64,000 bases of DNA. Source: an uncultured virus (IMG/VR IMGVR_UViG_3300043438_001944). Lineage: Duplodnaviria > Heunggongvirae > Uroviricota > Caudoviricetes. Numbering within the stretch: position 1 is the stretch's first letter; every line of letters starts with the position of its first letter. The translations under genes and the position numbers were made by a program. The notes under the pieces are model-generated. The model ran no database searches, was not told the DNA's origin, and saw only the letters and a program-made list of their open reading frames with translations. The DNA is taken from IMG/VR virus record IMGVR_UViG_3300043438_001944, positions 1 through 64,000 of that record. The stretch is one strand, 5' to 3'. Of this stretch, positions 1 through 64,000 are shown piece after piece.

Positions 1-2683
1 AACCGAAACTATTTGGGTAAACATTTAGATTATTTCCAAAAAATTTCCTAGCAAAAAATAGATTAGATTGACCAATTACCCAATAACCCAACGTACCGTT
101 AATACCTCCGGCTGTTTGTACTGAACCTTCAATTAATCCTGTTAGGTTAAGAGAACCGGAACCTGACATTATAACGTCAGAACCAACCTCTAAAATTGTT
201 ACCACAAGACCTGATGTAGGTGTTGGAGTAGGTGTACTCGTAGGAGTTGGGGTATTTGTTGATGTTGGAGTAGGTGTATTTGTTTCCGTCGGAGTTGGTG
301 TTGGTGTTGGTGTCTCTGTCGCCGTAGGTGTTGGTGTAGGTGTTTCTGTTGGCGTTTGCGTAGGGGTCTCTGTTGGTGTAACAGTATTCGTTGGCGTTGG
401 CGTCGGTGTGGGTGTACTAGTTGGAGTTGGTGTAGGACAAATCCAAGTGGTTACTGAATCATTATAGTTTTGTAAAACATCTGAAGATGAAATTGCACCA
501 TCCCATATTTCTAATCTACCAAATTTAAGTGCGGAATATGTTCCATCATCTAAGTTCGTACTATCTGTAGCACCTATTGCATAATATAAACCATTACTAC
601 TTTGGTACGGTGCCTCTCTAACAACTGTTGATGAACCAGCACTTTGACCATTTACGTATGCGGTTAAAGTTGTGTTGTTGTATACAAATCCAATATAATA
701 CCAATTATTAAGGGGTGTTGATATTGATGATGTTATTTCACTACCATATGGCCATACACTAAACTTTAATGTTCCACTAACCATTTCAATTTGTGAATCG
801 TGCCAACCAATGTTTAAAACAGCACTACCTTGTTCACTCAATATTACACCATTATCTGTTAAATAAACCCAAAGAAATATAGATGTATCTGTAGAATCAT
901 AAAGTGTATTAATTGAGGTGTTGGTTAAAATATATTGACTGGTACCGTTCAACACTATTGACGAAGTACATCCATCATTTTGATATGATGGTGAACCAAT
1001 TATACTTGCATTTGTGTTACCCAAAATGTCCGTAACCGTTGTTCCACTTCCAGAATATGATATTGAATCATTTATGTTTAAGTCAACAATTTTGTTATAT
1101 GGTACCATTGTTGGTGTTGGTGTCGGTGTTGGTGTACTCGTTGCAGTTGGAGTTGGTGTTTGGGTTGGTGTTTCAGTATTTGTAGGGGTTTGAGTTGGTG
1201 TAACAGTATTTGTTGGTGTTGGACTTGGTGATGGTTGTAATAATGAATAACTTAAATCATTATTTGGTATTAATGTGTATGTAGAATCTGCATTAGGAAT
1301 TAATGTATAGTTAATATCATTGTTAGGTAATAAAACATATATTAAATTATCAGGTATTAATGTATGGGTTAAATCATTTGTTGGGATTAACGTATATGTT
1401 AAATCATCATTTGGTATTAACAAATAAACTAAATCATCATTTGGAATAATAACATAGGTAAAATCATTTTCAGGTACAGGTGTAACAGTTGGTGTAGGTG
1501 TAACAGTTGGTGTAGGTGTAACAGTATTTGTTGGAGTTGGTGTAACAGTATTTGTTGGTGTAACACTTGGAGTTGGTGTAACAGTATTTGTTGGTGTAAC
1601 ACTTGGAGTTGGTGTAACAGTATTGGTTGGTGTTGGGGTTGGTGTTGGGGTTAATAAAACACTATTACAATCGTAAATTGAATAATTTACTTTATTTAAC
1701 GTTAAATAAAGGTGTTTTACATGAACAAAATTTAACGGCTCTTCATAGTATTGAAATTTTCTTATTATATAGTCCGTCAAATTATTACCAACAATTTGAA
1801 CCATTCGAGTAACCGATTTTCTTAATGATGGAATAACTTCTTCCCAATTCTCAATTTTATAAATTGGTTTACCATTAAGGTAAATTTTTAATCTACCAAG
1901 TCTCCTATGTTGTTCTCCCGCCCATTTTTTATTTAATTCCTCAATAAACTCATATTCAGGTGTTGATCCCGATACTATTATATCATATGAGTTCGTAATC
2001 GTATAACCTGTTGCAATTTGATTTGCTGTCGATGCAGATAAAGGAGATGTATATGGTACTGCATGAGGACCTAATATTAAATCATTATAACCCCCATAAT
2101 TTTCAATCTCACATTCTCTATCAAAATACACATATCTTTCAAAAGTTACGGTAATATTATAATTTCCCGATATGATATATAATGGTATTTGTCTGGTTTG
2201 ACCTGTTGATAGGTAATAACTTTCCGTATAACCCGAATCTGCTGAACAATTTCCCGAATATCTATACGCCTCCCATTTTATCCTATTATCCGATGTAAAT
2301 GAAAAAGATAAATTATTATCAGCATAATTGTGAGTTAAAATATCATTTTTAATACCTAAATAATAAAATCTTGATTCAACGGGTGCACCACTAAATACAA
2401 AATCCAAGGTCCAACCCTTTTCTGTTCTTCTTCTAATTAGATAGTTACAACTTTGAGTTAATCCAGTGTATTGTTGATTAACATTATTTTCCCAAGGATA
2501 TGTTGGATTAAAACAATCCGAATCAAGAACTAAACTGTCATAATCAATAGGAGTGTTGAAATCTAGAACCTCACAATCATAATCATATTGTATTTTTGAT
2601 AGTTCATAGTCATATAACTCTGAGTAATCTACCTTTAAATCAAGTTTGGAACCGTAAAATGTTAAAATATTCTGACTAGCCAT
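1..2683 (-). CDS. Large virion/surface protein with Pro-Thr mucin-like linkers, a 10-aa repeat block and a LamG/concanavalin-like domain; runs off the window end
   Basis: ATG at 2683 ([16 protein letters not shown]...). It is absent from the ORF track, consistent with no stop before position 1. TPTPT repeats at ~210-435, ~1110-1235 and ~1475-1650. The segment [22 protein letters not shown] is typical of LamG domains. Confidence 0.75.
1245..1475 (-). repeat. Degenerate ~30-bp coding repeat ([14 protein letters not shown], about 8 copies)
   Basis: Translation [78 protein letters not shown]. Confidence 0.8.
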
Positions 2684-2736
2684 ACATTCATAAATATCTT
2701 TCATAACATTTGATATTTATATAAAAGTCCATTTAG

Positions 2737-3513
2737 ATGAATAATTTTATAAAACAGGTAATTGAGGAGAAATTTGCGTCAAAAGCACAACAAAGATTCT
2801 TCTTCGCTAAGGCGAATGAAAAGGGTAAACCTATGAAAGAAAAGAAAAAATGGGGTAAATGGGCGAAAGAATTTTCCGATAAAACTAATTTTGAAGAAAT
2901 TCCCGATAAGAAAGAAAAGGAGGTTGATGAAATTGTTGACGCTTCGGGTAATATTGAAAGAGGTACCAAGCCAGGAAACCCTAAAGCATTTGTAACTCAA
3001 GATAGAACAACTGATGAGGTGGTTAAAGCGACACGACCACAACAAGGTAATTACGGTACTAAAATTTCTAATTTTGTTAGATACCCAATTGAAGAAGAAG
3101 TACTAACCAAAGAACAAGTAATGGAAATTGCAATGAAAGATTCATTGGGTTACCAAGAAACCTTAGGTGCGGACGCTGATTACGATGAAGCTGAAGAATA
3201 TTTTGAAAAAGAATTAGAATTACCTGATGAAGAAGTAAAAGACAGAATGGGTAAAATGGGATATGATGAAGATTTACCTGAAGATATGGTAAGACTTGTT
3301 GAAAACCCTAAAAAATTCATGGAGGAATATATTGAAAGTGTTCTTTCTAAAAGAAAAATGGATGATGAGATAGTTACAAGAGAAGGTGAACAAACCGAAG
3401 AGAAAGAAATAAACCCAATAGTTTTAAAACAATTAAAATCGTTAAAAAGTAGTCTTGAAAGTAATAAACTTACTGTAAATGACATTTTGAAACATTTAAA
3501 AGATAATGAATAA
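2737..3513 (+). CDS. Hypothetical acidic protein, possible head-associated protein
   Basis: 258-aa ORF preceded by TATTTAT at 2714-2720. Confidence 0.75.
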   Translation: MNNFIKQVIEEKFASKAQQRFFFAKANEKGKPMKEKKKWGKWAKEFSDKTNFEEIPDKKEKEVDEIVDASGNIERGTKPGNPKAFVTQDRTTDEVVKATRPQQGNYGTKISNFVRYPIEEEVLTKEQVMEIAMKDSLGYQETLGADADYDEAEEYFEKELELPDEEVKDRMGKMGYDEDLPEDMVRLVENPKKFMEEYIESVLSKRKMDDEIVTREGEQTEEKEINPIVLKQLKSLKSSLESNKLTVNDILKHLKDNE

Positions 3514-4000
3514 AGATTTAAAAGATAGGGTTTTTGATTTACCTCAGAATATTCTTGACAAAATAAACCACACAATAAATGGTTTAAACGGTCAGCATTT
3601 TCATGGTTTAAATAGAGCTCAGAAATTATTAAATGATAAACAAGTAAAATACGGACAACTTAAAAGAATTATACATGACTTTCAAAATGTTGATAAGATT
3701 AGTGATAGAATTAGGTATGACTTGTATGGTGGTGAGTTAATGGAGAGATGGGCTAAACAATTTTTACAAGGAGAAAGGGATTTAATTAGTAATCAAAAAG
3801 ATAGTAGAAAAAGGGCGGACGATATTGGTGCAATTACAGGAGAAAGAAAAAATTCTCATTTAAAATCACATAGTAAGAAGGCCAGTTGGTTACCCCCACT
3901 TAATTTAGTTAAAAGTAACTCACATAAAAATTCAATAACATCTCTTAAAATGGGTAAATTATTTGAAGAAGTTGAAAGAATAAAAAAATTAATGTTATAA
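3506..4000 (+). CDS. Hypothetical protein with C-terminal EEVERIKKLM motif
   Basis: 164-aa ORF overlapping the upstream stop codon. Confidence 0.75.
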   Translation: MNKDLKDRVFDLPQNILDKINHTINGLNGQHFHGLNRAQKLLNDKQVKYGQLKRIIHDFQNVDKISDRIRYDLYGGELMERWAKQFLQGERDLISNQKDSRKRADDIGAITGERKNSHLKSHSKKASWLPPLNLVKSNSHKNSITSLKMGKLFEEVERIKKLML

Positions 4001-4001
4001 T

Positions 4002-4535
4002 ATGGCAAAGACACAATTAGAAATAATAGGAGAACAAATTAGAATTCAAGGACTTGCAATAAACACATATACAGGTAATAATGGATATGGTGTTACAAAT
4101 CCTAATGCTATTTCTGATGGAGACGAAAAAGGTAAAGGGGAGAATCAAAATGGAGAAATTGGTTCCGATACCGACATTCAAACAAGAATACAAATTTTAG
4201 GTTCCAATAGATATGATAAAAATAATGGTTATGGTCTTACAAATGCTAATGCCATTTCTGATGGAGACGAAAGAGGTAAAGGTCAAAATCCAAACGGACA
4301 AGTCGGTTCCCAAACAGATATTTTAACAAGGAACGAGGTTATGGGTAGAAACAAATATGGAAATAATAATTCATATGGATTAAATAACCCCGACGCAATA
4401 TCTGATGGAGATGAATTCGGTAAAGGACAAAAAGGTGATAATGGTACTGTAGGTTCATTAAGTGACATTAATAATAGAAAAGATAATCTCGGAAGAAATA
4501 AATTTAATTTTGAAAAGGGATACCCTGATTTTTAA
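4002..4535 (+). CDS. Gly/Asn-rich protein with three ~47-aa internal repeats
   Basis: The unit NGYGxTNxNAISDGDExGKG...GSxTDI is repeated three times. Confidence 0.8.
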   Translation: MAKTQLEIIGEQIRIQGLAINTYTGNNGYGVTNPNAISDGDEKGKGENQNGEIGSDTDIQTRIQILGSNRYDKNNGYGLTNANAISDGDERGKGQNPNGQVGSQTDILTRNEVMGRNKYGNNNSYGLNNPDAISDGDEFGKGQKGDNGTVGSLSDINNRKDNLGRNKFNFEKGYPDF

Positions 4536-4538
4536 TAT

Positions 4539-5480
4539 ATGATTTTTAATAAAATGTTCTTTGAGTTACTTCAAGAACAAAACATACTTAAGACTTCAAA
4601 AACACAACCGTTAGTGGATGCAATTAGACAAAGGCACCCAATAACGTTTTACTACACAGGTCCTCAAAAACCTGAGAAGGAAAGAGTATTGCCAGGTACA
4701 AGACAAAGTGGAGAACCTGTTGCACTCGGATTAAGTAAAAGGGGTAATTTAATTATTAGAGTATTTGTACCGTCACCAAACGTTTCTAAAAAAGGTTTAG
4801 ATAAAACCCAATGGAGAACGTTTATGGTTTCAAGAATGAGTAATGTTAAAATTGATGATGAAGTTAAGTTTGACGAAAAAAGACCGCAATATAAAGAAGG
4901 TGACGATGATTCCATGTCAGTTACATATGTAACATCGGATTGGACACATACACCCGAACCCCAAGCAGAACCAACCCCACAAGAAGAACCACAAGGACAA
5001 CCTGAACCACAGGATGAACCTACACCTCAAGTTGAACCACAAGGACAACCTGAACCACAGGATGAACCTACACCTCAAGTTGAACCACAAGGACAACCTG
5101 AACCTGTTGCGGTTGAACCTACAACACAAACTCAACCTACACCCGAACCTCAGACGGAACCAACACCAACTGAATTACCTCAACCAAAACCAGAAGTTAA
5201 ACCAAGTAAAGAACCGGTACAAACTGGTATCGTTACCCCACAAAATACAGACCAAGAGTATCAAAATAAATTGAAACAACAATATGATACTTTAAATCGT
5301 AGTTGGGTTGAAAAACAAAAAGAGGTCGGTGGTAATATAAAGGCCGGTGAAGGAACAAGAGCAAGATTTAAAAAAGAAGCTGAAAAGATTTTAAATAATC
5401 CACAACCAAACGAGAATCCTGAAGAATTAAATAAATTACAAGAATCCATTAATCGAATTAAGACTTTAATGTTCTCGTAA
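4539..5480 (+). CDS. WYL-like domain protein with a Pro/Gln/Glu-rich tandem-repeat linker
   Basis: DAIRQRHPITFYY...EPVALG...WRTFMVSRMSNVKI matches the WYL pattern; PQGQPEPQDEPTPQVE repeats; C-terminal ESINRIKTLM. Confidence 0.65.
   Translation: MIFNKMFFELLQEQNILKTSKTQPLVDAIRQRHPITFYYTGPQKPEKERVLPGTRQSGEPVALGLSKRGNLIIRVFVPSPNVSKKGLDKTQWRTFMVSRMSNVKIDDEVKFDEKRPQYKEGDDDSMSVTYVTSDWTHTPEPQAEPTPQEEPQGQPEPQDEPTPQVEPQGQPEPQDEPTPQVEPQGQPEPVAVEPTTQTQPTPEPQTEPTPTELPQPKPEVKPSKEPVQTGIVTPQNTDQEYQNKLKQQYDTLNRSWVEKQKEVGGNIKAGEGTRARFKKEAEKILNNPQPNENPEELNKLQESINRIKTLMFS
4986..5105 (+). repeat. 48-bp coding tandem repeat (about 2.5 copies)
   Basis: gaaccacaaggacaacctgaaccacaggatgaacctacacctcaagtt repeated. 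Confidence 0.85.
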
Positions 5481-5511
5481 AAAATTTTAAATTAGAAAAA
5501 ATACAATAGAT

Positions 5512-6093
5512 ATGTCACAAACACACGGATCAATATCACAGAACGATTTAATGATGAAATTAGTTCAAGCAAAAAAAGTAATGAATAAAGTTGACGGTGG
5601 TAACTACACAAAGGGTAATATAAATGAAAATATACTTAGAAGTGCTCCCGAAGACATCGATATGTCTGAATATCAATCAACTACGGTATCTAAACCAGTT
5701 AGTGGACCTGTTAACGTAAATAAAATACAAAATTCTAAATTACCCGACGCAATTAAACAAGCAATGATTAATCACCCTATTGAACAAATGCCATCCATTT
5801 CTTTAAATGAGACATTGGATATGGATTTTATTAAAGGAGCGAAACGTTTAATGGAACAAGAGGGAGTATCAACAAGACCATCGGCTCAAACAAAACAAAC
5901 CATTGTTAATAACAATATTGATATGAATGCAATTGCAGTTCTTATCGAGAATACAGTTCGTAAAGTAATGGATGAGAAATTAAATCAAATTTTGACCGCA
6001 TCTACCACATCTACAATTAATGAAAACTTAGTACTCAAAGTGGGTGATTCAATCTTTAAAGGTAAAATTACTGGTGTAAATAAAGCAAAGTAA
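5512..6093 (+). CDS. Hypothetical protein
   Basis: 193-aa ORF in operon context. Confidence 0.75.
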   Translation: MSQTHGSISQNDLMMKLVQAKKVMNKVDGGNYTKGNINENILRSAPEDIDMSEYQSTTVSKPVSGPVNVNKIQNSKLPDAIKQAMINHPIEQMPSISLNETLDMDFIKGAKRLMEQEGVSTRPSAQTKQTIVNNNIDMNAIAVLIENTVRKVMDEKLNQILTASTTSTINENLVLKVGDSIFKGKITGVNKAK

Positions 6094-6144
6094 CATTTTG
6101 TTTTATCGTTTTTTTTCTCTATAATTTAGACATATAGTATTATT

Positions 6145-7371
6145 ATGTCGAAAATTAAAATTTTAGCAATTGCTTCAGATAAACACGGTGTCGGTAAGTT
6201 CAGAATTATGGACCCATATAAATTTATTGGTGAAAATTTCACTGATGATGTACATGTGGATTTTTCATTTAACGCCGAAGATAACGATGAGTTTTTTTTA
6301 AATTACAATATTGTTGTATTTCACACGTTTATTCATCAAACAACTCACGAACATAATGTAAAGAGAATTATTTGGTTACAAAAACAAGGTATTAAAGTAA
6401 TCATGGACATTGACGATTTATGGTTTGTCGACCAACGTCATCCAATGTATCACCAAATTAAACATTCTAAGATAGGTGAAATGAAAGTTGAAATGATGAG
6501 ACTTTCAGATTATGTTACAACCACTACTCCAATTTTCTCGAAGACAATTAAAGATAGGTTAAAAATAAAAAATGTTTTAGTATTTCCAAATGCCGTTAAT
6601 GAACAAGAACCACAGTTTCAACCAAAACCAACAAAATCAAATAAAGTAAGATTTGGTTGGTTAGGTGGGTCATCACATTTACATGATATCGATTTAATGG
6701 CTCAAGGTATTTCAACCACACACAATTCATATAAAGACAAGGTTCAATTTGTACTATGTGGATTTGATACAAGAGGAAAAGTTACCGAAATTGATAGTAA
6801 CACTGGTCAACAAAGACAAAGAGATATTCAACCATTAGAGACGGTTTGGTATAAATATGAAAGTATATTTACAGATAAATTTACCGTTTTAAATCCTGAA
6901 CATAAAGCATATCTATCAACCTTTACTAATGGTGTGTATAATGATGAGAATGAACCATATAGAAGAAGATGGACTCAAGACATTACCACATATGCTAATA
7001 ACTACAACATGTTTGACGTATCATTAGCACCATTAGTGGTGTCTGATTTTAACATTAATAAATCACAATTAAAAGTTATCGAAGCTGGTTTCCATAAAAA
7101 AGCGGTAATTGCAAGTGAAACTGACCCATATCTTTTAGACTTAGTAAATGCGGTTGATAATGGGGTTTTCAACAAGAATGGTAATGCTTTATTAGTCAAT
7201 CCAAAAAGAAATCATAAAGATTGGGCTAAACAAATGAAACGTTTAATCGACAACCCTAATATGATTGAAGATTTAGGTAATAGATTATATGAAACAGTTA
7301 AAGACACATATTCATTAAAAAAAGTGTGTAACGATAGAGTAGAATTTTTCAAATCAATTATAAATAAATAA
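6145..7371 (+). CDS. Glycosyltransferase (GT-B/GT4-like)
   Basis: MDIDDLWF, FGWLGGSSHLHD, DVSLAPL...KSQLKVIEAG motifs. Confidence 0.8.
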   Translation: MSKIKILAIASDKHGVGKFRIMDPYKFIGENFTDDVHVDFSFNAEDNDEFFLNYNIVVFHTFIHQTTHEHNVKRIIWLQKQGIKVIMDIDDLWFVDQRHPMYHQIKHSKIGEMKVEMMRLSDYVTTTTPIFSKTIKDRLKIKNVLVFPNAVNEQEPQFQPKPTKSNKVRFGWLGGSSHLHDIDLMAQGISTTHNSYKDKVQFVLCGFDTRGKVTEIDSNTGQQRQRDIQPLETVWYKYESIFTDKFTVLNPEHKAYLSTFTNGVYNDENEPYRRRWTQDITTYANNYNMFDVSLAPLVVSDFNINKSQLKVIEAGFHKKAVIASETDPYLLDLVNAVDNGVFNKNGNALLVNPKRNHKDWAKQMKRLIDNPNMIEDLGNRLYETVKDTYSLKKVCNDRVEFFKSIINK

Positions 7372-7382
7372 AACAAAAACAA

Positions 7383-7619
7383 ATGCACTACTTAGTAACT
7401 ATCGGTTATGAAACCGACCAACAGGACAGAGCTGGTAATCCTCGTCTTCAAAAATTAAAGTATATTATTGAAGCAGAAACAGTGGAAGAGGCGACTATTG
7501 TTGCTTCAAAGTATAGAGCGGGAGACGTTCGTGGAAGTGAAAGCATTTCAGTCGCTAAAATGGCAATTGAATGTATTATCGACCAAAAGAATACTCCTGA
7601 ATATTACAAAATTAAATAA
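7383..7619 (+). CDS. Small hypothetical protein
   Basis: 78-aa ORF with A-rich leader. Confidence 0.7.
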   Translation: MHYLVTIGYETDQQDRAGNPRLQKLKYIIEAETVEEATIVASKYRAGDVRGSESISVAKMAIECIIDQKNTPEYYKIK

Positions 7620-7640
7620 CAATTTAAAACACCAACTGAT

Positions 7641-7853
7641 ATGGATTTCTATAGTCGTGAAATACAAATTATGCGTCAATCGCAAAGTAAAATGGCATTA
7701 GAGTACGTAACATCAGTTGGTGTTTCGGTTACTTTAGAGGAGTTGATACGTATAACCGATTTATTCGTGGAAATATGTTTAAGACCTCAAGATGATGACC
7801 TTAAAAAAAGAATTAAGGCATTAGATAAATGGTTGGAAGAAAAGAAAAAGTAA
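7641..7853 (+). CDS. Small hypothetical protein
   Basis: 70-aa ORF in operon. Confidence 0.7.
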   Translation: MDFYSREIQIMRQSQSKMALEYVTSVGVSVTLEELIRITDLFVEICLRPQDDDLKKRIKALDKWLEEKKK

Positions 7854-7855
7854 AA

Positions 7856-8479
7856 ATGGAAAAAGAAGAATTGGAAGGTTATGTAAATAAATTAAAAGAA
7901 ATGGAATTATCACTAATGAGTGATGAAACATTTGACGTTAATTTCATACAAGAATTGGACGATGTTTTAGGTAAATTAGCGAGTGATGTTGAAAAACAAG
8001 TTACACCTAAGATGCCTAATTTTCCCACAAATTTTGGTACCATGAGTGAGGGTGTTATGGTTAAAGTTAAAAAACTACATCCAAACGCGGTGATTCCATC
8101 ATATTCTAAAGTTGGAGATGCTGGTATGGATTTAACAATAACAAAAGAAATTGAAAACACATCATTTAGTGTTTCTTATGGTTTTGGGATTGCAATGGAG
8201 ATACCTAAAGGACATGTTGGTTTAGTGTTCCCTCGTTCATCCGTTCGTAATCAAGATTTGATTTTATCTAATTGTGTTGGTGTAATTGATAGTGGTTATA
8301 GAGGTGAACTTCAAGCAACATTCAAAAAAACACAAGGTTTAGATTCTATAAAATATAATGTTGGTGATAGAGGAGCTCAAATAATCATATTACCATATCC
8401 ACAGGTATTTATGACTGAAGTACCCGAATTATCCGAATCTGATAGAGGTCAAGGTGGGTTTGGAAGTACTGGAAAATAA
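7856..8479 (+). CDS. dut: dUTPase (trimeric type) with N-terminal extension
   Basis: Motifs AGMDL, PRSS, GVIDSGYRGE, RGAQ, RGQGGFGSTG; start placed at ATG 7856. Confidence 0.95.
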   Translation: MEKEELEGYVNKLKEMELSLMSDETFDVNFIQELDDVLGKLASDVEKQVTPKMPNFPTNFGTMSEGVMVKVKKLHPNAVIPSYSKVGDAGMDLTITKEIENTSFSVSYGFGIAMEIPKGHVGLVFPRSSVRNQDLILSNCVGVIDSGYRGELQATFKKTQGLDSIKYNVGDRGAQIIILPYPQVFMTEVPELSESDRGQGGFGSTGK

Positions 8480-8521
8480 GATATTTATAAATAATAAAAG
8501 TAGAATTTAAAAAAAGATATT

Positions 8522-9250
8522 TTGGCATTAAAACCTAAAATCAGTAAAAACCAACCAACCGTCCTAATCGAAGAAAAGAAAACATCACATAAAGATAAGA
8601 TTAGACAAATTATCAAAAAACCCAAAGAAAAGTTTTTAACCAAAAACCAAGAAACTTATTGGAATGTTCTTGGGGAAAATCAAATCACATTATGTTTCGG
8701 TCCTGCGGGTGTGGGTAAGTCCTATATAGCGATGAAACGTGCGGTAGACCTATTACACGACGATTCTAACAAGTATGAGAAGATTATTATAGTTAGACCC
8801 GCAGTTGAGGCTGAGGAGAAATTAGGGTCACTTCCAGGTGGTTTAGAAGAGAAATTAGATCCATACATATATCCATCATATTATCTTTTAAATAAGATTA
8901 TTGGTAAAGAGGCTCGTGAAACTTTAAAAGATATGGGTTATATTGAAGTTGCTGCTCTTGCTTACATGAGAGGATGGAACGTCGATAATACAATATTAGT
9001 TTTTGAAGAAGCACAAAACGCTACACCGTCCCAAATTAAGTTATTACTTACTCGTATTGGTTATAACTCAAAATTCTTTATTTCAGGAGATTTAGAACAA
9101 TCTGACAAATATAAAGATAAAACCAAATCAGGACTTTACGACGCTAAAAAAAGATTACACGATGTTAAAGGAATTGGAATCTTTGAATTTGGAATGGAAG
9201 ACATCGTAAGAAACCCAATCATAGGTGAAATATTGAATAGATACGATTAG
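8522..9250 (+). CDS. phoH: PhoH-like ATPase
   Basis: GPAGVGKS, RPAVEAEEKLGSLPG, YMRG, EEAQN, GDLEQSD, DIVRNP; TTG start. Confidence 0.95.
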   Translation: MALKPKISKNQPTVLIEEKKTSHKDKIRQIIKKPKEKFLTKNQETYWNVLGENQITLCFGPAGVGKSYIAMKRAVDLLHDDSNKYEKIIIVRPAVEAEEKLGSLPGGLEEKLDPYIYPSYYLLNKIIGKEARETLKDMGYIEVAALAYMRGWNVDNTILVFEEAQNATPSQIKLLLTRIGYNSKFFISGDLEQSDKYKDKTKSGLYDAKKRLHDVKGIGIFEFGMEDIVRNPIIGEILNRYD

Positions 9251-9286
9251 GGTTTACTTATATCCCTAATCGTTCTATATTTTACT

Positions 9287-9934
9287 ATGGAAATATTTTT
9301 AAGTATTGATGGTGTATTGAGAAACACTATTCAAAAATTTGACTACCATTATAAAGACGCATATCTCGATTCTGAAACTGACGATACGTTTGAGTATAAT
9401 GTAATTGAGCCAATTCATAATAATAACATTTTAGATTCATACAAATTCCAATCACAGGAAGAGTATGAATATTTTACATTTATAGAATATCCAATCGAGA
9501 TATTTGGTCACGCTGGTCTAAGCTATTCAACAACATTTAGTGATTTGAATAGAATGATACATGAAAATCCAGAACACACTTTCACATTAGTCGGTCTTGA
9601 TGAACTTGGTAAATCGAAACCAGCCACTTTATTCTTTTTATCTAAGAATGGATTTCTTGGTAATAACATAACGTTTATTAAAAGCCAAGACATTGAAAAT
9701 ATGTGGTCCAAATGTGATGTTTGGATTACGGATTGTGAAAAAATATTAGAAAAATGTCTTGATGAAAAAATAGGAATTAAATTCAATACGACTTATAATC
9801 AATACTTTACTTATAAAAAAGAAATAACTAAATTAACTGAAATACAAGAACCATGGTTGAACTATTTGGAAAAACCTACTACATTGACCTTGACGGAATC
9901 ACAGCCAAATGTGGAACCGGAAAAAACATTGTAG
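9287..9934 (+). CDS. HAD-fold 5'-nucleotidase-like protein with degenerate motif I
   Basis: IFLSIDGVLRN (DxDGV-like), DVWITD, YN. Confidence 0.55.
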   Translation: MEIFLSIDGVLRNTIQKFDYHYKDAYLDSETDDTFEYNVIEPIHNNNILDSYKFQSQEEYEYFTFIEYPIEIFGHAGLSYSTTFSDLNRMIHENPEHTFTLVGLDELGKSKPATLFFLSKNGFLGNNITFIKSQDIENMWSKCDVWITDCEKILEKCLDEKIGIKFNTTYNQYFTYKKEITKLTEIQEPWLNYLEKPTTLTLTESQPNVEPEKTL

Positions 9935-10143
9935 AAGAAGACGAAGTCGAGGGAGAGACACTTGAAATTAACATATTCAAGTATGAAATAATAAAAATGT
10001 GTTTAGAAAGGATTCTATCTGAATATGAGGAAGTTGACGATACGTTAGGTGCGTTTGGAAAAAATTCACAATCACTATCATTTAAAATAGCTTTTAACAC
10101 TTTAATAAAATACGAAATATTAATCGAAGATGATGAACAATAA
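9853..10143 (+). CDS. Hypothetical protein
   Basis: 96-aa ORF overlapping both neighbours, fits operon packing. Confidence 0.65.
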   Translation: MVELFGKTYYIDLDGITAKCGTGKNIVEEDEVEGETLEINIFKYEIIKMCLERILSEYEEVDDTLGAFGKNSQSLSFKIAFNTLIKYEILIEDDEQ

Positions 10144-11197
10144 TGAAAACATTGAAAAAATAAATACCGCATTAGGTAGATTGGAAGACAGTAAAAGTAT
10201 TGTATATTTTTTAACATATGATACTAAAAATAACGCAAGAGCATCTGTTAAATACATTTATGATTTAGCATTAACATTAAATCAAAATGGAATAACGTCT
10301 AAAATTCTTGTAGAAGATTCAACGTATGTTGGTGTCGAATCTTGGTTAGGTGACAGGTATAAGGAATTAGAAGTTGTTTCAATTAAAGAAGATAAGGTTG
10401 AGATTAATATTGACGATACGATTGTGGTACCTGAATATTACACAAATACCTTACAAAAACTATCTAGTATTAAATGTATTAAAGTGTTACTAATACAACA
10501 AAGAGAGTATATCTATGAGAATTTACCAATTGGTAGTAGATTCAGTGATTTTGGTTTTGATAAAATTATTACCACAACGGAACAATCTAAAAAATATTTA
10601 ATAGAATATTTTCCTGAAAGTTTAGTTTTCATTATACCACCAATTATTGAGGACATATTTACCCCATCATTATTAACATTAAAACCATATGTTGCAATTA
10701 GTGTAAGAGACAGAAGTATACAAAGAAAAATAATTTCTGAATTTTATTTGAAATTTCCACAATTAAGATGGATCACATTTAGAGATATGGTTCAAATGTC
10801 ATATGAAGAGTTTTCAAATAATTTAAAAGAATGTATGGTTTCATTATGGGTAGATGATGATTCAACTTTTGGTACATTCCCATTAGAATCTATGAAATGC
10901 GACGTTCCCGTAATTGGTAAAATTCCTGATACTGAACCAGATTGGTTAAGTGAAAATGGTATGTGGACATATGATGGAAATAAATTAGTTGACATATTAG
11001 GTACCTATATTTTAGCTTGGATTGAAGGTGTAGAATTGACTCAAGAAGTTAAAGATAAAATGAAAGACACATTACTACCTTATAAAAAAGATATAACCGA
11101 AAATAATATTTTATCTGTTTTTAATTCATTTAAAAATAAAAGAATTGAAACATTTAAATTAACATTAGATAAATTAAAATTAGAAGAAAATGCATAA
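10130..11197 (+). CDS. Glycosyltransferase (GT-B-like)
   Basis: DDTIVVPE and STFGTFPLESMKCDVPVIG (E-x7-E-like motif). Confidence 0.7.
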   Translation: MMNNNENIEKINTALGRLEDSKSIVYFLTYDTKNNARASVKYIYDLALTLNQNGITSKILVEDSTYVGVESWLGDRYKELEVVSIKEDKVEINIDDTIVVPEYYTNTLQKLSSIKCIKVLLIQQREYIYENLPIGSRFSDFGFDKIITTTEQSKKYLIEYFPESLVFIIPPIIEDIFTPSLLTLKPYVAISVRDRSIQRKIISEFYLKFPQLRWITFRDMVQMSYEEFSNNLKECMVSLWVDDDSTFGTFPLESMKCDVPVIGKIPDTEPDWLSENGMWTYDGNKLVDILGTYILAWIEGVELTQEVKDKMKDTLLPYKKDITENNILSVFNSFKNKRIETFKLTLDKLKLEENA

Positions 11198-11981
11198 AAT
11201 AAATTATACGGTAATACTACCAGTTCATAAAATAGATGAGTTATATACAGAATTATTAATTAACTCAGTAGGTTCAATTCAAGATTTTCATAACGATGTT
11301 TTGTTAACTATTGTTTGTCCTAAAGATGTTAAATCTGAAATTGAAAAAATTGATTTAGGTCAAAAATTACAAATCACATACTTAGAAAATAAGGGTCAAA
11401 CAGATTTTTGTTCACAAGTAAATTTGGGTGTTGAAAATTGCAACACTGAATGGTTTACAATTTTAGAAATTGACGATGAGTTTAGACCAAATTGGTTAAA
11501 ATCGGTTAACGAATATACTGAAGAAAATAAAGATGTGGATGTTTTCTTGTCAATCGTTAAAGATGTTAACGTAAATGGAGAATTCATCAGTTTTACAAAT
11601 GAATCTGTTTGGGCTTATGGATTTAGTGACTCCCAAGGTAGTTTAGATAACGAAGTTTTATTGGAATATGAAAATTACCAAACAAGTGGTGGTTTATATA
11701 GAACAAAAGTGATGAAAGAACAAGGATTTTTTAAAGACAACGTTAAATTAACGTTTAGTCACGAATTACTTTTAAGATTAACGCACAATAATATTAAAAT
11801 AATGACAATACCTAAAATTGGATATCAACATGTTAATTTTAGAGAAGATTCTTTATTTTTTAACCTTAAAAATGATGAAAACAGTAAATTAACTGAAGAT
11901 GAAGTTAAGTTTTGGATGGATACAGCAAAAAAAGAATTTTTCTTTAAAAATAAACGTGATGTAACATATACTAAAGCCTAA
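11190..11981 (+). CDS. Glycosyltransferase family 2-like
   Basis: TVILPVH, VNLGVENCNTEWFTILEIDDE, ELLLRL. Confidence 0.75.
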   Translation: MHKINYTVILPVHKIDELYTELLINSVGSIQDFHNDVLLTIVCPKDVKSEIEKIDLGQKLQITYLENKGQTDFCSQVNLGVENCNTEWFTILEIDDEFRPNWLKSVNEYTEENKDVDVFLSIVKDVNVNGEFISFTNESVWAYGFSDSQGSLDNEVLLEYENYQTSGGLYRTKVMKEQGFFKDNVKLTFSHELLLRLTHNNIKIMTIPKIGYQHVNFREDSLFFNLKNDENSKLTEDEVKFWMDTAKKEFFFKNKRDVTYTKA

Positions 11982-12680
11982 ATGCCAAGAAAACGAACCC
12001 AAAAAATATACTTTGGGGAGGATCAAGAAGAAGCGGTAGTACGATATTTAAAATCCGAAGACGAAGACGAACGAAATAAGATATTCAATGAATATTTAAG
12101 AGAACCCCTAATAATAATGGTTGAATCTATAATTCGCCGTTATAAACTTTATAGAAAAGACATGGAATTCAATGAAATCCATACGGATACCATGTCTTTT
12201 TTAATTACAAAAATTAATAAATTCAATCCCGACGCAAATCATAAGGCATATTCGTACTTTGGTACAATATGTAAGAATTATTTGATGGGGGCAATACAAA
12301 AAGACACTAAAGAACAAAATAGACAAGTATCGTATGACGATATTTCTTCGGATATTGAGGGTCGTAGTGATTTATCTTATGTTATTGACGAATATGTCAT
12401 TGATTATAGAGATGTAATTATTAAACTAACAAATACTTTAGAAGAGTTCATGGAAAAGGAAAATTTAACCGAAAATGAACAAAAATTAGGGTATGCATTA
12501 CTTGAAATTTTTGAAAATTTTGACAAAATCTTCCAAGTGGGTGACGGTAATAAGTTTAATAAAAATCTAATCTTACTCTCATTACGAGAAATGACCTCAT
12601 TATCGACTAAAGAAATAAGAATCTCCCTTAAAAGATTTAAAAAATTATATAGTGGTATTTTAGTTGGGTTTTTAGAATAA
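11982..12680 (+). CDS. Phage sigma factor, T4 gp55-like (late transcription)
   Basis: Region-2-like KINKFNPDANHKAYSYFGTICKNYL resembles the gp55-family F-D/N-P...AYFT.IC signature. Confidence 0.7.
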   Translation: MPRKRTQKIYFGEDQEEAVVRYLKSEDEDERNKIFNEYLREPLIIMVESIIRRYKLYRKDMEFNEIHTDTMSFLITKINKFNPDANHKAYSYFGTICKNYLMGAIQKDTKEQNRQVSYDDISSDIEGRSDLSYVIDEYVIDYRDVIIKLTNTLEEFMEKENLTENEQKLGYALLEIFENFDKIFQVGDGNKFNKNLILLSLREMTSLSTKEIRISLKRFKKLYSGILVGFLE

Positions 12681-12694
12681 ATCTATTTATTGGT

Positions 12695-13069
12695 ATGAGA
12701 ACACAAAGAAACAATATTACTTTAGATGTAGATTCCGCATTAGCTTTAATGCAGGAAATTTATAATGATGTTGTTGAAAACAGGAACACCGCATCTACAA
12801 TCATGAGAAAAATGATGAGTTTCATGAAAGACGCTGAAGATATGAGTGTTATTGGTCCTGTAATTAAAGAACAACAAAAAATCCTTAATGATTGTACTGA
12901 AAAGAAAATCTCTTTAGTTAAGTTACAAGGGGTTTTATTAAAACAAACCACAGGTAGTGGAGGTAAAGGTATGCCTATGGGTAGAATGGAGTTATCAGAT
13001 GAAGATAAAAGAATATTAGACCAATTGGTAAACGATGGGGATAATAATAAAGATAATTACTCAATATAA
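12695..13069 (+). CDS. Hypothetical coiled-coil protein
   Basis: 124-aa ORF preceded by TATTTAT at 12684. Confidence 0.7.
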   Translation: MRTQRNNITLDVDSALALMQEIYNDVVENRNTASTIMRKMMSFMKDAEDMSVIGPVIKEQQKILNDCTEKKISLVKLQGVLLKQTTGSGGKGMPMGRMELSDEDKRILDQLVNDGDNNKDNYSI

Positions 13070-14976
13070 TGCCTAGTTCATCCCAACAAAAACAATCTGT
13101 AATCACTAAAATAAGGGCGATTACAAAAGTGGTTAATGAACCTAGTGGTAACCCATTAGATTCTTTTATTGATAACTCAATTGGTCCCGTTTTAGATGAT
13201 GGTTTAAAAAATTTCGATAAACAACCACCTAAAAAACTTACCGATTTACAAAGTAAAAATAGTAAAAAAAAGGAAAGTAAAACCGATGTTTTTGGTGATT
13301 TGATTGATATTGCAGATGCGTTTTTATCGGGTGCAAATAAAAAAATACAATTAGAAAGTCCTCTTGAATCTAAATCAAGACTAAAACAAATAACTAACGA
13401 ATCAATTGATGAGACACTTAAAAGTGTTAAAAGTATAATCGGTAACGCTGCGGACCAAGTATTATTTGTTGGTGATGGAATTTGTGGTACTAATAAAACA
13501 TTCCCATCTAACACAGTATCGTTAAAACCATCGGATTTTGACTTCATGAACGTATTACAAGTTGACCCAACAAGTAATAGTGGACAAATTTTATATGAAG
13601 GTAAAAGTAATGGTTCGGTTCAAATGAATACTGAACTTTTTAATTTATTTAATTCAGGTGGAAATTACGATTTAGCAACACCTAAGGGTGATGTTTTGAT
13701 GACTACAACGTGGGACGTATCAACTCAAAAATTTAATGTTAGTGGATTAACTGGAAACACAGTTAATGAATTTGTACAAGGATATTTTTCAACAGTTCAA
13801 TTACCAAATTTAAAAGATGTAACCAAGGTGTCAACCTTGTTAACACTAAAGGGAGACAACAGTGCCCCAATTGGTTTAGATATTGGTATGAATGAACTTA
13901 ATAGATTATTAAGTAAAATGTTGAAGAGTTGTAATGGTGCAAAGGCTAACTCATTGTCAAAATCTAATTTTGAAACTAATGACGAAATTGAAGAATCGTA
14001 TTTTGATTTTGATGACGTTGAAGGTATTGATTTAGAAGAAGAAAGTAGAAGATTTCAAAAAGTAATTAAGTTTAAAGATTGTAATGATGTCGTTGTCCCA
14101 ACAGACACATCAACCTTTGAAGATTTTGTTTATATGATAAACAACAATAATAAAATGAGTTTAAATCAAGTAGTTGATAACACATTATATAATGTTGCAA
14201 ATCTTTCATACCAAAATTCAGGTCAGGCCGCCTCATTACAAAATTTCCATATTAACATTATGAATAGTTTTATAATGAATATGCCAAAAGCAATGATTGG
14301 GACGGTATTGTCTCCAAAATTTTTACTACCAATTGTTGTAATATATAAAGCGGTGGTTTTAAAAGGACAAGAGACATTAAAATCGGCAAAGGACTTATTA
14401 AAAAAACTTTTTAAATTATTTACAAAAATAATTAAAGATATTTTTTGGAAATTTATAACTGAAATATGGAAAAGAATAAAAAGAGATATTTTAGATTTTA
14501 TCAAACAATTAGCACTTAAAATATTAAAAGATAAATTTAAAAAATATGCGTTAATAATTGCGGGTTTGATTGCATTAATTAATGCCGTAATTAATACAAA
14601 TTTAGATGATTGTAACGCTTTATATAATACAATTTTAACAACTATAAACACGGCACTTTCCGCCTCGTCTATTAGTTTACCATTACCAGCTTTACTGGCA
14701 TCGTTTGCTAATCTAAGACCGGGTACAAGTGAAACTAGTATGTTAATTGATTTTATTGAAAACGCGCAAAAAAATGGTGTCAATTTAAGTGATATTCATG
14801 GTGAACCAAATAAACAAATTAACCAAGCTAAATCCGTTATAAGTGGAATTGTTGGTAATGTGGTAAACAATGGTGTTGCTGCTGGTGGTAACGAAACAGG
14901 ATTTGGTATTACAGCAGATGGTATGCCTGTAACAATACCAAGAGGGTCATTAAAAGTTAATTCAGTATTTTATTAA
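13069..14976 (+). CDS. Hypothetical protein, probably structural (baseplate region)
   Basis: 635-aa ORF translationally coupled to its neighbour and upstream of the gp5-like gene. Confidence 0.7.
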   Translation: MPSSSQQKQSVITKIRAITKVVNEPSGNPLDSFIDNSIGPVLDDGLKNFDKQPPKKLTDLQSKNSKKKESKTDVFGDLIDIADAFLSGANKKIQLESPLESKSRLKQITNESIDETLKSVKSIIGNAADQVLFVGDGICGTNKTFPSNTVSLKPSDFDFMNVLQVDPTSNSGQILYEGKSNGSVQMNTELFNLFNSGGNYDLATPKGDVLMTTTWDVSTQKFNVSGLTGNTVNEFVQGYFSTVQLPNLKDVTKVSTLLTLKGDNSAPIGLDIGMNELNRLLSKMLKSCNGAKANSLSKSNFETNDEIEESYFDFDDVEGIDLEEESRRFQKVIKFKDCNDVVVPTDTSTFEDFVYMINNNNKMSLNQVVDNTLYNVANLSYQNSGQAASLQNFHINIMNSFIMNMPKAMIGTVLSPKFLLPIVVIYKAVVLKGQETLKSAKDLLKKLFKLFTKIIKDIFWKFITEIWKRIKRDILDFIKQLALKILKDKFKKYALIIAGLIALINAVINTNLDDCNALYNTILTTINTALSASSISLPLPALLASFANLRPGTSETSMLIDFIENAQKNGVNLSDIHGEPNKQINQAKSVISGIVGNVVNNGVAAGGNETGFGITADGMPVTIPRGSLKVNSVFY

Positions 14977-14977
14977 T

Positions 14978-15178
14978 ATGGATAAGGACAAAATAATTGA
15001 GGTGATTAAAAATGTGGAAGATAAATCTAATAAAGATTTATTTTTAGTTGTTAATGAACTCTATACAGAATACGAGAAAACAAAACAATTAATAATTGAC
15101 TTAACAAGACATTTAGAAACTGTAGAGAGTTTATATAATGATGTTAATAACGAAATAGGTAAAAGAACTAAGAAATGA
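14978..15178 (+). CDS. Small coiled-coil hypothetical protein
   Basis: 66-aa ORF coupled to neighbours. Confidence 0.65.
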   Translation: MDKDKIIEVIKNVEDKSNKDLFLVVNELYTEYEKTKQLIIDLTRHLETVESLYNDVNNEIGKRTKK

Positions 15179-16683
15179 GTACAATAAGTATTGGTATTTG
15201 TGACGATAATATCGACCCGTTAGGTCTTGGTAGGATTAGATTTAAATCATTCTCTTCAAATCCAGGTAATATAGAAGGAGCGTTTAACTATGAAAAATGG
15301 GATGCAAATGATCCATTTATAGCTTCACCTTTATTACCTGGCAGTATTAATCACGTACCTGAAACTGGACAGACAGTTCAAATATTCTCATATGACCCAA
15401 ATAAATCATTAGTTAATAAAGTATATGTTGCGGGTCCGTTTAATTCTAATTTTGATTTTAACAATCAAACTTTTTCTGATGGTGTTGGAGAAACTACCTT
15501 TGGTAATGCATCCAAAAAAGGACCTAATGTGTTTTTACCCGATGGTACATATGTAGATAAGAAAGCGAATGGTGCGTTCGCTAAACCCGAACATCATGCA
15601 ATACAAGGTATGTACGGTTCAGATGTTTTATTTACCGATAGTGGTGTTAACATAAGAGGAGGTAAATTCCCAACTAAGGAATTCGCTAACGCTAGTGATA
15701 GGAAAAAACTAATTAGCCAACCGATAATGTCAGACAACATTGCCACATTATCGTTAAAGAAATTTCCAAAAAAATTAGAACTTGTTGAGGAAGAAGAAAA
15801 GACAAAAAAATTTAAAACAGGTAAATTAAAATATATGGTAGAATATGAAATTGAAAATTTCAATTTTACCGGAACAACCAATATTAATTTCGATATCTAT
15901 AACACCTCAAATGAGAATGATTTATTTGTTATCCAAAATGTAAAAATTGACGATGCTAAAATCACAAGTGGATCAACATTAACACACGTTTTTAGTAATT
16001 TCAACGAATTACCAAATGCAACGGGTCATACTTTTACTGTTACAGTTTCAGGAATTACCCAAGCATATATTACGGTTAGAGATATTATTAAAGGATTTAA
16101 TAGATATGGATTTAAACATTTTAATGCAATGGACATGGAAGAAAATGTCCATCCATTTTATTTTAGACCCAAAAAAGTATCAGCGGTAACCACTTTAACG
16201 GGTACTTCTGAAACTAATCGTGAAACAGTTTTTAATAAAATAGACCCATTTAATAGAGTCACGAAAGGAATGGTATTTTCAAAAGAAGATGCAAATATTC
16301 CATTTGATGATGAAGTTAAAAAACTTACAAAATTAAAGGAGACGGAAGAAAAACAAGAACAGTCTTTTGCTTCCTTAAAAGGTGACTTGGTTTATTTATT
16401 ATCTACCGATACCAATGAAATAAAACCTATTAATTTTAAGAAATTAGACAAGTACGAAAATACTCATGAAAACTATATTGAGGACATTCACCCAAATACA
16501 TTCGCGTTAGTTAGAGGTGAGATTTTACTTGATATTTTAACCACAATGATGGATTTACTTGAAAGTCACCAACACCAACCAACCGAACCTTTAGTTAAAA
16601 GTGACCCCAATTTCGTTAGGTTACAAAAACAAATTTCCACTTTAGCAAATGACTTATTAAATAAATCGATTAGAATCAACTAA
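15175..16683 (+). CDS. Baseplate hub/spike protein (gp5/VgrG-like N-terminal OB fold)
   Basis: DNIDPLGLGRIRF...VPETGQTVQI at the N-terminus; C-terminal LVRGE..L...ESHQH (HxH). Confidence 0.65.
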   Translation: MSTISIGICDDNIDPLGLGRIRFKSFSSNPGNIEGAFNYEKWDANDPFIASPLLPGSINHVPETGQTVQIFSYDPNKSLVNKVYVAGPFNSNFDFNNQTFSDGVGETTFGNASKKGPNVFLPDGTYVDKKANGAFAKPEHHAIQGMYGSDVLFTDSGVNIRGGKFPTKEFANASDRKKLISQPIMSDNIATLSLKKFPKKLELVEEEEKTKKFKTGKLKYMVEYEIENFNFTGTTNINFDIYNTSNENDLFVIQNVKIDDAKITSGSTLTHVFSNFNELPNATGHTFTVTVSGITQAYITVRDIIKGFNRYGFKHFNAMDMEENVHPFYFRPKKVSAVTTLTGTSETNRETVFNKIDPFNRVTKGMVFSKEDANIPFDDEVKKLTKLKETEEKQEQSFASLKGDLVYLLSTDTNEIKPINFKKLDKYENTHENYIEDIHPNTFALVRGEILLDILTTMMDLLESHQHQPTEPLVKSDPNFVRLQKQISTLANDLLNKSIRIN

Positions 16684-16707
16684 TTTGATATTTATTAATA
16701 AAAAGAG

Positions 16708-18081
16708 ATGTCATATTTTCGTTCGTATTTTGAGAAAAACAATACCCTATTAAAGGATAGTCGTGTTAATACGTCAAAAAACCCCACAACTGAGATTTTT
16801 TACGGTTCTGGATTTTCCAAATTTATATTTAAAGTTGACTTAACCAAGTTAAAAGAAAAGATTACCAATAATGAACTTATAGTTAATTCTAACACAAAAC
16901 ACACCTTACACCTAACTAACACCATTTTTGGTGATGAAGGATTAAAGGGGTTAAACAGAACAACAGGTAGAGATAGAGCCACCTCATTTAAGTTGATTGT
17001 TTTTAAAATAACACAATATTGGGATGAGGGTATTGGTTTTGATTATCAAGACCTTTCATATGATTTTGTTGATGGTAATAAGACATATGATGAAAGACCA
17101 TCAAACTGGTATTACAGAACAACCATGAATTCATGGGGTACTGCAGGAATATATTCAACAACCCCAACAATTATAGGAGAACAAACCTTTGATAATGGAA
17201 ATGAAGATTTAAATGTGGATATTACCACATATGTTAATCAAATTTTATCAGGTGGTGTCAATCAAGGTATGGGTATTGCGTTTGACATTGTTTATCAGGA
17301 TTTAAACGTCGATAGGGACCAATCGGTGGCCTTCTTTACAAAATACACACAAACATTTTTTGAACCTTACGTTGAGTCGTATTTTGATGATGTTATTAAG
17401 GACAACAGGTCCAATTTTGTGGAAAAACAAAATCAAAATTTATACCTATATGTGACTAAGGGTGGTAACTACTATAATTTAGATAACACACCAACCGTAA
17501 ACATTTCCGATTCTACAAAAAGCCCAATAACCGGATTAAGTGCATTATCAAGTACATTGATTAAAAAGGGTGTATATAAAGTTACATTTAATATTAATAA
17601 CATATCGTGCGACGGTAAAAAATTCTTCTATGATAGATGGAGTAATTTATCTTTAAATGGTTCTAGTCTATCTGACGTAACTCAAAAATTCGTACCTAAC
17701 CCAATCACTAACGGATTTACCATTGGTGAAAATCAAACCGAATTAGAAAGATATAGTTTCCAATTTTTTGGTGTCAAATTCGGTGAAAAAATTAAAAGAG
17801 GTGATGTTAGAAAGATTACCATTACAATGAGGTCTATTAACACACCTAAGACTGTGATATTAGATGAATTATATTATAGAATGTATGTACTTGAGGGTAG
17901 AACACAAGTTAATGTTCATGATTGGACACTAATCGATAAAACAAATAATGAGAACTCATTTCATTTTGATACGTCTTGTTACATACCACGTGAATACCAT
18001 ATTGAACTTAAAGGTAAAACACATACGGAAGAAATACACTACAAGGAACCAATAAAATTTGAGATTGTCTCAGAAAAATAG
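16708..18081 (+). CDS. Probable virion structural protein (beta-rich)
   Basis: 457-aa ORF after TATTTAT at 16689; Ig-like and beta-strand patterns. Confidence 0.65.
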   Translation: MSYFRSYFEKNNTLLKDSRVNTSKNPTTEIFYGSGFSKFIFKVDLTKLKEKITNNELIVNSNTKHTLHLTNTIFGDEGLKGLNRTTGRDRATSFKLIVFKITQYWDEGIGFDYQDLSYDFVDGNKTYDERPSNWYYRTTMNSWGTAGIYSTTPTIIGEQTFDNGNEDLNVDITTYVNQILSGGVNQGMGIAFDIVYQDLNVDRDQSVAFFTKYTQTFFEPYVESYFDDVIKDNRSNFVEKQNQNLYLYVTKGGNYYNLDNTPTVNISDSTKSPITGLSALSSTLIKKGVYKVTFNINNISCDGKKFFYDRWSNLSLNGSSLSDVTQKFVPNPITNGFTIGENQTELERYSFQFFGVKFGEKIKRGDVRKITITMRSINTPKTVILDELYYRMYVLEGRTQVNVHDWTLIDKTNNENSFHFDTSCYIPREYHIELKGKTHTEEIHYKEPIKFEIVSEK

Positions 18082-18095
18082 AATATTTATAAAAT

Positions 18096-18509
18096 ATGAA
18101 AACAATTAAATTAACAGAGGAACAATTAAGAAAAGTCGTTAAAAGTGTCGTTAAAGAAAATGAAGACCGTGGTGGGAACTATATGTTCTTTGGTAATCTT
18201 GAGCAGATTAAAAGACAATGTGAATTATTAATGAAACTTGACCACAATATGGTTAATGAGTTATTAAATAATGGTCATGATTGGGCTGATGACCATATCT
18301 CAACAGCAAAGGAAAATATGGATCAAGTGTTTGATTTTATGATGAATGAAACCAATGGTGGTAGTCAAAAAAATAACTTAAATGAAGATTGTTGGAAAGG
18401 TTACAAACGAGTTGGTAGTAAGAAAAAAGGTGGAAAAATGGTACCAAATTGTGTACCTGTAAGTGAAGCAAGTAGTCCCGCACAACAAGCGGCTATTGCT
18501 ATCAACTAA
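18096..18509 (+). CDS. Hypothetical protein with IKLTEEQL leader
   Basis: 137 aa; contains a CWKGYK...VPNCV motif. Confidence 0.7.
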   Translation: MKTIKLTEEQLRKVVKSVVKENEDRGGNYMFFGNLEQIKRQCELLMKLDHNMVNELLNNGHDWADDHISTAKENMDQVFDFMMNETNGGSQKNNLNEDCWKGYKRVGSKKKGGKMVPNCVPVSEASSPAQQAAIAIN

Positions 18510-18517
18510 ATTATAAT

Positions 18518-18796
18518 ATGAGGATAATAATAACCGAAGACCAAAAAAATACAATTATGAATAGTAGTAATTGGGAGGAAGTAAGTGGTAAACTAATAAA
18601 AACATTCTATTTTAAAGATTATAAGGAAGTTATGTCATTCGTGAATGAGGTTATGAAAATCGCTAATAAACAGAATCATCACCCTGATATGACAGTTCAT
18701 TATGATAATGTTAAGTTATCTATCACAGACCACGATAAAGGTAAGGTATCTGATAAGTGTCATAAATTTGTTAATGAAGTAAATAAAATTAAATAA
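18518..18796 (+). CDS. Pterin-4-alpha-carbinolamine dehydratase-like protein
   Basis: W....GKLIKTFYFKDY...FVNEV..IA..QNHHPDM..HYD.V......HD.G.VS. Confidence 0.85.
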   Translation: MRIIITEDQKNTIMNSSNWEEVSGKLIKTFYFKDYKEVMSFVNEVMKIANKQNHHPDMTVHYDNVKLSITDHDKGKVSDKCHKFVNEVNKIK

Positions 18797-18797
18797 A

Positions 18798-19223
18798 ATG
18801 ACACATTTCAATAAAGAAAAAAGTAAAAAAACAATAATATCTATAACTGAAGACCAATTTCAAAGATTATTTGAATTTAACGAAGAAACTCCCGTTTTAA
18901 TATATGAAGATGAGGATGGTTCTGTTGAAAACACAAATTTTGAACCAACCAATCTTTTAAATGAAGCTGAATACCAAGGACATAAAGTTCAATTAGGTAA
19001 GATTATGCAAGGTGACATCAAGAAATTTAAGGTATATGTTAAAAACGATAAAGGTAAAATTGTTAAGGTAAACTTTGGATTTGGTGGTAAATCTGCCAAA
19101 GGTAAGAGGATGGTTATAAAGAAAAACAACCCTAAAAGACGTAAATCATTTAGAGCACGTATGAATTGTGATAATCCAGGTCCACGTTGGAAACCTCGTT
19201 ATTGGGCTTGTAAAAGTTGGTAA
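18798..19223 (+). CDS. Basic phage protein with ISITEDQ leader
   Basis: KKFKVYV...VNFG...RRKSFRARMNC...RYWAC..W. Confidence 0.7.
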   Translation: MTHFNKEKSKKTIISITEDQFQRLFEFNEETPVLIYEDEDGSVENTNFEPTNLLNEAEYQGHKVQLGKIMQGDIKKFKVYVKNDKGKIVKVNFGFGGKSAKGKRMVIKKNNPKRRKSFRARMNCDNPGPRWKPRYWACKSW

Positions 19224-19664
19224 TTAATAAAACACAACCTTAACCCCACATTCGTAGAGAAGTTGGAGGGATTTTCTTTGAGATTCTTCCCACTTCTCTT
19301 TATTTTTTGTGGTACATTCAGACTTACAATACACCTCCTTAATTCCTGAGTTTACAATTCCTCTTGCACAATCCATACATGGTAATCCCGAAGTTAGGTA
19401 TATTGTTGAACCTTTTAATGGTGTTCCCACCCGAGCGGCATTATAAATTGCATTACGTTCAGCATGTTCAAACCAGAAGTATTTTTCGGGTCTCTCCTGA
19501 CGTTCTTGTAACGAGTCATCCAAACCCCTCGGAAACGAATTATAACCCGTTGAGAGGACCTCATTGTCCGTTCCTACGATAACTGCACCTATCTGTGTAG
19601 ATTGGTCCTTAGATTTGAGTTTTACCTGTTCTGCAATCCCTAAAAAATATTCTGTCCAATTCAT
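19224..19664 (-). CDS. dCMP deaminase
   Basis: GYNSFPRG, HAERNAI, PCMDCARGI; start placed at ATG 19664. Confidence 0.92.
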   Translation of the reverse strand: MNWTEYFLGIAEQVKLKSKDQSTQIGAVIVGTDNEVLSTGYNSFPRGLDDSLQERQERPEKYFWFEHAERNAIYNAARVGTPLKGSTIYLTSGLPCMDCARGIVNSGIKEVYCKSECTTKNKEKWEESQRKSLQLLYECGVKVVFY

Positions 19665-19969
19665 TATACTAATTTTTGTGTTGACCAATAATTCAATCTA
19701 TTATCGGAATACCTGTTTAAATTACGAGCCTCTTTTTTAAGAATTAAATTACCCATTTGAATCATGTGATTCTTATTTTTTAAATCAATCCCAACAATAT
19801 ACCCACCAGTAGTTTTTTCATATGTGGTTTCTCTTATATATTTCCCCTCATCATCCATTACAAGATATTTTATTATCTCATCCTTCTTGTTTTTACAAGA
19901 AATACCCCTCTCATCGATGAGTTTAATTAGAATATCCAACCTGAGTTTATCGTATTCAATCTCTGACAT
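19664..19969 (-). CDS. Hypothetical protein with SAP-like N-terminal motif
   Basis: YDKLRLDILIKLIDERGIS...KKDEII; start 19969 lies just after a host-type promoter. Confidence 0.6.
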   Translation of the reverse strand: MSEIEYDKLRLDILIKLIDERGISCKNKKDEIIKYLVMDDEGKYIRETTYEKTTGGYIVGIDLKNKNHMIQMGNLILKKEARNLNRYSDNRLNYWSTQKLV

Positions 19970-19974
19970 AAAAA

Positions 19975-20006
19975 CAAAGATAAGAAATATTCCAGAATAT
20001 TCCAAA
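19975..20006 (-). promoter_or_regulatory. Bacteroidota sigma70-type promoter
   Basis: Minus strand reads TTTG-N20-TATCTTTG. Confidence 0.7.
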
Positions 20007-20009
20007 AAC

Positions 20010-20040
20010 AAAAAACCCCCGTATTTCTACGAGGGTTTTT
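20010..20040 (-). terminator. Intrinsic terminator after the major capsid gene
   Basis: aaaaaacccccgtatttctacgagggttttt hairpin with flanking A/T runs. Confidence 0.75.
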
Positions 20041-20059
20041 ATATTCCGATTTATTAAGA

Positions 20060-21814
20060 TTATCTTAAAGTATCAGTTCCAAATACTTGGATACCTTTCA
20101 CATCGATAGTTGCGAAGTAACGGTTGTTCACCATTTTCTTTGCGTATCTTGTCATGATACCTTTGATAGGTGTCATGTTGAAAGGATTGTACATAGTTGG
20201 AGTTAATTGTAAAGGTACATACGGAGCGTAGATGTAACCAGCGTCTAATAATGACTTACCTTTGTGACCAATCAAAATTTTGTTTGGTGGGAAGTAAGGA
20301 TCACGATAAACTTGGTAACGACCAGCTAATGAACCGATTTTCTCGATACCCATGTTGTATGTATCTTGCTCAGGATCTGCATTAGATACGTGGAAATACT
20401 CTAAATCATCGAATACTGCAGAAACTTCTGAAGAAACAACAATCCAGTTAGCACCACCTCTTAATGTAGTCTTATGGATTTGAGCCGATAATTGGTTAAT
20501 CTTAGTGATTAACGTTTGGTTCCAATCTTTTTGAGTGTAACCTTGTAATGTAGCACCTGCGTTTCCACCGTACTTCCATTCGTTATAATCCCACTTAGCA
20601 GTCCATGCAGCACCTTTACGTAAATCACGTAAGATTTCACGGTCAACTTCTGCAGCGATTTGCTCAGATAATAAAGCTGTTAATTCAGCTTCAGCATCGA
20701 TGTTGTGGAATGCACTAACGTCTTGAGCCAATTCAGGAGACCAGCTAGCTCTTAATTTTCTTTCAGTTACAGAAACTGTTACTGACTCTAAATCAAAAGA
20801 TACTTCACCGATTTCATCTTCAAACTCTAAAGAAGCGTACTTACGATATGTTACAGCAAATTCAGTTTTTGCTAATGTTGAACCAGTTACCTCATAATCA
20901 GTAAATCCGTTAGAAGAGTCATACTTTTGTAAATCAACTTGGATATACATAATACCATCTTCATCACAAATATCATTGAAATTACCAGTAGCTCCCGCAG
21001 ATTTTTTACCATACTCAACAATACCTTTGCCGTATTTGTTTGTAACGATGTTAATCGGAAGTGGTGCACTTGTAATTCCTAAGAATGATTGTAAATTCGC
21101 ATCAGTTGTTCTAACTTCTAAAGAAGCTAAGAATTCTTCTGTGTCAATTTCATGACCATTAGGTCCTGATAATTTACCAACTCCAGCGTTTGTAAATCCT
21201 GATACCGCTAAGATAACACTTGATTTAGTTACACCAGTTGCAATTGCAGTAGCGTCAATAGTAACAACACCAGCATTGAAAACGGTGAAACCACTTACAG
21301 TCAAACCAGTTTCAACTGTAAAAGCACCTTTTGAATAATCAAAAAGACCTTGGTCTAAGTTGTCACTATTCTCGTAGAAACGATCGTAAAGACTTCTTTT
21401 ACCTGCTGTATAACCTTCAGATGCTGCATCAGAATTACCTGGCATACCGTAAGGTGCATAATGACCATTACCATTTAATTCCTGAATTTTAGGAATGAAG
21501 AAAAATAATTTACCAATTGGTAAGTTCATAGCTTGTACAGACACGATGTCGTTAGCTAATAATTTAGAGAACACACGACGAATAATAGGGAAAACTACTG
21601 TCTCAAATGAACCAGACGCATCAGCTACTGCTGCTTCGTTGATTAAATATGATGCTTGGTTTTCATATAATTGTGCGATGTTATCTTTTTGGTGACCGTC
21701 TAGACCTTCTAAGAATCCTAGTTCGTCCCATTTTTTGATGGTATCTTCTTTGATCACACGTAAGTGCTTAAGACCAATGTTTCCTACCATACCTGATTCT
21801 AATAATGCTCCCAT
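20060..21814 (-). CDS. Major capsid protein (T4 gp23-like)
   Basis: IVSVQAM..PIG, RKLRASWSPELAQD..AFH.IDAEAEL, YAPYVPL, GIMTRY. Confidence 0.97.
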   Translation of the reverse strand: MGALLESGMVGNIGLKHLRVIKEDTIKKWDELGFLEGLDGHQKDNIAQLYENQASYLINEAAVADASGSFETVVFPIIRRVFSKLLANDIVSVQAMNLPIGKLFFFIPKIQELNGNGHYAPYGMPGNSDAASEGYTAGKRSLYDRFYENSDNLDQGLFDYSKGAFTVETGLTVSGFTVFNAGVVTIDATAIATGVTKSSVILAVSGFTNAGVGKLSGPNGHEIDTEEFLASLEVRTTDANLQSFLGITSAPLPINIVTNKYGKGIVEYGKKSAGATGNFNDICDEDGIMYIQVDLQKYDSSNGFTDYEVTGSTLAKTEFAVTYRKYASLEFEDEIGEVSFDLESVTVSVTERKLRASWSPELAQDVSAFHNIDAEAELTALLSEQIAAEVDREILRDLRKGAAWTAKWDYNEWKYGGNAGATLQGYTQKDWNQTLITKINQLSAQIHKTTLRGGANWIVVSSEVSAVFDDLEYFHVSNADPEQDTYNMGIEKIGSLAGRYQVYRDPYFPPNKILIGHKGKSLLDAGYIYAPYVPLQLTPTMYNPFNMTPIKGIMTRYAKKMVNNRYFATIDVKGIQVFGTDTLR

Positions 21815-21841
21815 TTTAAAATTGTATTTTGTTTTTTTTTA

Positions 21842-23203
21842 TTATTTTATTTTGCTCATCAAATCTTTCATTCTCTTAAATTGAGGATTTTCGTAAGCTT
21901 TTGACTCAGCTAAAACCTCTTGAGAAGATGATGTTGATGGTGCGTTTGAGATTTTTTCTACAACTGACTCAGTAACATTAGTTTTAGTTCCTAATTCAGT
22001 TTTTATTTGTGAGAATAAATTTTTAGCCTCACTCAAAGTTGAAATACCATCAAATCTCTTAAGGATGGTTAATTTTTCCCTTTTTGTTGTTGAATGTTCA
22101 GTGAATAAACGAGTTGCATATGCTAAATTTGCATTAAACACGGCTACTTCATTAAGCTTATCTTTAAAAAGAACTAAAGCCTTCTTGTACTCAGCATTTT
22201 GCTTTTTCAAGTTTTCAACTTCTTCGTTCATTTCATGACGACCAGCTTTATATTTTTTACCTTGATTTGCAGGTTTTCTAACATCGTTACCGAATGTTCT
22301 TGCTGCCTCATCAACTTCAGTTTCTACTTCTTCTGTTTCTTCTTTAGCTTCAACCTTCTTAGGATTCTTTAGACCAGCTAAAGCTTCTTCTTTAGGTTCA
22401 ACTTTTTTAGGTTTTGATAAACCAGAAAGTGCTGACTCTTTAGCTTCTACTTTTTTAGGTTTTGATAAACCTTTAAGAGCAGATTCCTTAGCTTCAACCT
22501 TTTTAGGTTTTGATAAACCTTTAAGAGCAGATTCGTCTAATTCGATTTCATATAATGATTCTTCTTCCATTTCTGAATCAACGTCAGAATCCATTCCTGA
22601 ATCCATACCGCCAAAATCATCATCAGATGAGTCGTCATCATCTCCATCAAGTTTAATAATGAATTCGTCTTCTCCAGTATCAAAAGTTACGTTGTTGCCG
22701 TCTTTTTTAACTACAATACCATCTTCTGGTTTCATAGCTTTGAATACTTTAAGAACTTCTTCATCAGATGCTCCTGTCATATCCATAACGTCGTCGTCAG
22801 ATTCTTCTTCATCTGAATCTAAATCGTCTGAACCAAAATCATCCATAGATGTATCGGTATCATCAGATTCACTATCAGAATCCATATCATCGATTCCTTT
22901 TGTTGGGTCTTCGTTATCGAGGTTTGTGTCATTTTCAGCGTCATCAGCTTCAGCATCATCTGCCTCTGCGTCATCGTCTGACATATCGTCTTCCTCTTCG
23001 TCAGGAGTTGGTTGCTCGTCCATTGAGTCTTTTGACTCATCGTCTTTTGCAACTTCTTCCTCTTCTTCCAATGATTCTTTAAGCAAGTCGCTTAGTTCTT
23101 CCTTCATTGTTGAAGCAAGTATACCTTTTGCATTTTGCTTAACCGCTTCTTCAAGAGTTTGTACTTGAAGTAATGCTTGTTCTAAAATTGATTTTTCGCT
23201 CAT
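21842..23203 (-). CDS. Prohead core/scaffold protein
   Basis: Very acidic coiled-coil protein between the protease and capsid genes; internal ESALKGLSKPKKVEAK repeats. Confidence 0.8.
   Translation of the reverse strand: MSEKSILEQALLQVQTLEEAVKQNAKGILASTMKEELSDLLKESLEEEEEVAKDDESKDSMDEQPTPDEEEDDMSDDDAEADDAEADDAENDTNLDNEDPTKGIDDMDSDSESDDTDTSMDDFGSDDLDSDEEESDDDVMDMTGASDEEVLKVFKAMKPEDGIVVKKDGNNVTFDTGEDEFIIKLDGDDDDSSDDDFGGMDSGMDSDVDSEMEEESLYEIELDESALKGLSKPKKVEAKESALKGLSKPKKVEAKESALSGLSKPKKVEPKEEALAGLKNPKKVEAKEETEEVETEVDEAARTFGNDVRKPANQGKKYKAGRHEMNEEVENLKKQNAEYKKALVLFKDKLNEVAVFNANLAYATRLFTEHSTTKREKLTILKRFDGISTLSEAKNLFSQIKTELGTKTNVTESVVEKISNAPSTSSSQEVLAESKAYENPQFKRMKDLMSKIK
22345..22535 (-). repeat. 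48-bp coding tandem repeat (4 copies)
   Basis: ESALKGLSKPKKVEAK twice, then ESALSGLSKPKKVEPK and EEALAGLKNPKKVEAK. Confidence 0.85.
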
Positions 23204-23290
23204 TGTGAAAATTGTTGTTTTATTATCTTATAAATAGTATGAAATATTGAAAAATTCTTTTTTCCGATATAAACAGACTAATAAAATTGA

Positions 23291-23974
23291 CTATTTGGAT
23301 AAAAATTTATCCAATCCACCCATTAATTTTTTCATTCTATCATCCAACATAGGTTTTTCTTGAACCTCTTCTTGGAACTGATCTCTTTCTGATGGGTCGT
23401 GGAAAACGTAAGCACCGGGTGTAGATGGAGATGATACTAAATCAAAACATACCAATTCAAAATCATCTTGAACTATATTTTGACCTTTAACATTTTTGAG
23501 TGAACCAACTCCACGAGATGATATACCCAATGTTGCACCATTCATGATTAACATTGCGGCTTGATCCCCCTTAGTTGATACAATACCCATTTTTCTCCAA
23601 CCCGGAGATGTAAATAATTTGATTTTTCCCATTAACATTCTACCATCCCACCAAGTTTCAAGAATAGAGTGTGAAACTCGGTCTAAATCAATAAGGGACG
23701 ATGATGGGTGATTTAATTCATTTAACGCACCACCTTTTTTAATAAGTTGTTGGTATTTTTGATCTTCTCTTTTTAAAATTGACTCAGGATAGATTCTACC
23801 GTTCTTATTTGGGGTATCGTATTTTTGTAAAACAGCAAAAAGAATCAAGTCTTCTGAGAAGTCAAGATTCTTCATTTCTGAAATAACTTTTTTGTTGTCG
23901 TCAGGGGAAACATGACCAGCGTCATATTCGATTAAAATTCCTTTCCCCGTCTCGTTTGGTCCTAATATCTTCAT
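23291..23974 (-). CDS. Prohead protease (T4 gp21-like)
   Basis: NKNGRIYP, ELNHP, VSH, LGISSRGVGS, DLVSSPSTPGA. Confidence 0.95.
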   Translation of the reverse strand: MKILGPNETGKGILIEYDAGHVSPDDNKKVISEMKNLDFSEDLILFAVLQKYDTPNKNGRIYPESILKREDQKYQQLIKKGGALNELNHPSSSLIDLDRVSHSILETWWDGRMLMGKIKLFTSPGWRKMGIVSTKGDQAAMLIMNGATLGISSRGVGSLKNVKGQNIVQDDFELVCFDLVSSPSTPGAYVFHDPSERDQFQEEVQEKPMLDDRMKKLMGGLDKFLSK

Positions 23975-24013
23975 TTATGGATTTATTCTCCTATAAATAC
24001 ATCGATAAGTGAG

Positions 24014-24442
24014 TTATTTTTTAGATTTGTTAAAATTAAAGAGTTTTTTATCGTTTAAACCCTCGTCAATTATACTTTCTAATATATTTTTTATTGAATT
24101 TTTAATGTCTTTAGTTTTGATATCGAATTGTTTGTTAACATATAATGTTATTTCTAAATTCATAAAAGACCTCTTTTCCAATTGTATTCCCTTAGTTCTT
24201 ATATCTAAATCAACAATAGATTGTTCTTTAAATAATGGATCTTTAAGTCCACTTACAATTTGTTTTAACCTTCTTCTTGATTTATTAATTGTAAAATCAA
24301 AATCATCAGTTTCGTTTTGTGGTTGTATCCACGAGTTTAGTTTTAAATAAATGGTTTTTAGATTTTTAAAATCCACGGTTCCATATCCGATTTTTACGTT
24401 GTTGTACGTCCCCAAAGGGATGTACTTACCAATTTTCATCAA
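24014..24442 (-). CDS. Hypothetical protein
   Basis: 142-aa ORF within the head module. Confidence 0.7.
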   Translation of the reverse strand: MMKIGKYIPLGTYNNVKIGYGTVDFKNLKTIYLKLNSWIQPQNETDDFDFTINKSRRRLKQIVSGLKDPLFKEQSIVDLDIRTKGIQLEKRSFMNLEITLYVNKQFDIKTKDIKNSIKNILESIIDEGLNDKKLFNFNKSKK

Positions 24443-24546
24443 TTTTTCATGTTATATATTTTTATTATGGTGTTATTTAAAATATAACAAAAAAATACTT
24501 AAAAAACAAAAATATTTTTTATATATTTGTAATATACTTATATACT

Positions 24547-24738
24547 ATGATTATAATTGATTTATCAAAAGAAAGGAATCTTGAAAGTGCTTTGAGAACT
24601 TATAAAAGTAAAGTTCAAAAAACAAAACAAGTTCAAAAATTAAGGGCCAGAGAACAATTTGTCAAACCTTCTGTAGTTAGAAGGAAACAGATGTTAAAAG
24701 CGAAGTATGTACAACAAATGAAAAATGGTCTTAGTTAA
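24547..24738 (+). CDS. rpsU: Ribosomal protein bS21
   Basis: LESALRTYKSKV.KT....LRAREQFVKPSVVRR; preceded by TATATTTG at 24522. Confidence 0.9.
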   Translation: MIIIDLSKERNLESALRTYKSKVQKTKQVQKLRAREQFVKPSVVRRKQMLKAKYVQQMKNGLS

Positions 24739-25477
24739 GACCATTTTTTAGTTCTGTTAATCTGTAGTAGTTGTATTTTGATGGTGACATTCCACTCACC
24801 TCTTTTTTTACATTATCTAATTTAATCTTTAATTCATTATCACTCGACTCAATTAATAAAGAATCAACTTTACTTAGAATTGATTCCGCTAATTCATTTG
24901 ATTTGGTGATTAAATCATCATTAGAAATTGATAAAATATTTTTCAATTCTTCTTTCTGTGATTCTGATAATGTATTAGAAAATAATACGTTAAAGTTGTT
25001 TGCTAAAACCGCGTTTAATAATGTTTCATTAGGTACTAAAGATGTTTCTTTCGATTCGGTAATTTCTTTCTTAGTTGTTAAATGTTCAACTAATTTCTTT
25101 TTAGCTATAACTTTCTTTTCAATATTTGATAATGAATCTTTTTCAGATAACATATCTAAACACTCGTATAGTTCATTGGTGTTGATTTCAACGTCACCTA
25201 ATTTATTATGTAGAGATTCACAAAACACATTTAAATCATTCCAATTACCTATTGGTTGACCAAAATATGTATTTAATCCTTCGACATATAATTTCGCGGT
25301 CTCTTTATCGTCAATGTATTTATTTTCTATTTCTTCATAAAACAAATACATTTCTTTAAATTCTTTGTTTTCTTTAATTTCTTTTAAGATACTTTTTATC
25401 TCACTTTTATTTTCATTCGCGTAAGATTCTGTTAATTTATTTAACATTTTAGTCTTAATAATACCAAATTTGTTCAT
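24731..25477 (-). CDS. Hypothetical head-module protein
   Basis: 248-aa helical ORF directly downstream of the portal gene. Confidence 0.75.
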   Translation of the reverse strand: MNKFGIIKTKMLNKLTESYANENKSEIKSILKEIKENKEFKEMYLFYEEIENKYIDDKETAKLYVEGLNTYFGQPIGNWNDLNVFCESLHNKLGDVEINTNELYECLDMLSEKDSLSNIEKKVIAKKKLVEHLTTKKEITESKETSLVPNETLLNAVLANNFNVLFSNTLSESQKEELKNILSISNDDLITKSNELAESILSKVDSLLIESSDNELKIKLDNVKKEVSGMSPSKYNYYRLTELKNGLN

Positions 25478-25479
25478 TG

Positions 25480-27318
25480 TTAGTCGTTTAAAATTTCATT
25501 TAATTTATCTTCCATTTCATAAATATTCTGTTGTGCCTTATCCATATCAAATAAATCAGTAAATTTCATTTCTTCTTCACCTAACATACCTAATATTTTA
25601 GATTTTTTAGATTTTGCTTTAAATGATTCACTTAATGGACCTTCTCCACCGGCTGGCGGTGCTGCCGCTGGTGCACCTCCACCACCCATATCCATTCCAC
25701 CACCCATATCACCACCAGGTGCTTCACCCGATGCACCCGCGGCTTCTAATTTAGCTCTTTCTTCTTCAGATATACCATACTTTCTATCCACATCATCAAA
25801 TATACCTGAACGTTTAATAACATTCTGTGTGTTTGTTAATTCAAAACCAATTGCTCTTTCAAGACGTTGTTGTTGTAAATCAAGAATCACTTCATTCTCA
25901 CTAAATCCAAGAATATTCTTTTTAGCCCAAGTATGTGATACTGGTAAAATACCAACTTGAGATTGGTCAGATGTTGCATCTTTGTAAAGAGTAACTTTTT
26001 CTTTCCATTGTTCAATCTTTAATAAATCAGATTGTGCGGAAGGGTTAGTTAACGACAATTCAAAATTGTTTAACTCATCTTCCATACCTAAAAGGTATAG
26101 GTGAATTAATGCAACTTTATTAAGTTCTTGTATTAATGATTTTTGAATTTTATTAATTGTTCTTGCAAAACGAATATCCATTAATGCAAGATTCTTTCCA
26201 TCACCAACCACCTCTTCAAATCCTAAGAACGCTTTTGGAATACGTAATGCCGCCAATAATTTCTTTTGTATGTATTCAATATCTGCAATCTCACCTAAAT
26301 TTTGTGCTCCAGGTAATGTTTCAATTGGCATTGTTTGTGATGCGTCGCGTACGGGTACAAAATAATCTTGGTCCACAGCCATTTGATTATATCTCATATC
26401 TACTTGACCATTACGAGGATCAGATACAGGTTGACGTTTGAATTTATTTGCAACCTTTTGTACATATGGTTCAATATCCTTATCATCCATATTACCAACA
26501 AACACTTTGAATACACGTCTTTCAGGTGCTCTTGATGTTCTATAAATTAACATCGCATCTTCGGCAAGTAAAAGTTGTTTCCATATACGTCTAATCTTAT
26601 CTAACATAGAAGTACCATATGGTAACTTTCTATCATCACCTAAAATTCTAAAGTGAGCGACTTCCCACGCTTGGAATTCCATATCCTTATTTTTCCATTG
26701 GAAACGTAATTCTCTAATTGGTAATTTAATATCTTTTTGTGTTGGTGTTTTACTTGACGCACCTTCCACTCTTTCTATTTCAATATTTGGTAATTGTTGT
26801 ACTCCAACAATTCCTTTCTCAGGGTTAATTTTTAAATAAACAAAATTGTCACCATACTTACAAACACCTCTAGCCCACATTTGTAGGTTAGTATTAATGT
26901 CCATTTTATTATGAAATAAATCTTCAAGTATTCCTTTAATTCTTTCTGATTCGGAATATATTGTTAATATATCTCCCTTTTCAGACATAGTTGTAGATTC
27001 TTCAGAATAGATATCTAAAGCTGCAGAAATCTCAGGTGTAAATTCCATTGATTCATAATCATAGTATGCCGCTAATCTATTCGGTTCATAGTAAATTGAT
27101 TGATTATAAAGATTTTGGTCTAACTTGGCCCATTTATCGGCAACGTATTGACTTTGTTGTGCCTGTAATAAAGCCTTTTCAAAATCTTCTTTACTATCTG
27201 TTTTTAATAATTCGTCTTTATTGAAATTAAATGAAGGTGTGTTATCCTGTTTTGTTTGACCAGGATAACCAAACATTCTAGTAAGTTTCTGAAAGACGGT
27301 TGTGGTTTGATCTGCCAT
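25480..27318 (-). CDS. Portal protein (T4 gp20-like)
   Basis: LAEDAMLIYRTSRAPERRVFKVFVGN, DYFVPVR, IETLPG, DIEY. Confidence 0.96.
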   Translation of the reverse strand: MADQTTTVFQKLTRMFGYPGQTKQDNTPSFNFNKDELLKTDSKEDFEKALLQAQQSQYVADKWAKLDQNLYNQSIYYEPNRLAAYYDYESMEFTPEISAALDIYSEESTTMSEKGDILTIYSESERIKGILEDLFHNKMDINTNLQMWARGVCKYGDNFVYLKINPEKGIVGVQQLPNIEIERVEGASSKTPTQKDIKLPIRELRFQWKNKDMEFQAWEVAHFRILGDDRKLPYGTSMLDKIRRIWKQLLLAEDAMLIYRTSRAPERRVFKVFVGNMDDKDIEPYVQKVANKFKRQPVSDPRNGQVDMRYNQMAVDQDYFVPVRDASQTMPIETLPGAQNLGEIADIEYIQKKLLAALRIPKAFLGFEEVVGDGKNLALMDIRFARTINKIQKSLIQELNKVALIHLYLLGMEDELNNFELSLTNPSAQSDLLKIEQWKEKVTLYKDATSDQSQVGILPVSHTWAKKNILGFSENEVILDLQQQRLERAIGFELTNTQNVIKRSGIFDDVDRKYGISEEERAKLEAAGASGEAPGGDMGGGMDMGGGGAPAAAPPAGGEGPLSESFKAKSKKSKILGMLGEEEMKFTDLFDMDKAQQNIYEMEDKLNEILND

Positions 27319-27372
27319 GTATATAAATACTTTTCTTTATAATATAAACTTATTATTTAACAAATGGAAGTA

Positions 27373-29148
27373 TTATTTACGTCCACCAAACAACCATGAG
27401 TTCTCCCTATAAGCATCTTTGGATACGTTATTTGGATTATTTCCGTGATAAATTTGGTCATTATCCATACCCATTGAACCAATTTGGTCGAAAGATGTAC
27501 CATAAGAATAAAATGTTTTATTTGGTTCATATGTTCTTTCGGATAAAACCCACGATTCAATCATTGCTTTATTTTTCGAATCATTCTTTTGTAACTGATT
27601 GAAACACATATCACCAGCATAAAGAGCCATGGACATACTCATAATCGCATCGTCGTGAGCTCCTTTCATGTGGTCAGGTCTTCCGTTCATATAAACAAAC
27701 GTATTAAGTTCATTCAATAACCTACTTGACCTAACACCAAACCCTTTTCTTAATTGTTCTTCAAATGCAGCAACAATTTGAGTTCTTTTATTATTGAAAT
27801 TAAGTCCCGGTATTTTCTCCATCGCCTTAGCGTTATAGTCCCAAATGTTTTGAGTGTTAACACCTTCAATATATAAATTTTTATAATTTAATTCTTGTAA
27901 CTTTCTTGATGTTGCAACACCCATTCCACCTGTAATATCAATTACTATGAAACAATCATATAAAACACCCCATTTATAAGCAATTGAAGCCAAATCATCA
28001 GGAGGTATTTTACCAATATATTCAACCACTTGTTCTCTATCGTCAAAATCAATAATTGATATCGCTGAGAAATCTTCACTATCACCTCTACTAACATCGA
28101 CCCCCATAATATATCTATGTCCTTGAATTGGTTCTTTCCATTGCCAAAAGGTACCTTGCATGTATTTCTCTTTAGGGATTCTAATCATATTCTTGGCAAT
28201 ATTCTCTTGAATATCTCCCGGTATAACACCGTCACCCGAACCTAAAAAGTCACATTCCAATTCCTGAGCAATCTTACGTCTATCGTATTTGAATTTTTTA
28301 GACATAGATTCAAACCAAGATGAAAATGGTTTATAACCTTGTTCTTCTAAATCGTGATAATTTTTCATATCAAATTCACGAAGAACAACTTCATCATCAT
28401 TATATTGTTCTCTATTTAACATGTAATGACATATATCTTGACACTTAACCCAATGTAAGTCTTTGGTATAACGAGGGTCTTTAAACCATCTTAAATCGGT
28501 TATATGGAAGTCATTGATTCCACGTAACGCTTGGTCATAAACACCGTAATATATGGGGTCATAACCATTTGGTGTGGAGATAAGAATAATCTTACCACCC
28601 GTTGATAGAGACGCCATAGATGCCGCCCAAAAATCCTCACCCGCCTCAATATATGCCGCCTCATCAAATACAAGTACCGTTGGTGTAAAACCACGAAGTG
28701 CATCCGCCGAAGTCGCTACCGCCTTTACCTCTGAACCGTTATTTAATCTAAATCTACTTTCTGAGTTTTTATCGGGTGAAAACCCAACATTTATCCATTC
28801 AGGCCATTGGTCTAAGAAATGTCTAATTTTATTAGCCATTTCCACCGCTGTGTCTTTCTTGTTTGCGATAATCAAAACCCTTTCTGGATTTTCAGGTTTT
28901 GCTAATTGTAATATTTTAGATAACCAAGCGGCCGTTACAGTTGTAACACCAGCCTGTCTATATTTTTTTGTGATATTTTCATTATAATCCTCATAATCCC
29001 GAACCAATTGTAATTGGTCAGGAAATAAATCCATAGGAACGAATTTCTTTTGAGTGTTATCGTAAGTTTGAAGATAGGTTCTTAGTGCATAAGGAGTATC
29101 TTTTATGATTCGAGCATACTCTTTAATTTGTTCTATTTTACTATTCAT
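27373..29148 (-). CDS. Terminase large subunit (T4 gp17-like)
   Basis: KYRQAGVTT, FDEAAYI, ISTPNG, QELECDF, GVDVSRG, HDDAIM. Confidence 0.96.
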   Translation of the reverse strand: MNSKIEQIKEYARIIKDTPYALRTYLQTYDNTQKKFVPMDLFPDQLQLVRDYEDYNENITKKYRQAGVTTVTAAWLSKILQLAKPENPERVLIIANKKDTAVEMANKIRHFLDQWPEWINVGFSPDKNSESRFRLNNGSEVKAVATSADALRGFTPTVLVFDEAAYIEAGEDFWAASMASLSTGGKIILISTPNGYDPIYYGVYDQALRGINDFHITDLRWFKDPRYTKDLHWVKCQDICHYMLNREQYNDDEVVLREFDMKNYHDLEEQGYKPFSSWFESMSKKFKYDRRKIAQELECDFLGSGDGVIPGDIQENIAKNMIRIPKEKYMQGTFWQWKEPIQGHRYIMGVDVSRGDSEDFSAISIIDFDDREQVVEYIGKIPPDDLASIAYKWGVLYDCFIVIDITGGMGVATSRKLQELNYKNLYIEGVNTQNIWDYNAKAMEKIPGLNFNNKRTQIVAAFEEQLRKGFGVRSSRLLNELNTFVYMNGRPDHMKGAHDDAIMSMSMALYAGDMCFNQLQKNDSKNKAMIESWVLSERTYEPNKTFYSYGTSFDQIGSMGMDNDQIYHGNNPNNVSKDAYRENSWLFGGRK

Positions 29149-29160
29149 ATATATAAATAC

Positions 29161-29187
29161 AAAAAAAGGTGGTATAAACCACCTTTG
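29161..29187 (-). terminator. Intrinsic terminator
   Basis: aaaaaaaggtggt-ata-aaccaccttt hairpin; U-run on the minus strand. Confidence 0.7.
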
Positions 29188-29196
29188 TATTATCTT

Positions 29197-30573
29197 TTAA
29201 CGAGGAACTACTTCTCCTCCGTCATCATCGTCCTCTTCATTATCATCCGATAAGTCAATTCCTAAACTATTAAAAAAGTTTTTAAAATCATCTTCTTCAG
29301 TTTCTGATTCAATTGTTTCTAATTCATCATTAAATTGAGCCATAGTCTCTTCGTAATTTTGGTCATTTAATGTTTGATTAATTGCGTTAACTATTTGTTG
29401 TAATAATCTCTTACCCGTTTCTGAACCTGAAATAACCTCTTTCATTAAAGTTAAAAATCTTCTAGCTGGTAATTTGAAAATTTCAACTAATAGATAATTT
29501 TGAATTTCTACTTTATTTTCATCAGTTAAAATATCTTCTGGAAATTGATTTCTAATTCTGTCCCATATTGCAGGTCCTAATCTTAAATCCCACATTTCCT
29601 TTTCCAAAGTATCTTCATGTTGCATCACTTGTTGGAATAAGTCTTTATCTTCAGGTTCACCTTGATGTGAAAATAATTCCATCATTCCTTTAATTAATTC
29701 GTGAACTAATATTGGAAAATTAATTGCTCTTGCTTTAATTGTTGGTGGATCTGTATCTCTTTCAACCTCTTCACTACCCCCAACGGCACCAGCAGCACCA
29801 CCCATCATCATTTGCATCATATCATCACTTAATTGCCAATATAGTGTGTCGTTAATTGACATCAATACACCATATTGATTTATAAGTTCTTGTGACCCTG
29901 TAATTTGTTGTATTTTCTGAGGTACTAATTGGTACATGTAATGTCCTTTTTTAGATGACCCCTGAACCATACTATTAATCAATCTTCTTTTTGCTCTTTC
30001 TAAATCTAAAGTTTCCAAATCTTGCATCAAATTTTGTTCAATGTTAAATTCTTCCTCTTGGTCTTCAGTTTCAACTTCTTCAGGATTTTCTTGGTTTCCA
30101 TCTTCTCTGTTAAAATCAGACATATCAACCTCACCCATACCAATTATTTTAGCGTCAAATTGAACTGAACCTTCAGGTATACCCATCTCTTTCATTACCA
30201 ATTCAATTGCTAATTGTTCCAATTGTCCTCTGTGTTCTCTTTCTGTTTGGACAATAGAATTGTGAGCATCCATCATCATTTGTGATAATTGACCGATACT
30301 ACCTCTTTCACCAACCATTGGTGCTTCAACACCAGTGTATTGTCTAACTTTATTTATTACTTGTTTATACCTTTCAGATGCTAATAATTCTTGAAAATTA
30401 CTATTTGGTTCGTTACCTGTTTTAGGTAAAGGAACTTTCTTTATAGGTGTATCTCCACTAGCAAGTTTATTTTGTATATCTTGGTGTGGTCTATCTTGGG
30501 TATCAAAATCCATTGGCATCTCATTCAAGTTTTCTTGAATCAAATATAATAAATTTTTCTTAGATAATTTCAT
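29197..30573 (-). CDS. Hypothetical protein with an HELIKG (HExxH-like) motif
   Basis: 458-aa ORF; leader LLYLIQENLNE. Confidence 0.75.
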   Translation of the reverse strand: MKLSKKNLLYLIQENLNEMPMDFDTQDRPHQDIQNKLASGDTPIKKVPLPKTGNEPNSNFQELLASERYKQVINKVRQYTGVEAPMVGERGSIGQLSQMMMDAHNSIVQTEREHRGQLEQLAIELVMKEMGIPEGSVQFDAKIIGMGEVDMSDFNREDGNQENPEEVETEDQEEEFNIEQNLMQDLETLDLERAKRRLINSMVQGSSKKGHYMYQLVPQKIQQITGSQELINQYGVLMSINDTLYWQLSDDMMQMMMGGAAGAVGGSEEVERDTDPPTIKARAINFPILVHELIKGMMELFSHQGEPEDKDLFQQVMQHEDTLEKEMWDLRLGPAIWDRIRNQFPEDILTDENKVEIQNYLLVEIFKLPARRFLTLMKEVISGSETGKRLLQQIVNAINQTLNDQNYEETMAQFNDELETIESETEEDDFKNFFNSLGIDLSDDNEEDDDDGGEVVPR

Positions 30574-30593
30574 ATTTTCTGGAATATTTTAAA

Positions 30594-31835
30594 TTAAGCC
30601 ATTTCAGGTACTTCAGCCGCAACTTCCGCTTGATTTGCTTGCATTGCTGAAACCATAGATTTAGTTAATGAATTGTGAACATCTTCACCAAATCTGTCTT
30701 TTATTTCATTTTCATCTCTTAAATCGATAAAGTTACCTCTTACCATAAAACCTAAAACATTATCTAAATTGATAGTTCTCCAAGCTTTTTTTGCCGATAA
30801 TTCTTTATCTCCTGTTTCTCTTAATGATTTATTATAAGCATTTAAATCAATAACTCTTTTAACATCGTGAGTTTGATTTATCGCCATTTGTTTTTCTGTT
30901 CTTTCTTTTTCACTTGGAACGTAAGAAGACAAATATCTTTTAACTAACATATGTCTTACTGTACCATCATTTTTAACATAAGCAACACTTACATTAACAT
31001 TTTTAGCCAACGCCTTTCTGAATTCCTCAAATCTTGGTGAATTCTTCAATTCTTCATGGTCTAATTCCATGATATCGTCTTCATTTAAACCTAAAGCTTT
31101 AGGTTTGTGTTTTGGACCGATACCTGGTTGGTATGGAGTTTGTGGTTTTGGTTTACCTGGCTTTGTACCTGGCTTAGTTGTTGGTGATGGTTTTGTTGGT
31201 GCAACTGCAGGTCCCGAAGCTGTTATTGCTTCATAACTCATAAACTCAGGAACATTATTATGTCCCTTCTTTACGTTTGGACCATGTTGTATTTCAGATT
31301 CATTTAACTTAATGTTAATTAATTCCATAATTTCATTTTTTGATGTAAAATTATGAAAATTTCCTTCAGCTAACGAATTAACCCATTCTTTTACTTCTGA
31401 TGGTTTTTTTACTTCTTGATTTCCTCTTGATTCATGGCGTTTTCCTTCTTTATCGATTGAATACCCACCTTTCATTCTAGGCTCATTTTTTAATTCTTCA
31501 CCATCCGCATTAAAATGTTTCCAATCTTTTCTAGAAATTTTAGGTCCTTGTTTGTAATCTGCCTCTTTTGATTCTATTTTCTTACCCTCACTACTTTGAA
31601 CTTTAACAGCTCCCTTCTTTTGTGCCGCAGCTAAACCTGCTGGATTACTTATTAATGAATTCAAGGCATTTACGTCATTTTGATCTTTGGCGTTATATAC
31701 GGTTGCAACTTGTGTTGTAACTTCTGACACCACTCTTTCAAATAATTGTGAAAGTTGATTATCACTAAATTTAACCAATGTTTTTTCAGAAAACCCTTCT
31801 TTAATAAGTTTTTCTACAATGACATTTCTTTTCAT
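30594..31835 (-). CDS. Protein with Pro/Lys-rich linker and C-terminal WYL_2/SH3-like barrel
   Basis: VAYVKNDGTVRHM...VIDL...KAWRTINLDNV. Confidence 0.6.
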   Translation of the reverse strand: MKRNVIVEKLIKEGFSEKTLVKFSDNQLSQLFERVVSEVTTQVATVYNAKDQNDVNALNSLISNPAGLAAAQKKGAVKVQSSEGKKIESKEADYKQGPKISRKDWKHFNADGEELKNEPRMKGGYSIDKEGKRHESRGNQEVKKPSEVKEWVNSLAEGNFHNFTSKNEIMELINIKLNESEIQHGPNVKKGHNNVPEFMSYEAITASGPAVAPTKPSPTTKPGTKPGKPKPQTPYQPGIGPKHKPKALGLNEDDIMELDHEELKNSPRFEEFRKALAKNVNVSVAYVKNDGTVRHMLVKRYLSSYVPSEKERTEKQMAINQTHDVKRVIDLNAYNKSLRETGDKELSAKKAWRTINLDNVLGFMVRGNFIDLRDENEIKDRFGEDVHNSLTKSMVSAMQANQAEVAAEVPEMA

Positions 31836-32233
31836 ATGTTCTTGAATTTAATTTCTTCTTTAATTAACGGATAACTTCTTTGTTTAAGTTTTTTAGTAAC
31901 GGATTCTATTGACTCTCCAAATTTAAATGTTAATCTATCCACCTCAACATTTATGTCAAATTTTTCCCACGCTAACGATATTACACCATCCACAGCATCA
32001 ATAACTCCGAAATAATCGGAGTCTTGAACTAAATCTAATTGTAAATCTGTGTTCTTTAAAAGTCCCACCAAATCAACATATTCAACTGAAGGTGATTTTG
32101 GTAACGTTGTAGCAGCTGCGGGTATTATAAACCATTCATCCATGTCAATTTCATATGATTCACTAAAAACAAATTCATATTGTTTCTGACCTTTGTAATC
32201 GGAACCGATTTCATTGACATAGATAAGATGCAT
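31832..32233 (-). CDS. Hypothetical protein
   Basis: 133-aa ORF coupled to neighbours. Confidence 0.7.
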   Translation of the reverse strand: MHLIYVNEIGSDYKGQKQYEFVFSESYEIDMDEWFIIPAAATTLPKSPSVEYVDLVGLLKNTDLQLDLVQDSDYFGVIDAVDGVISLAWEKFDINVEVDRLTFKFGESIESVTKKLKQRSYPLIKEEIKFKNI

Positions 32234-32237
32234 TTTA

Positions 32238-33317
32238 TTATTTAAAATATTTACTCAATGTTTCACTAACCGCTTGGCTAATGTTATGTTTCATTTCTTC
32301 TAAATCAAGTTCTTTTTCTTCGTCAACATTCCCCATTTCTAAATCAGCGTGATCACCAAAATTGTGAACTCCACCATGATTTTCATCGGTGTTACCCTTT
32401 CCTGTTGATGTGTAAGATGATAAATCAACTTCATCATTTTGAACCGGACTATTAATAAATTCCTCTAATTTCTCCATGGCTTGGTCACCTTCACTCATTT
32501 CTTCATCAGGTACCTCTTCAGATGATGGTTCTTCGTCAGATGGGTTATTTAAAGAATCTCCATCTTCCTCTTCCTCACGTTCAAATTTCTTACCTATTTC
32601 TTCAATATCGTCATCATCTAATTTATCTAAATCAACCGCCGAAATAACCATATTCAAAACATATTTGATATCGTCACTTTCCATCTTATCGTGTAAATCT
32701 CTCAACTCTTGACCTAATTTACCCGCATATTTTTGAACTTCAGTCATATAATCTGAACGCTTTGATTCACCATTCTCATCTTTTTCTTCACCACCCATGT
32801 CGGATGTTGGAGCGTCTGATGGTGGCATATCTGAAGCTGGTTCCTCAGCTGGTGGGTTATCCAAAGAACCCATATCATCACTTGGAGGAGGGGTATCTGT
32901 TGGGGAGTCCATAGATGGTGCCGGCATTGGTGCTTCCGCTGGAGCAGGTGCTGGTGCAACATCCTGAGGTTTGTTTTGTTTTAAAACATATTTTGTTGCC
33001 TCATTCAATTCTTCCTGACCTTGTAATAAGTTCAGTCTTTTAGCTGCCTCAGCATATGATGAAAATTTATTTTTATTTTTCATGAACATTCCACCGATGT
33101 AATCAAGTGATGATTCATTTAATCCTCTCTTTACATAGTATCCGTCTCTTTCTTTGACGATACCATAAACACCACCATTGGTTGATTCTTTAACCAACTC
33201 GGCTTTGTTTGTATTGGATTTTTTATTTTTTTCGTTGTAGTACGTAAGTTCAAGGATTCTTTTTAGTTTCTCGTCACCTTGTAACTTTTCACTACCTAGA
33301 GGTTTTATTTCTGCCAT
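32238..33317 (-). CDS. Acidic, Pro-rich hypothetical protein, possibly head-associated
   Basis: 359 aa; EKLKRILEL and LNE motifs. Confidence 0.75.
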   Translation of the reverse strand: MAEIKPLGSEKLQGDEKLKRILELTYYNEKNKKSNTNKAELVKESTNGGVYGIVKERDGYYVKRGLNESSLDYIGGMFMKNKNKFSSYAEAAKRLNLLQGQEELNEATKYVLKQNKPQDVAPAPAPAEAPMPAPSMDSPTDTPPPSDDMGSLDNPPAEEPASDMPPSDAPTSDMGGEEKDENGESKRSDYMTEVQKYAGKLGQELRDLHDKMESDDIKYVLNMVISAVDLDKLDDDDIEEIGKKFEREEEEDGDSLNNPSDEEPSSEEVPDEEMSEGDQAMEKLEEFINSPVQNDEVDLSSYTSTGKGNTDENHGGVHNFGDHADLEMGNVDEEKELDLEEMKHNISQAVSETLSKYFK

Positions 33318-33387
33318 TGTTTTGATATTAAGATAAACTTATTCTTATCCTATAAATACATAGATATAGGGAAAAAAATAAGGTTCT

Positions 33388-34167
33388 TTATTGTGTTATG
33401 GACAATTTCTTGTCTGTTATATTCGTTTTTAGTTTTATTAATTTTCCAAAGTAACCATTTCTCCTCAATAATTTAAAGGTTAGGTTCTCATATGAGTACT
33501 CCCCACCTGATTCTAACCCACATTGTCTAAATTCTTTAATCTTCTTTCTTAGTGTGTCTATTTCACTTGTAACATCTTGTTTTTGACCTAATTTTATAAG
33601 TCTATCTATTTTTTTAGCGTATCCCTCGGACTTTTCTAATATTTTTCTATCGTCAATGTTAGGACTATTTCTTTCAGGTTTTATTAACCATTTGTCGTTT
33701 AATATTGAATAAACCCCCGATGATACATGTTCTTGATTTATATCCTGAACATATACCTCAACATCATACCCCTTGATTTTAATGTTATGTTTTTCATTCC
33801 ATACCCTTTCTTTCGCATCAAAAAACTCTTTAAAAATATTATGAATTGCAATTGAATTTGAGTTTTTACGATTACCAATTTCATCAAAATCTATAATAAA
33901 ATGTAAATCAACATCCGAATATTCTGACCAGTTATAATTTGCTAATGAACCTGTTAACACAATATCGTGTATGAAAAAATCAATAGACAACGATTCTATG
34001 AAATCATCTGATATTTCCAATAAACGACTTCTTATATCTTCTCGCATAGAAAAATCACCATCTGAACCCTCAAAAATTTGGTCAGATAGTGATTCCTTAG
34101 GTTCAAAAGATTTGACAATCTTTTTATCCGTTTCTAAATCTTCAATAAGTTCTTCAAATAAACTCAT
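33388..34167 (-). CDS. Nucleotidyltransferase (Pol-beta superfamily)
   Basis: LTGSLANYNW..YSDVDLH...DVEVYVQD. Confidence 0.8.
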   Translation of the reverse strand: MSLFEELIEDLETDKKIVKSFEPKESLSDQIFEGSDGDFSMREDIRSRLLEISDDFIESLSIDFFIHDIVLTGSLANYNWSEYSDVDLHFIIDFDEIGNRKNSNSIAIHNIFKEFFDAKERVWNEKHNIKIKGYDVEVYVQDINQEHVSSGVYSILNDKWLIKPERNSPNIDDRKILEKSEGYAKKIDRLIKLGQKQDVTSEIDTLRKKIKEFRQCGLESGGEYSYENLTFKLLRRNGYFGKLIKLKTNITDKKLSITQ

Positions 34168-34439
34168 TTTACTTTGTTGTAGTTGTACTTTCTTCCAATG
34201 CTTTCATTGAAAAATTTACCTTGTGATTCTGCAAGTCTAAACTTGGTGAATACATTCCAAGGAACTTTATTATACTCATAAATAGAGCCATTATTAAATG
34301 TTACAGATAAATCCTCCGATTCGGTATCATAAACTGCAGATTGTAAATTTGAAGACTGTATATCAACACTAATCTTCTTTCCTTCGATGTTTTCTTTAAT
34401 TATTCCCATGTTATTATAATTTATACTATAATATAACAA
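34164..34439 (-). CDS. KTSC domain protein
   Basis: SSNL.SA.YD.....L.V.F.NGSIYEY..VP......F..AES.GKFFN..I; true start is probably the internal MGIIKE. Confidence 0.88.
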   Translation of the reverse strand: MLYYSINYNNMGIIKENIEGKKISVDIQSSNLQSAVYDTESEDLSVTFNNGSIYEYNKVPWNVFTKFRLAESQGKFFNESIGRKYNYNKVK

Positions 34440-34483
34440 ATAAATACCAAATTAAAAAACCCCCGATTTTCGAGGGTTTAAAT

Positions 34484-34648
34484 TTAATTACCAGATTTTA
34501 ACTGATTCATAAGTCTATCCTTCAATCTGTCCTTTTTTGTTGTGTCCTTAACAATTGGTTCTTCTTTCTTATAACCAGGTTTTGATCTTTTTTCCATTAA
34601 AATATTGGCTTCTTCAATATTTTTACGTTTCATTTCTGCTTTGTTCAT
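34484..34648 (-). CDS. Small protein (54 aa) not in the ORF track
   Basis: MNKAEMKRKNIEEANILMEKRSKPGYKKEEPIVKDTTKKDRLKDRLMNQLKSGN; TATTTAT motif at 34663-34669 and a terminator at 34454-34479. Confidence 0.6.
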   Translation of the reverse strand: MNKAEMKRKNIEEANILMEKRSKPGYKKEEPIVKDTTKKDRLKDRLMNQLKSGN

Positions 34649-34702
34649 GTTTTTTCTTTATTATAAATAGTACAAAAAAACCCCGAATAATCGGGGTTCA
34701 AT

Positions 34703-35071
34703 TTAATTAAGAGAAATTAGACGTTCAATGGACTTCTTTTTGTCTATTGGTAATATCAATTCTAATATACCATTTTCAACCTTACCTTCAATATCCTTTT
34801 CTTTTACATCATCTGGAATATTATAAGATTTACTAAAACTATGTACAAAATAGTCTTTCTCATCATCTTCTGATTTCTCAAAAGATATTCTTAAAATACC
34901 TTCTTTAACTAAAATTTTTAAATCTTCTTTAGTTAATCCGGGAACACTCACCTGAACTTTATATTCGGTATCGGTTTTACTTACTTTAATTTCAGGTGTT
35001 TTTATGAAACGAGAAGTTTCAAATGCATTTTCAAAATCTTGAAAAATTGGGTTTTTAAATAATGTTATCAT
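34703..35071 (-). CDS. Small heat-shock protein (Hsp20)
   Basis: VPGLTKEDLKI, FSKSYNIPDDV...I.GKVENGILEL.LP; start at MITLFKNP. Confidence 0.92.
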   Translation of the reverse strand: MITLFKNPIFQDFENAFETSRFIKTPEIKVSKTDTEYKVQVSVPGLTKEDLKILVKEGILRISFEKSEDDEKDYFVHSFSKSYNIPDDVKEKDIEGKVENGILELILPIDKKKSIERLISLN

Positions 35072-35096
35072 AATATATTTTTTTTGTAATATATTA

Positions 35097-35168
35097 ATCA
35101 AATAATTTGCCATATCATAAATTTAGTCAATATGTCATAAAAAAATAAAATATATTGACACTTTGTCA
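35097..35168 (-). promoter_or_regulatory. Sigma54-like promoter plus two TGACA-N3-TG(T/A)C(A/T) sites upstream of hsp20
   Basis: Minus strand TGGCAA-ATTAT-TTGA at 35112-35098; sites at 35125-35137 and 35156-35168. Confidence 0.5.
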
Positions 35169-35172
35169 TCCG

Positions 35173-35204
35173 TTTGGATATTTGTATAATTAGTGTTATA
35201 TTTG
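35173..35204 (+). promoter_or_regulatory. Bacteroidota sigma70-type promoter for the clp gene
   Basis: TTTG-N20-TATATTTG. Confidence 0.7.
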
Positions 35205-35226
35205 TATAAATTAAACTTTATTAATC

Positions 35227-37245
35227 ATGGCAGTAGATTTCTTTGAAGATGGTCCGACCACAAATCCTAAAAAAGTTAGAAAAGGTTCTAATACCCCAAT
35301 TTTAGATAATTTTTCAAGAGACTTAATTAAACTCGCCGAAGAGGGTAAAATTGACCCTGTTGTCGGTAGAGATAAAGAAGTGAAAAGAATAGCACAAATT
35401 CTTTCTCGTAAAAAAAAGAATAACGCAGTAATTGTTGGTGATGCTGGTGTTGGTAAATCGGCACTCGTTGAAAAATTAGCACTATCCATTGTTAAAGGGG
35501 ATTGTCCAACAAATTTACTCGATAAGAGAATAATGTCTTTAGATTTAACTTCACTTGTTGCAGGTACAAAGTACCGTGGTCAATTTGAAGAAAGAATTAA
35601 AGCGATTCTAAATGAGTTACAAGAAGCTCCAAATGTGATTGTTTTCATTGATGAGTTACACACTATGGTTGGTGCGGGTAATGCAAGTGGTTCTATGGAT
35701 GCTGCAAATATTTTGAAACCTGCATTGGCGAGAGGTGAAATGCAATGTATTGGAGCAACCACATTTGACGAATATAAAAAATCGATTGAAAAAGATTCAG
35801 CATTAGTTAGACGATTCCAAAAAATTGTTTTAAAGGAACCAACTCAACCTGAAACAATTGATATTTTAAAAAATCTACAATCATCATATGAGGATTTTCA
35901 TAAGGTAAAATATGATGATGGTGTTGTTGAGGTAATCGTAAAATTATCTGCGAGATATATTACAGATAGACAATTTCCCGATAAGGCGATTGATGTATTA
36001 GATGAATTAGGTTCTGAAAAGAAAATATCAATGAGGATTCCCGAATCAATTGAAAAATTAAAAAGGGCGGCAGATGAAATTAAAGAAAAGAAAATTTTAG
36101 TTGTTAAGAGTCAAAATTACGAGGAGGCTGCGAAGTTAAGAGATGGTGAAAGGAAAGTAATTGAAAAACTTGAGGATGAAAAAAAGAAATGGTCTGAAAA
36201 ACAAAAGGACAATAAAATTCCTGTGAGTATTGATGATGTCTATTCTATAGTATCAAACATGACGGGGGTTCCAATTATGAAGTTAGACTCAAAAGAAACT
36301 GAGAAACTTTTAAAAATGGAAGATACATTATCTTCAAAGGTTATTGGTCAAGAAGAAGCTATTAGTGCTATTTCTAAGGCGATTAGAAGAAATCGTGTCG
36401 GAATTAAAGAAGGTAATAAACCAATCGGCTCATTTATTTTTATGGGTTCAACGGGAGTCGGTAAAACATTTTTAGCAAAGTCAATTGCGGAATTGTTATT
36501 TGATGATCCTGATAAAATTATTCGTGTTGACATGAGTGAATTTATGGATAGACACAATGTTTCTAAATTAATTGGTTCTCCTCCGGGTTATGTTGGTTAT
36601 GATGAAGGTGGACAATTAACTGAAAAAATTAAGAACAATCCTTTTTCTGTTATATTGTTTGATGAGATTGAAAAAGCACATAAAGATGTTTTCAATTTAC
36701 TACTTCAAATTTTAGACGAGGGTCATTTAACAGATTCATTTGGTCGTAAGATTAACTTCACCAATACTATCGTTATTATGACATCTAACATAGGTGCTAA
36801 GAAAGTATCTGAGTTTGGTGGTGGTGTTGGATTTAGTACAAATGGTAGTGAAGAACAAAAATATGAAGTAAGAAAAACCATGATTCAAAAATCGTTGAAA
36901 CAACAATTTAATCCTGAATTCTTAAATCGTATTGATGATATTATCTTATTTAACGCACTTAATGAAGAGACGTTGAAGAAAATTATCACTATTGAGTTAT
37001 CTAAATTAAATAACAGATTAGTAGATAAAGGATATAAGATTACGTTTGAAAAGACAATTGCAAATCGAGTTTATGAATTAAATAAACAAGAAGAATATGG
37101 TGCACGACCACTTAAAAGAATCATTCAAAATCTATTGGAGGACTTCTTAAGTGAGGAAATATTAAAGGGTAACATTAAAGAGAATGAACAAATAACTTTA
37201 AAATTTAAAGATGAAAATCTTACAATTGTAAAAAAAAGTTCATAA
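35227..37245 (+). CDS. ClpC/ClpA-like AAA+ ATPase lacking the N-terminal domain
   Basis: Two nucleotide-binding domains (GDAGVGKS and FIDELH; GSTGVGKT and FDEIEKAH), UVR-like YEEAAKLRD, VGF loop, GARPL. Confidence 0.93.
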   Translation: MAVDFFEDGPTTNPKKVRKGSNTPILDNFSRDLIKLAEEGKIDPVVGRDKEVKRIAQILSRKKKNNAVIVGDAGVGKSALVEKLALSIVKGDCPTNLLDKRIMSLDLTSLVAGTKYRGQFEERIKAILNELQEAPNVIVFIDELHTMVGAGNASGSMDAANILKPALARGEMQCIGATTFDEYKKSIEKDSALVRRFQKIVLKEPTQPETIDILKNLQSSYEDFHKVKYDDGVVEVIVKLSARYITDRQFPDKAIDVLDELGSEKKISMRIPESIEKLKRAADEIKEKKILVVKSQNYEEAAKLRDGERKVIEKLEDEKKKWSEKQKDNKIPVSIDDVYSIVSNMTGVPIMKLDSKETEKLLKMEDTLSSKVIGQEEAISAISKAIRRNRVGIKEGNKPIGSFIFMGSTGVGKTFLAKSIAELLFDDPDKIIRVDMSEFMDRHNVSKLIGSPPGYVGYDEGGQLTEKIKNNPFSVILFDEIEKAHKDVFNLLLQILDEGHLTDSFGRKINFTNTIVIMTSNIGAKKVSEFGGGVGFSTNGSEEQKYEVRKTMIQKSLKQQFNPEFLNRIDDIILFNALNEETLKKIITIELSKLNNRLVDKGYKITFEKTIANRVYELNKQEEYGARPLKRIIQNLLEDFLSEEILKGNIKENEQITLKFKDENLTIVKKSS

Positions 37246-37284
37246 ATAGTTGACTTTTTTGTAAAGTTATATATATTTATATTC

Positions 37285-37385
37285 TCAATAGGTTCTCTTT
37301 GTCGATTACCTTTTCGTTTTATTAAAGTAAGTGGGGTTGAACCCACTGAAAGACCTTAAACCCCGACATCTTGTTGGGGTTTTTT
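37285..37385 (+). ncRNA. Candidate small RNA
   Basis: Non-coding ~100 nt between TATTTAT (37274) and a terminator (37358-37385); hairpin gtggg-gttga-acccac. Confidence 0.4.
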
Positions 37386-37429
37386 ATTTAAATTTTTTTT
37401 TATCAGGGGATTTTCGTATATTTACTTAT

Positions 37430-37651
37430 ATGAAAAAATATACATTAATTATGGCTATCGGTGTTGTATCAACATTGATGTCATGTGGTTCAGGGTCAAC
37501 CACAAAAGAATCAACTGACTCTTTAGCGGCTCAAGTTGACACTGCTGCAGTATCTGCAACAGATTCTACAACTGCACAAATCCCAACAGTGGGAGGTGGT
37601 ACAGCAAAGGAAGATGCTGAAAAACCAGTATCTAACGAGGCTGTAAAATAA
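37430..37651 (+). CDS. Small lipoprotein
   Basis: MKKYTLIMAIGVVSTLMSC-GSGS lipobox followed by an Ala/Thr/Asp-rich tail. Confidence 0.75.
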   Translation: MKKYTLIMAIGVVSTLMSCGSGSTTKESTDSLAAQVDTAAVSATDSTTAQIPTVGGGTAKEDAEKPVSNEAVK

Positions 37652-37705
37652 GGAATTGGGGGTTGGTTTTAATCGGCCCCCAATTTTTAATTTAAAATTT
37701 GTGAT

Positions 37706-38134
37706 ATGGAAAATATAATAGATAAACAAGGAGACTTAATATTACTTAGAGGATTACCTGGTTCAGGAAAATCCACTTTGGGTAATGTAATATTACAATT
37801 ACCAAATAACAATCCACAAGAAGTTTTATCTGCTGATGATTTTTTTGTAAACAACGAAGGGGAATATACCTTCGATGGTACAAAATTAAAAGAGGCTCAC
37901 AATTACTGTCAATTTAGATGTTCTGAAAGAATGAGACAACAAATAGTTAGAATTGTTGTTGCAAATACATTTACCGAAGATTGGGAAATGAAACCCTATT
38001 TTGACATGGCGGAAAGATACAATTATAGGGTTCATACTTTAATTGTAGAAAATAGACACGAAAGTGAAAATGTTCACGGAGTCCCTGAAGATAAACTTCA
38101 AAAAATGAAGAATAGGTTTGAAATAAAATTATAG
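37706..38134 (+). CDS. P-loop polynucleotide-kinase-like protein (AAA_33/N4BP2-like)
   Basis: LILLRGLPGSGKST, SADDFF, EAH..CQ, VANTF, NVHGVP. Confidence 0.85.
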   Translation: MENIIDKQGDLILLRGLPGSGKSTLGNVILQLPNNNPQEVLSADDFFVNNEGEYTFDGTKLKEAHNYCQFRCSERMRQQIVRIVVANTFTEDWEMKPYFDMAERYNYRVHTLIVENRHESENVHGVPEDKLQKMKNRFEIKL

Positions 38135-38383
38135 ATGAGTCAATTTATTGAATCTTATTTTAAAACAACGTTATCACCAAAAAAAGTTAAAATGAAATTC
38201 TCTTCTCATACATTTAAAAATCAATGGGCAGTATACCCATTACCGTTTGCATACATTTATTTTGAAACATGTGAACCAGAATCACATAAATCATTATTCC
38301 AAAACAAAATATGTGCGGTGTATTTGTCTTTTAATTGGTTAAAGTGGACTTACAATATTGGATTTTATAAACCAATTAATTAA
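38135..38383 (+). CDS. Small hypothetical protein
   Basis: 82-aa aromatic-rich ORF in operon. Confidence 0.6.
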   Translation: MSQFIESYFKTTLSPKKVKMKFSSHTFKNQWAVYPLPFAYIYFETCEPESHKSLFQNKICAVYLSFNWLKWTYNIGFYKPIN

Positions 38384-39561
38384 TGTTGGAAATTTTAGAA
38401 AAATACCACAAAGACGGTTTGTTACATAAACAAATCCACCCAACCTACGACTTAACTATTTGGAATTATTCACCAAAGGTTCAATACGAAAAATTATGGG
38501 ATGATATTACTTTGCAATGTCGTGGGTTGGTAACCAATTCGAAAGGAGATATTGTTGCAAGGCCATTTAAAAAATTCTTCAACTACGAGGAGCATGAACC
38601 AGAAGAAATACCCAATGAAAATTATGTTGTTTATGAAAAGATGGATGGATCTTTAGGTATTCTTTTTTATTATGAAGAAGAATTAACCGATGAGAGAAGA
38701 TACAACATATGGTTTAATAACAATTATGAAACAGGAATGGAAAGGTTCTTTGACCCTAACAATTTACCTGATTTTGATAATTCATATTATGAACCGACAC
38801 CTAAAACAAAAGGTGAATGGATTTTAGCAACTCGTGGTTCTTTTACATCACCTCAGGCAATTAAGGGTAAAGAAATACTTGACAGACACGACATCAGTGC
38901 GTGGAGAAAAGACAATACATATTTGTTTGAAATTATTTATCCTGAAAATAGAATTGTGGTCGATTACAAAGGTGAGGAAAAATTAGTTGTTCTTGGTGCG
39001 ATTCATACTGAAACTGGAAATGAGGTTCCCGATAGTTCCTTGTTTTTTTTACAAGAAAGTGGATTTGAAATTGTAACAACATATAAGACATGGGGAGAAG
39101 GGTACGATTTACTTAAAGAAGAAATTAGTAAAGACAGAGAAGGTTATGTAATTCGTTTTAAAAACGGATTTAGAATGAAAATTAAAGGAGATGAATATAA
39201 ACGTCTTCATAAGATATTAACCAACATATCCAATAGAGATATATTTGAATATGTAAAAGAAGGGAAACCATTAGACGAAATACTTGATAAAGTTCCCGAC
39301 GAATTTTATAATTGGGTTAAAGAAACTAAAGAAGATTTTGAACATCAATTCAAAACAATTGATAAAGACTATACAAGAACATATAAAACCATTATAGACA
39401 TTAATGGAATTACCGATAAAAAGGCATTTGCGAACTACGCATTAAGTTATAAACACTCAGCGGTATTGTTTGCAATGTATGATAATAAGAAGTACGACCA
39501 TATTATTTGGAAAACACTATACCCAACATACTCAAAACCATTTAAGAAAGATGACAACTGA
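38383..39561 (+). CDS. RNA ligase 1 (T4 RnlA-like)
   Basis: CRGL, RPFKKFFN, EKMDGSL, ATRGSF, FEII..NRIVV, EGYVI, KIK. Confidence 0.92.
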   Translation: MLEILEKYHKDGLLHKQIHPTYDLTIWNYSPKVQYEKLWDDITLQCRGLVTNSKGDIVARPFKKFFNYEEHEPEEIPNENYVVYEKMDGSLGILFYYEEELTDERRYNIWFNNNYETGMERFFDPNNLPDFDNSYYEPTPKTKGEWILATRGSFTSPQAIKGKEILDRHDISAWRKDNTYLFEIIYPENRIVVDYKGEEKLVVLGAIHTETGNEVPDSSLFFLQESGFEIVTTYKTWGEGYDLLKEEISKDREGYVIRFKNGFRMKIKGDEYKRLHKILTNISNRDIFEYVKEGKPLDEILDKVPDEFYNWVKETKEDFEHQFKTIDKDYTRTYKTIIDINGITDKKAFANYALSYKHSAVLFAMYDNKKYDHIIWKTLYPTYSKPFKKDDN

Positions 39562-40024
39562 TAAAAAAAGATTATATCTTGATGATGTGAGAACACCACA
39601 TGCCGAAGATTGGATTATTGTTAGAAATTACGACCAATTTAAATCTACTATAAGATTATACGGATTAAATAATTTTGAGGTTATTTCTTTAGACCATGAT
39701 TTAGGGGATAGTGCAATGGTTGAATATTATAATAATGTGAAAGATAATTACATATTAAATTATGATAATATAAATGAAAAAACAGGAATGGATTGTTGTA
39801 AATTTTTAGTTAATGAAAGTATTGAAAAAAATATACCATTACCAACAGTATATGTCCATTCCGCAAACCCAATTGGTAGTCATAATATGATGGGTTACAT
39901 TAATAACTATTTAAAAAATTGTCATTTAGAACAATCATGTATACGAGTTGAAATTAAACATACAGTTGATGAAAGTTTTATGTTAAGTCCCGAGGCTAGA
40001 AGAGCGAAATGGAAAAGACCTTAA
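39551..40024 (+). CDS. Cyclic-phosphate-processing receiver-domain protein
   Basis: LYLDDVRTP, ISLDHDLG, TG.D, VHSANPIG; start at MTTDKK. Confidence 0.8.
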   Translation: MTTDKKRLYLDDVRTPHAEDWIIVRNYDQFKSTIRLYGLNNFEVISLDHDLGDSAMVEYYNNVKDNYILNYDNINEKTGMDCCKFLVNESIEKNIPLPTVYVHSANPIGSHNMMGYINNYLKNCHLEQSCIRVEIKHTVDESFMLSPEARRAKWKRP

Positions 40025-40096
40025 AAATTTTATTTGTCAATTAAATAAATTTTATTAATTTAGTGCTCAATAACTAACAATAAACAACTAACTAAC

Positions 40097-40426
40097 ATGT
40101 CTACTAATCAAAAAAATGCCGAACCTTTTAAGTCATTAGAACTGAAGGGTAAGTACAATGACTTTACCGATTTTTATGATGAAAATAAAAGAATTATCTA
40201 CGAATCAATATTTGATGTTTTTAAGGAATTTAGAAACACAAAAAAAAAGAAGTTAACCTTATTTGTTTCAGCTAAAATAAGAGGACTTGAATGGGATACA
40301 GAATTTAACTTTCATAAGGAAGAATCTGTCGTTTTAAAAAGAGATTTAATGCCATATTTTGAGGAGATTGAGGACTATGAAACTTGTAATGAAATAAATA
40401 ATCTTTATAAAGAATTGACTTTATAA
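40097..40426 (+). CDS. Hypothetical protein
   Basis: 109 aa; C-terminal FEEIEDYETC. Confidence 0.7.
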   Translation: MSTNQKNAEPFKSLELKGKYNDFTDFYDENKRIIYESIFDVFKEFRNTKKKKLTLFVSAKIRGLEWDTEFNFHKEESVVLKRDLMPYFEEIEDYETCNEINNLYKELTL

Positions 40427-40517
40427 AAATTATTTTTTATAATTTATTTATGTATTTGGAGAGATACATGTGATTTTTTGTCAATATCCCCGTCAGTTTC
40501 TACTTTCGGGGATTTTT

Positions 40518-42077
40518 TTATAACATCATTCTTGAACCAATTAGGAAGTTACTTAAGAATGGGGAACCCGGCTGAGTGTTTCCACTTAATTTATAGTTAA
40601 AACTAAAACCAAATCGTTTGGTTAATTTATAGTCAAAAGAACTACCTAATAAGAATCCCATATGTCTATTAACTGTTGTCACCCCTGTAGAACTATTCCA
40701 AGAAATTGGTGAGAACATTGTAAAAATTTGTGGAGACACCGTTAATTTTTTTGAATACGTATATGGTTTAGTCCAAAACGCAATCGCAGAACTTGCCATA
40801 TTATAATCATATCCCTTTCCATTATTAAGGAATAAATTAATTATACCGACATTGTATCCAAATGTTCCCTTTTTAGGTGTTGGTTTAATCCAAGTATAAC
40901 CTAACAGATTCATATAGTTACCCCCAAGATATGCAAATGCGGTTCCGTATGAATGTATAGCGTCTAAGTTACCATCTTTAGTCATTGCCATTTTAGTATA
41001 CCCACCAGTTGTTACAATTGAACTTAAATCACTATTAATTGTCAATCCCCCACTAAAACTTTCATCTCCAGCCATAGATGATTTACTTATACCCGTAGAT
41101 ATTTGTACCAAATACCTATTATCTGGTGTTTGTGCCGTTGTTAAATCGGAAGATAAAAGTAATGGATTTGTTATTGATTGTTTTTTCTTTTCTTCCTCTT
41201 TTTTCTTTTTCTCTTCCTCTTTCTTTTTTTCCTCTTCTTTCTTACTTTCTTCTTTTTTTTCTTCACTCTTACTTTCTGATTTTTTCTCTTCAGTTTTTGT
41301 CTCTTCTTTCTTTTCTTCGGTTTTAGTTTCCGTTTTCTTTTCTTCTGTCTTACTCTCAGTCTTACTTTCAGTTTTTGATTCTGTTTTAGTTTCCGTTTTA
41401 CTTTCTGATGATGAACTACTGCTAGATGATGAACTACTGTTAGATGATCCACCGCTAGATGATGAACTACCACCACTTGCCGGTGGTGGTGACGAACTAC
41501 TACTTGATGGTGGTGGGGTACTTACAGGTGGTGGTGTTGATACACTACTTGCCGCCGACGATGCTGCACCACTTGCAGCACCACTTGCAGACGAACTTGC
41601 CGCAGAACTTGCGGCGGATGACGCCGCACTACTTGCGGCTGAGGATGCTGAATTACTAGCGGCGGATGATGCACTAGCCGCAGCAGCGTCCGCCGCCGCT
41701 TTCGCCGCAGCATCGGCAGCAGCTTTTGCCGCCGCGTCCGCCGCCGCTCTTGCTGCAGCATCTGCCGCCGCTCTTGCTGCAGCATCTGCCGCCGCTCTTG
41801 CTGCGGCTTCTTGAGCTAATCTAACCACATCATTTTGTGGACATGGTGTTGCAAATACACTATTCACCCATATTTGAAATGCACCACTACTTATGTCGGC
41901 TAATGTTACAATTTTAGACTTACCTCTAATAACCGCAACGGTTTGATTTTGACCAAATGGGATTATAACCACATATACTTTTTGATCACACGGATCAATA
42001 TATGTTTGTGTTATGGTTTGACCAAACGACTCACTACAAAAAAATAATATTAGGAGAGATACTATTATTTTTTTCAT
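40518..42077 (-). CDS. Exported protein: signal peptide, Ala/Ser/Glu-Lys low-complexity stalk, C-terminal beta-barrel-like domain
   Basis: MKKIIVSLLILFF signal; AAADAAAR repeats; C-terminal alternating aromatic strands paralogous to 46138-47031. Confidence 0.7.
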   Translation of the reverse strand: MKKIIVSLLILFFCSESFGQTITQTYIDPCDQKVYVVIIPFGQNQTVAVIRGKSKIVTLADISSGAFQIWVNSVFATPCPQNDVVRLAQEAAARAAADAAARAAADAAARAAADAAAKAAADAAAKAAADAAAASASSAASNSASSAASSAASSAASSAASSSASGAASGAASSAASSVSTPPPVSTPPPSSSSSSPPPASGGSSSSSGGSSNSSSSSSSSSSSESKTETKTESKTESKTESKTEEKKTETKTEEKKEETKTEEKKSESKSEEKKEESKKEEEKKKEEEKKKKEEEKKKQSITNPLLLSSDLTTAQTPDNRYLVQISTGISKSSMAGDESFSGGLTINSDLSSIVTTGGYTKMAMTKDGNLDAIHSYGTAFAYLGGNYMNLLGYTWIKPTPKKGTFGYNVGIINLFLNNGKGYDYNMASSAIAFWTKPYTYSKKLTVSPQIFTMFSPISWNSSTGVTTVNRHMGFLLGSSFDYKLTKRFGFSFNYKLSGNTQPGSPFLSNFLIGSRMML

Positions 42078-42892
42078 TACTTATTATTCAATCCGATTGA
42101 AATTTGATGATATCCTCTGATTGGGTCTGTATCTAATTTTAATGTGACGAATTTGAAATCTTTTATAATACCAACTTTAAATGTGGTGAACGAAGAATTT
42201 GATTTCGGAAATGAGATACCACCTAAGTCATCTTTACCTTGCCATCTGATAACCTCATTACCAAATCCTATCATACCATGTATTCCTATTTTACCTATTC
42301 TTTTACCGGCACCAACATAGAAAGTGGATTCTTTTTTCCAATCATTTTTACTAAGTGGAAAATCAACATTGTTAATTTGACCATATGGATAATAGCTGTT
42401 TTGGTCTATTGCATAAGTCATTACATAATCCATAATGAAATATCCTTTCTTACCACCAACAGTTCCCCAATATGATACTTGTTTATTATTTGTATGTCCA
42501 AATCCAAAAGAGGTATAAACTCTTTCTTTTCTAATTGTGTCTCTTTTACCACTTTCGTATATGTGAATTACACTTCTTTGTCTCCACCCAAAATCATCAT
42601 ACCAAATGTAAGGTATTGGTTGATACCACCCCCAATTACCCCAATAATAACCAAACTGATTATTTCTATTCCAATTTTGAATACGAACTCTACCACGTTG
42701 GTCTGGTTGTAATTGTTGTGGTGAGTTATTTCTCCAACTACTTACATTATTTTGTTGTGGTACAGATGGTTGAACTCTTGTTTGAGTTGATTGTGATGAT
42801 GATGGAATACTTCCACCAGTTTGTCTCCAAGTTGATACTTGACCAAACATTAATGTCGGTGTTAACATTAAAAATAATAAGAGAGTTTTCAT
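42077..42892 (-). CDS. Exported protein with Trp-rich segment and beta-barrel-like C-terminus
   Basis: Signal MKTLLLFLMLTPTLMFG-Q; amphipathic strands. Confidence 0.65.
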   Translation of the reverse strand: MKTLLLFLMLTPTLMFGQVSTWRQTGGSIPSSSQSTQTRVQPSVPQQNNVSSWRNNSPQQLQPDQRGRVRIQNWNRNNQFGYYWGNWGWYQPIPYIWYDDFGWRQRSVIHIYESGKRDTIRKERVYTSFGFGHTNNKQVSYWGTVGGKKGYFIMDYVMTYAIDQNSYYPYGQINNVDFPLSKNDWKKESTFYVGAGKRIGKIGIHGMIGFGNEVIRWQGKDDLGGISFPKSNSSFTTFKVGIIKDFKFVTLKLDTDPIRGYHQISIGLNNK

Positions 42893-42967
42893 AAATGTGT
42901 TTTTATATAAATATTAAAAAAGGGGGTTATAACACCCCCCTTTTAAATAATTATCTAAATCTTTATG

Positions 42968-43690
42968 TTACTTGGTGAAGATTCCTTTCTTAATCATCCT
43001 ATCAAGAATGTTCGCACATGCAATGTCTAACGCCTTTTTGGTTGCAATACTAATTGTTGACTGATTGAACTTAATTGGATCAATGGTTGCGTCTGATAAT
43101 AAAGTTAATTCTCTTTTTGTTGTTGCTTCACCCAAACCTGACCCACCAAATACAACACCTGTCTCGGCATTTGTAAATCTAACCTGAAGACCAATACGAG
43201 TTACCATATTGTCTTTAATACCGTCTTTAAGGTTGATGGTTTCATCTTCTGATACTGAGTAGTCATAACACTCAATTGTTACAAAATACTCTGCCAAGTT
43301 GATTTTACCACGACCATCTAACTTATTTTCAGAAATACCTGCGGCCGATGCTTGAAATTGTTTTACCATACGGTTCTTAATTTCTGTCTTATCTTCTGTG
43401 AATTTGAATCTGTTTAAGTTTTCAAGGTATTCCATTGATATATTTGCTACACCCAAACCTACACGTTTTTCTTTCAATTCGGGGTACATCTCATACATCT
43501 CATCAGAAATACCTGCTTTTAATATTTGAATTGGAATTTGAGGACCGTCGTAGTCCATGTAAGCACTTATATCTCTTTTCTTTTCAAAGTCTGCCTTATA
43601 GTCTTCCGTTTTAGTTTTACCTATTGTTTGAGCACTAACGACAACACCGCTTAGTAAATAAACACTTAATAATATTAATAATTTTTTCAT
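42968..43690 (-). CDS. CsgG/HfaB-like exported protein
   Basis: Signal peptide; GLGVANISMEYLENLNRFKFTE...AEYFVT...IGLQVRFTNAETGVV..GSGLG pattern typical of the CsgG fold. Confidence 0.65.
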   Translation of the reverse strand: MKKLLILLSVYLLSGVVVSAQTIGKTKTEDYKADFEKKRDISAYMDYDGPQIPIQILKAGISDEMYEMYPELKEKRVGLGVANISMEYLENLNRFKFTEDKTEIKNRMVKQFQASAAGISENKLDGRGKINLAEYFVTIECYDYSVSEDETINLKDGIKDNMVTRIGLQVRFTNAETGVVFGGSGLGEATTKRELTLLSDATIDPIKFNQSTISIATKKALDIACANILDRMIKKGIFTK

Positions 43691-43695
43691 ACATT

Positions 43696-43932
43696 TTATT
43701 TTAATTCTTTTAAACAAATTCTATCTAATTCTTCGGGTCTTAATGCAAATGTTTGTTCTACGTGACCATTATTTGAAATCAAATGAACCATCCATAATCC
43801 TAATCTTTTTTTCTCTATTTGAATTCTTTGACCTGTTATAAATCCCATGTCCATTAAACGTAATCTTAAACAAGGTTTACAATTTTCACATATTTCACTT
43901 TGGGGGACATCTATAATATCATAGGATTTCAT
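43696..43932 (-). CDS. FeoA-like SH3 domain protein
   Basis: LRLRLMDMGFITGQRIQI...FALRPEELDRI, with CxxCxxC upstream. Confidence 0.75.
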   Translation of the reverse strand: MKSYDIIDVPQSEICENCKPCLRLRLMDMGFITGQRIQIEKKRLGLWMVHLISNNGHVEQTFALRPEELDRICLKELK

Positions 43933-43983
43933 GTTATTTTATTTATAAATATATAAAAAGGGGAGTTAAAAACTCCCCCTTTT

Positions 43984-44235
43984 TTAACCTTCTAATACTT
44001 CTTCTTTCTTTTTGTGAGAGAATTTATCCAAAGTGTCAGCACCCATTCCAATTCCCGTGATTAACATCACCGCATTTACCAATTCAGGTGATGGAGCAAA
44101 ATCCGCGTGAGAGAACGAATTTAAAATCATTGTAATACATAGGAATAAAGCACCTATCATTGCTATTACCGGTTTTACCGATATTGATCCTCTTTCATCT
44201 TTGAAAAGTTCAATAACCCATTGTTTAAAGTTCAT
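43984..44235 (-). CDS. Small two-TM membrane protein (holin-like)
   Basis: Two hydrophobic helices and a charged C-tail. Confidence 0.6.
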   Translation of the reverse strand: MNFKQWVIELFKDERGSISVKPVIAMIGALFLCITMILNSFSHADFAPSPELVNAVMLITGIGMGADTLDKFSHKKKEEVLEG

Positions 44236-44264
44236 AATTTTTTGTTTTTTGTCTTTTGTTTATT

Positions 44265-44894
44265 TTATCCTTCCATATGCATTTCTGCATTTTCATCTTT
44301 TATTTTACCACATTTCAAACACTCCTCAATACCGTCTCCGTCTGAATCACCCCAAACGTGTTGACATTGTCTGTGTGCGAAATACATATCAATTTTACCG
44401 TCACCATCGAAATCAATACCATCCATTGTACCATCACCGTCTTCATCAACTTCTACACCTGTTCTTGGTTGAACCGTTGGTACCTGTTCAAATGTATCGT
44501 TTACCTTTTCTATTTTTGAGTTTTCAATAGCAGTTTGAAACGCCTCAGGTATGATTGGTGTGTTGTTTGGTGGGGTATCTGGTAAATCGGAGGTACTTGA
44601 TAATGATATACCATCTTCCTCATCCATCTTTTGAACTAACATCTTATCCTTATCAGTATCACTAAACCAATAGTCAATGATTTTACCATAAGAACCAATG
44701 AATGCTCCTAATAACAATAATAGAAGTTCTTTCCACTCTCCTTCTATTGCTGATTTATTTAATATAGCGAAGAACATTCCTCCTATTATAAACATAAATC
44801 CACCCAAAACTAATGCGGTGATGTACCATCTTCTGGCCATCATATTACTTAATAAATCTTTAAAACCACTTGGGGGTTGATTATTTTCTGCCAT
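44265..44894 (-). CDS. Two-TM membrane protein with DxDxDG Ca-binding-like repeats and a C/H cluster
   Basis: DEDGDG, DFDGDG, DSDGDG; CQH...CLKC. Confidence 0.7.
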   Translation of the reverse strand: MAENNQPPSGFKDLLSNMMARRWYITALVLGGFMFIIGGMFFAILNKSAIEGEWKELLLLLLGAFIGSYGKIIDYWFSDTDKDKMLVQKMDEEDGISLSSTSDLPDTPPNNTPIIPEAFQTAIENSKIEKVNDTFEQVPTVQPRTGVEVDEDGDGTMDGIDFDGDGKIDMYFAHRQCQHVWGDSDGDGIEECLKCGKIKDENAEMHMEG

Positions 44895-44917
44895 TTTACT
44901 TATTTTCTTTTTTTAAT

Positions 44918-45076
44918 TTATGGTCTATTCCATGACCATCCTTTTTTTCTACCTCTTATTATTAAATAACTACAACCTCCAATAAAAAATGTTAAAAACA
45001 TCGATTGAGAATCAAATACAAACATAGCTATCATACATAATACGATTACAACTATAAAACTTAATCCCTGTTCCAT
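44918..45076 (-). CDS. Small membrane protein (52 aa) not in the ORF track
   Basis: MEQGLSFIVVIVLCMIAMFVFDSQSMFLTFFIGGCSYLIIRGRKKGWSWNRP fills the operon gap. Confidence 0.6.
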   Translation of the reverse strand: MEQGLSFIVVIVLCMIAMFVFDSQSMFLTFFIGGCSYLIIRGRKKGWSWNRP

Positions 45077-45085
45077 TTTAAATTT

Positions 45086-45394
45086 TTACCACTTAGGGGC
45101 CTCTTCCTTAAACTCATCACCTTCTTTTTTCTTAGGTTTTGCAACCGGTTGTGCTGGTGTTGACTTTTCTTTAATGATAACAGTTTTACCACCACCCGCA
45201 GATTGTTGTTGAGTTTGATTAGTTGTAATGTTAATTACAGGTGCAGCTTGTACTGGTGCCGGTTCAGCTTTGTCACCACCTAAAAGTGTTGATAACCATA
45301 CTCCACCCGCAGTTACTAATGTTCCTGCAACCCCAATTATTGTCTTTTTTAATCCTGACCAAGTTCCTTCTGATTGTTCTACTTCTTCTGACAT
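45086..45394 (-). CDS. Single-TM membrane protein
   Basis: IIGVAGTLVTAGGVWLSTLLG followed by a low-complexity tail. Confidence 0.7.
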   Translation of the reverse strand: MSEEVEQSEGTWSGLKKTIIGVAGTLVTAGGVWLSTLLGGDKAEPAPVQAAPVINITTNQTQQQSAGGGKTVIIKEKSTPAQPVAKPKKKEGDEFKEEAPKW

Positions 45395-45413
45395 TTTATT
45401 TGTTTTTAATTTT

Positions 45414-45785
45414 TTAGTTTATTTTATTGAAATCTGTAATTCCTAATTGTTTATTATTAGAATCGAATAACCCTATTCTGTATGCTGATGATGGTAATGC
45501 GTTAGTGTATACTTTTAAAAGGTTATCACCGGCAATTACATTCATTGTTTCTTTAGACACTACCCTATTTGAAATGTCGAATATCTTAACCGTTACCGAA
45601 CCCGCGGTTTCAGTTTTAACGTTCATTGCCACTTCTGAAGTGACAAATGCTGATTGTAATTTAATACCAATAGAACTTGTCATTTTAAGATCTTCCGATA
45701 CTGATTGAGGTGTTGGTAAAATGTCATCTTTGTAACATCCTGTTAAAATTGTGGATAATAACACCATTGAGAGAATTTTTTTCAT
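45414..45785 (-). CDS. Lipoprotein with T9SS C-terminal-sorting-domain-like fold
   Basis: Lipobox LTGC-YKDD; VTVKIFDISNRVV...GDN..KVYTNALPSSAY.I. Confidence 0.6.
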   Translation of the reverse strand: MKKILSMVLLSTILTGCYKDDILPTPQSVSEDLKMTSSIGIKLQSAFVTSEVAMNVKTETAGSVTVKIFDISNRVVSKETMNVIAGDNLLKVYTNALPSSAYRIGLFDSNNKQLGITDFNKIN

Positions 45786-45796
45786 TTTTGTCATTT

Positions 45797-46138
45797 TTAA
45801 TTTACTATTATTTTTGTTTTTTTCAATTCATTTCTATCCACACTTTCAAGTACCAAATATAAATATCCTTTAGGTAGGGAATTGGTATAAATCTTCTTGA
45901 CATTTTCACCATTTTGTCCAATAAACTTTTCTCTACTTATAATTTGATTTGTTGTAACATCTATTAAAGTTAACATGTAGGTACCTTCAGACGGTAAGTC
46001 AAAATATATTGATTGACCATTTGTAACTTTACTTTCATCCACATTGAATATTTTTTCAACAGTCATAATTGGGGTTGGTAATTCAGGTTTAGTACACCCC
46101 ACCAATAAAATCAACGATATTAATATTATCTTTTTCAT
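45797..46138 (-). CDS. Lipoprotein with T9SS C-terminal-sorting-domain-like fold (paralog)
   Basis: Lipobox LVGC; YMLTLIDV...GEN..KIYTNSLPKGYLYL.L...KTKIIVN. Confidence 0.6.
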   Translation of the reverse strand: MKKIILISLILLVGCTKPELPTPIMTVEKIFNVDESKVTNGQSIYFDLPSEGTYMLTLIDVTTNQIISREKFIGQNGENVKKIYTNSLPKGYLYLVLESVDRNELKKTKIIVN

Positions 46139-47031
46139 TAAAATTGAAAGTTTGTTCCTATCATGAATAGAATTGGGTTACTCTTTTTATATCCAACCGA
46201 TTCACTTAATTTATCCCAAGTTGTGTTATACCTAATATTGGTATTCAATACAAATCTTTTAGTTATTTTCCAATCAATAGATGTACCATAATATAAGTCC
46301 AAATTGAAATCCTTTAAATATGCCAAATCGGATTCAGTACCATCTTTAAATACTTTGTAGATATCACTCATTGCAAATATTTGTGGTGAGACGTTTACTC
46401 TCTTTGTTTTCAATGTATAGGTGTACATCACCATACCTCTATAACTTATTTCACTTGATGCCGGCACCATTGGATATATTAAATCTTTAAAATCACCATT
46501 TTCATCTACCGTATATTTTCCTTCCCATTGACCTTCATATGTTCCCCAAAAAGATTTTGATGTAATTAAACTATATCCAAATGTTCCAAACTTTTTAGTT
46601 CTGAATACATCTATGAATGATAGTGTAATATCTTTTTGGAAATCAAAATCGGTTGAATAAAATGATTGTAATGTAGTAGTTCTCTTATTCGTATTTCTAT
46701 TGAAACCATATCCTACTCCATAATATTTCCATATAGGGTTTATTGACGCTGCGAATGTGTGTCCCCATTGACCATTCATAGATGATTTATTGTAACCCAA
46801 ATTAATAGTAGTTGATACTTGTCTACCAATTATACCAACTGAAAGATTTGATGATGATAGAACATCTTTTGAAAAATTAATATAAGATTGTAATATACCC
46901 ACATCGTTCCAATCATCACTTTCTCCAAATAATTCTTTTGGTGATAATTGTAATGTATCAGGTTTTACGATTTGTGCGTTTACAACAAACCCAATTAAAA
47001 CTAACGATATGGTTAATAATAGTTTTTTCAT
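46138..47031 (-). CDS. Outer-membrane beta-barrel-like protein
   Basis: Signal VNA-Q; amphipathic strands; terminal FMIGTNFQF beta-signal. Confidence 0.7.
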   Translation of the reverse strand: MKKLLLTISLVLIGFVVNAQIVKPDTLQLSPKELFGESDDWNDVGILQSYINFSKDVLSSSNLSVGIIGRQVSTTINLGYNKSSMNGQWGHTFAASINPIWKYYGVGYGFNRNTNKRTTTLQSFYSTDFDFQKDITLSFIDVFRTKKFGTFGYSLITSKSFWGTYEGQWEGKYTVDENGDFKDLIYPMVPASSEISYRGMVMYTYTLKTKRVNVSPQIFAMSDIYKVFKDGTESDLAYLKDFNLDLYYGTSIDWKITKRFVLNTNIRYNTTWDKLSESVGYKKSNPILFMIGTNFQF

Positions 47032-47327
47032 TTATATAATAAATCTAATATTTTACTTTTGAATTCTCTGTAAAAAACTGATTCGATGCTCCACCTCATA
47101 AGTTCGTCTTTTCTTATCCTATATCTATATCCGTCAAATATAAATTTTTCAGTCTCAATATCATCTATTAGATAAGCCACTTCCATATCTACTTCTTCTT
47201 CTTCTCTTCTATATTGATTATACCAACTACTAGGAACTTGAATAAAACACTTAACATTTACAATTTTATATTTACCTGTGTGAGAGATAAAATTCTTCAT
47301 CTCATTATATTCAAATGATATATTCAT
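47028..47327 (-). CDS. Hypothetical cytoplasmic protein
   Basis: 99 aa with no signal peptide, inserted in the cluster. Confidence 0.6.
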   Translation of the reverse strand: MNISFEYNEMKNFISHTGKYKIVNVKCFIQVPSSWYNQYRREEEEVDMEVAYLIDDIETEKFIFDGYRYRIRKDELMRWSIESVFYREFKSKILDLLYK

Positions 47328-47332
47328 AATTT

Positions 47333-49624
47333 TTAATTTATTTTTATTTTTAATTGTGTTCCATTCTTATTGACAGCATCGGTTGTTGATATTGAAGTTA
47401 AACCCAAAGTACCACTCAATCCTATTAATGGTAAAAATGTTATTTTATATTCTGTTGTTTTATCCAATAATGTTGAACCATCAGTAATCAATGAACCTAA
47501 TGTTATTGATGAACCTCTATTAGTTCCAAAATTGGTAGGAGTTCCATTTGTGGTGAATTCTACCTTTTCAAACTTTAATGCTGTATTATCGTAGTTTAAA
47601 TTGAATTGAGTACCAACCAACTCTTGTTGTAAAGGGTCTACCGAAATCGTTACTACTAATTTACCACCAATGTTTTCACCCATTAGATATGCGTTGATTT
47701 GATTGGAAACTGAATTAGTACCCAAACTCATAGTTCTAATAGAATTACTAGCAACACCACTTGTACTTTGTTGTGCTGAATGAGATAGGTTTACATCACC
47801 AAGCCAAGTAACATTAACATTGTATGTGTTATTAAGTGTACCCGTATTTAAACTAAACGGATATAAACTTCTTGTTGAATTAAATTTGGTATTCCAATTA
47901 GATTTAGTAATCCCATCATAATCTGATTTACTATAAAGTTTCATCAGAAAAGTTAATAGTGGATTTTGTGTAAGTGGTTGAACTCCTGTCAAATGTTGTA
48001 ATAGTTTGTATGTATCCGCTTCGTTGAATACACCATTACCATCTACATCCGCGTTCAAAAATTGAATACCATTTGTAAATTCTAATCCGCTTTGATTTCC
48101 GAATATCCCACCATTTGATAATTCTTTAAATGCTAAAAACACATCTGATACGGTTACAACACTATTGTATAAAGTGTTTAAATCCGTTTGATTGATGTAT
48201 GTTAACTCAATCCCATGTTGTTTATATGACATTATTGGTGAGAAAGTAAATTCCGCTCTTGTTCCATACCAACCATCTTGTAATCTTAATTGTGCCTGAA
48301 ATGTAGATGATGTTATCTTAGTTGTCAAATTACCCGGCATTATATAAGTTTTCCAAAACCCACTTACACTATGAATACTAACCGGTCCATCGTATATATC
48401 AAATAATTTAACTGATGTTATATCACTTGGAGATACTCCTGTTCCATCAAATTCTCTTTCGTCTATTAACAATTGATGACCACCTAAATTTGCGTCATAT
48501 GGATTTATTATTGCCCATTCAACTTGTCCTGCCGTTGTTGATGCTTTAGTACCAACACCACTTACTTTTGCGGTGTCTAAATCATTTGTTAAATCAACTT
48601 TACCTAAACCACTTATGGCTCTTGATGTATTAGTTGTTGTACTCCATAGATTATTTACATATCTGTTCGCCTTTGCTGAAAATTTAGTTTCATCTACATT
48701 ACCACCAAAGTCAAAATTAAATCTAGTGGTTAATACTTCTCCATTTGAGTGGGTTACTGAATTGGTATAAAACTCCGTAAATGTTGCATCATCAGGGTTA
48801 GACCAAGTTCCATATTCAATTACATACGGATTTGAAAAATGGTTTGGTAAATCATTCCATTGAGAACCACCACCCCATTTAGTTACTGCGTAATCTTCAT
48901 TACCACTATCATTTGGTTCACCGGATGCCCAGTTATTATATTGACCAACCATGTTTCCATTTAATTGGCCATTATTTATTTTAATTAAAGTTCCTTTTTC
49001 AGGTCCTGCATCTATTGTCCATCTTGCTTCACTTACTTCATCCGTTAATGCAAACCAAATATTACCTTGTGGTACATTATTGAAAATAAAAGCATCTTCA
49101 TCTGCCGAAGTGATTGTTACCAAATATCCAGTTTGACCTTTGAATGTTGTTAATAGAGATGCTGCTCTCGCTCCGGTGTAAGTTGCCGTTGTTGTTATTG
49201 GTCTATAAAAGTGTCCGTTTACACCATTGTAATAGTATCCCGTTGGGTTTACAGTTGCCGCTACTGATAATGCAATATTACCTCTTACCGAACCTGTATT
49301 TACTTTTAAGGATGTCAATGCGGTATTAATGTTTGCCATTGTTCCTGTAACCACTAAACGAGTTTTGTTACCACTTAAAGTAAATCCACTTGCGGCTGTT
49401 AATCCTGTTGTAGTGTTTAATACAAATGTTGTCCCTGATGGAGGATTAACTAAACTGATTGACGCTAACAGTGTGGCTGTTGAATTAAACCCATTTAAAA
49501 CAAATCCACTAGCATCTTGTGCACTAGTGGATTGTAAAAAAGACTTAGAGTCCGGAGCGGACACACTCTGTCCGAACCCTAAGAATGATGTAAATAAAAA
49601 TAATATTAAAAATAATTTCTTCAT
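47333..49624 (-). CDS. Exported protein: C-type lectin + dockerin-like + C-terminal cohesin-like domains
   Basis: GYLVTITSADED...YNNWASGEPND...WNDL; ADVDGNGVFNEADTYKLLQHL; VGTQFNLNYDNTALKF. Confidence 0.75.
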   Translation of the reverse strand: MKKLFLILFLFTSFLGFGQSVSAPDSKSFLQSTSAQDASGFVLNGFNSTATLLASISLVNPPSGTTFVLNTTTGLTAASGFTLSGNKTRLVVTGTMANINTALTSLKVNTGSVRGNIALSVAATVNPTGYYYNGVNGHFYRPITTTATYTGARAASLLTTFKGQTGYLVTITSADEDAFIFNNVPQGNIWFALTDEVSEARWTIDAGPEKGTLIKINNGQLNGNMVGQYNNWASGEPNDSGNEDYAVTKWGGGSQWNDLPNHFSNPYVIEYGTWSNPDDATFTEFYTNSVTHSNGEVLTTRFNFDFGGNVDETKFSAKANRYVNNLWSTTTNTSRAISGLGKVDLTNDLDTAKVSGVGTKASTTAGQVEWAIINPYDANLGGHQLLIDEREFDGTGVSPSDITSVKLFDIYDGPVSIHSVSGFWKTYIMPGNLTTKITSSTFQAQLRLQDGWYGTRAEFTFSPIMSYKQHGIELTYINQTDLNTLYNSVVTVSDVFLAFKELSNGGIFGNQSGLEFTNGIQFLNADVDGNGVFNEADTYKLLQHLTGVQPLTQNPLLTFLMKLYSKSDYDGITKSNWNTKFNSTRSLYPFSLNTGTLNNTYNVNVTWLGDVNLSHSAQQSTSGVASNSIRTMSLGTNSVSNQINAYLMGENIGGKLVVTISVDPLQQELVGTQFNLNYDNTALKFEKVEFTTNGTPTNFGTNRGSSITLGSLITDGSTLLDKTTEYKITFLPLIGLSGTLGLTSISTTDAVNKNGTQLKIKIN

Positions 49625-49627
49625 ATA

Positions 49628-51298
49628 TTACTCCACAGTCAAATTAATCTTGTTTCCGTTTCCGTCAACAGCATCAGCTAAAACTGTATAAAATAAACCC
49701 GCAGTGTTTGTTATGGTTTCTTTTGGTGTAAATGTTAATTTATATGGTGTACCTGTTTTAATTCTTGCAGTTTTTGTTTGATCCATAGAACCAAATGTTA
49801 ATCTACCATCTCCGTTTGTTGAGAAGTTAGTTACACTTGGACCCGCATCAAATGAAATATTATCAAAAGTTAATTTAGAATTATCATATTGTAATATAAC
49901 CTCTAAACCAGCTAAACCTTCTTTTGTTAAATTACCAGTCAATACTACCTTACCGTTAACTATTGTAGAGGTTAAACTTAATTTAGCAGTTTCAAATACT
50001 TGATTATATGACATTGATTGAACTGACATTGATTTATTAACTCCAACTTCATCATTACCTTTAATTGAATTTGCATAATTACCAGTTGAAATTCTACTTG
50101 CAATTTCAGTTAATGAAGATGAGTGAGAAAAATCTAAATCACCATTCCAAGCAAAAACCATGTCCACCGCTTGTGTTGCTGATGTTACGGTCGTTATATA
50201 CTTATTTGTACCATCTAACCATCCTTGATTTAATAATGAACTACCATAACGAAGTGTTGTTGCGGTAGATGAAGGGATAAATGCCTTTGTACTTACATCT
50301 ATACCCATCACATGTGAAAATAAATAATATGCGTCTGTCTCATTATAAATCTCCGTACCCGTACCATCATCTTTAGATACGTTGGCCATTATTCTTTCTC
50401 GATTATATTGGAAAAAGTTTTTTGTACCATTAATGTCAGTTTGAGCGATACCTAAAAATGCTTTATACGCATCAGACACTGTTATAACATTGTTCATCCA
50501 TGTTTTACCATTTGGAGGACTTACCATTAATCCAATGGTATCCCCTACTTTAACTTCGGTTGTAAATGTTGCTTCACCACTTGCATCTAATTGTTTAAAT
50601 GCTAATGGGGGTTTAGTCCAATCAACATCAGTTTTAGTTGCGTTTAATTGTAATAATGAAATTCCATGATCTGCAATGGTATAACCTTGTGGAAATAATA
50701 CTCTCACTTTAAATGACGAAGTACCACCTTTTACTGAACCTAATGATATTGTACCAGGATTTGTGGTGATTGGTGTGATACTTGCACTTGTGGCATCTAT
50801 AGAGTATGCTAAATCTAATTTATGAATATTTGTATAATCAACTAAATCTTTGATTATATATTTTTGAGTTGCAATATCACCATTGATTGACGCATCGGTT
50901 CTTTGTATTGTCAATTGAGCGGCGTTCCAATCTGCGTTTGTTACGTAACCCCAAGGAGTTGCCAAATATTGTGCATATAAACTTGTCGCAGTAATACCAT
51001 TTGCGGTACTTGGTGTAAATTTATAACCGGACCAACCCGTGTAAAATGTTTGTACTGATGAACCTTGTGAGAATACGGTTGAGACATATGTTAATGCCTT
51101 ATTATTAAATTGGTACCTTAACCAAAAATATCTTGGTGTTGTTGTACCTTTATTAATTGTGTATTTTACCGAAAGGGTATCACCAACTTTTAAGTTTGCA
51201 GTGGGTGAAAACGATTGGTTAATTGTAAATTGAGCGGATGATTTAAACGTAGTTAGGGATAGTAAGATTACCCCAACAAGTGTCAATAATTGTTTCAT
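49628..51298 (-). CDS. Exported protein with N- and C-terminal cohesin-like domains and a dockerin-like segment
   Basis: Signal SSA-Q; LKVGDTLSVKY...LRYQFNNKALTY; ITVSDAY; LAGLEVILQYDNSKLTF. Confidence 0.7.
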   Translation of the reverse strand: MKQLLTLVGVILLSLTTFKSSAQFTINQSFSPTANLKVGDTLSVKYTINKGTTTPRYFWLRYQFNNKALTYVSTVFSQGSSVQTFYTGWSGYKFTPSTANGITATSLYAQYLATPWGYVTNADWNAAQLTIQRTDASINGDIATQKYIIKDLVDYTNIHKLDLAYSIDATSASITPITTNPGTISLGSVKGGTSSFKVRVLFPQGYTIADHGISLLQLNATKTDVDWTKPPLAFKQLDASGEATFTTEVKVGDTIGLMVSPPNGKTWMNNVITVSDAYKAFLGIAQTDINGTKNFFQYNRERIMANVSKDDGTGTEIYNETDAYYLFSHVMGIDVSTKAFIPSSTATTLRYGSSLLNQGWLDGTNKYITTVTSATQAVDMVFAWNGDLDFSHSSSLTEIASRISTGNYANSIKGNDEVGVNKSMSVQSMSYNQVFETAKLSLTSTIVNGKVVLTGNLTKEGLAGLEVILQYDNSKLTFDNISFDAGPSVTNFSTNGDGRLTFGSMDQTKTARIKTGTPYKLTFTPKETITNTAGLFYTVLADAVDGNGNKINLTVE

Positions 51299-51299
51299 T

Positions 51300-51953
51300 T
51301 TATTTATTTTTTTCCATTAATTTATTTATTAGTTTTTCACTAGCCTTTTTGAGTGCATTACTTAAAGAAGTTTGATTGAATGAACCTCCCTCATCGACGA
51401 TAAGTGTTGACATTGAAACTTCAGATGATGATTCCTGAACAACCAGCTCTTTTTCTTTTTTACCGTCTTTTGTCAACGTCCCCTTCAGTCTAATGACCAC
51501 TTCCTCTTCACCAGAATGGAAAACAGATATGTTCTTCTTAGTTGTAAGAACATCTAAATAAACAATTTGTACTTGTAATTTGTACGGAGATGATGCGGAT
51601 AAATCGTAACCCTTTTCTTGTAGAAACTCTTCTAATATATTTTTAACCCCGAATGCTAAATTTCTGTTACCAGCTAATTTTCCGATTTTAACTTCGTTAG
51701 TTACACTCTCAACCCATATGTGGTCGTCGGCATCATACCATATGTTTTCAGGTGAGTTTTTGAACGTACCGTCAATTCTCCATTCAATCCAATTGACTAT
51801 ATTTCGTGTTGTTTCGGTTTTACCTGCCATTTCGAGGTAAACCATGAATAATTGAAAACATAACGCAAATAATATCCAAAATCCAGCAAAGAAGATGAAT
51901 AGGTGAGCAAGTTTATGTCCTAGGGTGATTGATAGAGATTTGATTTTTTCCAT
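51300..51953 (-). CDS. Membrane-anchored CsgG-like paralog
   Basis: N-terminal TM; LAFGVKNILEEFL and FNQTSLSNALKKA parallel the motifs of 42968-43690. Confidence 0.55.
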   Translation of the reverse strand: MEKIKSLSITLGHKLAHLFIFFAGFWILFALCFQLFMVYLEMAGKTETTRNIVNWIEWRIDGTFKNSPENIWYDADDHIWVESVTNEVKIGKLAGNRNLAFGVKNILEEFLQEKGYDLSASSPYKLQVQIVYLDVLTTKKNISVFHSGEEEVVIRLKGTLTKDGKKEKELVVQESSSEVSMSTLIVDEGGSFNQTSLSNALKKASEKLINKLMEKNK

Positions 51954-52128
51954 ATAAAAATTTTAAGTTTCACCTACCAATTTTCATACGAAAAAAGTAA
52001 GTGGAGAGATAAGTTTATTTTGTCTACCAATAAATATCACTTTATGTTGACTAGTCTAAAAAATATTTTAAACTTTTATTGATTATATACATATTTATTA
52101 GTACCTTTATAAAAATAAACAAATTTCA

Positions 52129-52227
52129 ATGAGACAAATAACATATACAACGTCGTTCATGAATCCGCAAATTACGTGGAATGAGCAACCTATGTCCATA
52201 TGTCTCGATGATACTGATGTTGGTTAA
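52129..52227 (+). CDS. 32-aa leader-like peptide upstream of the tRNA array
   Basis: MRQITYTTSFMNPQITWNEQPMSICLDDTDVG; preceded by TATTTAT (52092) and an A-rich leader. Confidence 0.45.
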   Translation: MRQITYTTSFMNPQITWNEQPMSICLDDTDVG

Positions 52228-52250
52228 TTTAGTTTAACTTAAAATATTAG

Positions 52251-52284
52251 AAAACCTCGGGACTTAAAAATCTCGAGGTTTTTT
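52251..52284 (+). terminator. Intrinsic terminator immediately before the tRNA array
   Basis: aaaacctcggga-cttaaaaa-tctcgaggtttttt. Confidence 0.7.
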
Positions 52285-52309
52285 GTTTTTTATATAAAAC
52301 GAGTAATAT

Positions 52310-52384
52310 AGGGTAATGGACTAATGGCTAAGTCACTTGCTTTGGGAGCAAGGTATCATGGAGGTTCGAGTCCTCTTTACCCTA
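52310..52384 (+). tRNA. tRNA-Pro(UGG)
   Basis: Cloverleaf; anticodon arm cttgc-tttggga-gcaag; T-loop ttcgagt. Confidence 0.85.
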
Positions 52385-52389
52385 CAATT

Positions 52390-52461
52390 GTTGATGTAGC
52401 TTAATGGTGAAGCTTTCGGCTGTTAACCGAACGACTATAGGTTCGAGTCCTATCATCAACG
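52390..52461 (+). tRNA. tRNA-Asn(GUU)
   Basis: ttcgg-ctgttaa-ccgaa; acceptor gttgatg/catcaac. Confidence 0.9.
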
Positions 52462-52466
52462 CAAAC

Positions 52467-52538
52467 ATCCGTGTAGTTCAATTGGTAGAACGCCGCTCTC
52501 CAAAAGCGTAGATGAAGGTTCGAGTCCTTACATGGGTG
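52467..52538 (+). tRNA. tRNA-Trp(CCA)
   Basis: cgct-ctccaaa-agcg; acceptor atccgtg/catgggt. Confidence 0.85.
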
Positions 52539-52543
52539 CATAT

Positions 52544-52614
52544 TGTCCTTTAGTATAGCGGTAGTACAAGTGGTTTTGGTCCATCTAGCTGTGGTTCGAA
52601 TCCACGAGGGACAT
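52544..52614 (+). tRNA. tRNA-Gln(UUG)
   Basis: Anticodon loop ttttggt; acceptor tgtcctt/agggaca. Confidence 0.85.
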
Positions 52615-52620
52615 CAACAA

Positions 52621-52691
52621 TGCGGGGAGGAGGGTTCCCAACCAGTCTCATAAGCTGTGTTTTTCAGTTTCGACTACTGGCCCCGCAACCA
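52621..52691 (+). tRNA. Atypical tRNA-Met(CAU) with a very short D-arm and encoded CCA
   Basis: tgcgggg/ccccgca-acca; loop ctcataa; T-arm tcagt-ttcgact-actgg. Confidence 0.65.
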
Positions 52692-52735
52692 TTTTTTTAT
52701 ACAAAAAATTTAATTTATATTAAAAGAAAAACACA

Positions 52736-52975
52736 ATGGAAGACAATGTAATAAACAGGTTGGTGCCAAGATTAAGGAAAATAGGTGTTAATGTGGAACT
52801 ATTTGGAAATTATCCTTGGATATACTTGGATAAGGTAAATGGTAATAAAGTAAAACGAGAAGATTTCTTTGAAGGAAATCACGGATTTACAATTGCTTTC
52901 TTACCTTTGAAGGATGAAAAGATGGAGTTAACCGACATAAAAGAAGTTTTTAAAATAATAAGAAAATATAAATAA
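52736..52975 (+). CDS. Hypothetical protein
   Basis: 79 aa, GNYPWIYLDKVNG. Confidence 0.7.
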   Translation: MEDNVINRLVPRLRKIGVNVELFGNYPWIYLDKVNGNKVKREDFFEGNHGFTIAFLPLKDEKMELTDIKEVFKIIRKYK

Positions 52976-52976
52976 T

Positions 52977-53222
52977 ATGGCGAAGGGAATATTAGAATAT
53001 GATTTAAACGATTCAGACGACGCAATGGCACATCTAAGAGCCGTCAAGTCTTTAGATATGGCAATGGCTTTATGGGACATTGTACATAACACTAAAAAAG
53101 GTTTAGAATGGTCAATGGAGGGTAAAGAAATTGACAAATATGATGCTTTGGAATTAGTGTATGAAAAAATACACGAAATATTAAATAACCATAACATTAT
53201 AACAGACGAATTAATAAATTAA
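52977..53222 (+). CDS. Hypothetical protein
   Basis: 81-aa ORF coupled to neighbours. Confidence 0.7.
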   Translation: MAKGILEYDLNDSDDAMAHLRAVKSLDMAMALWDIVHNTKKGLEWSMEGKEIDKYDALELVYEKIHEILNNHNIITDELIN

Positions 53223-53225
53223 AGA

Positions 53226-53648
53226 ATGGAAAATAATGTTGACGCTTTAAAACTTAAAGCTGAATCAGAATTAAGAAGGGTGAAGGACGAAAGGGAGAAA
53301 AGAATTAAGGAGTATTGGAAAAACATACCAAAATTTAATAGTCCTGATGATGTTCCCGACTTACCAAAAGTTAACCAACAAGAATGGAAAGATTATTATG
53401 TTCCAAAACTGATTGAATCAGGAGCAATACCAAAAACGGAACTAATTGAAAATCAATCATATATTGGAAACCACAGGAATGCTCAGGTAGCCAAATGGAA
53501 CGGTCAAAAGTTTGTTTATCGAAGAACCAAGTTTAATAGTGTTTTTGATGATGAATGTAACCATTTTGAGGATGATGATGGGTTTGCCTTATTTGTTCCA
53601 ATTGGACTTGCGACTGAGGAACAATATGAAAAAAACTCTTTACTATAG
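53226..53648 (+). CDS. Hypothetical protein
   Basis: 140-aa ORF. Confidence 0.7.
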   Translation: MENNVDALKLKAESELRRVKDEREKRIKEYWKNIPKFNSPDDVPDLPKVNQQEWKDYYVPKLIESGAIPKTELIENQSYIGNHRNAQVAKWNGQKFVYRRTKFNSVFDDECNHFEDDDGFALFVPIGLATEEQYEKNSLL

Positions 53649-53679
53649 ACAGTAAAGAGTAAACAATAATTTATGATAA

Positions 53680-53711
53680 TTTGGTATATTCATAATTATT
53701 TCTTATCTTTG
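53680..53711 (+). promoter_or_regulatory. Bacteroidota sigma70-type promoter
   Basis: TTTG-N20-TATCTTTG. Confidence 0.7.
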
Positions 53712-53733
53712 TAGGAGAATAAACCTTTGAAAT

Positions 53734-53862
53734 ATGGCTAAAGCTCCAAGAACATCGAGAAGAGTTGCGAAAAAGGCTAGTAAAGCTTTAAGAAGTAAGA
53801 AATCGAGTAGAACCACAAAAACCCTTGCGGGTTCGGCTTTAAGACAACGAAGAAGAAAATAA
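53734..53862 (+). CDS. Very basic 42-aa protein not in the ORF track
   Basis: MAKAPRTSRRVAKKASKALRSKKSSRTTKTLAGSALRQRRRK directly after a promoter. Confidence 0.7.
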   Translation: MAKAPRTSRRVAKKASKALRSKKSSRTTKTLAGSALRQRRRK

Positions 53863-53960
53863 AATATTGGTTGATTGGGATTTAACGGGGCTAGCGAATA
53901 GCGAGAAACGCCAATCATAAAAACAGATGTCCACACCCCCATCTTCTGTTTTCCATAGTG

Positions 53961-54033
53961 GCCCGAATAGCTCAGTTGGTAGAGCAGCTGATTTGTAATC
54001 AGCAGGTCGTCAGTTCGAGTCTGACTTTGGGCT
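53961..54033 (+). tRNA. tRNA-Thr(UGU)
   Basis: gctga-tttgtaa-tcagc; canonical D and T arms. Confidence 0.93.
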
Positions 54034-54034
54034 C

Positions 54035-54213
54035 AACAGGTGACGACGGTGGTGGAACCCCACTGTCTATAAATCTCAACACCCGCCTTGATTCGCGGTA
54101 TTATAGCGGTGAGAGTAGAGTTACTACAAGTCGGGAGTAATTAACCCAATGACGAAAGTGTAACCACCAATGAAAATTGGTTATGATGTACGAAAGGGTA
54201 CGAAAAACCTGTT
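54035..54213 (+). ncRNA. Candidate multi-stem structured RNA
   Basis: Closing stem aacaggt/acctgtt; internal hairpins gacggtgg/ccactgtc, ccgc/gcgg, gtag/ctac, ccaat-gaaa-attgg. Confidence 0.5.
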
Positions 54214-54302
54214 AATTTTTTTGAGACTAATTCAATCGAGGACTTTGTCAACCAGAGCAGTGACTCGGATGGTGCAATTTAAGTTGGGTTAGAATCAATT
54301 TT

Positions 54303-54376
54303 GGATTGTTGGTGAAGTTGGTTATCATGCCACCCTGTCACGGTGGAGTTCACGGGTTCGAGTCCCGTACAGTCCG
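54303..54376 (+). tRNA. tRNA-Asp(GUC)
   Basis: ccacc-ctgtcac-ggtgg. Confidence 0.92.
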
Positions 54377-54575
54377 CACGGTTCGGTTAGTCACCGAATA
54401 GTATGTCCAATATGAAGAGAAGTGGTTTGACGACCATATGGAACTGATGATAGGACAAGGTTCTATTTAGATTGACCGTCTACTGTAAGGGGTAATATAG
54501 TAACCCAATGGTCTATTCCTAACCCGAAAGGGGACAGCTAAGACACCTGTGAGTTGGATAAATGAAGGTGTCAAC

Positions 54576-54663
54576 GGAGAGATGGCAGAGTTGGCCGATT
54601 GCGTCAGTCTTGAAAACTGAAGAACGGGAAACTGTTCCGTGGGTTCGAATCCTACTCTCTCCG
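54576..54663 (+). tRNA. tRNA-Ser(UGA)
   Basis: tcagt-cttgaaa-actga; long variable arm; G73. Confidence 0.93.
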
Positions 54664-54759
54664 CAAAGAATTAACTAAGATACCGTAAAATCGGTAGGTG
54701 GTGATTCCAGATTTATCTGTGAACCATTTAAACCCTGATAGCAATGTTAATTCTCATTT

Positions 54760-54831
54760 GCCCCTGTCGACTAAGGGTTAGGTCACATCCCTTTCACGGA
54801 TGTAATACGGGTTCGAATCCCGTCGGGGGTA
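54760..54831 (+). tRNA. tRNA-Glu(UUC)
   Basis: catcc-ctttcac-ggatg. Confidence 0.92.
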
Positions 54832-54909
54832 CAAAATTTTTTTATATTAAGATATTGATTTTCAATATTTTATTCTGTATATTTATCATATTATTAATAT
54901 TTATAATAT

Positions 54910-55212
54910 ATGATAGATAAAATCACATTATCGTTAATGTTATTTTTTAACACATTAACATCATCTATCGACCCAAGCCTTTCCGATGAAAGAAAGTCAG
55001 TCAATCAAATAAAAAAAGAGATTAAGTCTCTTGAAAGAAAGATTGAATGGGTTGAAGTAACAGATGAGAATTACGCTAGCAGGGCCGTCAAAACCAAAGA
55101 AATCACGGACGAGATTACCAAATTAAATGGTAAAATTGTAAAGATTGAGAAGGTTGCAAATTTAAAAGATAAGTGGGCTAAGGAGGATTCCTTAACCAAA
55201 TCAAAAAAATGA
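54910..55212 (+). CDS. Exported coiled-coil protein
   Basis: Hydrophobic N-terminus followed by a heptad-rich region. Confidence 0.65.
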   Translation: MIDKITLSLMLFFNTLTSSIDPSLSDERKSVNQIKKEIKSLERKIEWVEVTDENYASRAVKTKEITDEITKLNGKIVKIEKVANLKDKWAKEDSLTKSKK

Positions 55213-55658
55213 AAAAAATTATTTTAATGCTTACGTTACTTTTGGGAGTGGAAGTCGTGGCAAATGGACAAGAGTGGTTTATAACCGCCACTCGAAAAGG
55301 CGGTCCATCAGATGGTTATATAACAGGTGGGTTTATGAAAAAAGGTTGGGGATTTTATGCGGGACTTCCGTATGGTGAAGTAGGTGGTACCAATGGTGGA
55401 ATTACAATTCCCCCTGGCGTCAACACTAATACAGGAAACGTATCTGATAACATGAAGTTCGGTGTTCTTAGACAAGTAAAAGAGGACAAGGCGATTGTTG
55501 GATTTGGATTACAACCAACAGTTGATGGTAACAAACCAAATCTTCTTATAATGTACAATCCACTTAGACCAAGTAGTGTTTTAAATCTATGGACAATTGG
55601 TAATATGGTTGGTGATGATTTTACATTAGGACTTGGATTATCATATAAAGTAAAATAA
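55209..55658 (+). CDS. Small outer-membrane beta-barrel-like protein
   Basis: Signal VANG-Q; terminal FTLGLGLSYKVK. Confidence 0.65.
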   Translation: MKKIILMLTLLLGVEVVANGQEWFITATRKGGPSDGYITGGFMKKGWGFYAGLPYGEVGGTNGGITIPPGVNTNTGNVSDNMKFGVLRQVKEDKAIVGFGLQPTVDGNKPNLLIMYNPLRPSSVLNLWTIGNMVGDDFTLGLGLSYKVK

Positions 55659-55675
55659 AAATTTTTAGTTGTGTT

Positions 55676-55712
55676 AAACCCCCGAACAAACTAAAAATGT
55701 TCGGGGTTTTTT
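55676..55712 (+). terminator. Intrinsic terminator
   Basis: aaaccccgaaca...tgttcggggtttttt. Confidence 0.8.
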
Positions 55713-55760
55713 ATTTCACTTTTTTTCTTTATATTCTAATTATAATAAAACTATTTGTTT

Positions 55761-56963
55761 ATGACATGGAATTACGAAAACACTTATTTAGTTCATATTG
55801 AACTTTCTAATCGATGTAATGCCGCCTGTCCTCTTTGCCCAAGATATGTAAACCATTCCTTAAAGGTAAATCCTGAATTAGATTTGGATAGTGTTTCTTT
55901 AGTGAATTTCAAAAAATGGTTTCCGTTAGATTTTATTCAGAAAAGTAAAAGTTGGATTTTTTGTGGGACCAATGGTGATCCGATGATGGCAAAAGACGCA
56001 TATGAAATTTTAGAATATGTTGTAAAAAATTCAAAAGCCAAAATTCAAATAAACACAAACGGGTCAATGAGGGATGTAAAATTTTGGGCGAAATTAGGAA
56101 AACTTTTTGCGGAACCATGTGAGAATAGTAGATATGTGGTTTTTAGTGTGGATGGTTTAGAAGATACGAATCACATTTACAGAAGAAATGTTAAGTGGGA
56201 TAATGTTATGAAGAATATGAAGTCATACATTAAATCAGGAGCATTAGGAATTTGGGACTTTTTAATTTTTAAACACAATGAACATCAATTAGTTGAAGCT
56301 GAGACATTAGCGAAAAAAATCGGTATCACATTTTCACCTAAGAGACCTTTTGGATTTGAAACACATGAACCTGATGTATACCAAGATTTAATGGTTTACG
56401 ATGAGAATGGAAATTTCCTTTATAGAATTGAACCCGCAACTGAACAATTTAGATTAAATCATTCAGTTAAGAAATTTGAAATTAGTGAAGATAAAATTTG
56501 GTTACCAAACGACAAACCAACTAAAGAATCGATTGATAAAAAGTGGAATGATGTAATTAATAATAATTTAAAAGATTTTGAATTTCCTGAAAGGTTTAAA
56601 GGTAAAGCAGTAAATTGTAAATCGTGTCACCAAGCTGGTATGGAAATATATGTCGATTGTAAAGGAAACGTTATGCCGTGTTGTTTTGTTGGTACCATGC
56701 ACAATAGTAATTTTCAAAACAACGAAACTTTACAAATCAGAAAAGAAATTAATAACTACGGTAAAGATAAAATAAACCTAAATAATTATTCTTTAGTCGA
56801 AATTTTAGATAGTGATTATTTGGATTCTGTTTATGCTAATAGATGGGAGAATGCTAAAAGTGATAAAGATAAAATGGTTTATTGTTTTAGTACATGTTCT
56901 ACTGACCATATGAAAGACCTTTTTGTTAAAAAAGATGGATTACCAATTAGTGAGATTAAATAA
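55761..56963 (+). CDS. Radical SAM protein with SPASM/twitch-like C-terminus
   Basis: CNAACPLC, G.GDP, TNGS, FSVDG; IYVDCKGNVMPCC and C...C. Confidence 0.9.
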   Translation: MTWNYENTYLVHIELSNRCNAACPLCPRYVNHSLKVNPELDLDSVSLVNFKKWFPLDFIQKSKSWIFCGTNGDPMMAKDAYEILEYVVKNSKAKIQINTNGSMRDVKFWAKLGKLFAEPCENSRYVVFSVDGLEDTNHIYRRNVKWDNVMKNMKSYIKSGALGIWDFLIFKHNEHQLVEAETLAKKIGITFSPKRPFGFETHEPDVYQDLMVYDENGNFLYRIEPATEQFRLNHSVKKFEISEDKIWLPNDKPTKESIDKKWNDVINNNLKDFEFPERFKGKAVNCKSCHQAGMEIYVDCKGNVMPCCFVGTMHNSNFQNNETLQIRKEINNYGKDKINLNNYSLVEILDSDYLDSVYANRWENAKSDKDKMVYCFSTCSTDHMKDLFVKKDGLPISEIK

Positions 56964-56968
56964 AACAC

Positions 56969-57685
56969 ATGGATAAAAAAATATTATTTATTGGTGATAG
57001 TTGGGTTACGAATTTATTTAATAACTACGTATGGGGTACTAAATGTCCAATTAAAAGTTTTTGGATTGATGAAGGATTTACTCCTTATTTTTTAGGTGAC
57101 CCTAGTAGAGATACTCAAACAATTATAGATTTATGGATAAAGTGTATACCTCACTTAACACCTGATGATTTATTAGTGATATTCTTACCAGTTTTTAATC
57201 GAACAAGACTTCCATTAAATGAAAAGGAATTTTATCCTATTATGGGTGACGTTACAAAAGTTAATAGCCGATTTAGAGGAACCAAATCATATAACCCAAA
57301 ATTTACTTTTTTAGAAATATGGGGTAATGAATATAGTTTTGATTACTTCAGTAAAAAAATGGAAACTCAAGAATTAATTAATGGTAGTAATTCATCAATT
57401 TTAAATTATATTGAGGTTATCGATTCATTATGTAAAATAACACCATGTAAAAAACTTGTTCATTGTTGGGATTATAAAAAACATGATAGTGAGGTTATCG
57501 TTTATCGAGATGAGATGACTGAGTTGGTTGGAATGTGGGAAACAAGAGCGGAAATACATAGAAGAACTAATGGAGAACAAGAAATGGAGGGGGATTCTCA
57601 TTGGAGTGATGAAATGAATTTAAAATTTATGGATTTCTTAAAAAAACATTTTAGTAAAAAGTATAAACAAAAACGTTTGATATGA
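56969..57685 (+). CDS. SGNH/GDSL hydrolase-like protein
   Basis: ILFIGDSW...DSHWS. Confidence 0.7.
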   Translation: MDKKILFIGDSWVTNLFNNYVWGTKCPIKSFWIDEGFTPYFLGDPSRDTQTIIDLWIKCIPHLTPDDLLVIFLPVFNRTRLPLNEKEFYPIMGDVTKVNSRFRGTKSYNPKFTFLEIWGNEYSFDYFSKKMETQELINGSNSSILNYIEVIDSLCKITPCKKLVHCWDYKKHDSEVIVYRDEMTELVGMWETRAEIHRRTNGEQEMEGDSHWSDEMNLKFMDFLKKHFSKKYKQKRLI

Positions 57686-58473
57686 TTAAATCAAATAAAA
57701 AATACGATAATTTAATAACATTTGGTTGTTCTTTTACTGGTGGACATCTTTTGGGTGAAGAAGGTTCATGGGGTTTTGCACTTTCCAAACTATTAAATTG
57801 TAATCATGTTAATAAAAGTGGGGGTGGGTCAAACACAAATATGGTTTCTAATATCATAAATTATTGTGAAAATAACGACATGACCGATTCTTGTATTGGT
57901 ATTCAATGGAGTGAAGTTACAAGAAGAGAATATTGGGACGATAATAACAATAGATTCAACACATTAGGTTTAGGAACTTTTGATCCCCAACATAAAATCC
58001 TTGAACGAGATAATAGTCATTACGATTCATTAAGTTTTATAAAAAATAATTATTCTTTTTTTGGACCGATGTGGTTTAATCTTTCTGAAAATTTACTAAG
58101 GACTATAATCGCTATGATTAGTATAAAGTCATATTTAAAAAATAAGAATATTGATTTTATAATGTTTGAAGGAATAAACTCAATTAAAACAATAAATAAA
58201 TCGTTTTACCCTGAGAATTATAAAACAGATATTAATCACTATGGGTCATCACAAGGAAACGATTTTAGTTTATTGAGGGATGAGATAAGAATATCACTAT
58301 TAAATGATGACACATTTTATAGTGAATTGGGTGATTGGATGAATGCAATGTATGAACATCCCAACTTTGATACAAAATTAAATGATGGACATCCACATCA
58401 AGAAATAGTTGATTGGTGGGTTGGTAACATATATCAACACATTAAAAATGTTGAGGATAAAAATAATTTTTAA
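57682..58473 (+). CDS. SGNH hydrolase-like protein
   Basis: FGCSFT.G, N..GGGSN, IQWS...RRE, DGHP. Confidence 0.7.
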   Translation: MIKSNKKYDNLITFGCSFTGGHLLGEEGSWGFALSKLLNCNHVNKSGGGSNTNMVSNIINYCENNDMTDSCIGIQWSEVTRREYWDDNNNRFNTLGLGTFDPQHKILERDNSHYDSLSFIKNNYSFFGPMWFNLSENLLRTIIAMISIKSYLKNKNIDFIMFEGINSIKTINKSFYPENYKTDINHYGSSQGNDFSLLRDEIRISLLNDDTFYSELGDWMNAMYEHPNFDTKLNDGHPHQEIVDWWVGNIYQHIKNVEDKNNF

Positions 58474-58540
58474 CATTTTAGGTTTTTAATTTTTTTATTC
58501 TTATATTAGTATAGGTTCTTTGAAATTTTAAAAAAAATAT

Positions 58541-58625
58541 GCCTGGGTGATGAAATGGTATACATGACAGACTTAAAATCTGTTGAGCAGAAACGCTCGT
58601 GCGGGTTCAAGTCCCGCTCCAGGTA
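58541..58625 (+). tRNA. tRNA-Leu(UAA)
   Basis: acaga-cttaaaa-tctgt; long variable arm; A73. Confidence 0.93.
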
Positions 58626-58664
58626 CAACACTATCGTTCTTTGGAAATAAAGGAGAAAATTAAT

Positions 58665-58913
58665 ATGGATATATTATCATTTATTTTAGGAATGTCTATA
58701 GTTGTGGTTATCGCAGTTGCGGTAGTTGCGGTTATAGCCTTTGTTAAAGTTAATAAAACTAACAAAGAAATTAGAGAAGTAGAACAATGTCTCGGAAGAG
58801 AGATTGAAAATCAAAACAGAGAACGTGAAAATGCAATGAACGATGTTTATCGTGTATTGGATTCACGTTTAGATAAACTTGAGAGTAAAATAACAATAAG
58901 CCGTAAGGCATAA
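58665..58913 (+). CDS. Single-TM coiled-coil protein embedded in the tRNA array
   Basis: MDILSFILGMSIVVVIAVAVVAVIAF...; AAGGAG upstream. Confidence 0.7.
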   Translation: MDILSFILGMSIVVVIAVAVVAVIAFVKVNKTNKEIREVEQCLGREIENQNRERENAMNDVYRVLDSRLDKLESKITISRKA

Positions 58914-58953
58914 CGATTAAATAAAAACTTTCAAAGACGATAGTGTTAATTTT

Positions 58954-59027
58954 GGTTTCGTAGCTCAGTTGGATAGAGCAACATCCTTCTAAGATGTGGG
59001 TCTTTGGTTCGAATCCAAACGGGATCA
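58954..59027 (+). tRNA. tRNA-Arg(UCU)
   Basis: acatc-cttctaa-gatgt. Confidence 0.92.
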
Positions 59028-59079
59028 CGTTATCGTTGAAATACACGATAAATGATTTTATCGTTTCAATAAACGATAT

Positions 59080-59153
59080 GGACTTGTAGCTCATTAGGTT
59101 AGAGCGGCACACTCATAATGTGAAGGTAATAGGTTCGATTCCTATCTGGTCCA
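59080..59153 (+). tRNA. tRNA with CAU anticodon (Ile2 or elongator Met)
   Basis: caca-ctcataa-tgtg; acceptor ggacttg/ctggtcc-A. Confidence 0.85.
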
Positions 59154-59349
59154 CTATTTAAAGTATGGGACTCCGATGGAAGTCCACAAGAAGAGCAGAA
59201 GTTTTTCATCCATCATTTATTATCATGGAGACCGCTAAATCGAGTTAGTGAAAATCTACATTCTCCGTGATAATTTCATTCAAAACATCTACCGGTGGTT
59301 CCACACTAAGGTTATGTGAGGTTTCGGCTGATAAAAGGATGTTATATAT

Positions 59350-59497
59350 TGTAGTGTGACGAAACTGGCAAACGTGCCCTCCTGTCTCGGGGGCGGTGAA
59401 AAAGAAATAGGTAAGTAATATGGGGTAGACCACCAGCCGGCCGGCAAAGTGTTACTTACTGAATCTCATCTTGGTGGTTCGAGTCCATCCGCTACAG
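59350..59497 (+). ncRNA. tRNA-like RNA with a ~80-nt variable arm
   Basis: Acceptor tgtagtg/cgctaca-G, D-arm acgaaactggcaaacgt, arm ccctc-ctgtctc-ggggg, T-arm ggtgg-ttcgagt-ccatc, long inserted stem gtaagtaatat/gtgttacttac. Confidence 0.75.
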
Positions 59498-59513
59498 CTA
59501 ATTGTAAATTAAT

Positions 59514-59900
59514 ATGGAAAAACCTGTAATAGTAAACGTACATGAATGTCCCGAATGTAAAATCCCAAAAGGATGGGGAGAAGAAATAATAATTTGTAAT
59601 CACGAATTATATTGTGGTAAATTATTATGTTTTAAACAAGGTGCAAAATTTTCTATGCACTATCACATGATTAAAGATGAAACGTGGTATGTTAATGAAG
59701 GTGAATTCATTTATAGATGGATTGATACAGAAACCGCAGAAGTAATTGAACAAAAATTAAATGTTGGTGACACGGTGAGACAAATGCCAGGACAACCACA
59801 TCAATTGGAGGCACTTACTGATGGAGTTGTTTTTGAAGTATCAACACAACACTTTGATTCTGATTCATATAGAGTATGGAAGGGGGACTCTCAAAAATGA
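59514..59900 (+). CDS. Cupin-fold protein (sugar isomerase-like)
   Basis: PKGWGEE, SMHYH..KDETWYV..G, PGQPH, FEVST.HFDSDSYRV. Confidence 0.85.
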   Translation: MEKPVIVNVHECPECKIPKGWGEEIIICNHELYCGKLLCFKQGAKFSMHYHMIKDETWYVNEGEFIYRWIDTETAEVIEQKLNVGDTVRQMPGQPHQLEALTDGVVFEVSTQHFDSDSYRVWKGDSQK

Positions 59901-60283
59901 AAATTTGGGTAAACGGAACATTCGATGTGATGCACATTGGACATATTAAATTACTTGAACATGCAAGTAGTTTAGGTATTGTTAGAGTTGGTTTAGATAC
60001 TGACGAAAGAATAAAAGAAAAAAAAGGTTTGAAGAGACCTATTAACACATTACAAGATAGAATTGATTTTATGAAATCAATTAAGTATGTTGATAGTGTA
60101 GTTAGTTTTAGTTCAAATGAAGAACTGGAAAATAGAATAGAAGAATGGGATGCCGATATTATGGTTATTGGTGATGATTATAAATATCACGAAATAATTG
60201 GTAGTCATTTAGTTGATAGAGTTTCATTCTTTGATAAAATAAAAAATAAATCGACAACAAAAATTTTAAGTTCATTTTTATAA
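59897..60283 (+). CDS. Cytidylyl/adenylyltransferase (RfaE domain II / TagD-like)
   Basis: NGTFDVMHIGH, KG..RPIN, GDDY, STTKI. Confidence 0.88.
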   Translation: MKIWVNGTFDVMHIGHIKLLEHASSLGIVRVGLDTDERIKEKKGLKRPINTLQDRIDFMKSIKYVDSVVSFSSNEELENRIEEWDADIMVIGDDYKYHEIIGSHLVDRVSFFDKIKNKSTTKILSSFL

Positions 60284-60344
60284 TATAATTTTATTATTTG
60301 GATTTTTTTTATTATATTTTATTATAAATAAAAACATAGATAAT

Positions 60345-60572
60345 ATGAAATGTATTAAATTAATTAAAACAAGTAAGGGTCACGAAATTGGTCAGATTTT
60401 AAGGACCGACGATAACGAAGCGGAATTTAGAGTAAAAGGTGGTAATTGGGCGTTTGCCCCTAAATCAGAATGGAGAGCAACTAAAAGGGGAAAGAAAGAA
60501 GAGGTTGAGATAAGTCATGATATGGGTGGATCCATTGAAGTTAGAAAAGAAAAGAAAAAAAATAAAAAATAA
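60345..60572 (+). CDS. Small basic hypothetical protein
   Basis: 75-aa ORF. Confidence 0.65.
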   Translation: MKCIKLIKTSKGHEIGQILRTDDNEAEFRVKGGNWAFAPKSEWRATKRGKKEEVEISHDMGGSIEVRKEKKKNKK

Positions 60573-60583
60573 TTCATTAATGT

Positions 60584-60642
60584 TTTGTTTTTATAAAAAT
60601 TTTCCTTACCTTTGTAAAAGAAACAAGAAATAGTTCTTTGAA
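60584..60642 (+). promoter_or_regulatory. Bacteroidota promoter followed by a boxA-like element
   Basis: TTTG-N19-TACCTTTG (60607) then GTTCTTTGAA (60633). Confidence 0.65.
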
Positions 60643-60651
60643 TTAAAAATA

Positions 60652-61452
60652 TTGGCCGCCTATGGTCAACAAAATAAACCATGAAAGTGGGATAAAGTGA
60701 TTTCATTTGGTTGAATGAGATTGCGGTTTTAGAAATAGAACTCGAGTAGGCAAGCAAGATATCATTGAACCTTAAGTACTGAGGGTAACACTGTAGGGAA
60801 AGTGGTTTAGTGACCAAGCGATGCAGGTCGTTTGGTTGAGTTCGGAAGAACAATAAGAATAACTTGTAGAATTATTACAAGAAGTAGGACCTCCAATCTT
60901 ACAATTGTGTGATTCAATATAATGGGAATTTTAAAACCGAAAGGTATGGTAGTGTACAAGTGGTGTTGTTACTATCCTTAATTAGACCCTACCAAGGGTT
61001 TAGTTTTGAAGAGGTCCAAAAATATGGAGGCAGGGATGTCTCAGAGAGTAGTTTAGTATCGAGTCGCTCAAAAGGTGGCTTGGCTGGTCGACGAACCACT
61101 ACTTTCCTAATCTGCAAACCAAAAACTTTGTTAATTCAGGTTTAACAACTCATAATTAAAAAGAAAAAGTGTTCGTCAGTCATTGGAGACAGGTGGCTAC
61201 TTAGTCGTGAGGGGTTCACGGCCATAAAGGGACTCAATCCCAATATGATTTTTAAGAAAGTTCTCTAAACCCATAAGGTTTAATTGGGATGGCAATCTCG
61301 AAGAGTAATAAGTATTAAAAGAGTATCTGATGACTTAAGGATTGGTTAATCTAATTGACCGCCGCTGAGGATTACTACTCAAAAGGTAGTGGAAAAGAAT
61401 GGGAAACAATAATCCGTTCAAAAGATTCTCGTTAAGACATGTATTCTCAGTG
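60652..61452 (+). ncRNA. Large ornate ncRNA, GOLLD-like
   Basis: About 800 nt with no credible ORF and visibly higher GC; many short hairpins (cca-tgaaag-tgg, acc-gaaa-ggt, two ctcaaaag-capped stems); own promoter and terminator; lies in a phage tRNA region. Confidence 0.65.
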
Positions 61453-61525
61453 TTTTTTTTTCTTTGTTTACTAAAACAAAGTGGTGGAATTGGAACGTTT
61501 TAAAACCGTTCGGCCCTAAGAAAAC

Positions 61526-61554
61526 CAGTCAGAAGAAATTCTGACTTTTTTTTT
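61526..61554 (+). terminator. Intrinsic terminator
   Basis: agtcagaa-gaaa-ttctgact followed by a T-run. Confidence 0.85.
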
Positions 61555-61586
61555 GCTTTTTAAATAATATTTCGTATATTTCAATT

Positions 61587-62339
61587 ATGAGAATAATCTG
61601 CATATCAGATACACATAGCTTACAACATAACATGTTGCATGAAATACCTAAGGGTGATGTGTTAATTCATGCTGGTGATATCTCAAATAAGGGTGGTGAA
61701 AGAGATGTTACTGAATTCATTCATTGGTTTCAAAATATAGAGGGTTTCGATACTAAAATATTCATTGCAGGTAACCACGATTTTTGTTTTGAGAGAGTTA
61801 ACCAACCACACCATAAAGGTGATTACGATTGGTTACATAACCTAATGTCTTCTGAAAACCTATCTCAATCTGATGTGACTTATTTGGAAGATAGTTTTTT
61901 AACAATTGAAAGTCCTGAGTTTTCTCGACCTATTAAATTTTATGGTAGTCCTTGGCAACCTAATTTTTATGATTGGGCATTTAACTTACCAAGACTGGGT
62001 GATGAAATGAAAGGTAAATGGGAGATGATACCTGACGATACGGACATATTAATTACACACGGACCCCCAAATGAAATTAGAGATTTCGTAAGTAATTGGA
62101 GACAAGGTGATATGAATGTTGGGTGTGAATTGTTAAGATATGAATTAGATAATAGAATTAAACCATTTTTACATGTGTTTGGACATATACACGGAGCGTA
62201 CGGTGCTGTTTACAATAAAGAAACTCTTTATGTTAACGCATCCACATGTACCGAACAGTATATCCCATCAAATAAACCAATCGTTGTTGATTTAAATGAA
62301 GTTGACGGCAAAATAATTGCAACGTATGTCCAAGAATAA
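61587..62339 (+). CDS. Calcineurin-like metallophosphoesterase
   Basis: ISDTH, HAGD, AGNHD, LITHGPP, FGHIH. Confidence 0.92.
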   Translation: MRIICISDTHSLQHNMLHEIPKGDVLIHAGDISNKGGERDVTEFIHWFQNIEGFDTKIFIAGNHDFCFERVNQPHHKGDYDWLHNLMSSENLSQSDVTYLEDSFLTIESPEFSRPIKFYGSPWQPNFYDWAFNLPRLGDEMKGKWEMIPDDTDILITHGPPNEIRDFVSNWRQGDMNVGCELLRYELDNRIKPFLHVFGHIHGAYGAVYNKETLYVNASTCTEQYIPSNKPIVVDLNEVDGKIIATYVQE

Positions 62340-63009
62340 TTTACCTGTAAGTGTTGTGATATCAACACGTAAAATTGATGATGCGTATTTGAAACATGTC
62401 GAAAAAATGTTTTCACATCCCAAAACACAAATACTCATTTATGAGAACGATGGTGTTGAGTCATTAACTCAAATTTATAATATAGGATTAAAAGATTCTG
62501 TAAATGATATTGTTGTTTTTATGCACGATGATCTTATTTTAGAAACTTCTAATATAACACCTAAAATAGTTAAACTATTTGAAAAACATTCAGAGTATGG
62601 AATTATAGGTGTTGCTGGAACTGATAAATTAACAAGTGGGGTTTGGTGGAATAATAGAGAAAATATGTTTGGTGTTGTTGGACATATACACGAAGGTAAG
62701 AGACACGTTAATCATTATTCTAAGAGTGTTTTTAATGACGTTCTTAAAGATGTGGTAGTTGTAGATGGATTATTCATTATGGTCCATAAGAAACGAATTA
62801 AAAGGGAATTTAATGAGGAGTTTGGTGGATTCCATTTTTATGATATATCATTCTGTGTGGATAATATATTAGAAGGAGTTAAAATAGGTCTTACAACTAA
62901 AATTGGTTTAACACATAAATCAATAGGGATACCCAATAAACAATGGGAGAAAAATAAACTGTTTTTTGAGGCGATATATGAAAAATATCTCCCAATTACA
63001 GTCAACTGA
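62326..63009 (+). CDS. Glycosyltransferase family 2-like
   Basis: YNIGL...VVFMHDD, GIIGVAG, VDGLF, FHFYDI.FC. Confidence 0.8.
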   Translation: MSKNNLPVSVVISTRKIDDAYLKHVEKMFSHPKTQILIYENDGVESLTQIYNIGLKDSVNDIVVFMHDDLILETSNITPKIVKLFEKHSEYGIIGVAGTDKLTSGVWWNNRENMFGVVGHIHEGKRHVNHYSKSVFNDVLKDVVVVDGLFIMVHKKRIKREFNEEFGGFHFYDISFCVDNILEGVKIGLTTKIGLTHKSIGIPNKQWEKNKLFFEAIYEKYLPITVN

Positions 63010-63050
63010 TTTTAACATAATAACGGATATTTATATATAAAACTAAAAAC

Positions 63051-63245
63051 ATGAAGAAAATTTTTGAATTAATTAAAAAACTATTAGGTGGTGGCACTTC
63101 CCTTGAAAAAGCGGCACAATTACAAGAATTACAAGTTGAGGTTAAAAAAGAGGTTGAGGTTGTGAAAGAAGTGGTTGCTGAAGCTAAGGAGGTTGTTACT
63201 GCTGTTAAAAAGAAAGCTGGTAGAAAACCATCGGCAAAGAAATAA
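63051..63245 (+). CDS. Small Lys/Glu/Val-rich protein
   Basis: 64 aa after TATTTAT at 63028. Confidence 0.65.
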   Translation: MKKIFELIKKLLGGGTSLEKAAQLQELQVEVKKEVEVVKEVVAEAKEVVTAVKKKAGRKPSAKK

Positions 63246-63281
63246 TATTTTCTTTATTTTTGTGATATTCTAGGGTTAAAA

Positions 63282-63330
63282 TTTGTTTTTTAACCCTTTT
63301 TTCACTATCTTTGTATCATAGTTCTTTAAA
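63282..63330 (+). promoter_or_regulatory. Bacteroidota promoter plus boxA-like element for tmRNA
   Basis: TTTG-N20-TATCTTTG then GTTCTTTAAA. Confidence 0.7.
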
Positions 63331-63334
63331 ATAT

Positions 63335-63726
63335 GGGGGTGCCTGGCATTGATTTCAGGTATCGGGAATAAGTGGCACGTAGTCAGACTTCATCTATGAC
63401 TTAAATCTACGGTGGAAAATTTCAAACGGCAACGTTTACAAAAACATGGAAATTGCAGGTTTACTTGCAACTTCCAACGTAGCAGTAGCCTAAGGCGAAA
63501 CTACAATCGGGTCGACTGGCATATAACCTAGGAACAGAAGCCTTCAAGGTGTAACACCACTTAGAGTGTTGGAGCAAATCTGACGGCTCTTGAAAATCCG
63601 GTTAGGAACAGTATTGATGGTTTCCTGTAATTAACCTTCTATTTGTCTGTTGAGAACCAATAGAATAAACGTGTAGTCATTTATTGTTGAACAGGAAAGA
63701 CACGGGTTCGAGTCCCGTCACCTCCA
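63335..63726 (+). ncRNA. ssrA: tmRNA
   Basis: 5' GGGGGTG pairs with CACCTCC-A (G3:U); T-arm acggg-ttcgagt-cccgt; tag ORF 63428-63493 GNVYKNMEIAGLLATSNVAVA*. Confidence 0.92.
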
Positions 63727-63771
63727 CAAAGCTTCTTAGCCGTAGCTTTTTTGATTAGTAAAGTAAATAGG

Positions 63772-63798
63772 AAACCCTTCAGAAATGAGGGGTTTTTT
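63772..63798 (+). terminator. Intrinsic terminator after tmRNA
   Basis: aaacccttca-gaaa-tgaggggtttttt. Confidence 0.85.
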
Positions 63799-63814
63799 AT
63801 TTGTGGAAAGTCCT

Positions 63815-63915
63815 ATAACGAACAAAAGGTCCGAAGACCCTTTGTCGAGATTAAGAACACCTCCTTTTCGTTTAAATTAATTATTGTTTAATGGCGACCA
63901 AACCGATTAAACTCT
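63815..63915 (-). ncRNA. Candidate small RNA carrying an extended Shine-Dalgarno sequence
   Basis: Minus-strand TATTTAT at 63925-63919, hairpin gtttaat/attaaac, AAAGGAGGTGTTC, then a UUCG-capped hairpin. Confidence 0.45.
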
Positions 63916-64000
63916 TCTATAAATATCAGTCATTTTCCATTTCGAGGTTTCTTCTCAAAACTTTTTTGATAATATTTTCTTGTAATGTTTTTCTATTTAA

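What the first reader, a model, noticed from the sequence alone, without database searches (positions are those of the whole stretch)
59350..59497. 148-nt tRNA-like RNA with a giant branched variable arm and non-canonical anticodon loop
Seen: complete acceptor, class-II-style D-arm, anticodon stem and T-arm. About 80 nt occupy the variable position, forming an 11-bp stem (gtaagtaatat/gtgttacttac) capped by GC-rich mini-hairpins. The loop CUGUCUC has a pyrimidine at position 37, unlike functional tRNAs, and a normal tRNA-Asp(GUC) already exists at 54303. Inference: not a decoding tRNA. It may be a tRNA-scaffolded RNA such as a decoy for anticodon nucleases, a protein-binding aptamer, or a precursor cut and rejoined by the phage RNA ligase.
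Basis: partly seen in the sequence, partly recalled or inferred. Interest (0 to 1): 0.75.

Follow-up and report, generated by a model that had tools for sequence, protein, structure and literature searches.

The report
tRNA-like RNA tied to asparagine synthesis
This giant phage carries a copy of an apparently undescribed tRNA-shaped RNA that many Bacteroidota bacteria keep beside an asparagine-regulator-like gene and that probably serves not to read codons but as a reusable handle on which aspartate is turned into asparagine.

Summary
In detail: 59350-59497 is a full cloverleaf with a 79-nt structured variable arm, missed by ARAGORN and Rfam. It is neither a pseudogene nor phage-specific. I recovered 290 distinct homologues: 139 viral and 151 chromosomal (titled records almost all Bacteroidota), with covarying helices.

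The family keeps the aspartyl-tRNA synthetase signals (GUC, C38, G73, G2-C71). It carries them on a tRNA-Asn-like body: U1-A72 (the GatCAB determinant) and T-stem pairs that keep Asp-tRNA off EF-Tu. The decoding features U33 and purine-37 are relaxed or lost.

In bacteria it lies head-to-head with an asnC-like gene. In 71 Sphingobacteriales genomes, all 60 RNA carriers have GatB and lack AsnB, and all 9 AsnB genomes lack both RNA and GatB.

Best reading (0.65): a non-ribosomal carrier on which AspRS and GatCAB make asparagine, taken up by phages as a metabolic aid. Charging, amidation and release are untested, and an extra D-loop base argues against GatCAB. Phage copies add a variable but self-complementary palindrome (77 of 86), suggesting dimers.

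Ten paper searches found no description. Two earlier scan notes on look-alike phage DNA did not mention it.

The parts
59350..59497 (+). Whole tRNA-like RNA (U1 to G73); CCA not encoded
   Evidence: own covariance model scores it 126 bits against 47 or less for the window's tRNAs (the element was in the training set)
59350..59356 (+). Acceptor stem 5' strand: U1 (pairs A72, GatCAB determinant), G2 (pairs C71)
   Evidence: A72 in 65 of 66 and C71 in 66 of 66 in the unbiased set; role from PMC9976931 s48 and PMC2811023
59359..59375 (+). Class-II (Leu-like) D arm, 3-bp stem, G18G19, one extra base at 20a; 43 of 290 relatives carry a hairpin insert here
59377..59393 (+). Anticodon arm; GUC at 59384-86, U37 at 59387, C38 at 59388
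59395..59470 (+). Variable arm: inner helix 59395-99/59466-70, conserved A-rich internal loop 59400-09/59461-65, outer helix 59410-21/59449-60
59422..59434 (+). Invariant GG-RUWGA-CCAC motif at the tip of the long arm (86 viral and 43 bacterial members of 290)
   Evidence: partly built into the pattern
59436..59445 (+). 10-nt palindrome, probable RNA-RNA dimer site
   Evidence: 77 of 86 viral long-arm members have a palindrome of 6 nt or more here, shuffle mean 18.9, maximum 30; self-duplex -24.1 against hairpin -2.6 kcal/mol
59473..59489 (+). T arm with G49-C65, G50-U64, U51-A63 (weak EF-Tu class)
   Evidence: PMC1904265 abstract, section headings and discussion
59490..59497 (+). Acceptor 3' strand and discriminator G73
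   Evidence: G73 in 66 of 66
54303..54377 (+). Canonical tRNA-Asp(GUC), G1-C72: the phage's decoding Asp tRNA (context)
52390..52462 (+). Phage tRNA-Asn with G1-C72: lacks the GatCAB determinant, so it should need free Asn and host AsnRS (context)

Best explanation
The RNA is a dedicated, non-ribosomal carrier for tRNA-dependent asparagine synthesis. (1) It is transcribed from its own promoter opposite an AsnC-like regulator, presumably when Asn is low (position shown; regulation inferred). (2) Host AspRS charges it with Asp through GUC, C38, G73 and G2-C71 (determinants shown; charging inferred). (3) GatCAB recognises U1-A72 and amidates Asp to Asn (determinant and co-occurrence shown; reaction inferred). 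(4) Weak T-stem pairs, pyrimidine 37, relaxed U33 and the huge arm keep it off EF-Tu and the ribosome, which matters because Asn on a GUC anticodon would mistranslate Asp codons (features shown; exclusion inferred). (5) Asn is released by hydrolysis or an unknown factor and loaded on tRNA-Asn by AsnRS (wholly inferred). Large phages of these hosts carry a copy to raise Asn supply, often with a palindrome that would dimerise it (inferred).
For: Chimeric identity at positions the patterns did not fix: GUC 65 of 66, G73 66 of 66, A72 65 of 66, C71 66 of 66; G49-C65 in 148 and A51-U63 in 149 of 151 bacterial members. G49-C65 and A51-U63 are the tRNA-Asn pairs that block EF-Tu binding of Asp-charged tRNA (PMC1904265). 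Bacterial tRNA-Asp has strictly G1-C72, a GatCAB antideterminant, while U1-A72 is the determinant (PMC9976931 s29, s48). A divergent AsnC-like gene is the immediate upstream neighbour in 52 of 80 loci; its best NCBIfam and PDB matches are AsnC. In 141 Bacteroidia genomes, all 25 RNA carriers have the close AsnC homologue (5 of 116 others at E<1e-39; 14 of 116 at 1e-25), 22 of them adjacent. All 25 have GatB (82 of 116 others). None has AsnA or E. coli-type AsnB (20 of 116 others). Among 53 GlnRS genomes, where GatCAB is not needed for Gln, 13 of the 14 with stand-alone GatB carry the RNA; four others instead have a gatC-gatA-gatB::second-AspRS operon. In 71 Sphingobacteriales genomes, 60 RNA carriers are all GatB+ and AsnB-, and 9 AsnB+ genomes are all RNA- and GatB-, needing at least 2 changes on an AspRS tree. 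G021 (AsnB+) keeps asnC and a usual neighbour but lacks the RNA; G111 has an Lrp/AsnC gene head-to-head with asnB; G159 (AsnA+) keeps only a decayed copy. A TAnnTTTG promoter-like motif (consensus recalled) lies upstream in 33 of 52 loci, shuffle mean 4.2. Four of 4 phage records checked have a normal tRNA-Asp and a G1-C72 tRNA-Asn.
Against: No biochemistry was possible. The D loop has an extra base at 20a, the kind of base that makes GatCAB reject tRNA-Asp and tRNA-Glu; 43 of 290 members have D-loop hairpin inserts and the large arm lies near the GatB tail. Whether the host AspRS is discriminating could not be shown: all 59 readable N-termini of 60 fetched lack the recalled His/Gly non-discriminating signature, including genomes without AsnRS. 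Three of 25 RNA carriers had no AsnRS hit. By hand count, 71 of 141 genomes have GatB but no RNA, GlnRS, AsnA or AsnB over cut-off, so the RNA is not the only solution. The AsnC match (151.7 bits) is under the curated cut-off (227). Genomes are related, so the Fisher values overstate support. One of 3 complete RNA-bearing phages also encodes an AsnB-family protein. No release enzyme was found nearby. G73 plus a long arm is also the serine signal.
Confidence: 0.65

Rival explanations
1. Regulatory or buffering RNA of the same pathway: AsnC-controlled, it binds or is charged by AspRS or GatCAB to titrate them or to report Asp/Asn status, but supplies little Asn.
For: Same synteny and identity evidence; the conserved internal loop and tip motif look like protein-binding sites; the D-loop antideterminant could make amidation slow.
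Against: Does not explain strict exclusion with AsnB/AsnA or replacement by a GatB::AspRS fusion operon; copy-number expansion to 2-7 suits a flux role.
Confidence: 0.13
2. Non-ribosomal donor of Asp or Asn to a transferase (cell envelope, lipid or peptide modification), like the non-elongator tRNA-Gly of staphylococci.
For: Weak EF-Tu T stem like non-elongator tRNA-Gly; anticodon loop unfit for decoding.
Against: No transferase-like family recurs among 418 neighbour proteins; the only recurrent immediate neighbour is AsnC (only four cluster representatives were family-scanned). Loss tracks AsnB gain.
Confidence: 0.08
3. Decoy for tRNA-cleaving or tRNA-modifying defence enzymes, or an AspRS sponge used by the phage.
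For: Sits in phage tRNA clusters (65 of 118 viral members have another same-strand tRNA in the locus); the window encodes an RNA ligase and an AAA_33 kinase-like protein; the phage-specific palindrome could raise avidity.
Against: Host chromosomes carry it stably beside asnC across several orders; a decoy should copy the tRNA-Asp loop, yet position 37 differs and 32/33 vary; U1-A72 and the Asn-type T stem would be unexplained. A secondary decoy role in phages is not excluded.
Confidence: 0.07
4. A serine-accepting missense or allo-type tRNA that reads Asp codons.
For: G73, G2-C71 and a long arm are SerRS signals; GUC is among the commonest allo-tRNA anticodons (PMC5389517).
Against: 7/5 acceptor/T geometry, not 8/4 or 9/3; A72 rather than C72; U33 and R37 not kept; link to AsnC and GatB unexplained.
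Confidence: 0.04
5. Intron-containing precursor cut and rejoined to a normal tRNA, or a decaying pseudogene.
For: A short-arm phage variant (L068) looks like a deletion between short direct repeats; the phage has an RNA ligase.
Against: Covariation throughout; continuous arm lengths; abnormal 37 and U1-A72 would remain; present in hosts independent of phage enzymes.
Confidence: 0.03

Closest known systems
Indirect Asn-tRNA pathway (ND-AspRS + GatCAB on tRNA-Asn), including its use as the only Asn source in Bdellovibrio, S. aureus, Thermus and Deinococcus (PMC4206432 sections 16-17 read; PMC9976931 s48 read)
   Same: Same enzymes and same tRNA signals (U1-A72, G73, weak T stem); same genomic setting of AsnRS + GlnRS + GatCAB without Asn synthetase, which PMC4206432 lists for some Bacteroidetes.
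   Different: The carrier is not tRNA-Asn: it has the Asp anticodon, looks unable to decode, has a Leu-like body with a 10-120-nt arm and sits opposite an asnC-like gene. PMC4206432 assumed tRNA-Asn was the carrier.
Non-elongator tRNA-Gly of staphylococci (PMC1904265 discussion read)
   Same: A tRNA species set aside from translation by weak EF-Tu pairs and used as a metabolic aminoacyl carrier.
   Different: That one is normal-sized and donates Gly to peptidoglycan; here the identity is chimeric and the linked enzymes are GatCAB.
Allo-tRNAs and selC* tRNAs (Mukai et al., PMC5389517, passages read)
   Same: Long variable arm, G73, GUC anticodon frequent, found in metagenomes and phages.
   Different: Those have 8/4 or 9/3 geometry and a Sec-like D arm; this family is 7/5 with a Leu-like D loop.
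tRNA-Other of Bacillus cereus (one passage in PMC5389517; otherwise recalled) and YrlA Y RNAs (Rfam RF02553)
   Same: tRNA-like small RNAs with non-decoding roles.
   Different: No Rfam YrlA match on the element; no Ro60-like neighbour cluster noticed; a different synthetase is implicated.
Palindromic kissing or dimer sites such as the HIV-1 dimer initiation loop and multimeric phage RNAs such as GOLLD (recalled; GOLLD present at 61044)
   Same: A variable but self-complementary 6-10-nt sequence at an exposed tip.
   Different: Here it is grafted on a tRNA arm and enriched only in phage copies (8 of 43 bacterial, at or below chance). Dimerisation is untested.

Membership tests
Canonical elongator tRNA-Asp | GUC, C38, G73, G2-C71 | tested here: met
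   65, 64, 66 and 66 (C71) of 66
Canonical elongator tRNA-Asp | G1-C72, short variable loop, U33, purine 37, tight T stem (G49-U65, G51-C63) | tested here: not met
   A72 in 65 of 66; 79-nt arm; U33 41 of 66; Y37 65 of 66; G49-C65 with A51-U63 or U51-A63
tRNA-Asn (GatCAB substrate) | U1-A72, G73, G49-C65, U in the 51-63 pair | tested here: met
tRNA-Asn (GatCAB substrate) | GUU anticodon; no extra base at D-loop 20a | tested here: not met
   anticodon GUC; D region of 20 nt with one extra base after G18G19
tRNA-Asn (GatCAB substrate) | Aspartylation and transamidation in vitro | not testable with these tools
   needs biochemistry
Allo-tRNA (8/4 or 9/3) | Acceptor 8-9 bp, T stem 3-4 bp, long D stem with tetraloop | tested here: not met
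   7-bp acceptor, 5-bp T stem, 3-bp D stem
tRNA-Ser | G73, G2-C71, large variable arm; also C72, C11-G24, G30-C40 | tested here: inconclusive
   first three met; A72, mostly U11-A24, no G30-C40
Any Rfam 15 family | Score at gathering threshold, or any E<=10 hit on the element | tested here: not met
   six homologue loci gave no hit over a gathering score on the members. ARAGORN does short-arm members tRNA-Asp
AsnC regulon member | Divergent from an asnC-like gene | tested here: met
   52 of 80 loci; 22 of 25 genomes; regulator under the NCBIfam cut-off but best match AsnC
AsnC regulon member | Asn-dependent transcription control | not testable with these tools
   needs expression data with and without Asn

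The most novel reading that the evidence does not exclude
An RNA gene that replaces an enzyme gene: a tRNA-derived, reusable carrier with Asp anticodon and Asn acceptor identity stands where asparagine synthetase would stand in the AsnC regulon of many Bacteroidota, is their main route to asparagine, and has been captured by jumbo phages as an RNA-only auxiliary metabolic gene that self-assembles through palindromes.
Probability: 0.5. Interest if true: 0.93.

Novelty: new variant of a known kind. Interest (0 to 1): 0.85.

Why it matters
It offers a testable answer to a noted puzzle: why some Bacteroidetes keep GatCAB although they have both AsnRS and GlnRS and no asparagine synthetase (PMC4206432). 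If right, tRNA-dependent amino-acid synthesis can be uncoupled from the decoding tRNA and run on a purpose-built RNA, and a phage can carry a metabolic aid made only of RNA. The family is common in cultured soil and freshwater bacteria, and its long forms are invisible to ARAGORN and Rfam. It would also be a natural scaffold showing how far a tRNA can be rebuilt while staying an enzyme substrate.

Tried and rejected
- Rfam and ARAGORN gave nothing on the element. Relaxed ARAGORN was noise.
- BLAST of cultured phages and plasmids found no homologue.
- A strict pattern on a phylum-wide sample hit only 7 of 231 genomes. It missed genomes the covariance model later found (e.g. G006, G011), so it was not used for counts.
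- Discriminating versus non-discriminating AspRS from N-terminal residues: no difference between groups. The signature is recalled and was not found in paper searches. Inconclusive.
- Whole-RNA cofolding did not separate phage from bacterial copies (medians -12.5 and -10.5 kcal/mol). Only the palindrome count is used.
- Expression: contigs of three soil RNA-Seq runs of one study lie mostly on the two Pedobacter copies in L329, with adapters near the predicted ends and one contig joining the 3' end to U1. These are contigs from mixed organisms, so this is a weak hint only, not proof of ends or level.
- No class-II synthetase was found in 4 phage records, and no asnC next to viral or short-arm metagenomic members.
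- The 5' acceptor parse failed, so U1 is inferred there from A72 and taken directly.
- The Asn content of phage ORFs (6.9% against 5.5% in host neighbour genes) is confounded by AT content and is not counted as evidence.
- Paper searches found no description of this family. The library lacks most subscription papers, and I read no supplements (those of PMC5389517 and PMC4206432 could bear on novelty and on the genus lists).

Full report
Setting. The window is bases 1-64000 of a 71.7-kb virus record estimated 21% complete, with T4-like capsid, portal and terminase, PhoH, an RNA ligase, 11 tRNAs, tmRNA and GOLLD: a fragment of a jumbo phage.

Observation. 59350-59497 folds as a complete cloverleaf with a 79-nt variable arm, nearly as stable as the unconstrained fold. 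Neither ARAGORN nor Rfam reports it.

A family, not a relic. Of the 80 chromosomal records shown with titles, 79 name Bacteroidota. A metagenome scan added short-arm members, two on cellular-looking contigs. In a 61-sequence alignment, 97% of cells pair and 27 of 34 pairs change on both sides, including both variable-arm helices. Arm length runs from about 10 to over 100 nt. Bacteroidota-type arms share an inner helix and an A-rich internal loop; the longest add an outer helix and an invariant tip motif.

What is conserved. Several patterns fixed the anticodon and 3' end, so I tallied separately the hits, whose pattern fixed only the tip motif and T loop. Of 120 matches, 34 without a T stem and 10 without a parsed anticodon arm were dropped, and 66 unique rows remained. 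GUC stood in 65 (the last is a parsing shift), C38 in 64, G73 in 66, C71 in 66 and A72 in 65. U33 stood in only 41, and position 37 was a pyrimidine in 65. Canonical tRNAs in the same phage loci had U33 in 409 and a purine at 37 in 410 of 411. So selection keeps what AspRS reads (G73, G34, U35, C36, C38; PMC9976931 section 29) and drops what the ribosome needs. The first pair is U1-A72, the GatCAB determinant, where bacterial tRNA-Asp has strictly G1-C72 (sections 29 and 48; PMC2811023 passages). The T stem has G49-C65 in 148 and A51-U63 in 149 of 151 bacterial members, and 126 and 86 (plus 47 U51-A63) of 139 viral ones. G49-C65 and A51-U63 are the tRNA-Asn pairs that stop EF-Tu binding the aspartylated form (PMC1904265 abstract, headings and discussion). 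The RNA is thus an Asp anticodon on an Asn acceptor and T arm, in a Leu-like class-II body.

Genomic context. In 52 of 80 bacterial loci the nearest upstream gene is a divergent Lrp-family regulator whose best matches are AsnC (NCBIfam 151.7 bits, under the cut-off of 227; E. coli AsnC 2cg4, E 9e-30). That E. coli asnC is divergent from and controls asnA is recalled. A promoter-like TAnnTTTG (consensus recalled) precedes the RNA in 33 of those 52 loci (shuffles 4.2).

Co-occurrence, class level. With a covariance model on 141 Bacteroidia genomes, scores were bimodal: 25 genomes above 85 bits, ordinary tRNAs at 60 or below, one in between (only 23 candidates per genome were scored, so misses are possible). 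All 25 have the close AsnC homologue, against 5 of 116 others at E<1e-39 (a threshold chosen after seeing the list; 14 of 116 at 1e-25), and 22 have it adjacent. All 25 have GatB and none has AsnA or E. coli-type AsnB, against 20 of 116. GatA was present in 5 of 5 named carriers, over cut-off in 4 and in pieces in one. Among 53 GlnRS genomes, 13 of the 14 with stand-alone GatB carry the RNA. Four others carry a gatC-gatA-gatB operon fused to a second AspRS that has His where the native enzymes have Leu, Lys or Met. G307 (unpublished) is only one of the 116 in these denominators.

Co-occurrence, order level. In 71 Sphingobacteriales genomes, 60 carry the RNA, mostly twice, and all 60 are GatB+ and AsnB-. 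Of the 11 without it, 9 are AsnB+ and GatB-, one 1.8-Mb genome has neither, and one is GatB+. An AspRS tree of 28 rows (12 of the 60 carriers, all 9 AsnB genomes) needs at least 2 changes, though it shows signs of gene transfer. Single cases fit: an empty asnC locus in an AsnB genome, asnB head-to-head with an Lrp/AsnC gene in G111, and a copy with altered anticodon and a 7-nt arm in the AsnA genome G159.

Against. The D loop has an extra base at 20a, a known GatCAB antideterminant, and 43 of 290 members have D-loop inserts. AspRS discrimination could not be read from sequence. Three carriers had no AsnRS hit. 71 of 141 genomes have GatB but no RNA, GlnRS, AsnA or AsnB over cut-off (hand count), so other routes exist. 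No release factor was found. One of three complete carrier phages has an AsnB-family gene.

The phage copy. The window and three complete carrier phages (G353-G355) each have a normal tRNA-Asp, so this RNA is extra. Their tRNA-Asn begins G1-C72, as do 10 of 15 distinct tRNA-Asn in the viral loci, so it lacks the GatCAB signal and should depend on free Asn. The phage copies keep every identity element of the host RNA. What they add is a palindrome after the tip motif: 77 of 86 have one of 6 nt or more, with 11 different 6-nt cores, against 18.9 expected and 7 of 86 in the adjacent control window. Bacterial long forms do not (8 of 43). Several 6-nt forms cannot be hairpins, so intermolecular pairing is the simplest reading. 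It is untested.

Mechanism, shown versus inferred. Shown: structure, conserved identity set, synteny, co-occurrence and exclusion. Inferred: charging by AspRS (about 0.8), amidation by GatCAB (about 0.7), release of Asn for AsnRS (about 0.6), benefit to the phage (about 0.5). Overall 0.65.

Known or new. No Rfam family and no description in ten searches of the held library. What I saw of each paper: PMC9976931 passages and sections 29 and 48; PMC4206432 passages and sections 16 and 17; PMC1904265 abstract, outline and discussion; PMC2811023, PMC5389517, PMC6523644 and PMC7609411 passages only; no supplements. Short-arm members are probably annotated as ordinary tRNA-Asp, since ARAGORN of them so. 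It works like the indirect Asn pathway but is not tRNA-Asn, tRNA-Asp or an allo-tRNA. The scan's earlier notes on two look-alike phage windows concerned tRNA sets; a word search found nothing.

Noticed in passing
window 59164-59345 (+): Three adjacent ~55-65-nt elements between tRNA-Met and this RNA are conserved at 80-95% in related phages and appear to come and go as separate modules. The first folds as a stem with an internal loop. No Rfam match. Possibly further small RNAs.
   Followed up: partly
window 61044-61453 and 63335-63729: GOLLD RNA (299 bits) and a phage tmRNA lie just downstream.
   Followed up: no
L605-L608 (G299, G326, G265, G351): gatC-gatA operon followed by a ~1105-aa GatB::AspRS fusion, a covalent transamidosome-like protein, in four Bacteroidia genomes that lack the RNA.
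   Followed up: partly
L611 (G260); also G310: A 641-aa protein with a weak GatB_N match followed by a second gene; by recalled appearance an archaeal-type GatE/GatD pair in a bacterial genome. Not family-tested.
   Followed up: no
G159:C23:55338-55413 (L599): Decayed family member (anticodon AUC, 7-nt arm) in a genome that has AsnA.
   Followed up: yes
L637 and L650: Short-arm members on cellular-looking contigs of 73% and 56% GC, each near a superoxide-dismutase-like ORF (recognised by eye) and not beside asnC; the family probably extends beyond Bacteroidota.
   Followed up: partly
viral members, D loop (e.g. L003, L024, L039, L200): D-loop inserts are hairpins or palindromes, giving some copies two potential self-pairing sites; one recurring insert repeats part of the anticodon-loop sequence.
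   Followed up: partly
L292, L295, L298, L300, L310 (Cyclobacteriaceae): Bacterial mid-length arms in this family end in an 8-nt palindrome (12 of 108 members without the tip motif).
   Followed up: no
L325; G409: Tandem expansion to 5 and 7 copies.
   Followed up: no
window 37706-40024: AAA_33 kinase-like protein, T4-type RNA ligase and cyclic-phosphate receiver domain: a probable RNA-repair cluster.
   Followed up: no
L678 4425-4509 (G355): ARAGORN calls a tRNA-Ser with anticodon ACT in a complete phage, unusual for bacterial systems.
   Followed up: no
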